Notes under the pieces: generated by a model | What the model was told of the DNA's origin: nothing | The model's input: the letters and a program-made list of their open reading frames with translations, nothing else | The model's database searches: none | Translations under genes and position numbers: made by a program | IMG/VR virus record: IMGVR_UViG_3300020045_004126 | Location: 1-40,750 of that record | Direction: 5' to 3' (one strand) | From: a virus | Lineage: Duplodnaviria > Caudoviricetes | Length of the DNA: 40,750 nucleotides | In this document: positions 1-40,750 of the stretch, piece after piece | Position numbering within the stretch: the stretch's first letter is position 1 | Layout of the letters: every line of letters begins with the position of its first letter

Positions 1-63
1 ATACTATTACTAAAAGATTATTTATATAATAATAAGGGAATATATACACATAAATGCACCCGT
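1..63 (+). repeat. Terminal 63-nt overlap, copy 1 (circular assembly)
   Basis: Identical to 40688-40750. Confidence 0.95.
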
Positions 64-194
64 AAAACGCGTAAAACGCCTATACGCCTTATAAGAGTTT
101 TATGGTTTATGGTTTACAATTCGTCAAAAAACGGCCTTAACGAATTGATTTGCAACGCGTTAAACGAGAAACGTACTCTTTTTTTATGGTTTAC
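1..194. repeat. Origin-like locus A, right part (AT-rich core plus inverted ATGGTTTAC iterons)
   Basis: ATGGTTT 102-108, ATGGTTTAC 109-117 and 186-194; continuous with 40474-40750 across the junction. Confidence 0.7.
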
Positions 195-220
195 ACTTTG
201 TTTCGTTGTGAAGCAATGGA

Positions 221-257
221 AATATTTTTGGTAGTTTGGAATTTATTCGTATGTTTG
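221..257 (+). promoter_or_regulatory. Bacteroidota sigmaA-type promoter upstream of terS
   Basis: TTTG 227-230, 19-nt spacer, TATGTTTG 250-257. Confidence 0.7.
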
Positions 258-274
258 TGGCAAAGATTTAAACC

Positions 275-730
275 ATGGGGGCACCAGCAGGAAATAATTA
301 TTGGCAATTCAGGAACAAGCACGGGCGGAACCACAAGTACACCCCGGAAGCTTTTTGGGAAGAGGCTGAAAAGTATTTCGCATGGATGGCCGAAAGGACT
401 TGGGTAAAGCACGAGGCGATTAAGTCGGGTGATATGGCTGGGGTGCTGATAAAGATACCGACGTCTACACCTATGAGTCTTGAGTCGTTCTGTTTGTTTG
501 CAGATATTGACCGCCAAACGTTTTTGAATTATGAAGAGCACAAAGATTTTGTCGAAGTCTGTTCGCGTATACGCTCAGTTGTTGAGCTGCACCAGTTTGA
601 AGGCGCAACCGTTGGCGCATACAACCCGAGCATAATTGCACGCAAGCTGGGGCTCACTGATAAGACCGACGTAACTACGAACGGCGAAAGTATCAACGTT
701 ATAAACTTGGGCGGCGGTGCTAAACCTTAG
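275..730 (+). CDS. terS: Terminase small subunit (P22 gp3-like)
   Basis: MGAPAGNNYW N-terminus, FEGATVGAYNPSIIARKLGL motif, position near terL. Confidence 0.85.
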   Translation: MGAPAGNNYWQFRNKHGRNHKYTPEAFWEEAEKYFAWMAERTWVKHEAIKSGDMAGVLIKIPTSTPMSLESFCLFADIDRQTFLNYEEHKDFVEVCSRIRSVVELHQFEGATVGAYNPSIIARKLGLTDKTDVTTNGESINVINLGGGAKP

Positions 731-738
731 GTATAGTT

Positions 739-814
739 AAAAATAATTCTTACTTTTTTGCAAAAATAGTTTTGTAGTTTGGAATATTGGTGTATATTTG
801 TACTCAGATAACAA
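739..814 (+). promoter_or_regulatory. Repeated phage promoter with paired AAAAATAnTTTT boxes
   Basis: TTTG 771-774, TATATTTG 793-800; 72/76 identical to 2516-2591. Confidence 0.85.
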
Positions 815-833
815 CAATTAAAGTATCAAAACC

Positions 834-995
834 ATGGCAACAGCAGGCAGCATAATCGAGTACGAAGGAAAAGATATATTAGTAAATAGCGATAACACCT
901 TTACCGCTTACTATTCTAAATATTCTGCCAATCTTGTTAAGGACTTCAAAAAATTAGAGTCTGCTAAAAAGCAAATAGATAAATGGCTTGCCTAA
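834..995 (+). CDS. Small hypothetical protein (53 aa, MATAGSIIEY...)
   Basis: Translated by hand; AAACCATG start right after promoter; TAATG-coupled to next gene. Confidence 0.75.
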   Translation: MATAGSIIEYEGKDILVNSDNTFTAYYSKYSANLVKDFKKLESAKKQIDKWLA

Positions 996-1195
996 TGAAC
1001 TGGATAAAATTTAAAAAGTTATTTCCTAACATTTATGAAGAGGTTAGAGCCTTCGATGCTGAAAATATAACCGTAGATAGTAAAGATTTGATTATAAAAT
1101 ATTTGGCTTCTAAAGGCGTGGCCGAGCCGCTACTACTTATACCTGCCCTATCAAAAATAAATTCTATCCATGGAGCTGCTGCCAAAACAGAATAG
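995..1195 (+). CDS. Small hypothetical protein (66 aa)
   Basis: TAATG-coupled start; overlaps terL start. Confidence 0.65.
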   Translation: MNWIKFKKLFPNIYEEVRAFDAENITVDSKDLIIKYLASKGVAEPLLLIPALSKINSIHGAAAKTE

Positions 1196-2513
1196 CGCTG
1201 TTTACTATCTCAAGGATAAAACTACAGAAGAGATTTTATACGGTGGCGCAGCTGGCGGAGGTAAAAGCGCATTGGGCTGCCTTTGGCTAATAGAGCAATG
1301 CCAAAAATACCCCGGCACCCGCTGGCTAATGGGCCGGAGCAAATTAAAATCCCTTAAGGAGACTACACTCAATACCTTTTTTGAATTGGCAACGCTTTTA
1401 AAGCTGGGGCCGCAATTCAAATACAACGGGCAGGACAACATTATCAACTGGAATAATGGCAGCCAAATACTTCTTAAAGATTTAATGTTGTACCCAAGCG
1501 ATCCAAACTTTGATAGCTTAGGCTCGCTCGAGATTACCGGCGCGTTTATTGACGAGTGTAACCAGGTAACCTATGGCGCGTGGCAGATAGTGAAGAGCCG
1601 TATACGTTACAAGCTAACCGAGTACGGGCTAACGCCTAAAATGCTGGGAACCTGCAACCCTTCAAAAAACTGGACGTATGCCGAGTTCTATAAACCCGCA
1701 AGGGGTAAATCGCTTGACACGCACAGGCGCTTCATACAGAGTTTACCAACCGATAACCCTCACTTACACCCCTCTTACCTGCAATCGTTGCTCAGGCTTG
1801 ACAAAAACAGCCGTGAGCGCCTTTACTTCGGCAACTGGGAGTATGACGACGACCCCGCAACACTTATCGACCATGACAGCATAAGCGATTACTTTGTGCA
1901 AAGTCTGGCAGAGTGTCATGTAAGGCCCGAGGGCCAAAAGTATATGACTATCGACGTGGCCCGTAAAGGCAAAGACAAAACCGTGATACGTGTGTGGCAT
2001 GGGTGGGTAGTGATACACCGCTTTGCCCTGGCGGTGTCAACTATACCGGAGACAATCGCAGCGGCCCGTAAGCTGGCAACCGCTAACGGCGTACCACTGG
2101 GTAACATTATTGCAGATGAAGACGGCGTAGGCGGTGGTGTGGTAGATGGCTTGCGCTGCAAAGGCTTTGTGAATAACAGCAGCCCTCTTGAAATGCTGGA
2201 AGGTACCGTTTATGTTAAGCCTAACTATGACAACCTTAAAAGCCAGTGCAGTATTAAAATGGCAGAGCTAATCGCTGATAAGCTGGCCGCTGAAGTCTGC
2301 GAAGATAGCGAGGTACAGCGTATCACTTCAGAGGAAATGGAGCAGGTAAAGCTGAAAGATATCGACAAAGACGGCAAGCAGGGCGTAATACCGAAGGATA
2401 AAGTTAAAGAGCATATAGGCCGCAGCCCTGACGAGTGGGATAGCATTATGATGCGCTACTGGTTTGCCTTGCGTAAAAACTATACCGCTAAAGTTCGGGT
2501 AGGAAACAGGTAA
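1170..2513 (+). CDS. terL: Terminase large subunit
   Basis: Walker A YGGAAGGGKS, Walker B AFIDE, TCNP coupling motif, nuclease TIDVARKGKD and RSPDEWD. Confidence 0.95.
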   Translation: MELLPKQNSAVYYLKDKTTEEILYGGAAGGGKSALGCLWLIEQCQKYPGTRWLMGRSKLKSLKETTLNTFFELATLLKLGPQFKYNGQDNIINWNNGSQILLKDLMLYPSDPNFDSLGSLEITGAFIDECNQVTYGAWQIVKSRIRYKLTEYGLTPKMLGTCNPSKNWTYAEFYKPARGKSLDTHRRFIQSLPTDNPHLHPSYLQSLLRLDKNSRERLYFGNWEYDDDPATLIDHDSISDYFVQSLAECHVRPEGQKYMTIDVARKGKDKTVIRVWHGWVVIHRFALAVSTIPETIAAARKLATANGVPLGNIIADEDGVGGGVVDGLRCKGFVNNSSPLEMLEGTVYVKPNYDNLKSQCSIKMAELIADKLAAEVCEDSEVQRITSEEMEQVKLKDIDKDGKQGVIPKDKVKEHIGRSPDEWDSIMMRYWFALRKNYTAKVRVGNR

Positions 2514-2515
2514 TT

Positions 2516-2591
2516 AAAAATAATTTTTACTTTTTTACAAAAATAGTTTTGTAGTTTGAAATATCGGTGTATATTTGTACTCAGATAACAA
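2516..2591 (+). promoter_or_regulatory. Repeated phage promoter
   Basis: TTTG 2548-2551, TATATTTG 2570-2577; near-identical to 739-814. Confidence 0.85.
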
Positions 2592-2625
2592 GGCGGCCCG
2601 CCTATCAGGGCTAATTCTTTTCGTT

Positions 2626-2868
2626 ATGTTTTTATCTTTCGTTTCTTCTCGTGTTGCTGCTAACGGTGTATCGTACAACCTTATGTTTGACAAAGGTTTT
2701 AATCAGTACGCTGTTTGCAATCAGGCGGGCGTTACGCTGTTTAAAGCAGAGAGCGAAAGCCTTGCCGCATATGGCATTAGACTTATAGGTAAAGTAGATG
2801 TTTTCGGGCTTCTGCTTACCGAAGAGGGATTTAAGCACTATTGCGGGAAACCCTATATACAGGCGTAA
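2626..2868 (+). CDS. Hypothetical protein (80 aa)
   Basis: First ATG after promoter; TAATG-coupled to next gene. Confidence 0.6.
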   Translation: MFLSFVSSRVAANGVSYNLMFDKGFNQYAVCNQAGVTLFKAESESLAAYGIRLIGKVDVFGLLLTEEGFKHYCGKPYIQA

Positions 2869-3128
2869 TGGATTTAACTTTAGAGCAATTTTGCAAAAAG
2901 GTACGGGCGGTAAGGTTTGTAGAACGAATACAAGTAACCGCCCAATTTAGCCACACAAGGCAGTGCGGACTTACTTACTTTGTTTACGTCTGCACCGATA
3001 CATTAGAGGTTATAAACCCGTTTACTAAAAAGCATTCGGGTAGAAAGTATAAAAGTTTCAGGAGCAGCGTGTTCTCCGACGACGCTAAAAAACAAGCATA
3101 CGATTACATTAAAAGCTTCTCCCATTGA
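2868..3128 (+). CDS. Hypothetical protein (86 aa)
   Basis: TAATG-coupled ATG. Confidence 0.65.
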   Translation: MDLTLEQFCKKVRAVRFVERIQVTAQFSHTRQCGLTYFVYVCTDTLEVINPFTKKHSGRKYKSFRSSVFSDDAKKQAYDYIKSFSH

Positions 3129-3718
3129 AAAGTCCAACCTTAAAACAATACTACGAGAAACCTACAGCCCTTTACACGGGGCTGTTTTCTGCTTTAAAAC
3201 CTAAGAACGGATTTGCAGGGCAGCTACTCAACGTAAACGCTATGCCCTATATCAATACCCGGCACTGCTTAAAACTATTGCAGCGGCCTACGTTAGAGGC
3301 AGCAAAGGAATTGTTTGATGTGTGCTACGGGTATGCCGTTAAGCCGAATATACTTGAACGCCTTAAAAGGCAGGAACCTGAGAAAATAGAAATACCTGAT
3401 AATGTATTTTGGAGCAGGCCGGCTATAGAATATTTTCAGGCTAAAGCATTTATTATTCAGGAATTTACTATCTTAGCCGAGCAGGAGCAAAAGCTATTTG
3501 CTAGCAAGTCAGAAGACGAAGAGCTTTGGCGGCGTGCAGGTAGCGATCGGCTAAAGCCTATGAGCGATATATTACCGCTGGTTAACCTGGGTAAGCTGTT
3601 TAGTGCGTATCCTTTTGACCTGGGCCGCAAGCCATACGGCGAAGTGCTTAACCTGCTCGTAGCCGTTAAAACACAAAGCGAAGTAGAGCAGGATTTTTAT
3701 AAACTTAAAAACAGTTAA
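3125..3718 (+). CDS. Hypothetical protein, possible tail assembly chaperone
   Basis: 197 aa helical ORF with TTG start preceding tail genes; function inferred from position. Confidence 0.55.
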   Translation: MKSPTLKQYYEKPTALYTGLFSALKPKNGFAGQLLNVNAMPYINTRHCLKLLQRPTLEAAKELFDVCYGYAVKPNILERLKRQEPEKIEIPDNVFWSRPAIEYFQAKAFIIQEFTILAEQEQKLFASKSEDEELWRRAGSDRLKPMSDILPLVNLGKLFSAYPFDLGRKPYGEVLNLLVAVKTQSEVEQDFYKLKNS

Positions 3719-3721
3719 ACC

Positions 3722-3838
3722 ATGATATTTGTACCTTTTGGCGTTAATATACCTGAGCAATGGCTAAGGCACGGGCTGCTATCAAACAGAGATGCAGCTT
3801 TCGTATTAAATAATATAGCGTTCCTATGCAGGACATAG
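3722..3838 (+). CDS. Small hypothetical protein (38 aa, MIFVPFGVNI...)
   Basis: AAACCATG start; fills gap between two genes. Confidence 0.55.
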   Translation: MIFVPFGVNIPEQWLRHGLLSNRDAAFVLNNIAFLCRT

Positions 3839-4905
3839 TAAGAATATTGCAGGACATCGCAGAAGGCCGCGGCCTTGAATACCACTACGGTAAGAAAGCT
3901 GCTTTGAATATACTTGACGGCACGCTCAATGTTGATAAAGTTTATATGCTGCATGAGTACACGAACCGCAAAAGCGAATACAATCAAACCGGTACAGGCA
4001 TAACCGCGGTAACGTATGAGGGTAAATTCTTTTTGGTAAAGCACAGCAACCTGGACGCACCGATATTCAACGAAAACGGCAATGAGCCTATAAGTAAATA
4101 TACTTTGAACATCGAGCCGTTGCTTACCTTGTTTGGTGAAATAGGGAACCAGCTGGCCTGTGATAGTATCGCAGTAACGCAATGGGACTGCGTAGACATA
4201 ACCGACGCGCTCGATGCTAATTTTGACGGGCTGCTGATCATCTACCGTATGCGCATAGAAAGTACCTACATACCGGCTACCGGTGGGGGTGGAAATCCTG
4301 GCGGGGGGAGTAGCTTACCAGTAATAACAAACAGCGATACTGGTAATTACTTTACAGTGGGTACTGAGTTAAATTTACAAATAACAGTAAACGCTAACGG
4401 GCATACCGTAAGCGGGTATAATGCCAGTAATTTACCGGAGTACTTAGGTATAGATACGGCGACCGGCTTAATCACTGGCACGCTGCCCGACACCGAAGAC
4501 AATGTAACTTTCGGGTTGCAGGTGCTTTATGATGGCGGGCAAATAACTAAAGGTTATAATTTGCAGGTAGTAGCTTACGACGTGAATACGCTTTCACCCC
4601 CGTATAACCCTGAAGTTACAAGCTACAACACGGTAGGCGTTAGCTTCATATATGAATACGATGTACAACATTACGCACCGGGCTATGAGCGTTTAGAGTT
4701 TTTCATAGATGGCGAACTGTATCGTACTTTTATCGACGGCATGCCGTTCGATATAAACCAGGCAGGGCATAAAGCTGACCTTATGCAGCGGGTACCGCCT
4801 TTACCGGTGCTTACCCCTTTTGAATTTAAGTGTAGGTTTAAATCACAGTCGGGAGCGTACTCAGCTTTTAGCGAAGCGCTTATGATAACCATACCGCAGC
4901 CCTAA
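3826..4905 (+). CDS. Putative tail completion/terminator protein with C-terminal Ig-like domains
   Basis: ~145 aa N-domain, GGGGNPGGGS linker, putative-Ig (He_PIG-like) motif LPEYLGIDTATGLITGT. Confidence 0.55.
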   Translation: MQDIVRILQDIAEGRGLEYHYGKKAALNILDGTLNVDKVYMLHEYTNRKSEYNQTGTGITAVTYEGKFFLVKHSNLDAPIFNENGNEPISKYTLNIEPLLTLFGEIGNQLACDSIAVTQWDCVDITDALDANFDGLLIIYRMRIESTYIPATGGGGNPGGGSSLPVITNSDTGNYFTVGTELNLQITVNANGHTVSGYNASNLPEYLGIDTATGLITGTLPDTEDNVTFGLQVLYDGGQITKGYNLQVVAYDVNTLSPPYNPEVTSYNTVGVSFIYEYDVQHYAPGYERLEFFIDGELYRTFIDGMPFDINQAGHKADLMQRVPPLPVLTPFEFKCRFKSQSGAYSAFSEALMITIPQP

Positions 4906-5390
4906 TGCAAACCGCTGACGAAATATTATTTGATAGCTTCGAGGCTTTACGCCTCAAGCTAATCGAAGCATACGATGCTAAGGGCATGCGATCAAGCGGC
5001 AAATGGGCTGACAGCCTTGAAACGGTTGTAACTGAAAAGATGAACGGCGGTTACCACGCTTCGGTATTAGGCTTACCCTACTCGCAACAACTTGAAACGG
5101 GTAGGCGGCCAGGTAAACAACCGCCGAGCAGTGTAATTATGCAATGGCTAATTGATAAAGGCATAGCAGCACGCCTGCAGGGCGAAATAAGTATTACAAG
5201 CCTTGCATTCCTTATAGCCCGTAAGATCGGCAGGCAGGGGTGGAAACGTGAAGAGTACGGCGGGGTGGAACTTATAAGCGAAGTAGTAACCGCTGAGGCA
5301 ATACAGAAAATAATAGACTCGGTAAGCGCAGCATACCTGCCAACCCTTACCAGCGATATAGTACGACACTTAAAAACGGCAGCAGCATAA
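4905..5390 (+). CDS. Putative neck/tail completion protein
   Basis: LETGRRPGKQPP...WL and AFLIARKIGRQG motifs typical of phage neck proteins. Confidence 0.6.
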   Translation: MQTADEILFDSFEALRLKLIEAYDAKGMRSSGKWADSLETVVTEKMNGGYHASVLGLPYSQQLETGRRPGKQPPSSVIMQWLIDKGIAARLQGEISITSLAFLIARKIGRQGWKREEYGGVELISEVVTAEAIQKIIDSVSAAYLPTLTSDIVRHLKTAAA

Positions 5391-6535
5391 TGGCAATAAT
5401 TTTTATAGACGCACTAAACCCAGATACGTTACGATGGGTATATAATAACCAGGTATTCCGTTTTTACGAAGACAGCGGCACGCCTGCGAAATACTGCGAC
5501 GTTACGAATGCAGGTTTTACCGTGCGGCTATACCCTGCGCCCGATGGTTCGTTTTACATAAACCTTAAACCGTTCTTAGCGGCCTACGCCAATACTGAAA
5601 ACTTTGAAGACAATGTAATACCTGACCTCGACATTGAAGAGGCAGACAGCTTTGTATACAATGGTGCGCCCGGGTTCTACAATTCAGAAATATACACCTT
5701 CACCATAACTTTAGAAGACGACACCGCCGAGGGCTTCCCGGCAACGTTTACGTTTCTGACCGGTGCGCAGCAGATAGGCCAGTACAAGGCGCTGGATAAA
5801 TCAGAGCTGCATGTGCTTACACCGTTATCAGGTTTAGACACAAATACAAATTATGTAAAGTACTGGGAGGGCTACCCATTTGACTTGCCGGTGTACACAC
5901 CCGAAGACAATATTTTTATTTACAATAATACGAACCTGCTTTCTGCAGCATTCTCTACAAATAATTATTATCTTTGTCGACTGTTTTTCAGTGACGGCCG
6001 TACAGACGAAACGATTGAGGAGTTCCTGCCACTTATCATGGGGCAGAACCAGCTTACTATAAATCATTTTGAATTGGGCGGTGTTACCGATAAATTCCTG
6101 ACCGTTGAGAAAGTGCCGCACCGTTGCGGGGTTTACTTTAAATTCCTTAACCAGTCAGCAGGCTTCAGCTATTGGCTTTTTGAAGACACGGCGGCTATCG
6201 ACCGCAGCACTAAATCACTGGGCGACCTGTACAACGATTTCGATAATATCCAAACCACACGGGCCCGTAGCTTGAATATTGGGCAGGCGGTGCAGGATAC
6301 GATAAGAGTAGTAACTGAGATACTTACCGAGCAGGAGGCCGCTATCGTTAGGCAGATACTTGACAGCCCTAAAATTTACATGTTTACCGGCGCACCGTTT
6401 AGCCGCAATGGCAAATATGACTGGCAGGAGGTAACCCTTAAAACTACATCGGCACGGGTGAAGGAGTTTAAAAATAATAAATCGGTTTTCGCCCTTGACT
6501 TTGATTTGCCGCAACGTGATACCGTTACCTTATAA
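5390..6535 (+). CDS. Putative tail (distal tail-like) structural protein
   Basis: Beta-rich 381 aa; FLNQSAGFSYWLF and ILDSPKIY motifs; tail-gene context. Confidence 0.6.
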   Translation: MAIIFIDALNPDTLRWVYNNQVFRFYEDSGTPAKYCDVTNAGFTVRLYPAPDGSFYINLKPFLAAYANTENFEDNVIPDLDIEEADSFVYNGAPGFYNSEIYTFTITLEDDTAEGFPATFTFLTGAQQIGQYKALDKSELHVLTPLSGLDTNTNYVKYWEGYPFDLPVYTPEDNIFIYNNTNLLSAAFSTNNYYLCRLFFSDGRTDETIEEFLPLIMGQNQLTINHFELGGVTDKFLTVEKVPHRCGVYFKFLNQSAGFSYWLFEDTAAIDRSTKSLGDLYNDFDNIQTTRARSLNIGQAVQDTIRVVTEILTEQEAAIVRQILDSPKIYMFTGAPFSRNGKYDWQEVTLKTTSARVKEFKNNKSVFALDFDLPQRDTVTL

Positions 6536-6601
6536 AAATAAGTTTAGGTTTATTACAAAAATAGTTTTATATTTGCGTATAATTTAAAAGCAAAAACCAT
6601 G
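6534..6601 (+). promoter_or_regulatory. Repeated phage promoter and leader
   Basis: TATATTTG 6568-6575; near-identical to 12493-12559. Confidence 0.85.
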
Positions 6602-6997
6602 GAAAATACATTAGAAAATAAAGCACGCTTATTTGCACAATACTTTAACCAAGAAGTACGAGTATGGAAGGAAAAGCCGGATTTATTATGCAATGTCGGT
6701 TATGCTGCCCTACAAAAAGAGGCGCTACCTTATAGCCATATTGAACTCACCCCGCTATCACAAATTACCGATGATGATGCTATTGAGGTGGCTAAATACA
6801 TGGGCTGGGAACAACCAAAAGAACGTGAGGATTTTAGAGAAATAAGAGACCAGCTTATAGTAAAGATAAGACACAATTGGGTTACATGGGTTTGTGTGGA
6901 CTACCTACGCTCAAAAGGCTACGCCTTGCCCTACCAAGATGCACCAGTTGAGCAGCAAATAGCTTACGGCTGGATTAAACTTAAACCGAAAGAATGA
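6599..6997 (+). CDS. Hypothetical accessory protein inserted between tail genes
   Basis: Own promoter, AAACCATG start; DYLRSKGYALP motif. Confidence 0.8.
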   Translation: MENTLENKARLFAQYFNQEVRVWKEKPDLLCNVGYAALQKEALPYSHIELTPLSQITDDDAIEVAKYMGWEQPKEREDFREIRDQLIVKIRHNWVTWVCVDYLRSKGYALPYQDAPVEQQIAYGWIKLKPKE

Positions 6998-9219
6998 TAC
7001 TCTACCTAAACGGCGTTAAGGCCGAGCTTGCACCAGGCACAGTAATTGCGCAGACTAAACAGGTTAATAACCTTGCGTCGATTGATACGCGGCAGGCCAA
7101 TTTCACGAATACGTTCAAACTCCCTAAGACGGCAACCAATACCCGTATTATGGAATATATGGCTATTCCCGGAAATACTACGCTTATACCTTACAATAAA
7201 ATACTTGCAAGCCTGTATGCTGAAAGCGGCGAATGCTTTATTTATAATGGCCGGGCTATTGTTACCGATGCAGGCGAGACTTACGACGTTGCGCTGGTAG
7301 ACGGTATTGTTGATTTGTACAAGGATATAGAGAATAAGGCCCTGTCGGATTTAGTATTGACCGAGATAAGCCACAGCAAAGATGTAGATACAGTGGTGGC
7401 CAGCTTTACCGCAGGGCTGCCCTACCTTTACATTTTGGCAGATTACAACGGCGACCCCGGCGACACTACCCCCGAAACAGGATTGCCACAGGTCAATATT
7501 GATTACCTTGTGCCGAGCGTTAAAGTGTCGTGGTTGTGGGATTTGGTAATGTCAACTTTCGCCGTTACGTATTCAGGCGCGGTATTCAGCACCTTTAACT
7601 TTCAAAACCTTTGGCTTACATTTCCTAAAGGCTTAGGCACAACAGGTGAAAATGACCATCCTGTTTTCCATAGCGACGACTACGCCTTTCAAAGCCCGAA
7701 CGTAAACGGCTATTATTACGCAAAGGTAAACCTTGCAGACCTTAACGAGCTTAATGCCGTAATAGAGAACCGGCATTTAAAAGTTGCCTCTACCGGTACG
7801 TACCGTTTTGAGCTTAAGGGTACACTATACGGAACACGTACGCAGGGCAGCACCCAGCCACAGCCGGCGCACATTCGTATCGTTAAAAACAGTGAGGGCT
7901 TAGACCCGTTAGCGGCATGGGCGAACGGAGCCTTGACACAGAGCAACTACTACGTATTTGGTTCTGACGCTGACAGCCTGGCGTATGGCCTTGAATTTGA
8001 ATTGAGTTCTGCCCCGTTCCAGCTTAACGAGCTTGACAGCGTGGCAGTAGTTATTACAAGAGGCGTAGGCGAAACAGGCAGCTACATATTAAATCCCGCG
8101 GACGACAACGAGCTCGAGGTTACCCTTGTACGCGTTGACCCTAACATAATTGACTTTACCCTGGCCTTTACAGATTTCAGTATAAAGGACTTCATTAACG
8201 AAATAGTGCAACGCTTCGGGCTTACGCTGTTCAAAGATAAGTACAGTAAAAATTACGAGTTCCAAACGCTACAGGAGGTCCTGCAAAATACTAACGTCGT
8301 GGACTGGTCAAAAAAATACCACGGCAAAGACTCCGAGGCCTACGCCTTTGGCAGTTATGCACAACGTAATTTTATGCGCTACACTTACAACGACAAAGAG
8401 GCAAGCCATAGCGATGCGTTTATTCAGGTAGATAATGTAAACCTTGCCGATAGCCGCAGCGTACTGCAAAGTAAGATATACAGCCCCGAGCGCCAGCGTA
8501 CCACGTATATAGGGCAGGAGGGTAATGTTTACAAGTTGTGGGATAAAGAGGTTAAAGAAGACGACACTATAAATTATAAGCAACTCGATAAGCGGTATTA
8601 CCTTATGCGGGCGGACCATGTAAACGATACACCCATAAATATATACTCGCATGCGTTAGGGAATTCTATCGAGGTTACGGCCTACTACCGTGAAAGTTTT
8701 TTGGCCCTGAGCTTTACAGATATTAAGGCGGCATACTATAACCCCCTTGCGGCAATACTTGACCGTACGCAAATTGTTACGGCATACCTTTGGCTAACCG
8801 ATGCGGACATGGTGCCGTTCGACTTTAAAAGCCTTATCTATATCGAGCAACTTTCAAATTATTATTTGGTAAACGCGATACAGAACTACGTCCCGGACAA
8901 GGTAACAAAAGTTGAATTGGTGCGGGTGCTGTATTCAGACACCCCTGTGTTGGCAAACGCTATTGTGCTAGTAGGCATTGCTAAGTTTGCAGACCAGCCT
9001 TCAATAGCGGTAACCTTTACAAAAGATTACGACGGGGGTACTTTAACGCTAGAGCGTTCACTGGATAACGCAACGTGGGCAACTGTAGCCGCTGCGGATT
9101 TAGGTACCGTGTGGGGGCTTGCACTCGTAACGCCTTACCTAGGCACCGGCCTAAACTATTTCAGGATAAACGATACTGCAAACACAGTACTTTCAAACAG
9201 TCAATCCATACTACTATGA
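6994..9219 (+). CDS. Tail tip/hub-like structural protein
   Basis: 741 aa; FTNTFKLPKTATN N-terminal motif of siphovirus tail components; adjacent to tape measure. Confidence 0.7.
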   Translation: MILYLNGVKAELAPGTVIAQTKQVNNLASIDTRQANFTNTFKLPKTATNTRIMEYMAIPGNTTLIPYNKILASLYAESGECFIYNGRAIVTDAGETYDVALVDGIVDLYKDIENKALSDLVLTEISHSKDVDTVVASFTAGLPYLYILADYNGDPGDTTPETGLPQVNIDYLVPSVKVSWLWDLVMSTFAVTYSGAVFSTFNFQNLWLTFPKGLGTTGENDHPVFHSDDYAFQSPNVNGYYYAKVNLADLNELNAVIENRHLKVASTGTYRFELKGTLYGTRTQGSTQPQPAHIRIVKNSEGLDPLAAWANGALTQSNYYVFGSDADSLAYGLEFELSSAPFQLNELDSVAVVITRGVGETGSYILNPADDNELEVTLVRVDPNIIDFTLAFTDFSIKDFINEIVQRFGLTLFKDKYSKNYEFQTLQEVLQNTNVVDWSKKYHGKDSEAYAFGSYAQRNFMRYTYNDKEASHSDAFIQVDNVNLADSRSVLQSKIYSPERQRTTYIGQEGNVYKLWDKEVKEDDTINYKQLDKRYYLMRADHVNDTPINIYSHALGNSIEVTAYYRESFLALSFTDIKAAYYNPLAAILDRTQIVTAYLWLTDADMVPFDFKSLIYIEQLSNYYLVNAIQNYVPDKVTKVELVRVLYSDTPVLANAIVLVGIAKFADQPSIAVTFTKDYDGGTLTLERSLDNATWATVAAADLGTVWGLALVTPYLGTGLNYFRINDTANTVLSNSQSILL

Positions 9220-9509
9220 TAGAGCAATTGCGCAGGGCTGCCCCTTTTATACATTTCGGTTTTGGCGTTGTAGAAATCCCGGATATTGACGCGGATAGTA
9301 TAATCGATGTTTGGCAGGACACGATTTATAATAATGCCTTTTATACAGTATCAGTGTACGCCCCTGACGCGGTTGTGCTATCTGCGGAACTGGGGCGCAT
9401 ACGGTTACAGTTCCCTACTTCGGGGGTTACCACGATTAAAATAATAATCGAGAATACCGCAGGTACCTTAAATTTAGAAAGTAATATGCTACCTTTGGGT
9501 GTAAAATAA
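9216..9509 (+). CDS. Hypothetical protein (97 aa), possibly structural
   Basis: ATGA-coupled start at 9216. Confidence 0.6.
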   Translation: MIEQLRRAAPFIHFGFGVVEIPDIDADSIIDVWQDTIYNNAFYTVSVYAPDAVVLSAELGRIRLQFPTSGVTTIKIIIENTAGTLNLESNMLPLGVK

Positions 9510-9515
9510 AATCCT

Positions 9516-12494
9516 ATGGCTGAGAAAATAGAAATTGCCGCGCTCGATATTGACGCAAGCCTGCTCATACAATCCACTACGGAGGTAGGTAAACAGATTA
9601 CCGACCTGCGGGCTAAAATGAAAAGCCTTCGGGACGAGGGCAAACAAAACACCGTTGAGTATACCGTTTTAGGTGCGCAGGTTAAGAACCTGTCTAAAGA
9701 CTATAACCAGCTTAACGGCGTGGTGCAAACCCGTATTACTACCGATGGCAAATTACTTTCGGTTGAGCTGGCTATGGAGAAAGCCCTTAAAAGCCAAAAT
9801 GTAACCACTAAGGGTGCGGTAGACAATAACAAAGAGCTTAGGCAGATACGCCAAAACCTTGACGCTACAACCGTATCAGGTGCGGCGGCTATTGCTAAGC
9901 TCAACGCGAAAATAAACGAGAACTCCCAATTCATAAAAGAGAACGGCGACGCTAATGAGCAGCGCATAGCGGGGATAGGGCAATACAAAGAGCAAATCCT
10001 GCAAGCCTACGCCGAGATTCAAAAAGAGAAAGCCGCTTTGCAAGCCCTTAACAAAGAGCTTATAGAAAGCAAGGAAACGCTCGACGAAAATTCAGATGCT
10101 TGGAAAGTTATAAACGTTCAGATAAATCAAAATAATATACAGATAAACAACCTTAACGACCAAATGGCGAAGTCTAAGGGGGAGTTTACAGATTTCAGTG
10201 ACGTGTTGAGCCTTGCAAACGGTGGCCTCTCGGGTTTTAAAGAGCGAGCAGAAGCGGCTGGTGGCACAGGGCCTTTACTCGGTAACGCTTTCAAAGCCAT
10301 GACTACGGGGCTTTGGGGTATGGTGAAGGCCGGACTCGCTTTTATTGCCACCCCTATAGGGCTTGCGCTTACCGCAATAGCCGTTGTTATCGCTTTGGTA
10401 GTGGGGGCGTTTAAGTTTATGGTCGCTTCTATGAACAGCACTGAAGAGGGCAGCAACAAACTTGCAAAAGCAATGGCCTACGTTACCGGCCTGCTTAATG
10501 GTTTTTGGAAAATAATAAAACCGTTGGGCGAGTTTTTGGGTAAAGTATTTATTGCCTACCTTGAAGCGGTGGGCATGGCGCTCGACGAATTAAGCGAGGG
10601 CATTGCTAAAGCCTTAGACTTTTTAGGTTTTACAGAAGCGGCTGCAGACCTGCGCGGCTTTAAAGAAGAGCTTAAGCAATCCGCTATCGCTGCCGCCGAC
10701 CTTGCCGCCGCTGAGGCAGAACTGCAAAAGATGCAACGCGAAGGGCGTAAGATACAACTTGACTACCAAAAGCAGGCAGAGAAATTAAGGCAGCTGCGCG
10801 ACGACGAAAGTAAATCGATGGGCGAACGTGTAAAAGCTAATGAACAACTGGGCGCAGTGCTTAAAGAGCAGGCTGCCGCGGAGCTTGCAATCGCTAACCA
10901 GGCGTTACGCGTTGCCGACCTGCGTATAAAATCGGAAGGGGAAACTACCGAGGCTTTGGACAAACGAGCCGAAGCCCTTACTAACATCGCGGATATACAG
11001 GAGCGCATCACCGGGCAAGAGTCCGAGCAACTGGCAAACCTAAACAGCCTGCGCAAAGAGGCTTTCGATAAAGAAAAAGAACGCCAGCAGGGCATAAGGG
11101 ATGCAAGGCAGAAAACCCTTGACGACCTTATTGAAAAACTGGGGCTTGAAAAAGAAATATACGCCCAGGCTACAGAGGGCAGGCTGCTTACTTATGAACA
11201 GGAATTTGCAAAAGCTGACGAACTATACAAGCGGCAACTTGAAATTATACAAAGCCAAAAAGCTGCTAATGATGCCGCAGCGCAAAACGATTACGCCGCC
11301 AGTAAAAAGACCGGCGCGGATAAGTTGGCACTGCAAAGGCGTTTAAACCTTAACGAACTTGAATTGACCGCCTCAAAAAATGAGGCGCTTATAGCTTTAG
11401 AAGCCACAAAACGTGAAGCAATAATAGCCGAAGCTGATTTAGAACTTGAGCATCAAAAAACGTTAGCCAAAACAAGGCTTGACGCTAACAAGTTCCTTAC
11501 TGACGAACTTGTACAACAGGAAAAAGACAGGCTCGATGCGCTTAACCAGCTTGAAGTAGATAACTTAGCACTGAAATACAATAACGGGCTTATCGCTGAG
11601 CGTGAGTACCTGGACGCGGTAAATGAGTTGTACGCCGCTAACGATAAAACGCAGGCAGAGCTTGATACGCAGCGCCGACAGGCAGAACAAGACCAGCAGC
11701 TGCTCGACCTGGAAAACCAAAAGTCGCAAAAGGCTTCGGAGTTTGAAGAGAATATGAAAATTGAGCAACTGCAGGCAGATATTAAACGCGAGCAGGAAAT
11801 AGCCAATGCCAAAAAAACAGGTGCCGATGTAAGTTTAATAGAAGACAAATTTGCTAAGGACAGAGAAGACCGGGAGAAAGCAGTACAGACTTACAAAATG
11901 GACCTTAGAGCGCAGGCACTCGGCAACCTTTCAACTATATTTGGGCAAGAAACCACAGCCGGTAAACTATTTGCGGCTGCACAGGCCACTATCGATACCT
12001 ATGTAGCAGCGAATAAAGCGTTAGCGGCATACCCGCCGCCGTTTGGTGCGATTGCAGCGGCTGCGGCTATCGCTACAGGTATAGGCAACGTTAAGAAAAT
12101 CACGTCAACTAAAACCAAATTCGAGCGTGGCGGCTTGCAGGAGGTAGGCGGCAACCGACATAGTGCCGGCGGTACGAAGTTTACCGGTTCTGACGGTACC
12201 CAGTTTGAGGCGGAGCAGGGCGAACTAATCGGCGTTATGAACAGGAACGCCGCAAAGCACTTCATGGCCTTTAATAATGCCTTCCCGGCAGGAGCAGGAA
12301 GCGCACCAAACTATTTCGCCAGTGGCGGCTTTGTAAACCGCACCGAGGCGCAGGGCGTAAACTTTGATATAGACGAACTCGCTATGAAGATTGCAGCGGC
12401 TAACGCCTCAATGCCTGCGCCGATAGTAGCCGTCAGCGACATTGCAGCGGTAACGGGGAACCTGGCGAAAGTGCAGCAAAATGCAAATTTCTAA
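9516..12494 (+). CDS. Tail tape measure protein
   Basis: 992 aa; coiled-coil/Ala-rich with central hydrophobic segment; FERGG and FASGG motifs near C-terminus. Confidence 0.9.
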   Translation: MAEKIEIAALDIDASLLIQSTTEVGKQITDLRAKMKSLRDEGKQNTVEYTVLGAQVKNLSKDYNQLNGVVQTRITTDGKLLSVELAMEKALKSQNVTTKGAVDNNKELRQIRQNLDATTVSGAAAIAKLNAKINENSQFIKENGDANEQRIAGIGQYKEQILQAYAEIQKEKAALQALNKELIESKETLDENSDAWKVINVQINQNNIQINNLNDQMAKSKGEFTDFSDVLSLANGGLSGFKERAEAAGGTGPLLGNAFKAMTTGLWGMVKAGLAFIATPIGLALTAIAVVIALVVGAFKFMVASMNSTEEGSNKLAKAMAYVTGLLNGFWKIIKPLGEFLGKVFIAYLEAVGMALDELSEGIAKALDFLGFTEAAADLRGFKEELKQSAIAAADLAAAEAELQKMQREGRKIQLDYQKQAEKLRQLRDDESKSMGERVKANEQLGAVLKEQAAAELAIANQALRVADLRIKSEGETTEALDKRAEALTNIADIQERITGQESEQLANLNSLRKEAFDKEKERQQGIRDARQKTLDDLIEKLGLEKEIYAQATEGRLLTYEQEFAKADELYKRQLEIIQSQKAANDAAAQNDYAASKKTGADKLALQRRLNLNELELTASKNEALIALEATKREAIIAEADLELEHQKTLAKTRLDANKFLTDELVQQEKDRLDALNQLEVDNLALKYNNGLIAEREYLDAVNELYAANDKTQAELDTQRRQAEQDQQLLDLENQKSQKASEFEENMKIEQLQADIKREQEIANAKKTGADVSLIEDKFAKDREDREKAVQTYKMDLRAQALGNLSTIFGQETTAGKLFAAAQATIDTYVAANKALAAYPPPFGAIAAAAAIATGIGNVKKITSTKTKFERGGLQEVGGNRHSAGGTKFTGSDGTQFEAEQGELIGVMNRNAAKHFMAFNNAFPAGAGSAPNYFASGGFVNRTEAQGVNFDIDELAMKIAAANASMPAPIVAVSDIAAVTGNLAKVQQNANF

Positions 12495-12559
12495 AAATAA
12501 TTTTTGGTTATTACAAAAATAGTTTTATATTTGCTTATAATTTAAAAGCAAAAACCATG
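12493..12559 (+). promoter_or_regulatory. Repeated phage promoter and leader
   Basis: TTTG 12503-12506, 19-nt spacer, TATATTTG 12526-12533. Confidence 0.85.
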
Positions 12560-12799
12560 TTTAAATTTATAAGTTCCATACTACGTTCTATTTTCGGCGG
12601 GTTCGATAACGATAGTTTCGACGCGGTTATTGCTGACGCTAATCTGAAGTTGGTGCAGATAAAACTAATTAAAGCAAAAATAACAGCAAAAAAAGGACTT
12701 GACTGCGAAAAAGAGTTCGCAGATTGGGCAGCCCTGAATGAGCAACTAAAGCACGTAGACGAATATCTTACTAACAGCATTAATATCTTAAAACCATGA
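12557..12799 (+). CDS. Hypothetical protein (80 aa)
   Basis: AAACCATG start after promoter. Confidence 0.75.
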   Translation: MFKFISSILRSIFGGFDNDSFDAVIADANLKLVQIKLIKAKITAKKGLDCEKEFADWAALNEQLKHVDEYLTNSINILKP

Positions 12800-12966
12800 C
12801 AATAAAAAACCTATTAAACTTCATTGTTATAGAAGTTGAAGCCGGGCGGCTAAGTGAAGACGCCGAGGTGCACGTATTTAATTCCGGCACTTCAAAATAC
12901 AGCAGAATAAGAGATATCGAAGTTTACGCCGGTAAGCTAGACCTTGAGATTGTTAGGCATGAGTAA
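12796..12966 (+). CDS. Small hypothetical protein (56 aa, MTIKNLLNFI...)
   Basis: Translated by hand; AAACCATGA coupling. Confidence 0.7.
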   Translation: MTIKNLLNFIVIEVEAGRLSEDAEVHVFNSGTSKYSRIRDIEVYAGKLDLEIVRHE

Positions 12967-13204
12967 ACTTAAAACCATACTCACAGGCTGGCGTAACTTT
13001 CTCGACAAAAGCGATGTTACCGAAAAGAAAGCGCAGGAGCGTGTAAGGGTTTGTGCGGCTTGCCCACACGCTAAACAAGGTAAGCTACTGGCGTTTATAA
13101 AAGACGACCTTAAAGAAATTGAGGGGTACTACTGCGATATTTGCAAGTGCCCCCTATCTGCTAAAATTCGTAGCAACGACACCTGTCCCGAAAACAAATG
13201 GTAG
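12959..13204 (+). CDS. Cys-rich putative metal-binding protein
   Basis: CAAC...CDICKCP...CPENKW. Confidence 0.75.
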   Translation: MSKLKTILTGWRNFLDKSDVTEKKAQERVRVCAACPHAKQGKLLAFIKDDLKEIEGYYCDICKCPLSAKIRSNDTCPENKW

Positions 13205-13208
13205 AAAT

Positions 13209-13436
13209 ATGAAGCTGACAAAAGACGAATTAGAAAAAAAAGTGGCGCAGTTAGAAGATGAGCTACATGTGTCTCAGAACTCAGTTGACTACTGGATTGA
13301 GGAAAGCGATAAATGGCAATTACTTTATCAAAACCTTAAAGATAAAATAGACGAAGACCCTTTTTACCCAATACTGCACGACTGCAGCCTTGCCCAGGAA
13401 CTTGCTTTAATTGATGCGGTAGATAGAATATTATGA
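13209..13436 (+). CDS. Small coiled-coil hypothetical protein
   Basis: ATG 13209; heptad pattern; ATGA-coupled to next gene. Confidence 0.65.
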   Translation: MKLTKDELEKKVAQLEDELHVSQNSVDYWIEESDKWQLLYQNLKDKIDEDPFYPILHDCSLAQELALIDAVDRIL

Positions 13437-13669
13437 CCGGAACCAACTACGAAATACTGCTATCAATGGATAGCACCTTTATACCGCTTGTAGCGAGGGG
13501 CTTTATCCCGGTGCAGTATATCGAGTGGAAAACTTACTACGAGTTTTTCAAGTGGCAGAGGGAGCAGGGCCACAAAACGGAAAAGGCGGTTATGCTTACC
13601 TGTGATAAGTTCCCAATTAACCGCAGGCAGGTATACCGTATAAAAGCCTGGATGGAAAGTATAAAATAA
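13433..13669 (+). CDS. Small protein with possible C-terminal HTH (candidate late regulator)
   Basis: AVMLTCDKFPINRRQVYRIK resembles an HTH; upstream of head operon. Confidence 0.55.
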   Translation: MTGTNYEILLSMDSTFIPLVARGFIPVQYIEWKTYYEFFKWQREQGHKTEKAVMLTCDKFPINRRQVYRIKAWMESIK

Positions 13670-13690
13670 ACCATAATAAATTTTAGTAAA

Positions 13691-13945
13691 ATGAGCGAAG
13701 TAAAATTAGGCGTAAAGGCCAAAGATTTAGTAACAGGCTTTGAAGGTATTGTTACATCTAAAGTAGAATATCTTACAGGGTGTACCCAGTTTGGGCTTAC
13801 CCCTCCTGCGAAAGATGGTAAAGTAGAAAGTATCGAATATTTCGACGGCCGCAGGCTGGAAGTTATCGGCGAGGGAGTTAGCCCCGCAGCAGTTACGGAC
13901 GAAAAAGACCCCGGAGGCCCTAACAGGGATATGCCTATGCGATAG
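13691..13945 (+). CDS. Conserved-looking phage hypothetical protein
   Basis: LGVKAKDLVTGFEGIVT...YLTGC...GGP pattern. Confidence 0.75.
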   Translation: MSEVKLGVKAKDLVTGFEGIVTSKVEYLTGCTQFGLTPPAKDGKVESIEYFDGRRLEVIGEGVSPAAVTDEKDPGGPNRDMPMR

Positions 13946-14008
13946 TAACCCTACCCGCTGGCAAGTCGAAGCCATTAAAGCAGTACACCGCGCCTTCGCA
14001 ACGTACAC

Positions 14009-14044
14009 ACCCCTAAGTGAACAATAGTAGCTTAGGGGTTTTTT
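14009..14044 (+). terminator. Intrinsic terminator
   Basis: ACCCCTAAG/CTTAGGGGT stem followed by T run. Confidence 0.8.
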
Positions 14045-14096
14045 AATGCCTTATTTTTGGCACTGATTTGTTAAAGCGTTTTTATACATTAGCTGC

Positions 14097-15173
14097 ATGG
14101 TAGGCAACATTTATATTAACGGCAATATCGGTAACTGGGAGGGAGAACCTTGCACCCAATTAACCGACGTTGTTAAACAGATAAAAGCATATCCCGAAGC
14201 TACAGCGTTCAATGTTTTCATAAACAGTGAAGGCGGTTTTGTTAAAGACGGTATGGATATTTATAATTACCTGGTAAGTTTAGGCAAACCCGTAAATACA
14301 ATAGGCACCGGAATAGTAGCGAGTATCGCAACTATTATTTTCATGGCGGGTTCTACCCGTACCATACGCCCAAACACCCGATTCATGATACACTTGCCAT
14401 CGTTAAATACGCAGGGTACCGCTGATGAATTGGAAATGCGCGCTAAAGAACTTCGCACTATAGAAAAAGAACTCATAAACTTTTATACTACCGAGCTGGG
14501 GCACCCTGCTGAGGTTATACAACCGCTATTACGCGACGAGTCATTCCTTAGCCTCGACCAGTTGGAAACTTTGGGCTTTATAACTTCTGCCCCGCTGCCT
14601 ATCGCAGCAAAAGCAAATCTGAATACTAACAAACAAGATAATAAAATGGAGGACAACAAAAAAGCGGCCTTTGTCGATAAAATGCTTAATAAAATTTTGG
14701 GCATGTTTGACAGCAAACCCGTAAACAAATTAGTGCAGGACGCTACGGGCGTAGAGCTTGACTTTACCGAGCTTGCAGACGGCGACCCTATCGAGGTAGG
14801 CGCTATGGCAATGGTTGCAGGCGTTCCTGCTGAGGGCGACTACACGTTGCCCGACGGTACCGTTTATACTTTCGTTGCCGGGGAGCTTACAGCTATAACA
14901 CCGGCCGGAGTAGATACCGTTACACCTGAGCAGGCTAAAGCCCTGGCAGACGAAAACGCAGCCCTGAAAGCGGAAATTGAAACGCTTAGAGCTACCAACA
15001 GCGCCAACGAGCAAAACCTTGCCGAGATTAAAACCGAGGTAGTAAACCTTAAAAGGGCTATTACTACAGGCGGCGCACCGGCTGGCAAAGTAGACGGTAA
15101 AAAAGAACCAGTAACCCAACCTGCAAGCGGCTACAAGGCTGCACTTGACAGGGCTAAAAACATCAGAAAATAA
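14097..15173 (+). CDS. Prohead protease (ClpP-like) fused to scaffold-like C-terminus
   Basis: INSEGG, GIVASIATII (catalytic Ser), FMIHLP (His); C-terminal coiled coil. Confidence 0.9.
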   Translation: MVGNIYINGNIGNWEGEPCTQLTDVVKQIKAYPEATAFNVFINSEGGFVKDGMDIYNYLVSLGKPVNTIGTGIVASIATIIFMAGSTRTIRPNTRFMIHLPSLNTQGTADELEMRAKELRTIEKELINFYTTELGHPAEVIQPLLRDESFLSLDQLETLGFITSAPLPIAAKANLNTNKQDNKMEDNKKAAFVDKMLNKILGMFDSKPVNKLVQDATGVELDFTELADGDPIEVGAMAMVAGVPAEGDYTLPDGTVYTFVAGELTAITPAGVDTVTPEQAKALADENAALKAEIETLRATNSANEQNLAEIKTEVVNLKRAITTGGAPAGKVDGKKEPVTQPASGYKAALDRAKNIRK

Positions 15174-16246
15174 TGGCGACAGCATTTGACAACGGAACGT
15201 TTACGTTCAACCCCGAAGAGCTTAAAGACCTTAAGCAAATCATAAACGAACTTACCTTTAACCACCCGTCTATAAGTGACGTACACTATGTGGAGCAGGG
15301 TATTAAGTACGATAAGCAAATAGTATTTGCCGCACGTATGGGGCTACTAGGTAAAGCGCTTGAAAGCTGTACGCCAAACGCGGCTGAAGGCATAACCCTT
15401 ACAAATAAGTTTTGGACTCCGAAACTTTTTGACTTCAGGATAACACATTGTTCTGCTGACGTAGATTCACAGGACAAACTGTTTAACCAATGGCTGAAGG
15501 TAAACCCGGATTTCTATAACATTTTTGAAGGCTCAGCCTCAAGTGTTGGCGCGTACCTTGTCGGCCTTGTTGAAGAGGCAAGCCGCGAGGACATACTTAC
15601 AAAAATTTGGTTTAGCGATACTACCGCGGCCACCTATACCGGCAGCGGTGTATTTACCAACGGTACCGACCTGGATTTCTTTAACGTTATCGATGGCCTG
15701 TTTAAACAGATATTCGTAGACGTGCCAACGTCCGCCGCAAATTACGTGGCTATCACTAAAAATGCAGCTGCTACTTACGCTTTACAAGCCCTTGCGGCTG
15801 GCGAAGGTATGGCAACGCTTAAAGCGATGTATGGCAAAGCAGACAGCCGCCTACGTGGCGCTTCAGGTGTTGAGTTCCTTGTTACTCGCACCCTATTTGA
15901 TGCTTACCTTAACGACCTTGAGTCTACGCAAAACACCGGCGCAGGTAACACGTTTATAAACGAGAAGGGCCAGCTTACCCTTACGTACAGGGGCATACCG
16001 GTTAAGTTGATGGATATATGGGACAACACCATAAACACTTACCAAAACAACGGTACTAAATGGTACAGGCCACACCGTGCAATCCTTACCGTTCCTACGA
16101 ATATACCGGTAGGTACACCAAGCGAAGGCGACTTCGGTTCTGTAGATGCTTTCTACGACAAAGTAACTAAGATGAACTACGTAGACGGTGCCTATGGCCT
16201 TGACACGAAACACTTACAAAACTACCTAACTGTAGCGGCTTACTAA
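15173..16246 (+). CDS. Major capsid protein
   Basis: 357 aa directly after protease, followed by terminator; YRGIPV motif. Confidence 0.8.
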   Translation: MATAFDNGTFTFNPEELKDLKQIINELTFNHPSISDVHYVEQGIKYDKQIVFAARMGLLGKALESCTPNAAEGITLTNKFWTPKLFDFRITHCSADVDSQDKLFNQWLKVNPDFYNIFEGSASSVGAYLVGLVEEASREDILTKIWFSDTTAATYTGSGVFTNGTDLDFFNVIDGLFKQIFVDVPTSAANYVAITKNAAATYALQALAAGEGMATLKAMYGKADSRLRGASGVEFLVTRTLFDAYLNDLESTQNTGAGNTFINEKGQLTLTYRGIPVKLMDIWDNTINTYQNNGTKWYRPHRAILTVPTNIPVGTPSEGDFGSVDAFYDKVTKMNYVDGAYGLDTKHLQNYLTVAAY

Positions 16247-16259
16247 GCCGCTACTTTTT
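16232..16259 (+). terminator. Intrinsic terminator overlapping capsid stop codon
   Basis: GTAGCGGCTT/AAGCCGCTAC stem plus TTTTT. Confidence 0.75.
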
Positions 16260-16282
16260 ATAACCTTATAAAAGATACGTAA

Positions 16283-16876
16283 ATGGCAGTAGATTGCACA
16301 GGCGCGCTAACCGCCAATATAACATACGACTGCGCTAACGCCCCCGTGGGCGGCATAGAGCAAAGCGTAAAGCTGATTAACCAGGCAGATATAGACTATG
16401 CCGAAACTACATTCAGCTCAACAAACCCGGCACTTATTACAAGCCTTGTGCTTAAAGCCGATGCACAGGCTTACACTTTAACAGGCGTTAAGCAGACGAA
16501 CGGCAAAAGCTGGGAGCTTGTTAAAAAAGATAATGCCCCTGATAAGTTTATGCACGCCTTTAGCGGCGTGATACTTAACCCAAGTGCAGCCAATAAACTA
16601 CAAGCTTCTGCACTTGCCCAGGGCTCGCGCTACGTTGTTGTAGTGGAACAAAAATGGAAAGGCGTAAACAGCGCTGACGCTTTTGAAGTGTTAGGCATAC
16701 GCGCCGGTCTTGAGATTGCTACCATGACAAACAACAGCGCGGAGAACGACAACACAATAGTTTTAACACTTGCAAGCGCAAGTGGTTTTGAAGAGCCTAA
16801 CATGGCAGCCACGCTGCTTGAGACAGATTACGCAACTACGTTACTGGCCTTCAATAACGACTTTGCAGCCGACTAA
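16283..16876 (+). CDS. Putative major tail protein
   Basis: 197 aa beta-rich; DC...GGI start as in Bacteroidota phage tail tubes. Confidence 0.6.
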   Translation: MAVDCTGALTANITYDCANAPVGGIEQSVKLINQADIDYAETTFSSTNPALITSLVLKADAQAYTLTGVKQTNGKSWELVKKDNAPDKFMHAFSGVILNPSAANKLQASALAQGSRYVVVVEQKWKGVNSADAFEVLGIRAGLEIATMTNNSAENDNTIVLTLASASGFEEPNMAATLLETDYATTLLAFNNDFAAD

Positions 16877-17379
16877 TGGACTTTACTAAAATGGATATTG
16901 CCGCCGTCATGTCAGGAGTTGACTCCGACGGCGAGCGATATTTAAGTAAATTCCTGAAAGAGTACAAAACTTTATACAATGAGGCCGTAAATCCCGGCTG
17001 TGCTAAATGCCTTAACGGCTATTTAATAAAATATAAAAAAATCATGGCAAAAAAAGAAACAAACGCCGATAATGGCGGCTTCGTATTGCATAAAAAATAC
17101 GAAAATATATTAGTCGCAATAGAGGGCGAGCCGTCTGTTTATGTGAACAACACTAATATTACCAAAGAGTACGGCGAAATAATTTTAGCCCGTAAAAACG
17201 GTGCCGCGCTTTTTGCAAAACTTCCTGAAGCAGGCGAGGCCGCACCGAAAAAAGAGGCAAAACCTAAAAAAGATGCAAAGCCTAAAGCCGCACCGGTAGC
17301 GCCTACTGAGTCAGCAGAACCTGAAGAGGCCGAAGAGGTAGAAAGCACTGAAGCTGAGAACGAAGACGAAATACTTTAA
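16876..17379 (+). CDS. Hypothetical protein with CxxC and low-complexity K/E tail
   Basis: TAATG-coupled on both sides. Confidence 0.7.
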   Translation: MDFTKMDIAAVMSGVDSDGERYLSKFLKEYKTLYNEAVNPGCAKCLNGYLIKYKKIMAKKETNADNGGFVLHKKYENILVAIEGEPSVYVNNTNITKEYGEIILARKNGAALFAKLPEAGEAAPKKEAKPKKDAKPKAAPVAPTESAEPEEAEEVESTEAENEDEIL

Positions 17380-18569
17380 TGCGCACATCCTTATTTGAAA
17401 TATTCAAACGTTTAACACCCTGGAAAAAGGGTGTTGACGTTTATGGTAACGACGTTGATAATATGTACCCTGAAAGGATGGACCGGCTTATCAACAACAG
17501 CGTTACCGCAAAGAGCGCTGCAAATATAATGGTGCAGTACTTACTCGGCAAAGGATACGGTCCTGAAGCCGACAGCATAATAGTAAACAAACAAAAAAAT
17601 ATTAAGCTAATCGATTTCGCCGACGACCTCGCCGATGACCTCGTTAAGCACCGTGGCGCGTTTATATCTGTTGGGTATAACGCAGCCTATGAAATTGACA
17701 GCCTGGCGGTGGTACCCTACGAGTGGTGCCGAGTTGGCAAAAAAGACAGCACCGACTATAACGGCAAAATTGCGGTTAACAGGCTTGCATGGAATGAACC
17801 GAAGCCTAAAGAGATTGAGCTTATAGACGTGTACAACCCAAACCCGACAATTATAGAACTTCAAGTTGAGAAAGCCGGTAGCTGGGAGGCTTACAAAGGG
17901 CAAATACTATTCGTTAATCAGGATAGTAAACTTATATACCCCCTTAGCCGCATAGACAGCGTGGCAAACGACTGCGATAGCGAAGCACAGGCGGCCATAT
18001 ACAAAAACAGGCTGCTACGTAAAGGCTTTTTTGGTAATACCCTTGTGGTTACCCGCCCGCTTGTTGACGAGCACGCCATAGAAAAATATACCGATACAGC
18101 ACAAACAATTTTGTCCCCGGCGTGGCGTGAAGCCGAAAGCGAACGTGAAGCATTCCAAACAGCGATTAAAGACAGCTTAGGCGCGGAAAGTGTCGGCGGG
18201 GTTTTGTGCCTTGAAATGGACTTTGCCGGCGAAAAGCTGGACGACGCAATACTAATAAAACAGATTGACAGCAAAATAGACGACAAGCTATTCAACTATA
18301 CCGAGAACAGTGTCAGGGAAAACATACTTGTAGCATTCAACAACCTACCCGCAGGGCTTTTAAAGACCAGCGATAACTCTATGTTTGGCAATAGCGGTAC
18401 GGCTATTATTGAAATGAAGCGAACTTACCAGGAAAGCACCACTAAGGAGCGCAACCTGCTTACCAATACACTTAACGACCTTGTTAAAAGAATGACAGGG
18501 CGTGAAAATACAGTCCTACAACCCATTTTATTGATACAGGATGCCGCAACTACTGATAACCCGCAGTGA
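17379..18569 (+). CDS. Portal protein
   Basis: YGNDVDNMYP...INNSVTAK and ILVAFNNLP motifs; 396 aa. Confidence 0.8.
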   Translation: MRTSLFEIFKRLTPWKKGVDVYGNDVDNMYPERMDRLINNSVTAKSAANIMVQYLLGKGYGPEADSIIVNKQKNIKLIDFADDLADDLVKHRGAFISVGYNAAYEIDSLAVVPYEWCRVGKKDSTDYNGKIAVNRLAWNEPKPKEIELIDVYNPNPTIIELQVEKAGSWEAYKGQILFVNQDSKLIYPLSRIDSVANDCDSEAQAAIYKNRLLRKGFFGNTLVVTRPLVDEHAIEKYTDTAQTILSPAWREAESEREAFQTAIKDSLGAESVGGVLCLEMDFAGEKLDDAILIKQIDSKIDDKLFNYTENSVRENILVAFNNLPAGLLKTSDNSMFGNSGTAIIEMKRTYQESTTKERNLLTNTLNDLVKRMTGRENTVLQPILLIQDAATTDNPQ

Positions 18570-19053
18570 TATAGCCCAATACAGGCAAATCTCTACAACG
18601 TGGAACGAAGCAAAGCTAAACGAGCTTATACTTGACGCGCAAATGCTTGACGTAGCCCCACTGCTAGGCGAAAAGCTGTACAATAAGGTGCTTGCAACGC
18701 CAGCAGATTACGTCGAGTTACTGGACGGCGGCAGCTACACGGTAGACGGCACCGCGTATACAAGCTACGGCCTTAAAATGGTATTGGCGTACTACGCTTA
18801 TGCCCGTGTCGTGATGCTTGGCGACGCTACGGCAACCCCTTTTGGGTTGGTACAGAAGCTTAACAATGATGTAAGCCGGCCTGTAAGCGATAGCCTGCGT
18901 AAAAGCACATGGCAAATAAACGTAGACGGCGCTTCTAAGCTGTGGGATAACGTGCGTAACTATCTGGTAAGGACAAAACAAGCTGACTACGCCGCAAATC
19001 ATTGTATTGTTGCCCCGCGCACGGGCGGCTTCCGCATTAAAAAAATAGGATAA
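18541..19053 (+). CDS. Putative head-tail adaptor
   Basis: DAQMLDVAPLLGEKLY, LAYYAYAR and TPFGLV motifs; follows portal. Confidence 0.65.
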   Translation: MPQLLITRSDIAQYRQISTTWNEAKLNELILDAQMLDVAPLLGEKLYNKVLATPADYVELLDGGSYTVDGTAYTSYGLKMVLAYYAYARVVMLGDATATPFGLVQKLNNDVSRPVSDSLRKSTWQINVDGASKLWDNVRNYLVRTKQADYAANHCIVAPRTGGFRIKKIG

Positions 19054-20363
19054 TGGTAGTTATTTCTACATACAGCAATCGCGAATTTTATTTCAATGGC
19101 ACCCGCTACCTGCGCAACTACATTAGCCGGGTATCGGGTACTAAAGTAGCGATATTCAACTGCTACGAAAATGCCGACGTACTTGTAGAGCCTTTAGAGT
19201 TTGACCAGTTCAATATCGAGGGCGAAACGTTTGCCGATGCTAACGAGGTGCAAGCTGCCCTTAACCAAATCATATACAGCCGCGGCACTTTAGGCAACGA
19301 CGTTCCGGAGCTTGTGCAGGATAACAAATTTAAGGCCGTAAATGTAGCGATTGATTTAGAAGACGACAAAACAGCCATTGCTACAAAAATAAACGCCCTA
19401 GCGGCATATAACGTTACCGAGTTTGAGAATGTACTGTACATCGCGCAAACGCCCACGGGCGAAAGTCCTTCACGTTATGCCGTGCTATTTGCTAAAGGTC
19501 AGGGTAAAGGCACCTACGGTAGTGGGGCAACTCAAATAACGGCCGGTAACTTTGAGTTTTTAAGTGACGGCATAAGCGGCACCCCCGCCATAGACCAGGA
19601 CAACATCGCAAAATACCGTACCTACCTGATTGATGGGGCAGACTATACCCCGACGCAGGTACTTGCCGCAGTAAATGAGGGACCGGCCTTTACGATTACT
19701 GAAAAGCAGTTATACTGGATAACGTCCTACGCTAAAACGCCAAACGAAGGAGGTTTCGGCTTCGCACTATCTAACGGCCGAAACTGGAAGATTATAAACA
19801 AAGGCAAAGGTACATACGGGAGCGGCGGCGTGGCTTTAACCCTAAGCGATTTGAGATATAACGGTGTGGCCGATTTCTCCGCTGCGGATATAGCCGACGA
19901 CCCAACAACGCAGATAATACCCTACGGGGCATTGACAGGCCAAACTATCGAGGACTGGCTAAATGAGCAGAACCCGGCAATTGCGATACAGGGGCAGGAT
20001 GAAGGATACGTATTGTTTACCGGTAGTATTGACGGAACCGACATAGATTACCTCTTTGCAGGTGCCGCCGGTGATTACGGTTTAGGTGAAGACCAGGCAA
20101 CCGCCGAAGACTTCCAGGCCATACCACAGGAGGTCACCCCGTCGCCAGCTTCAGGGCAAATAAAGATATTGATTGACGAAGATAACCCAGGGCAGTATCA
20201 AAGTGATGCACTTGTAGGCCGTTCAGTAAATGCGATTTTAGCTAACGGCGTTATGTATGACGACTTTAGCCTGCCGGCAGAGTACGATTTTAATATTGCC
20301 ACGGGGCAAATATCAGGTATAGAAGGCATCGCCTCTGCAAACATAGTAGTATTTTATTCTTAA
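19053..20363 (+). CDS. Structural protein with internal repeats
   Basis: GKGTYGSG twice plus GAAGDYGLG; acidic, Gly-rich. Confidence 0.65.
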   Translation: MVVISTYSNREFYFNGTRYLRNYISRVSGTKVAIFNCYENADVLVEPLEFDQFNIEGETFADANEVQAALNQIIYSRGTLGNDVPELVQDNKFKAVNVAIDLEDDKTAIATKINALAAYNVTEFENVLYIAQTPTGESPSRYAVLFAKGQGKGTYGSGATQITAGNFEFLSDGISGTPAIDQDNIAKYRTYLIDGADYTPTQVLAAVNEGPAFTITEKQLYWITSYAKTPNEGGFGFALSNGRNWKIINKGKGTYGSGGVALTLSDLRYNGVADFSAADIADDPTTQIIPYGALTGQTIEDWLNEQNPAIAIQGQDEGYVLFTGSIDGTDIDYLFAGAAGDYGLGEDQATAEDFQAIPQEVTPSPASGQIKILIDEDNPGQYQSDALVGRSVNAILANGVMYDDFSLPAEYDFNIATGQISGIEGIASANIVVFYS

Positions 20364-20374
20364 CTAATATAATC

Positions 20375-22669
20375 ATGAGAAAACTTTTTTACTTATTATT
20401 TCTTTTACCCCTTGTAGGGCTGGCGCAGAATGCGACAATAACCTCTACGGGTACAACAACTTCAGTTACTAAATTTAACGGTGGCGTATGGGCTGACAGG
20501 ATATTAAAAACGCCTGTAGTCGATACCGCTTCGCTATTTCCAAATATCGCTAACCTGGGCCGCGTACTTACTTATAATAACAGGCTGTACCATCACAACG
20601 GCACCTACTATAAAAAGCTGGCCTATGCGTCCGATTACGAATTACCGTCGCTGCAAGACGTTATCGAAGTAAACCCATACGCCACTTATGCAGATGAGGT
20701 GCGCATAACTTCGGGGGCGGGTACTATCTTTACTGAATTTTCACTATCCCCTACCGTATCAGCTTTAACGCATAGCAGCGCCGCAAACTTTAGCCAAATA
20801 GCATTAAGCAACCACTTTGTAGGCTTAAGCGCTGTAGATAACCAATTAAGCATTAACCCCGATAGCGCAAGTATAAACAGCGCCTTCGGTGTAGGTGCGC
20901 CGGTAAACCCCGGTGACGCTGTCAGGCTAAGCGATTTGGAAGCGGCTACTACTGGAACGTTTGTGCCATTAGGGGGTACTACAACGCCTGTTACTGGAAA
21001 TATTGAATTTGTAGAAGGCGCATACATTCAAAACACAAGCGATGGTATAAACAGATTATTTTTGAACGATAATACAGTTGGTTTATTATCATATAACCCA
21101 GGCACTGAATATACAACAACCCTGCAATTATCAGGAGGTTCAGGGAGCGAAATAGCGAGTGATAACCCAACATTCGTAGGTATAGAATACGGAGCAGATT
21201 ATTCAGCTAATTACACAAGCCGTTCACTCGTAGATAAAGGGTATGTGGATGGATTAGCAGGCATCCCCCTAAGCGGCACGGTAAGCGGTAGCCCTGTTAC
21301 GGGGAATATTGAATTTCAAAATAATAAAGGGCTTGATTTTGGGCATACCGGCGATGGCTATGGATATAATGGCAGGGTATATGGCGAAGATAATAATATC
21401 TTCCTACTTATAGACAACTACACCGATAGTAGCGTATCTTATCTTACACTAAACACGGCTGGCATAAACATTGGTGGTGATTCCGCAGATTTAAAAGGAA
21501 TTTACTCGGTATCAGATTTCTCAGCGGTTGACCCAACCAATAAGCTAATATACGCACAAAGGCAATATGTAGACGATGCGGTAGCGGCGGCAGGAGGCGG
21601 TAGCCAAACTTTAGACCAAACGCTTACCAACGGAAGCACTACAGGGCAAAGTATTACTTTTACAGATACGGGAAGCCCGGCTGGATTGAACGGCAGTACC
21701 GCAGGATTTGTTAAATTTTCAGGCGGTAATTTATTGGTGGGCTCAAACTCAACCAGCAGTAAGGTAACAACCTTTAAAGACCACGGTATTGAATTAGGCA
21801 GCGCCATAACAGATGGTATTAAAGGGCTTGCCGATTATTCAGCAAACTATACCGCAAACTCATTTGTACAGCATGATTGGGTGTTATCGCAAATACCTGC
21901 TACAAGTTCATTTTTAGTAAAAGCGAATAACCTTAGCGACCTTACCAATGCAGGCACAGCACGAACTAATTTAGGGCTTACGACACTGGCTACAACAACG
22001 CCAGGTACTAACGTTGCTACGTTCCTTACAACACCTACAAGTGCTAATTTAGCAGCGGCGGTTACGGACGAAACAGGTTCAGGGGCGTTAGTGTTTGGCA
22101 CCAGCCCTACATTCACAACAAGCATAACTACGCCAATAGTAGCCCCCGCAGCAACTTCAGGCAGCACAGTAGGTACAACATCACTTCCGTATGAAAACGT
22201 GTATGCTCAAAACGTATACCGTCCTACAGGGGCTATGATGATAGGTACACAGGCGAGTAATTCATTAGGCTTTGCCACAAATAACGTATCACGGTGGAGT
22301 ATAGCGAGCGGAGGGGCATTTGCGCCTGTTACAAATAATACCTACACTTTTGGAACATCTACATTGCGCCCTTCAATAGGGTATTTCGTGGCGCTTGACT
22401 GTACAGGGCAGGTAACCGTAGCTACTCCCACAGCGAGCGATAGCGCCACAACAAAAGCCTACGTAGATGCGGGCGCTTACGGCTATGCTGTTAACGCTGC
22501 TACTACCGGACTATCTTCTGCAACGCTTAACAGCACTTATCCAAACGTTCCGGTAGGCTACAGGGTAATATGTGGCAGTATAACATTAGGCGGGGCTATA
22601 TACACTAAATATTCAGAAGCAGGAAGCAGCGACGTTTGGTTGATGTGTAGTGCGCCAGTTCAACCTTAA
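20375..22669 (+). CDS. Tail fibre/adhesin-like protein with N-terminal signal peptide
   Basis: NNLSDLTNAGTARTNLGL and ATTKAYVD fibre motifs; S/T/G-rich; MRKLFYLLFLLPLVGLA-Q N-terminus. Confidence 0.75.
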   Translation: MRKLFYLLFLLPLVGLAQNATITSTGTTTSVTKFNGGVWADRILKTPVVDTASLFPNIANLGRVLTYNNRLYHHNGTYYKKLAYASDYELPSLQDVIEVNPYATYADEVRITSGAGTIFTEFSLSPTVSALTHSSAANFSQIALSNHFVGLSAVDNQLSINPDSASINSAFGVGAPVNPGDAVRLSDLEAATTGTFVPLGGTTTPVTGNIEFVEGAYIQNTSDGINRLFLNDNTVGLLSYNPGTEYTTTLQLSGGSGSEIASDNPTFVGIEYGADYSANYTSRSLVDKGYVDGLAGIPLSGTVSGSPVTGNIEFQNNKGLDFGHTGDGYGYNGRVYGEDNNIFLLIDNYTDSSVSYLTLNTAGINIGGDSADLKGIYSVSDFSAVDPTNKLIYAQRQYVDDAVAAAGGGSQTLDQTLTNGSTTGQSITFTDTGSPAGLNGSTAGFVKFSGGNLLVGSNSTSSKVTTFKDHGIELGSAITDGIKGLADYSANYTANSFVQHDWVLSQIPATSSFLVKANNLSDLTNAGTARTNLGLTTLATTTPGTNVATFLTTPTSANLAAAVTDETGSGALVFGTSPTFTTSITTPIVAPAATSGSTVGTTSLPYENVYAQNVYRPTGAMMIGTQASNSLGFATNNVSRWSIASGGAFAPVTNNTYTFGTSTLRPSIGYFVALDCTGQVTVATPTASDSATTKAYVDAGAYGYAVNAATTGLSSATLNSTYPNVPVGYRVICGSITLGGAIYTKYSEAGSSDVWLMCSAPVQP

Positions 22670-22678
22670 TTTATAATT

Positions 22679-23032
22679 ATGAGAACAAAAATAATAAACT
22701 GCCTTAATGGTATATGGGCTGCCCTGATAATTGTATTTGTGTTTAAGGGTTCTGAAAGCATGCAGGGGGTTGAGCAGTGGCAATACACTGTAGGCTGCTC
22801 ATTATTTGGCGTGTTAGCCGCGTTGCCGCAATTTGGTTTTAACTGGCTACAATCAGGTCATACGTGGGCAAACGATAAGACTGAGATATTATTAGCAGGT
22901 GTAGCCGGGGTTATTAGCGGTTTTATTCTATCTTTTTTAGCGGCTGGTAGCTGGATGTGGATAACCGCAGCCGGGATATTATTGTTTAATTTAGCCTTAT
23001 GGAAATTGGGTGGTAAAATATTTGGAAAATGA
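22679..23032 (+). CDS. Membrane protein (~4 TM)
   Basis: Hydrophobic segments. Confidence 0.7.
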   Translation: MRTKIINCLNGIWAALIIVFVFKGSESMQGVEQWQYTVGCSLFGVLAALPQFGFNWLQSGHTWANDKTEILLAGVAGVISGFILSFLAAGSWMWITAAGILLFNLALWKLGGKIFGK

Positions 23033-23256
23033 AAATACTACAAGATAACATTAAGCCGATACTGGCTACCTTTGTAAATATTATGGGTTTCGCTTATTTT
23101 TTTGTTTGTCTTTTTTCGCATGCAAAACCCGACCCTCAAATCATAATAGCGATAGTAGGCACTATGTCGGTAGTTAACTCTTATTACTTTGGGGCGAGCA
23201 CCGGCGCAAGCAAAAAAGACGACGTAATACAACAATTAACAGAAAATCAAAAATAA
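23029..23256 (+). CDS. Holin-like membrane protein (2 TM)
   Basis: Two TM segments then YYFGASTGASKKD. Confidence 0.7.
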   Translation: MKILQDNIKPILATFVNIMGFAYFFVCLFSHAKPDPQIIIAIVGTMSVVNSYYFGASTGASKKDDVIQQLTENQK

Positions 23257-23411
23257 TGCAGGAAAAAATTAAAATTACAGTTACGGCCATTACGCCGCAA
23301 ATTAAAACCGACCTGTCTAACAAAGTTCTAAACGACCCGCTGTATAACGGTTTTGACCTTTATATTAGTGGCGAGTTTATAGGAGGGAGGCCGAAAGGTG
23401 GCAGGGGTTAA
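23256..23411 (+). CDS. Small peptide (51 aa) ending FIGGRPKGGRG
   Basis: Translated by hand; TAATG-coupled; fills gap. Confidence 0.7.
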   Translation: MQEKIKITVTAITPQIKTDLSNKVLNDPLYNGFDLYISGEFIGGRPKGGRG

Positions 23412-23796
23412 AAGCCTTTGGATAGTATGGATTGCCGCAATTGTTTTAGTTGCGGCATTTCAATTATGGAATATACCGTATTTCTCCGAAGCAAAGGGCT
23501 TTCCTTGCAATCTATATTTTACAGGTACGGCAATAGCATTCTTTTTATTTTGCCTGTTTATTTTTATTAACTTTCGGACAAAATTTATATCTGTTATATT
23601 ATTAGGGCTTTCTTTTAATAATCTGATAGACGAGTTATTTTTTGACCCTACAAAAATGCAGTTAAATGAATTGTTATTTACTATTGGTATTATTAGCTTT
23701 GGTGTATACAGGAACACACTTATTAGAGGAGCTGCTCGCAGCAATAATAAAGCTGCTACCGATGGCCGTGTCGGCATCGGTAGCCGTAACACTTAG
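23398..23796 (+). CDS. Membrane protein (~4 TM)
   Basis: GTG start; hydrophobic; NNLIDELFFDP motif. Confidence 0.7.
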   Translation: MAGVKSLWIVWIAAIVLVAAFQLWNIPYFSEAKGFPCNLYFTGTAIAFFLFCLFIFINFRTKFISVILLGLSFNNLIDELFFDPTKMQLNELLFTIGIISFGVYRNTLIRGAARSNNKAATDGRVGIGSRNT

Positions 23797-24064
23797 GCTA
23801 ATCATGGAAGCAAAGAAAAATAAAATAACCAAGATAGATATATTTCTATCGTATGTATCTGCGGTAGGCATAAGCTACATATTTTATCCTGCTATAGTGG
23901 AGTACTCAAAACCTGAGTTTATCCCCCTATCCATAGGGCTTGTAGTTTTAAGTGGTAACCAAATAGTGAATTACGTTGTGTACAAATTAAAAATATCCTT
24001 ATTCTTAGGTTTGTTCTTTGAATGGGCTTACAATAAACTTAAATTAATACTTGGTATCAAATGA
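23702..24064 (+). CDS. Holin-like membrane protein (start uncertain: 23666, 23702 or 23762)
   Basis: Three or more hydrophobic segments; upstream of endolysin. Confidence 0.6.
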   Translation: MYTGTHLLEELLAAIIKLLPMAVSASVAVTLRLIMEAKKNKITKIDIFLSYVSAVGISYIFYPAIVEYSKPEFIPLSIGLVVLSGNQIVNYVVYKLKISLFLGLFFEWAYNKLKLILGIK

Positions 24065-24156
24065 GACTATTATATTTTATGGTACAGGCATGGGTAGTAT
24101 CTTTGTCGTACCAAATCGTAGACGAAATAATTAAATACTGTATAGCATGCAATTAA
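24061..24156 (+). CDS. Small hydrophobic peptide (31 aa)
   Basis: ATGA-coupled; stop overlaps endolysin start. Confidence 0.5.
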   Translation: MRLLYFMVQAWVVSLSYQIVDEIIKYCIACN

Positions 24157-24521
24157 CTAAAAACTTTACGCGCCAGGAGTTCGATTGTAACGACGGTACG
24201 CAGGTACCCGAGCAATACATGCCCAACTGTAAAAAGGTTGCCGAGAACTTGCAGGCCCTGAGAGACTACCTTAAAGAACCTGTTTTAATAACCGGCAGCG
24301 GTTACCGTACCCCTACGCATAATAAAGCCGTTGGCGGGGCTAAAAACAGTCAGCATCTATATGCTAACGCCGCAGATATAAACGTGCGCAGCAAAAGCCC
24401 TAAGCAGCTTGCAGCTGTTATAGAGAAACTTATTAAGGCCGGTAAAATGGAGCAGGGAGGTATAGGAATTTATAAAGGCTTTGTGCATTACGACAGGCGG
24501 GGAACTAAAGCCCGATGGTAA
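24147..24521 (+). CDS. Endolysin, peptidase M15 family
   Basis: SGYR..HN..VGG..SQH...AADI...FVHYDRRG. Confidence 0.9.
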   Translation: MQLTKNFTRQEFDCNDGTQVPEQYMPNCKKVAENLQALRDYLKEPVLITGSGYRTPTHNKAVGGAKNSQHLYANAADINVRSKSPKQLAAVIEKLIKAGKMEQGGIGIYKGFVHYDRRGTKARW

Positions 24522-24524
24522 AAT

Positions 24525-24555
24525 AAAAAAAAGCCCCGCTATTACCTGGGGCTTT
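24525..24555 (-). terminator. Intrinsic terminator, strongest on the minus strand
   Basis: AAAGCCCC/GGGGCTTT stem; A8 at 24525-24532 gives U8 on the minus strand. Confidence 0.75.
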
Positions 24556-24613
24556 CTGTTTTCTCAAATGTACTCAAACGTTAAAAGTATGGAACTGCTT
24601 ATCGTCCTGACAG
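24525..24613 (-). ncRNA. Candidate antisense sRNA (sRNA2, ~88 nt)
   Basis: Bounded by minus-strand promoter and minus-strand terminator; ends approximate. Confidence 0.6.
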
Positions 24614-24617
24614 AGTA

Positions 24618-24647
24618 CAAACATACAAAACTTTATTTTATATGCAA
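24618..24647 (-). promoter_or_regulatory. Minus-strand Bacteroidota promoter
   Basis: TTG (24647-24645), 19-nt spacer, TATGTTTG (24625-24618). Confidence 0.7.
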
Positions 24648-25112
24648 TTAAAAACATTAATTATTTTACTGCTGTGTCTTACAAGCTGCGACGTGCAAAG
24701 GCAGGTAGCTAAAACCAGTAGCAGCACCGACACGCAGGAACAACTAGAGCAGATCACACAGCGCAAGGGCGACACGGTAACCTATAAAAACGTGCTGCAT
24801 GTAAAGGATACCACTATCTACACCGTAAACAAGCAGGGAACGACACTAAGGACCGTTTACGATAGCAGCGGTAACGTTAGCCAGGTAGATTGCTTTTCGT
24901 CTGCCATAAGCGAGATATTGAAGTATTCTAAAGATATGCAGCAGGCCAATAGCACAAAGGATAAAACCGAGTCGGCAAAGTTCGACCCTACTTTTATATA
25001 CGTTGCCGGGGGCGTTATTACTGTAGTGCTGTGCTTCTGTATATTTCTGCTGTACCGCACCATAAATCAAAACAGTAAAGTTTTACAGGGTTTAGCGTCG
25101 AAGCTATTATAA
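24642..25112 (+). CDS. Putative unimolecular spanin (lipoprotein with C-terminal TM)
   Basis: Lipobox LTSC, beta-rich middle, C-terminal TM; after endolysin. Confidence 0.7.
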   Translation: MQLKTLIILLLCLTSCDVQRQVAKTSSSTDTQEQLEQITQRKGDTVTYKNVLHVKDTTIYTVNKQGTTLRTVYDSSGNVSQVDCFSSAISEILKYSKDMQQANSTKDKTESAKFDPTFIYVAGGVITVVLCFCIFLLYRTINQNSKVLQGLASKLL

Positions 25113-25118
25113 AAATAC

Positions 25119-25126
25119 TATATTTG
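25119..25126 (+). promoter_or_regulatory. -7 promoter element for sRNA1
   Basis: TATATTTG followed by C as in other phage promoters; -33 element weak. Confidence 0.65.
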
Positions 25127-25129
25127 CAC

Positions 25130-25195
25130 AAAGGCTTTCTTTACATGGTTTGAAAGGCTTTTACCCAAAAGAGATACTTCGGTATCTCTTTTTTT
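25130..25195 (+). ncRNA. Candidate trans-acting sRNA (sRNA1, ~65 nt) with anti-start-codon loop
   Basis: Stem 25130-25139/25152-25161 (one G-G mismatch), loop UUUACAUGGUUU, then terminator. Confidence 0.65.
25167..25195 (+). terminator. Intrinsic terminator (cUUCGg tetraloop)
   Basis: GAGATAC-TTCG-GTATCTC then T7. Confidence 0.9.
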
Positions 25196-25205
25196 GTGCC
25201 TATGC

Positions 25206-25489
25206 GTAAACCATGTAAACGAAGTATCTCATTTATGGTTTACGCCTAAAGCCTATATTTTACAGGGCTTCGCATCAAAATAAACCATGTAAACCATTAT
25301 TATACTAAAAGATTAATATTATATAATAATAGGGGATATACAATACATAACCCGTAATAAGCACCCGTAAATGCGTATATACGCCTATAAGAGATTAACG
25401 TTTACATGGTTTACGTTTCTGTCGTTTTAGGGCTTGATATATTGATTTGCAAATACTTGACATGTAAACCATAAAAAAGCATGGTTTAC
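25206..25489. repeat. Origin-like locus B (GTAAACCAT iterons flanking AT-rich core)
   Basis: Forward copies 25206, 25280, 25289, 25464; reverse copies 25235, 25406, 25481; homologous to locus A. Confidence 0.75.
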
Positions 25490-25504
25490 GCTGAAAATAA
25501 AGTA

Positions 25505-25544
25505 AAAAATATTTTTGGTTTTTATAAAAATAGGTTTATATTTG
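25505..25544 (+). promoter_or_regulatory. Promoter of replication/early operon
   Basis: TTTG 25514-25517, 19-nt spacer, TATATTTG 25537-25544. Confidence 0.85.
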
Positions 25545-25567
25545 CTGAAGTAAAAAACAAAGAAACC

Positions 25568-25756
25568 ATGCTAAAGTACATTGAAGTGAGTAATTGCTTA
25601 AGTTGCCCGCATTATTCGGAAGAGAATAACGTGTATCGGCACGGAACTACCGGGTACTTAAGTTTATGCGGCGCTTTAAGTCAGGAAATAGAATTTACAG
25701 ATAAAGCCGACACACCTTCGGTATACGAACGAGTAGCTAAAAAATGCCCTTTATAA
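25568..25756 (+). CDS. Small Cys-rich protein (62 aa)
   Basis: AAACCATG start; CLSCPH...C...CPL. Confidence 0.75.
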   Translation: MLKYIEVSNCLSCPHYSEENNVYRHGTTGYLSLCGALSQEIEFTDKADTPSVYERVAKKCPL

Positions 25757-25769
25757 ACTAAACACAACT

Positions 25770-26168
25770 ATGAACAACCTAAAAATACAAGAGGCAATTA
25801 CCGCCAGTGGCTTAGATAAGCCCGCTATTGCAGCACAACTATTCCCGTCTAACCAATACCCGGTTATGGCCCTTGACAGGGTTATGAAGGGCGACGGCGA
25901 CCTTAGCTCAACGCAGATAACTAAACTATCCGAATTGTCAGGCATGCCGGTTGCTGCTATATTTGGCGAAACCTGGCGCAAGGCAGAAAGTAATGGCAAG
26001 CTAACCCGTTTCACAAATGGCGAGTATACCGCAGAACTCGACCGTACCGACTGGACTACCCGAGTGTACCACAATGCCGAGCTAATCAGCGAAACGGTTA
26101 TACACAGCGGCACTATGGCGCTGAGTGTTTACCTGCAAGAGATTGAAAAGATTATAAATTCAAAATAA
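25770..26168 (+). CDS. Putative HTH DNA-binding protein
   Basis: XRE-like pattern IAAQLF...ALDRVMKG...LSSTQITKLSELSGMPV. Confidence 0.6.
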   Translation: MNNLKIQEAITASGLDKPAIAAQLFPSNQYPVMALDRVMKGDGDLSSTQITKLSELSGMPVAAIFGETWRKAESNGKLTRFTNGEYTAELDRTDWTTRVYHNAELISETVIHSGTMALSVYLQEIEKIINSK

Positions 26169-26181
26169 ATATTTTAAAACC

Positions 26182-26325
26182 ATGAGTACACACTACAGGC
26201 CAGCAATTACCGAACCTAGAACCGTTTTAAATCCTATGCGCTTTTGGGTATCTATCCAAAACAAATACTTTAAAGGCAAAACGCCTTCAGGGTATCGCTT
26301 ATTGAATAATTCAAATATTAAATAA
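26182..26325 (+). CDS. Small hypothetical protein (47 aa)
   Basis: Translated by hand; AAACCATG start. Confidence 0.65.
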   Translation: MSTHYRPAITEPRTVLNPMRFWVSIQNKYFKGKTPSGYRLLNNSNIK

Positions 26326-26328
26326 ACC

Positions 26329-26580
26329 ATGAAAAAATTAATTATTTTTGGCAGCCTACTTCTTTTAGGTTCGTGCGCTAAGTTAGATTACAGCGTGCAG
26401 CAGGAGGTTAGGGAGGAAAAACTTTGCACGTATATTTGGAAATACAACCGTTTATTGGGGGAAAACGACATAGTTTACTATCGGTTTGATACCCTTAACC
26501 TCGCTACATTCGACAGCGTACAGCAGCTAAGACTCAGGCAAGCAGATAGTTTACTCGTAAGATTTGAAAAACTTAAATAA
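26329..26580 (+). CDS. Small lipoprotein
   Basis: MKK, hydrophobic stretch, LGSC lipobox. Confidence 0.75.
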   Translation: MKKLIIFGSLLLLGSCAKLDYSVQQEVREEKLCTYIWKYNRLLGENDIVYYRFDTLNLATFDSVQQLRLRQADSLLVRFEKLK

Positions 26581-26602
26581 TTTTAAACACTTAAATAAAA
26601 CC

Positions 26603-27238
26603 ATGAAAGTAAAAGTAACAATTGACCTGGCAGACAAGGCACAGGCTGCAGCATTTCAAAACCTTGTAAGCGCACAGGCGGCAGCGGCACAGCAGAAACC
26701 TATGTTTTTAGAAAAGGGCTACGGTAAAGGCGGATTAATACCGACCGACCACACCTTTACCGCAGAGCGAGTTTTATCAAAAGAATTAGAGGAGCAGTAT
26801 AAAGCGGACATAGCGCAGTACGCCGAGGCTAACCCACCCCCTACTGACGAAGATGTGGTAACCCTTATGCAACCGGCTACAAAGAAAACCCGTGCGCCAC
26901 GTAAAACGCAAGCAGCCGAAGAGCAGCCTGCCGATACCGCCGCAGCTGAAAACGTTGAGGTGAACGAACCCGAAGAGGTTACAGACGCAGCAACGAATAT
27001 TTTTGCTGAGAAACTGGCCGCTAAAAAAGAACTAGCCGAAGAGGTTGTGCATGATGAAAAACCTAATAACCCGGTAGAATACACCGAGCAGGAAGTGCGC
27101 CAGCTTGTAGCTGATAAGGTTAATGCGCACCGCCCGGTAATTGTTGCAAAGTTAAACGCTTTAGGCAGCAAAAGCGTAACACTACTGCCTAAAGAAAAAT
27201 ATGGCGAGTTAGTTGCCTTCTTAAACGGGTTAGACTAA
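26603..27238 (+). CDS. Hypothetical protein of APSE-type replication module
   Basis: AAACCATG start; Ala/Glu-rich linker and C-terminal helical domain; TAATG-coupled to nuclease. Confidence 0.75.
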   Translation: MKVKVTIDLADKAQAAAFQNLVSAQAAAAQQKPMFLEKGYGKGGLIPTDHTFTAERVLSKELEEQYKADIAQYAEANPPPTDEDVVTLMQPATKKTRAPRKTQAAEEQPADTAAAENVEVNEPEEVTDAATNIFAEKLAAKKELAEEVVHDEKPNNPVEYTEQEVRQLVADKVNAHRPVIVAKLNALGSKSVTLLPKEKYGELVAFLNGLD

Positions 27239-28443
27239 TGGACGCGGTAGACCACGGAGCCAGGAAGCACGCCCTGCTTTCGGCTTCGTCTGCCTCCCGT
27301 TGGCTGGCCTGCACACCCAGCGCACGGCTTGAGGATAAATACATGCAATCGAACAAAGAGAAGCCAAATGTATTTGCAGACGAGGGAACGCTGGCGCACG
27401 AGATAGCGGATTTAAAGCTGAAGCTGTACACAAACGGCATAAGCGAAACGGGTTTTAAAAAGGAAGCTGAGAAACTGAAAAAACACCCACTTTTCTACAA
27501 GGAAATGCTGGCTGAAGTAGATGTGTACGTCGACCTTGTACTTGAGACTTACGGTGCGGCAAAACACGAAGACCCCGCGGCCCTTTTATTTATCGAAGAG
27601 CGTTTAGATTTTTCGCACCTGGTAGAGCAGGGCTTTGGTACAGGGGATGCATGCATAATTTCCAACGGAGTACTTGAGGTTATCGACCTTAAATTCGGTA
27701 AAGGTGTAAAAGTAGATGCCGATAATAACCCGCAGCTTATGCTGTACGGTGCAGGGGCCTTAGCTGCTTATGATTTCCTTTACGACATTCACACGGTACG
27801 CCTTACAATTGTGCAGCCCCGGCTTTATCACGTATCTACATGGGTTATAAGCGTACAGGACTTAGAAGCGTGGGGGCAGAAAGTAGTAAGGCCACAAGCC
27901 GTAAAAGCTTATAAGGGCGAAGGCGTACAGAAAGCAGGCGACCACTGCAAATTTTGCAAGGTAAAGGCTATGTGCGCTACACTTGCCAGCGTTAACGTAA
28001 AACTCGCACAGCACGAATTTAAAGACCCGCACTACTTAACCGACCAGCAGATAGTCGATGTATTCAAGCAAATACCGATGCTGGTAGACTGGGCTAATGC
28101 AGTAGGCGATTACCTGCTACAGCAAGCCCTGCAAGGTAAAAAGGTACAGGGCTATAAAGTTGTAGAGGGCAGGAGTAACCGCCGATGGGTAGATGAGGAG
28201 CAGGTAGAGGCGGTATTGTTTAATCATACGTTTTTAGAAGAGGCAGAGTATACCGTTAAAAAACTTGCGGGCATACCAGCGATTGAGAAGCTATTAGGTA
28301 AAAAAGAATTTACCGAAACGCTGGGCAAGCTGGTAGATTTGCCACCTGGTAAGCCTACGCTTGTACCTGATACAGATAAGCGGCCAGCGTTCGACAGAAC
28401 GGCGCAGGCTATTAACGATTTTTCTAACGATATAAACGAATAG
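27238..28443 (+). CDS. DUF2800 PD-(D/E)XK (Cas4-like) nuclease
   Basis: HALLSASSASRWLACTPS, GTLAH, FGTGD, IDLKFG, QLMLY, HCKFC. Confidence 0.9.
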   Translation: MDAVDHGARKHALLSASSASRWLACTPSARLEDKYMQSNKEKPNVFADEGTLAHEIADLKLKLYTNGISETGFKKEAEKLKKHPLFYKEMLAEVDVYVDLVLETYGAAKHEDPAALLFIEERLDFSHLVEQGFGTGDACIISNGVLEVIDLKFGKGVKVDADNNPQLMLYGAGALAAYDFLYDIHTVRLTIVQPRLYHVSTWVISVQDLEAWGQKVVRPQAVKAYKGEGVQKAGDHCKFCKVKAMCATLASVNVKLAQHEFKDPHYLTDQQIVDVFKQIPMLVDWANAVGDYLLQQALQGKKVQGYKVVEGRSNRRWVDEEQVEAVLFNHTFLEEAEYTVKKLAGIPAIEKLLGKKEFTETLGKLVDLPPGKPTLVPDTDKRPAFDRTAQAINDFSNDINE

Positions 28444-28446
28444 GCT

Positions 28447-28659
28447 ATGTATTGTATTGATAACACGGGTATAGCTTGCGCGGTTATAGTTTTCGGCATA
28501 ATAGTAGGTGTCGCCATACTACTTATAAGCTCGCATATTTCCGACGTGAAAGACGAAGCGTATTACAAAGGTTTAGATAAGGCTGGCGAGTTTTACAAGG
28601 CGGGCTACGGTATAGGCTTGAGAGCCGCCAAAAATAAGCGCAGACCAAAAACGAATTAA
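28447..28659 (+). CDS. Small membrane protein
   Basis: N-terminal TM. Confidence 0.6.
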   Translation: MYCIDNTGIACAVIVFGIIVGVAILLISSHISDVKDEAYYKGLDKAGEFYKAGYGIGLRAAKNKRRPKTN

Positions 28660-28719
28660 AACTATTTTTATAAAAAAGTAAAAATAGTTTTGGCTAATTG
28701 AAAATAAGCAGTACATTTA
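28658..28719 (+). promoter_or_regulatory. Promoter variant with inverted boxes upstream of SSB
   Basis: AAAACTATTTTT 28658-28669 / AAAAATAGTTTT 28680-28691; TTTG 28689-28692, 19-nt spacer, TACATTTA. Confidence 0.65.
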
Positions 28720-28750
28720 CAAAAATTAATAACAACAAAATTTACGAGTT

Positions 28751-29278
28751 ATGAGTACAAGAGTTACGACGGGAACGGTGCGATTTAGTTACGCGAACGT
28801 GTTTAAGCCAAAGGCTATAAACGAAGGGCAGGAGCCAAAGTATAGTGTCGCTATACTGATACCTAAAAAAGATACCGCAACGGTTAAAAAGCTGCAAGCG
28901 GCTATTGACGAGGCTATCGAAACAGGTAAAACGAAATTAGGCAAGTTTGTGAAGACTACCCTAAAACTACCGCTAAGGGACGGCGACGAAGAGCGCCCCG
29001 ACGACGACGCGTACAAAGGGCATTACTTCATCAATGCCAATTCTACGCAAAAACCTGGTGTTGTAGATGCTTCCCTATCTGAGATAATTTCGCCCGACGA
29101 ATTTTACTCAGGATGCTACGGCCGTGCCAGTGTAAACTTTTACGCTTTCAACACAAACGGTAATAAGGGTGTAGCCGCAGGGCTCGGCAACTTACAGTTT
29201 TTGAAAGACGGTGAAAGGCTTTCGGGAGGTGCTTCAGCAGAGCAGGACTTTGCAGAAGACAGCGACGACATTTTGTAG
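28751..29278 (+). CDS. Single-stranded DNA-binding protein (DUF2815, T7 gp2.5-like)
   Basis: VRFSYANVF, PLRDGD, FYSGCYGRASVNFYAF, acidic C-tail. Confidence 0.9.
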   Translation: MSTRVTTGTVRFSYANVFKPKAINEGQEPKYSVAILIPKKDTATVKKLQAAIDEAIETGKTKLGKFVKTTLKLPLRDGDEERPDDDAYKGHYFINANSTQKPGVVDASLSEIISPDEFYSGCYGRASVNFYAFNTNGNKGVAAGLGNLQFLKDGERLSGGASAEQDFAEDSDDIL

Positions 29279-29287
29279 TTAACCGCT

Positions 29288-29316
29288 TAGGGCGTGCGTA
29301 TTTAAACGCCCTATTT
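29288..29316 (+). terminator. Hairpin after SSB (weak terminator or processing site)
   Basis: TAGGGCGT/ACGCCCTA then TTTATT. Confidence 0.5.
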
Positions 29317-29320
29317 ATTA

Positions 29321-29392
29321 GACCGGTTTGTGTAAGGGTAGCACGCTTTCACATAGAAATAAGTAGGGGTTCGAAGCCCTTGCCGGGGCTCA
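29321..29392 (+). tRNA. Degenerate tRNA-like element (CAT in anticodon loop)
   Basis: D-arm GTGT/GCAC, T-arm AGGGG-TTCGAAG-CCCTT, 5/7 acceptor pairs, shortened anticodon arm. Confidence 0.5.
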
Positions 29393-29483
29393 AAATACCT
29401 CACGCCTGTATTTTATTTTTATCAGCGCTAAAAAATACAGAGTTCTTTAAGAGGGTACGGGATAGAGTAACTCCTGATTTTAT

Positions 29484-29562
29484 AACCGGGACTCTTGAAG
29501 CGGAGCAACGTAAGAGGCAAAAGTTAAATCAAAGCCTTTAATACTTTTGCCCCCGGTTTTTT
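29484..29562 (+). ncRNA. Structured three-way-junction RNA in polymerase leader
   Basis: AACCGGG/CCCGGTT, CTCTT/AAGAG and GCAAAAGT/ACTTTTGC stems then T run. Confidence 0.5.
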
Positions 29563-29581
29563 AATTTGTAAATTTCAAACC

Positions 29582-31525
29582 ATGAAACTTCACATTGACA
29601 TTGAAACGTTCTCAAGCGAGGACATTAGAAACGTTGGCGCCTATAAGTACTTCGAGTCTCCCGACTTTGAGATATTAATGGTAGCCTATGCGTTTGACGA
29701 CGGCCCCGTGCAAATCGTAGACCTTGCAGCGGGTGAGGTATTACCCGAGTTTTTTATCTACTCCCTAACCGACCCGCTTGTAGAGAAGTATGCCCATAAC
29801 GCTAACTTCGAGCGTAACGCTTTCAAGGCGTACGGCTATGAAACGGATATATCAGAATGGCGATGCACGGCAATTAAATCCCTTTATTGCGGTTTACCTC
29901 AATCCCTGGATATGGTAAGTAAAGCCCTGAAGCTGGAAGAGAAAGGAAAATTATCAACAGGTAAAGCACTGATACGATATTTTTCTGTACCTTGTAAGCC
30001 CTCAAAAGCTAATGGAATGCGCAGTAGAAACTTTTATTTTCACGACTCCGTAAAATGGGAAGAGTTTAAACGCTACTGTATTGCCGACGTTGAAGCCGAA
30101 AGGGAAATATGTTCACGCCTTGCATACTTTGAAATACCTGATATTGAGCAAAAGGCTTACACCCTTGACCAGCAGATAAACGATCGCGGTGTGCGCATTG
30201 ATACGCAACTGGCAAGTATAGCGGTAGCAACTGACAAAAGATTTAGCGAAGAGCTAACAGTACGCATAAAGGAATTGACCGCCCTACAGAACCCAAACAG
30301 CCCGGCGCAGTTAAAGAAGTGGTTAAGCGATGCAACAGGCACAGACATAACGAGCCTTACTAAAGCAGCAGTAAACGACCTGCTTTCTGAAACAACTGAC
30401 GGGGCTGTTTTAGAGGTTCTCGAGGGCAGGCAAATGCTTTCCAAAACTTCAATAAAGAAGTATTTAAAAATGATGGACTGCGTTTGCGCAGACGGCAGGG
30501 CGCGCGGCCTGTTCCAGTTTTACGGAGCGAACCGCACAGGCCGCTGGGCAGGCAGGTTGATACAGTTGCAGAACCTGACGCGTAACCACATGAGTAATTT
30601 AGACGAGGTGCGAACAGTACTTTCTTTGAATGAATATAAAAAGTTTTTGTATTTAGTAGACAGCGTGCCGCAAGCATTGTCAGAACTTGTGCGCACGGCT
30701 TTAATACCTTCAGAGGGTAAGACCTTTGCCGTGTCAGATTTCAGTGCCATAGAGGCCCGTGTATTATCGTGGCTTGCTAATGAAAAGTGGCGGCTTGACG
30801 TGTTCAACACGCACGGCAAAATATATGAAGCGTCTGCTGCAATGATGTTCGGCATACCACTTGAAAGTATTGGTAAAGGGTCTGAATACAGGCAGCGGGG
30901 TAAAGTGGCAGAGCTTGCTTTGGGCTATCAGGGCGGCAAGGGTGCTATGGCAACGATGGACAGCGAAAAGAAAATACCTGAACACGAATATCAAATGATA
31001 GTTGATAAGTGGCGCAGGGCAAACCCTGAGATTGTGAAGCTATGGAAAAAGGTAAACGATTATGCAATTCATACTTTAGAAAATCCCGGCAAACGTTTTA
31101 AGCTCGATAAATTAACATTCGAGTATTCGCAAAAGGCGTTACAAATTGGCCTACCTTCGGGGCGTAAATTATTTTATTGGGACGCTAAACTCGTACCCGG
31201 TAAATTCGGCGGTAGCTCTATAGCTTATATGGGTATGGAGCAAACTAAAAAGGTATGGGGGCGTATCGACACCTACGGCGGCAAGCTGGTAGAGAATATC
31301 GTGCAGGCCATATCCCGCGATTTACTTTCTGAGTGTATGCTGCGATTAGACCAGCGAGGGGCTAAAATAGTAATGCACATACATGACGAGGTTGTTGTAG
31401 AGATTGGGGGCGTATTTTTAACCCTTGAATTTATAGAGCGAGAAATGGGCGAAGTGCCAAGCTGGGCAGCCGGGTTGCCACTTAACGCAGATGGATATGT
31501 TACTAACTTTTATAAAAAAGAATAA
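29582..31525 (+). CDS. polA: Family A DNA polymerase with 3'-5' exonuclease
   Basis: HIDIETFS, DFSAIEARV (motif A), RQRGKVAELALGY (motif B), HIHDEV (motif C). Confidence 0.95.
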   Translation: MKLHIDIETFSSEDIRNVGAYKYFESPDFEILMVAYAFDDGPVQIVDLAAGEVLPEFFIYSLTDPLVEKYAHNANFERNAFKAYGYETDISEWRCTAIKSLYCGLPQSLDMVSKALKLEEKGKLSTGKALIRYFSVPCKPSKANGMRSRNFYFHDSVKWEEFKRYCIADVEAEREICSRLAYFEIPDIEQKAYTLDQQINDRGVRIDTQLASIAVATDKRFSEELTVRIKELTALQNPNSPAQLKKWLSDATGTDITSLTKAAVNDLLSETTDGAVLEVLEGRQMLSKTSIKKYLKMMDCVCADGRARGLFQFYGANRTGRWAGRLIQLQNLTRNHMSNLDEVRTVLSLNEYKKFLYLVDSVPQALSELVRTALIPSEGKTFAVSDFSAIEARVLSWLANEKWRLDVFNTHGKIYEASAAMMFGIPLESIGKGSEYRQRGKVAELALGYQGGKGAMATMDSEKKIPEHEYQMIVDKWRRANPEIVKLWKKVNDYAIHTLENPGKRFKLDKLTFEYSQKALQIGLPSGRKLFYWDAKLVPGKFGGSSIAYMGMEQTKKVWGRIDTYGGKLVENIVQAISRDLLSECMLRLDQRGAKIVMHIHDEVVVEIGGVFLTLEFIEREMGEVPSWAAGLPLNADGYVTNFYKKE

Positions 31526-32262
31526 TGAAACACTCTGTACACTTAGGCGATTGCCTCGAGGTTATGAAAAGTATAACGGCCGGTAGTATAGATATGATAC
31601 TTTGTGATTTGCCTTATGGTACTACTCAAAATAAATGGGATAGCGTTATTCCTTTCGCCCTTTTGTGGGAGCAGTACGAACGGGTTATTAAAGATAATGG
31701 CGCCATAGTTTTGACGGCTGCACAGCCTTTCACTTCTGCTTTAATTATGAGTAATACTAAATTGTATAAATACAATTGGGTGTGGGTAAAAACACAAGCT
31801 AGCGGGCATCTAAATGCGTGGAGACAACCAATGCGGAGTACGGAGGACATTATCGTTTTTTATAAAAAACAGTGTCTATATAAGCCAATACTTGTCGATA
31901 AGCCCGTAAAAAATATAAGACCGGTATGTAGACAAAGTGGCACAAAAAGTGAAAACTATGGGAGCTATAAAGTAGGCGTAGGCTTTGACCGTAAATGCCC
32001 CCGGGATAAATCTATGCCTGATACATTACTAAAATTTGCAAACGACCAAAACGGCATGCACCCAACCCAAAAGCCTGTGGCCTTATTCGAGTACTTAATT
32101 AAAACATATACAAACGAAGGCGATACCGTTCTCGATAACTGCGCCGGCTCAGGAACTACAGGAGTAGCCTGTGAAAATACTGGCCGTAACTCTATACTTA
32201 TAGAGAAAGAGCAGAAGTATTACGATATTATTTTAAACCGCCTTTACCCTGATTTATTTTAA
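31525..32262 (+). CDS. DNA N6-adenine/N4-cytosine methyltransferase (beta class)
   Basis: DLPY, HPTQKP, VLDNCAGSGTT. Confidence 0.93.
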   Translation: MKHSVHLGDCLEVMKSITAGSIDMILCDLPYGTTQNKWDSVIPFALLWEQYERVIKDNGAIVLTAAQPFTSALIMSNTKLYKYNWVWVKTQASGHLNAWRQPMRSTEDIIVFYKKQCLYKPILVDKPVKNIRPVCRQSGTKSENYGSYKVGVGFDRKCPRDKSMPDTLLKFANDQNGMHPTQKPVALFEYLIKTYTNEGDTVLDNCAGSGTTGVACENTGRNSILIEKEQKYYDIILNRLYPDLF

Positions 32263-32265
32263 ACC

Positions 32266-34665
32266 ATGACAGATAAAATAGACATAGCAACCGGCTTGCG
32301 GTACAACTCGCCAAGCTGGAAAAATAAAAAGGTTACGTGGCCTGAGCTTGTGCAGATGCTAAGCCAAACGGTAAAGACGAACGAAACGCTTAAGGAGTTC
32401 TTAGGTGCAACCCGTGAGGAGCAACTACGTATCAAAGACGTAGGCGGTTTTGTGGGGGGCTACTTAAGAGGCGGCAAGCGTAAGCACGACACCGTTGTAC
32501 ACCGCCAACTACTTACGCTCGATATAGATTTCGCCCATAAGGATTTTTGGCAGGACTTTACGCTTGCAATGGACTGCGCTGCCGTGTTGCACGCCACGCA
32601 TAAACATTGCGAGGCTTCGCCCAGGTACCGACTTATCATACCGCTTAACCGTGAATGTACGCCCGACGAATACGTAGCAGCAGGCCGTAAAGTTGCAGGG
32701 GATTTAGGTATTGACCTTTTCGATAATACTACCTTCGAACCTAACCGCTTAATGTTTTGGCCTTCTACTCCTAAAGATATGGAGTACTATTTCAAAACGC
32801 AGGCAGGCCCTGCGGTAGACGTTGACGAGGTGCTGGCCACTTACGCCGACTGGAAGGACAGCAGCCTGTGGCCTACCTCACAAACTAAGTTCGACCAGGT
32901 ACGAGCGCACGCCGATAAGCAGGAAGACCCCGAAACTAAAAAAGGTATCGTAGGCGCATTCTGTAGGGCGTACACCATGACTGAGGCAATTACTAAATTC
33001 CTTACAGAAGAGTACCTGCCTACTGATATAGAGAACCGCTACACGTATTCTAAAAGTACAACGGCTGCGGGGCTTATTGTCTACGACGACAAATTCGCAT
33101 TCTCGCACCACGGTACAGACCCGTGCAGCGGCAAGCTGTCAAACGCTTTCGACCTGGTACGCGTCCACCGCTTCGGGCATTTAGACGAAGGGCTTACCAG
33201 CGGCAAGGCTACCAAAAGCTACAAGGCTATGGACGACTTCGCCCGTGAGGACAAGGCCGTGCGCAAGCTAATTGCTTCCGATACCCTTAGCGATGCGCGC
33301 TACGACTTTAACGAGGATATGCCCGAGGACTTAAGCGAAGCAGACCCCGAGGCTGAGGACATTACTTGGATGCAGGACTTAGAAATCGACGGGCGTAAAA
33401 ATTACCTGTCGAGTGCTACAAACCTCAACCTGATATTTGCCAACGACCACAGGCTTAAAAAGTTGTTCAGGTTAAATGACTTTGATAGTAAGCGCTATGT
33501 GTTTAATAACCTACCATGGCGTAAAGTGCCAAAGCCGGAACCCGTACGCAATGTAGACTACTCTGGTATTCGCAACTACATCGAAAGTATTTACGGTATT
33601 ACCGGCGCGCAAAAGATTGAGGACAGTATAAGCCTGGAATTTGAAAAAAACCACTTCCACCCAGTAGGGGACTATTTAAGGGGGTTAACGTGGGATGGGG
33701 TGCCGCGTATCGATACGCTGCTTATAAACCTATTCGGGGCAGAAGATACCCAGTACACCCGCGAGGCTATGCGTAAATGGCTGGTAGGCGGGGTAGCCCG
33801 TGTGATGCAGCCGGGCATTAAGTTTGAGCTTGTGCTGGTATTAGTTGGTGCGCAGATACAGGGGGCGGGTAAAAGTTCGTTCCTGAAGGCGTTAGGCCGC
33901 CAATGGTTTAGCGATAGCTTCAGCACGCTACAGGGCAAAGAGTCTTTCGAGCAATTGCAAGGCGCATGGATCATTGAAATGGCAGAACTCGCCGGGCTAA
34001 AGAACGCCGAGGTAGAAGGCATAAGGCACTTCATATCTAAACAAGAGGACTCGTTCAGGCCAGCGTATGGCAGGACAACCGAGACATACCCACGCCAAAG
34101 CATATTTGGCGGCACCACAAACCGGCGCGACTTTCTTAAAGACCCTGTAGGTAACCGCCGCTTTATGCCGATTGATACCAAACCCGTAAAGCTGGTAGAT
34201 AACCCTGAGTTATGGGCGTTCATAAATGACGAGGCTACTATTAACCAGGTATGGGCAGAAGCCGTAACGCTGTACAAAGCCAAAGAGCCGCTATACTTAA
34301 GCCATGACGCCGAGGCAATCGCAGCAGTGGAGCAGATGAAGCACAGCGAAACTGACGAGCGCAAGGGCATAATCGAGCAGTACCTTAACACGCCGCTGCC
34401 TAAAGACTGGGATAGTAAAGATGAATACGACCGCAGGGCGTATTTTGCTGACCCGCTTGTAAAGGGTACTGAAGCACGGGAGTACGTTTGCACTGCTGAG
34501 ATATGGTGCGAATGTTTAGGCAAAAAGCGTGAAGACCTCGACCCCTACAAATCCAGGGAGCTGAATACGATTGTAAGGAATATAGAAGGCTGGGAGTTTA
34601 TCAATTCGACCCGTAACTTTAGCCTTTACGGCAAACAGAAATATTATCAAAAATCTAATAAATAA
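32266..34665 (+). CDS. Primase-helicase (N-terminal primase-like domain plus VirE/VapE SF3 ATPase)
   Basis: LTLDID, THKH...PRYRL; Walker A QGAGKS; IIEMAEL; GTTN; GNRRF. Confidence 0.9.
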   Translation: MTDKIDIATGLRYNSPSWKNKKVTWPELVQMLSQTVKTNETLKEFLGATREEQLRIKDVGGFVGGYLRGGKRKHDTVVHRQLLTLDIDFAHKDFWQDFTLAMDCAAVLHATHKHCEASPRYRLIIPLNRECTPDEYVAAGRKVAGDLGIDLFDNTTFEPNRLMFWPSTPKDMEYYFKTQAGPAVDVDEVLATYADWKDSSLWPTSQTKFDQVRAHADKQEDPETKKGIVGAFCRAYTMTEAITKFLTEEYLPTDIENRYTYSKSTTAAGLIVYDDKFAFSHHGTDPCSGKLSNAFDLVRVHRFGHLDEGLTSGKATKSYKAMDDFAREDKAVRKLIASDTLSDARYDFNEDMPEDLSEADPEAEDITWMQDLEIDGRKNYLSSATNLNLIFANDHRLKKLFRLNDFDSKRYVFNNLPWRKVPKPEPVRNVDYSGIRNYIESIYGITGAQKIEDSISLEFEKNHFHPVGDYLRGLTWDGVPRIDTLLINLFGAEDTQYTREAMRKWLVGGVARVMQPGIKFELVLVLVGAQIQGAGKSSFLKALGRQWFSDSFSTLQGKESFEQLQGAWIIEMAELAGLKNAEVEGIRHFISKQEDSFRPAYGRTTETYPRQSIFGGTTNRRDFLKDPVGNRRFMPIDTKPVKLVDNPELWAFINDEATINQVWAEAVTLYKAKEPLYLSHDAEAIAAVEQMKHSETDERKGIIEQYLNTPLPKDWDSKDEYDRRAYFADPLVKGTEAREYVCTAEIWCECLGKKREDLDPYKSRELNTIVRNIEGWEFINSTRNFSLYGKQKYYQKSNK

Positions 34666-34670
34666 AAACC

Positions 34671-35039
34671 ATGTTAAAATTTAAACCTTTAAATATTACC
34701 GAAGAGGACATACGCAATCAACAAGACCCTGAAGTATTGAGAGATTGGCAAGAGGCTATGCTTATAGAATTAGCCGAAGTTAAAACAAGAGTAGCCTCTA
34801 TGAAAGCCAGAGCAACGGAAGGGAACTACGCCCCTCCACGATACTATAACTCACAGCAAACCCTTCAAAGAGCCATAGGATTAATGATTGAAATAGTTAA
34901 AAGGCAACTATCAAAATTTAATTCCGCCAACCCTAAAAGACACATAAACCATTACTTTGTAGAAGCAGCACGGGCGGTACTTTCTCCTGAAGTATTTCAG
35001 CAGATAAACCAACAAGCGGAAAAAAATTTCAATGAGTAA
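34671..35039 (+). CDS. Hypothetical helical protein
   Basis: AAACCATG start, 122 aa. Confidence 0.75.
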   Translation: MLKFKPLNITEEDIRNQQDPEVLRDWQEAMLIELAEVKTRVASMKARATEGNYAPPRYYNSQQTLQRAIGLMIEIVKRQLSKFNSANPKRHINHYFVEAARAVLSPEVFQQINQQAEKNFNE

Positions 35040-35197
35040 TGACACTACAAAGCAAAATTAACTTTGAAACCCCCGAAGAGTATGAGCAGTACCGTAAGCG
35101 AGAAAGTCGTTTGGAATTCATTGAAGCGTACCGTAGAGGACGGGCTGAACGGATGGCTTATAAAGCTGCCTACAATCCATATAACAGGATTGCCTGA
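35039..35197 (+). CDS. Possible overprinted 52-aa protein
   Basis: TAATG-coupled; open through 116 nt of the VRR-NUC gene in another frame. Confidence 0.4.
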   Translation: MTLQSKINFETPEEYEQYRKRESRLEFIEAYRRGRAERMAYKAAYNPYNRIA

Positions 35198-35366
35198 CGG
35201 CCTGTGCCTGTTACCCGGCGGGGTAGTTGTCTTCGTGGAGACGAAGCGTAAAGGCAAAACGCCGACAAAGATACAAACTTTAGTACATAACAAATTGCGA
35301 CGGCTGGGCTTCCGCGTTGAAGTGGCAGACACCGCCGAGCAGATTAAAAATATATTTAAACCATGA
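35082..35366 (+). CDS. VRR-NUC nuclease (Holliday junction resolvase-like)
   Basis: SEK, GLPD, FVETK, Q...H..L..LGF motifs. Confidence 0.9.
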   Translation: MSSTVSEKVVWNSLKRTVEDGLNGWLIKLPTIHITGLPDGLCLLPGGVVVFVETKRKGKTPTKIQTLVHNKLRRLGFRVEVADTAEQIKNIFKP

Positions 35367-35797
35367 GAAACGCGCAACTAAAACAGAAAGCTATACAGAA
35401 AGCTATACAGGAGGCGTATGGGGAGCATTGGGAAACAGTTAAAGACTTTGTGAATGCTGATGGGTGGATTAGAGACAGGGATGTTGATTTAATTTCAGAT
35501 ACGCCTATGCAATTTAGCACACATGATAATGCTTGGTACGACACCCGCCGCCCGCTATCGCTTAAAGGCATTGAGTCTAATATGGGCTGGACACGCATAG
35601 AGCCTGACGGTAGTAATTTGCCTGCTAAATCAGGCAAATACCATGTAGTGTTTAAAAGCGGCAACACAGACATAGCAACCTACAACGATTTTTATAATAA
35701 ATGGATGGTTACGGGAGCTCATTACTTATCCTCTACAGGTGACGTAAATATCACCCACTATCGCCCCATTATTGAAGTACCTAAACCCGTTTATTAA
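35363..35797 (+). CDS. Hypothetical protein
   Basis: AAACCATGA start; W...LP...ITHYRP motif (DUF551-like). Confidence 0.75.
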   Translation: MRNAQLKQKAIQKAIQEAYGEHWETVKDFVNADGWIRDRDVDLISDTPMQFSTHDNAWYDTRRPLSLKGIESNMGWTRIEPDGSNLPAKSGKYHVVFKSGNTDIATYNDFYNKWMVTGAHYLSSTGDVNITHYRPIIEVPKPVY

Positions 35798-37185
35798 TGA
35801 ACGAGTCAAACCTGCACGGCTACCAGCATACAGCTGTGAGCCACATAATGGAAAATACGCACGGGGCGCTGCTGCTTGAAATGGGCTTAGGCAAAACAGT
35901 ATCGACCCTTACCGCTATCAACAAACTTATTTATGAAGAGCTGGAAATAAACGCCGTGCTTATCATAGCCCCTAAGCGGGTTGCTGAAAGTGTGTGGAGT
36001 TCTGAGATTGGCAAGTGGGAACACCTGAAGCACCTGCGCATATCAAAGATACTGGGCAACGAGAAGCAGCGAAAGGCTGCCCTGCGGCAACCGGCAGACG
36101 TGTACACCATAAGCCGCGATAACGTAGCATGGCTTTGTTCACAATTTGGCGGCACACGCACCCCGTTTGATATGCTTGTCATTGACGAGCTGAGCAGCTT
36201 CAAAAATCCCCAGTCTGTACGCTTCAAAGCATTAAAGGCGGTGCAGCCGTCCTTTAGCCGTGTTGTCGGCCTTACAGGTACACCCGCGCCTAATGGCCTT
36301 ATAGACTTGTGGAGCCAAATATATTTACTTGACCGGGGTGCAAGGCTGGGTAAGTTTATAACTACCTACCGTGAAACGTACTTTAGGCCCGATAAGCGTA
36401 ACGGCTCGATAACATACAGCTATAAACTTGAAGAGTCGGGGGAGCAGCAAATCTATGATAAGATAGGCGACGTATGTATGAGTATGAAGGCTAAAGACTA
36501 TTTAGACTTACCCGAGCGTATTAATAACATTGTGCGTATCGATATGCCTGCGGATCTGCAGAAGCAATACGACGACTTTGAAAAGGAACAGGTTATGAAC
36601 CTGGTAAGTGCTGAGGGCGACGACAAAGAAATAAGCGCACTGAATGCCGCAGCGCTATCAAACAAGCTATTGCAGTTTGCCAATGGGGCCATGTACGACG
36701 AGAACAAAGTTTACCACGAGGTACACGATTTAAAGCTGCTGGCTTTAGAGGAACTAATCGAAGCGGCCAACGGCCACCCGGTGCTTATCGCATGGACATA
36801 CAGGCACGACCGGGATAGAATGCTCGAGAAGCTAAAGAAGTACAAGCCGCAGGAGCTTAAAACCGATCAGGATATAAACGATTGGAACGCTGGTAAAATA
36901 CAGGTTATGATGATGCACCCCGCCTCAGGCGGGCATGGCCTTAACTTGCAGGCAGGTGGTAATATAATTGTATGGTTTGGGCAGACGTGGAGCTTAGAAC
37001 TCGAGCAGCAATTCAATGCAAGGCTTGACCGACAGGGGCAGAAAAACGCCGTTGTAGTCAACAAGCTGGCCGTCGTTGGCACTATGGACGAGGACGTGCT
37101 GAAAGCGCAGGAGACTAAAGGCGATAACCAAAACCGACTTATGGATGCCGTAAAGGCTAAAATTAATAAATATTTAAAACCATGA
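35797..37185 (+). CDS. SNF2-family helicase
   Basis: EMGLGKT, VIDELS, LTGTP, GHGLNLQ, QFNARLDRQGQ. Confidence 0.93.
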   Translation: MNESNLHGYQHTAVSHIMENTHGALLLEMGLGKTVSTLTAINKLIYEELEINAVLIIAPKRVAESVWSSEIGKWEHLKHLRISKILGNEKQRKAALRQPADVYTISRDNVAWLCSQFGGTRTPFDMLVIDELSSFKNPQSVRFKALKAVQPSFSRVVGLTGTPAPNGLIDLWSQIYLLDRGARLGKFITTYRETYFRPDKRNGSITYSYKLEESGEQQIYDKIGDVCMSMKAKDYLDLPERINNIVRIDMPADLQKQYDDFEKEQVMNLVSAEGDDKEISALNAAALSNKLLQFANGAMYDENKVYHEVHDLKLLALEELIEAANGHPVLIAWTYRHDRDRMLEKLKKYKPQELKTDQDINDWNAGKIQVMMMHPASGGHGLNLQAGGNIIVWFGQTWSLELEQQFNARLDRQGQKNAVVVNKLAVVGTMDEDVLKAQETKGDNQNRLMDAVKAKINKYLKP

Positions 37186-37724
37186 ACCAAGTAAAAGAGT
37201 TTTTAGATTACCTGCTTAATAGTGTAAAGTTTTGGGTTATAGTGCAACCGTGGGAACAGGGTATTAGAGTACGTAAAGGCTCAAAGGTTAAGCTGCTTAT
37301 AGCGGGTATGTATTTTAGAATACCATATTTAGATAGTGTGTACATACAGGAAACTCGTTTACGTGTAGCCTCTCTGCCTATCCAAACGGTTACGTCTAAA
37401 GACGGTAGCGCAGTAACTTTGAACGGCGCTATTGGTTACAGTATAATAAATATAGAGAAACTATACAACACTCTTTATCATCCTGAAACTACTATATCTA
37501 ATATGGCGATGGGAGAAGTCGCGGACTACGTATTTAAAAATCCCATAGCTGATACTGACCCTAAAAAAATAGAAGCTACGGTACTCAATAAATTAAATGC
37601 TCACGATTACGGCTTACAGTTCGACTATTTTAAAATTACGAGTTTTGCAGTGGTAAGGACTTATAGACTGATACAAGACCAGGCTTGGGTAAGTGAAGGA
37701 CTAAGCATGTCAGAAAAGAAATAA
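37182..37724 (+). CDS. SPFH/band 7 domain protein
   Basis: IVQPWEQGIRVRKG...GMYFRIP...QTVTSKDG. Confidence 0.8.
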   Translation: MNQVKEFLDYLLNSVKFWVIVQPWEQGIRVRKGSKVKLLIAGMYFRIPYLDSVYIQETRLRVASLPIQTVTSKDGSAVTLNGAIGYSIINIEKLYNTLYHPETTISNMAMGEVADYVFKNPIADTDPKKIEATVLNKLNAHDYGLQFDYFKITSFAVVRTYRLIQDQAWVSEGLSMSEKK

Positions 37725-38092
37725 TGTTCAAAATAGCCAAGCACAAAAATAAAGCCCTTTGCCCTGCTTACCGGTGCGGCAATAAGCGAGGTACAAAGAA
37801 ACGTTTCTGCCCGAGGCACCACCACATGCACCAGGCAGAAACGAACCCGCTGGGTTACACGTACAGCCTGCTAAAGCAGAATGCTAAGAGACGGCGTAAG
37901 CGTTTTGTTTTGACTATAGAACAATTCAAAGCGTTTTGCGACGAGCATAATTATTTAGCGCTAAAGGGTAAGACGGCTACCAGTTTAAGTATTGACTGCA
38001 TAATAAACGAAATAGGCTACGAACACGGTAATTTACAAGTACTTACGTTATCTGCCAACTCCCGTAAAGGTTGCGGCTATTGCCCATTTTAA
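37724..38092 (+). CDS. Zn-finger plus HNH-like endonuclease
   Basis: CPAYRC...CPRHH; NAKRR; SID...GY..GNL...AN..KG. Confidence 0.7.
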   Translation: MFKIAKHKNKALCPAYRCGNKRGTKKRFCPRHHHMHQAETNPLGYTYSLLKQNAKRRRKRFVLTIEQFKAFCDEHNYLALKGKTATSLSIDCIINEIGYEHGNLQVLTLSANSRKGCGYCPF

Positions 38093-38152
38093 AAATTAGT
38101 TTTAATTTTTATAAAAAATAGTTTGGTATTCTCGATTTTGTTTTTAACTTTG
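38091..38152 (+). promoter_or_regulatory. Phage promoter
   Basis: TTTG 38122-38125, 19-nt spacer, TAACTTTG 38145-38152; AAAAATAGTTT box. Confidence 0.8.
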
Positions 38153-38178
38153 CTGATATAATTAAAAACAAAATAACC

Positions 38179-38349
38179 ATGTCAAGAAGATTATCAAACT
38201 TAAAAGAAGGAGAAAGTTTTTACTTAGCTACTTCAGAAAACGAACTTACGTTTTTAGAAAAAACAGCAAATGGCAATACTATATTTTACCGTTATCAAGA
38301 CGCGGACGGCAAAACAGTGGCTACAAAAAACGATTATTTTATAATGTAA
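38179..38349 (+). CDS. Small hypothetical protein (56 aa, MSRRLSNLKE...)
   Basis: Translated by hand; AACCATG start after promoter. Confidence 0.75.
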   Translation: MSRRLSNLKEGESFYLATSENELTFLEKTANGNTIFYRYQDADGKTVATKNDYFIM

Positions 38350-38352
38350 ACC

Positions 38353-38736
38353 ATGGAAACAATTATTAAAGCATTTCTTATAACCGCTTTCGTTGGCCTG
38401 ATAATAGGTGTAGCGGTTATCCCGCCCAGGTTCGTAGTTGTGAACAAAGCGGGGTACTTCAACCCCTTTAAGAAAAGGGTTTTTGCCTTCAAAGTAGTAA
38501 AAGAGGGCAGGCTGTACTATCTATATTTTACAGGGGATAACTGGCTTTCGCAGGTACGTTACACCCGATTAGGTATTTTTAGCGTTAATGATAACGTAGT
38601 AAGCTATAACACTTCCGGCTTCATAACTGAAGCAGGGGCGCACCGTGAGGCGTTGCAGTTCGATAATATCAGGTCAGTACTTAAAGACCTTAACCGCATA
38701 GAAAATAAAGTAATCCAGTTAAACAGTAAGAAATAA
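38353..38736 (+). CDS. Membrane-anchored hypothetical protein
   Basis: AAACCATG start; N-terminal TM. Confidence 0.75.
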   Translation: METIIKAFLITAFVGLIIGVAVIPPRFVVVNKAGYFNPFKKRVFAFKVVKEGRLYYLYFTGDNWLSQVRYTRLGIFSVNDNVVSYNTSGFITEAGAHREALQFDNIRSVLKDLNRIENKVIQLNSKK

Positions 38737-39821
38737 TGAAAGTAGATAAAGAGAATATCCTAAAAGGTGAGGTAGCGCGGCAACTTAGAGAAAGTACGGG
38801 TTCGCAAGTAGTATCAATCGCAGGGCTTGACGTAGCTACTTTTGGCAACCTAAGCACGGGGTACGATAAAGACAAAGCACACGCCCAGTTATTTGCTGAT
38901 GCACTGGAAGCGCTCAACCGTACAGGGCTAACGCCGAGTGAGCTGGCAGATAGCCGAGACGTAGCAATACAGAACGCGTTTATACGCGGGCTTGAAACTA
39001 AAGAGTCCGATATTTTTGTGCTGCCTGAGAAATGGGCTTTGAAGTGTGAAACCGAAGAGCAGGCTGCGGAGTTCCTGCCATGGGTAGAAGCTAATAAGCA
39101 ATCGAGTATATTATACGATGTGCACATGATTTTAGATAGGCTGTTCCACTACCCAGCGAAAGAGTACGCGCATTGCCGAGAAAGTTTAAACTGGGAAGGC
39201 TACACCGAAATTACTTTCGAGCAGTTCAAGCAGCACGTGCTTAAGCAGGAGCCGGAAGTTAAAGAGCAGCCTGCTGAATTGTCTGACGTTACGGGTTTTT
39301 CTATAATAGACTATAGCGTGCCCGGGCAGTACTTTATAAGCCCTTTAAATAATGTGGTAGTTAATGACGGAAAGCATACGGCTACTCATTTCGCGGGTAC
39401 GGTAGTTAAGACCGCGGGTAGTACGCACGTAGGTGCCTATTCCGATAGCTACCCTAAACATATGTGGCAGCCGTATAAGGGTGAGCCTATTATCCATACG
39501 CAAGAGCAACGCTTTGAGGCCGTGGTAGCGGCAAGGCTGGAAGCCATACGGGAGCTGATACTCGTAAAGGGCAGGGAGTACCGACGCAACGGCGATGTGT
39601 TCCATAACTTCAATGCCGGGGGTAAGATGTTAGGATGTACACCTGAGCGTGCGCTGCTGGGCTTTGCTGCAAAGCATTTCGTGTCTGTAGTTGACTTAGT
39701 GAACGACCTTGACAGTGGTAAAGTACCTGCCGAGGCGGTTGTAAATGAGAAGCTGGGCGATGCTATGGTGTACCTGGTATTACTTGAGGGGCTGTTTAAA
39801 GAACGATTAAATACTATATAA
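38736..39821 (+). CDS. Multidomain protein with C-terminal DUF1599/Nmad1-like helical domain
   Basis: KGREY..DVFHNF...KH...EKLGDAMVYL. Confidence 0.65.
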   Translation: MKVDKENILKGEVARQLRESTGSQVVSIAGLDVATFGNLSTGYDKDKAHAQLFADALEALNRTGLTPSELADSRDVAIQNAFIRGLETKESDIFVLPEKWALKCETEEQAAEFLPWVEANKQSSILYDVHMILDRLFHYPAKEYAHCRESLNWEGYTEITFEQFKQHVLKQEPEVKEQPAELSDVTGFSIIDYSVPGQYFISPLNNVVVNDGKHTATHFAGTVVKTAGSTHVGAYSDSYPKHMWQPYKGEPIIHTQEQRFEAVVAARLEAIRELILVKGREYRRNGDVFHNFNAGGKMLGCTPERALLGFAAKHFVSVVDLVNDLDSGKVPAEAVVNEKLGDAMVYLVLLEGLFKERLNTI

Positions 39822-39824
39822 GTT

Positions 39825-39945
39825 ATGAATAGCTCGCCGAGTAGTTTTTTTTGAGCCTATAGATCGATGCCCGACATGCGGAAGCCCCTGTGATATAGAA
39901 CTTGACTTAGACGATAACGATAATTGTAATAATTGCAGGATATGA
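39825..39945 (+). pseudogene. Small zinc-ribbon gene frameshifted in a T8 tract
   Basis: Removing one T at 39845-39852 gives MNSSPSSFFEPIDRCPTCGSPC...CNNCRI, with stop overlapping the next ATG. Confidence 0.6.
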
Positions 39946-40487
39946 AAGCAAACTATAAAGGCAGCGAGGTTGATGTTATCCGCTTCAACTTCGCATCGAA
40001 AATGGCGGATATTAATTTAAAAGGCACTGATACTACAGTGCCTTTTTTATCACTTACGGATATAAAAGCAGAGCAGGGCGAACCGTTTTACGTACCTATC
40101 GGAAGGCAGGACAGGGGCAAAAAATACGTGTGGGCTCAGGATAAAATGACGGGTATTTATTACGAAATTATATCAATTAATATGCAAAAACGGGCCGTAA
40201 GGTTGCAGGCTCCAGGCTTAAAAAAGCAGGAATATTTCGCTGTAAACAGTCCTGCCCAAGTAGTAAGACCCCTCAATGATGTACTTTTTTTAAGCAGAAA
40301 AGCGGAGCCGAGTGTTAAAATTGAGGGGGCTTCAAAGTTTTCCAGTCAGTATAAACTTACAAGAATAGTATTGGCGGGGTACGCGGTGCACTTTTCAGGG
40401 CAGCAAATCATAGCTAAAAACAGCTTGCCTGAAAAAAAGGGAACTTTAACAGTAGTGTACCAAAGAATTTTCGGTAAACGTACGTAA
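39942..40487 (+). CDS. Hypothetical protein
   Basis: ATG 39942; 181 aa. Confidence 0.7.
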   Translation: MKANYKGSEVDVIRFNFASKMADINLKGTDTTVPFLSLTDIKAEQGEPFYVPIGRQDRGKKYVWAQDKMTGIYYEIISINMQKRAVRLQAPGLKKQEYFAVNSPAQVVRPLNDVLFLSRKAEPSVKIEGASKFSSQYKLTRIVLAGYAVHFSGQQIIAKNSLPEKKGTLTVVYQRIFGKRT

Positions 40488-40750
40488 ACGTATATGGTTT
40501 ACGCTGTAACCCCTGTAAACACTGGGCATTTCATGCCTGTAAACCATGTAAACGATAAAAACCCCAAACTTTTGAAAACAGTGATTTGCCAAAAAACGTA
40601 AACCATGTAAACCATGTAAACGTACTATGGTTTACCGGGAAACCCCTGTAAACACTGGGCTTCACGTCAAAATAAACCATGTAAACCATACTATTACTAA
40701 AAGATTATTTATATAATAATAAGGGAATATATACACATAAATGCACCCGT
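40474..40750. repeat. Origin-like locus A, left part
   Basis: GTAAACCAT at 40539, 40598, 40607, 40681; ATGGTTTAC at 40494, 40627; 20-mer AACCCCTGTAAACACTGGGC at 40508 and 40641. Confidence 0.75.
40688..40750 (+). repeat. Terminal 63-nt overlap, copy 2
   Basis: Identical to 1-63. Confidence 0.95.

Follow-up and report, generated by a model that had tools for sequence, protein, structure and literature searches.

In Cluster K mycobacteriophages, a short exact repeat, the start-associated sequence (SAS), is found in one orientation at the starts of 11-19 non-structural genes, and four of these phages carry a single opposite-strand copy that is independent of any gene start; as to the binder, the authors did not decide between an RNA and a protein (PMC3203893). 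The phage genome analysed here shows a similar arrangement, in that an exact repeat, referred to as the tag in the following, likewise occurs in one orientation at the starts of non-structural genes (compare PMC3203893). The two repeats differ in their make-up, since SAS is the 13-bp GGGATAGGAGCCC with a Shine-Dalgarno core, located 3-7 bp before the start (PMC3203893), whereas the tag AAACCATG comprises 7-8 nt, includes the AUG and contains no Shine-Dalgarno sequence. A second difference concerns the opposite-strand copy, which in our case resides in a unit of promoter, hairpin and terminator, whereas the main text of the SAS paper names no antisense RNA (PMC3203893). From our point of view, this unit rather probably represents a phage sRNA that acts in trans and would mask the AUG of each tagged gene.

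Small phage RNAs that pair with their own transcripts through short exposed stretches are known from c4 of P1/P7 (PMC5320573), which partly occludes ribosome-binding sites, and from the CI RNA of P4 (PMC4825925). As described in these sources, c4 consists of three stem-loops with two pairing loops and is processed by RNase P (PMC5320573), and the CI RNA acts on two sites of its own operon (PMC4825925). The unit reported here, in contrast, has two hairpins and no Rfam match, and its loop would address 17 dispersed starts. In terms of breadth, the RegA factor of T4 is similar, with some 30 phage mRNAs being repressed at the AUG by this single factor; RegA is, however, a protein, and its sites have no exact common sequence (PMC3014915). 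Repression by start-codon pairing in Bacteroidota, which lack Shine-Dalgarno sequences, has been described for GibS of Bacteroides thetaiotaomicron; this RNA is, however, host-encoded, about 145 nt long, uses an unstructured seed of 30-50 nt and has two direct targets without a reported common tag (PMC7366714). SviR of PLE (bioRxiv 2022.04.08.487710) and PreS/LPR1 of lambda (bioRxiv 2024.10.31.621285) are trans-acting phage or satellite sRNAs with several targets, as postulated here, but their targets are another phage's or host genes (for SviR also its own operons), and the accessible text of both reports mentions no start tag (bioRxiv 2022.04.08.487710, 2024.10.31.621285). The proposed RNA would act like c4 or GibS with the breadth of RegA and is a member of none of these systems. 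In the full-text collection searched, which includes a small share of subscription papers, we found no published phage sRNA that is aimed at a shared start tag.

The stretch of DNA under study, referred to as the window, comprises the 40,750 nt of IMGVR_UViG_3300020045_004126, a complete virus record with direct terminal repeats. Its + strand encodes terminase, head and tail proteins, an endolysin, an exonuclease, an SSB, a family A DNA polymerase, a primase-helicase and a helicase, and many of its small ORFs carry no annotation. Since TAnnTTTG boxes, the -7 element of Bacteroidota (PMC7366714), stand at the head of its operons, and since portal, primase and the first conserved early ORF find their best cultured matches in phages of Croceibacter, Bacteroides and Elizabethkingia, the host likely belongs to the Bacteroidota. 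A DNA search against cultured phages returned the endolysin as sole match (4 records), a GTDB scan for the host gave one weak unrelated match only, and no integrase or repressor was matched among the 57 ORFs searched with PHROGs and the 34 searched with Pfam.

The candidate unit (25119-25195, + strand) begins with a TAnnTTTG box that reads TATATTTG (25119..25126) and is invariant in all five copies known to us; no TTG box was found at a spacing of 17-24 nt upstream of it. The predicted small RNA of about 66 nt (25130..25195, both ends estimated from the sequence) would start with hairpin 1 (25130..25161), in which arms at 25130-25139 and 25152-25161 form 9 pairs and one G-G mismatch around the 12-nt loop TTTACATGGTTT (25140-25151), a stem that comprises 8-11 pairs in all five copies. 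Within this loop lies the putative seed CAUGGUUU (25144..25151). The unit ends with an intrinsic terminator (25167..25195), composed of arms at 25167-25177 and 25182-25192, a TTCG loop and seven T at 25189-25195, the loop being UUCG, UACG or UGCG across the copies. The folding z-score of 25110-25200 is -4.65, and that of hairpin 1 by itself only -1.24. No reading frame is conserved in the unit, as the frame that opens with the loop ATG closes after 2 codons in the window and after 7 codons in the relative L207, and extends for 45 codons through the terminator in three other relatives. The anatomy given in a preliminary description, namely the TATATTTG box, the hairpin at 25130-25161, the 12-nt loop, the UUCG terminator and the absence of an ORF, is exact in the window, with the qualification that frames of 2, 7 or 45 codons occur among the copies. 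Searches with Rfam gave no match at gathering score over the whole window, and two weak unrelated matches only at E up to 1 in 24400-25600.

The same description regarded the unit as the end of the late/lysis operon. This can hold at most for the last lysis gene or for read-through, because a terminator-like hairpin (24530-24555) lies 3' of the endolysin gene. On the minus strand of the same interval (24525-24632), a TATGTTTG box faces back toward this hairpin, the left side of which bears a run of A, so that a second small RNA of about 85 nt is possible between the endolysin and the lipoprotein gene (fold z -1.76). The gene at 24642-25112, at the end of the lysis block, has no database match, and its product combines an N-terminal lipoprotein signal with a C-terminal hydrophobic stretch, a layout which we take to be that of a one-piece spanin; its start is tagged in L207 alone.

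AAACC precedes 16 of the 56 curated starts and AACC precedes 17, while AAACC stands before none of the 478 other + strand ATGs outside the repeat loci. The full word AAACCATG occurs 25 times in the window (1.4 expected), and its 22 matches on the + strand comprise 16 that start ORFs of at least 38 aa and 6 in origin-like repeats; as tags, they are found only on the sense strand and in register with the start codon. The earlier claim that the loop contains the exact complement of the start context of 16 genes is thus confirmed, and a 17th start (38179) carries the 7-mer AACCATG. All tags lie on the + strand. In the first part of the genome they mark the terminase small subunit gene terS (270..277), a 53-aa ORF that is the first gene behind a TATATTTG box (829..836), a 38-aa ORF (3717..3724), two inserted genes of 132 aa (6594..6601) and 80 aa (12552..12559), each with its own promoter box, and a 56-aa ORF (12791..12798). 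Behind the unit, they mark the first gene of the replication operon (25563..25570), ORFs of 47 aa (26177..26184) and 83 aa (26324..26331), a 211-aa ORF ahead of the exonuclease (26598..26605), the DNA polymerase (29577..29584), the primase-helicase with its VapE-like domain (32261..32268), a 122-aa ORF (34666..34673), a 144-aa ORF that overlaps the last codons of the upstream nuclease gene (35358..35365), an SPFH-domain gene (37177..37184), the 56-aa ORF behind a promoter box that carries the 7-mer (38175..38181) and a 127-aa ORF (38348..38355).

With gene classes assigned by ourselves, the tag is present on 15 of 34 non-virion genes but on only one of 22 virion and lysis genes (Fisher p = 0.002); head, tail and lysis genes hence lack it with the exception of terS, as had been noted before, and terS is tagged in all three complete genomes. 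A tagged gene comes first behind 7 of 11 TAnnTTTG boxes, a number that is left from 16 intergenic boxes after exclusion of the unit's own box and of four that lie 26-27 nt before another box. The replication operon contains 21 starts, of which 11 carry the tag and another 6 form a TAATG overlap with the stop of the preceding gene. It can further be noted that a common promoter with AAAATAG(T/G)TT upstream of the -7 box occurs at 793, 2570, 6568, 12526, 25537 and 38145, and that this promoter heads small genes inserted in the virion block, which vary among relatives while leader and tag are constant.

Could the tag simply represent a favourable initiation context for a host that does without Shine-Dalgarno sequences, its mirror in the loop being due to chance? 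Ribosome profiling of Flavobacterium johnsoniae identified A at -3, -6, -12 and -13 as determinants, and the tag does provide the A at -3; in the same data, C is virtually without effect (PMC6847099). Moreover, the capsid and tail genes of the same phage do without AAACC. When one crude start caller was applied to all genomes, the tag was called at 11 of 51 starts in the window and 23 of 127 in its clade, as opposed to 3 of 750 in distant kin (27 loci) and none of 387 in a portal-related group (30 loci). Because of these last two counts, which refer to phage loci and not to a host genome, the AAACC tag, judged by sequence comparison, is private to the clade and not a general Bacteroidota context, and we give the initiation-context explanation hardly any credence.

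Among relatives, AACC is retained at 23 of 29 corresponding starts and lost at 6, a comparison from which the primase pair of L250 was dropped, the gene being untagged there and coupled to a tagged upstream gene. Differences from the relatives amount to 9 of 116 positions at -4 to -1 and to 148 of 435 at -20 to -6, although these ungapped and non-independent counts overstate the contrast.

Four further copies of the unit were found, in L001, L206, L207 and L246. A search with the terminator pattern returned three viral loci, all of them known copies, and eight metagenome loci, of which two were known contigs, one was new (L246) and five were discarded as unrelated terminators; a profile search with the lipoprotein returned the same three relatives. 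The exact loop-plus-stem pattern was found in no viral contig, and a covariance model of the RNA, run over 84 sources, gave the window's own unit as its only significant match. The alignment of the five copies shows no change in the promoter box, in CAUGGUU and in most of the terminator, so that the loop seed is indeed conserved in relatives, whereas the 3' arm of hairpin 1 varies and differs from the window in all four relatives. This bears on two pairings of 12 nt which had been reported for the polymerase and primase starts: they are real in the window, but rely on 3'-arm bases that differ in the four relatives. In L001, an inserted extra gene separates the unit from the lysis lipoprotein gene, and a TATATTTG box precedes both the insertion and the unit, from which it follows that the box stays with the hairpin.

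Stem changes among the copies mostly preserve pairs through G-U, the terminator loop remains UNCG, and the + strand of hairpin 1 folds better than the - strand in all four copies tested, which together point to a + strand RNA whose pairing is favoured by the sequence changes. The seed is predicted to be mostly unpaired in four of the five copies, and its first two bases are predicted to be paired in L206. Taken alone, hairpin 1 is weak (z -1.24, -0.42, -1.10 and -2.26 in the four copies tested), and its covariation, with one compensatory pair, does not exceed that of shuffled alignments (90 of 500 shuffles as high). A reading of the loop as a minus-strand decoy was rejected, since folding is poorer on that strand and none of its TAnnTTTG boxes is directed at the loop.

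The unit adjoins a locus with GTAAACCAT repeats in both orientations (25201..25500), which have a 12-mer in common with the loop and whose layout suggests a replication origin. A single such locus had been described next to the unit; the adjacency stands, but the window contains two, the second of which (40470..40750) goes on at 63-200 across the terminal repeat. Both loci are about 73% alike, with one lying ahead of each genome half, and both are kept in two complete relatives. The locus behind the unit is family-wide, since 36 of 62 kin loci hold a conserved ORF behind it, most with GTAAACAAT-type repeats in front. For this 132-aa ORF (25770-26168), which in most cases follows the origin-like locus at a short distance, searches of PHROGs, Pfam and PDB returned no match and gave no support to a by-eye label as HTH protein; it is a candidate repeat binder and 57% identical in L207, whose repeats differ.

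Given this neighbourhood, the loop could be a stray origin repeat that came to lie between the last lysis gene and its terminator, with the tags having a separate origin in leader copying or in crossover points of gene swaps. Apart from the adjacency and the weakness of hairpin 1, such a history draws on the match between loop and repeat core, which is 12/12 in the window, L001 and L246 and in the window better than the match of the loop alone to any start, and the origin-like repeats hold the 8-mer of the seed in four of the five copies. Some tagged leaders have also been copied, those at 6599 and 12557 being identical over -20 to -6, and tagged slots hold non-homologous genes in relatives. 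On the other hand, out of 136 pairs of tagged leaders only 3 agree at 11 or more of 15 upstream bases (median 6), and a stray repeat would also not account for a promoter box that is invariant and survives the insertion of a gene upstream. The relatives L207 and L206 also speak against it. In L207, none of the 12 repeat words of the origin-like locus reads CAT (7 of 10 in the window), so that all repeats have changed, but loop and tags have not: its 14.6 kb contain AACCATG four times, each time at a start, and the mirror once, in the loop, where a rebuilt 11-pair stem displays UUGCAUGGUU. In L206, the loop base 5' of the seed has changed while the repeats have not, which breaks the 12-mer match but keeps the 7-mer. 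The loop thus follows the other origin repeats, as an origin iteron should, in the window, L001 and L246, and fails to do so in L207 and L206.

Because of these two cases, the conserved element appears to be the 7-mer that faces the start codon, independent of the origin repeats in one relative; L207 is a single, 39%-complete fragment with four tags, one of which has a leader identical to the window's, and its origin module may have been swapped recently. The preliminary description had itself offered the stray iteron as its alternative, which is weakened by L207 and kept alive by the 12/12 match of the window loop. We regard it as unlikely, but to be taken seriously. The simplest history would be that the seed arose as an origin repeat and was retained for a new use.

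Two further explanations depend on the same repeats. The RNA could be real but act on the origin-like loci or on read-through transcripts, as a primer or in copy-number control, for which its perfect 12-nt complement to the repeats of both loci and its position next to the first would be suitable. The L207 loop, however, no longer matches the adjacent repeats (the fragment covers this one of the two loci), the longer match is lost in L206, and repeat RNA is predicted to be bound only weakly (-2.8 kcal/mol), which makes such an activity very improbable. Alternatively, tag, loop and repeats, which have AAACCATG in common in the window, could be DNA sites of one phage protein that binds the origin and represses promoter-proximal genes. 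The 7 of 11 promoter boxes with a tagged gene close behind would agree with this, but the tags are confined to the sense strand and to the register of the start codon, 10 of the 17 tagged genes are not the first behind a promoter box, and in L207 the repeats were switched while the tags were not. We likewise attach very little weight to this explanation.

Lastly, the tag could be the site of a translational repressor protein of the phage, with the mirror in the loop being incidental or a relic. RegA, whose sites on about 30 repressed mRNAs overlap the AUG (PMC3014915), is an example of such a protein, and the many small unannotated ORFs of the genome could encode one. Then again, the RegA sites show no clear sequence conservation in the cited description (PMC3014915), whereas the tag is exact, and no RNA-binding family was matched among 57 ORFs (PHROGs) and 34 ORFs (Pfam), most small ORFs being unannotated. 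A protein would also leave unexplained why the only mirror copy of L207 is located in an open loop that is flanked by a promoter box on one side and a terminator on the other. We therefore consider a protein repressor improbable.

If the unit acts as an sRNA, as we favour, the following mechanism can be imagined. The loop seed CAUGGUU(U) of the approximately 66-nt RNA would pair with the tag (A)AACCAUG at 17 starts of the phage's own genes; the duplex would span -4 to +3 and thereby include the initiator codon, so that translation of all tagged genes would be prevented from starting. Repression is the presumed sign because the initiator codon would be occupied, as with GibS on its Bacteroides targets. 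In the replication operon, shut-off would extend to coupled genes through the tagged and the TAATG-overlapped starts. Production of the RNA, pairing in trans, repressive sign and spread to coupled genes are all steps that we infer. The predicted net binding in the window has a median of -7.0 kcal/mol for tagged and -3.0 kcal/mol for untagged starts. With a seed of only 7-8 nt, binding in L207 is predicted at only -1.8 to -4.3 kcal/mol when the stem must open, and according to these models a helper protein or a loop-only contact may hence be needed for pairing. The idea that one RNA silences a whole tagged class, as put forward initially, gains from the private tag, the seed kept in five of five copies and the retention of loop and tag in L207, and loses its extended 12-nt pairings, which are not conserved.

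Concerning its role, the RNA would most likely be a slowly accumulating brake on genes served by host-type promoters, and could thereby either act as a timer of lytic growth or maintain a quiet state. With a host-type box on the unit, it would be made from the start of infection and build up, the hairpin behind the endolysin gene would limit late read-through into the unit, and the seed may have been recruited from an origin repeat, which in the window it still matches 12/12. The initially proposed early-to-late or dormancy switch is not established, given that no integrase or repressor was matched among the ORFs scanned and that terS in all three complete genomes and the lysis lipoprotein gene in L207 are tagged. 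For the latter reason, a class of genes behind host-type promoters appears to fit the set of tags better than a class of early genes. More tentatively, one could speculate that the tag is a private address on the first gene behind most host-type promoters, terminase included, which is read by one sRNA with a seed recruited from the origin repeats. This would allow the phage to switch off genes across its whole genome, or to persist quietly in a carrier state with immunity against sister phages, without a repressor protein; we consider this extended scenario possible, but doubtful.

Within the clade, seed and tag are both invariant, and co-variation between loop and tag can be sought in more distant kin. 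In L261 (primase 60%), a complete 53-kb record, the same slot holds an ORF-free unit in which an open U-rich stretch is placed between a promoter-like box and a terminator. The 9-mer ATCAAAACA occurs seven times on the coding strand of this record, five of them in leaders, and once in mirrored form, in the same-slot unit. Matches of at least 9 nt are found at 5 of 80 of its own starts compared to 11 of 802 starts of kin (p = 0.011); at 7-8 nt, the U-rich seed also matches many foreign A-rich leaders. As the model of the window RNA does not match L261, its unit would be an analogue or a very distant homologue, and the co-variation is only suggestive. Just before this unit, at about 1375-1575, L261 has a second TATATTTG-headed stretch of about 190 nt without an ORF of at least 38 aa.

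L253, which shares gene order and slot, has neither the tag nor the seed of the window. Besides a TATATTGG box and a terminator, its slot (about 9630-9725) contains an A-rich stretch that includes a mini frame of three codons, and from its sequence looks like a start-site mimic rather than a mirror. In L262/L263, AAACAAG(C) stands before 5-6 starts, and the sole intergenic mirror found sits in origin-like repeats. No further pair of tag and mirror turned up when L253, L255-L317, L207 and the window were screened for tags (loci below 8 kb skipped), nor in a screen of 13 promoter-terminator units (four from the clade, that of L261 and eight whose best word occurs at no more than 4 starts), both screens covering mostly partial genomes.

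Overall, the phage antisense RNAs known so far act on one or two sites, and RegA, which silences dozens of starts, is a protein. If one RNA indeed reached an entire class of genes via a start-codon tag, this would represent a new regulatory layout, and one that suits hosts which leave the region before the AUG free of Shine-Dalgarno pairing. It would further provide a testable answer to a question that has been open since 2011, namely what binds the start-associated sequences of phages. L207 constitutes a natural experiment by which pairing and iteron can be told apart as ideas, and the case also suggests a possible origin for the seed of a small RNA. If it works, a 66-nt RNA and a 7-nt tag would make a compact multi-gene switch for Bacteroidota, which could readily be tested in Flavobacterium johnsoniae.
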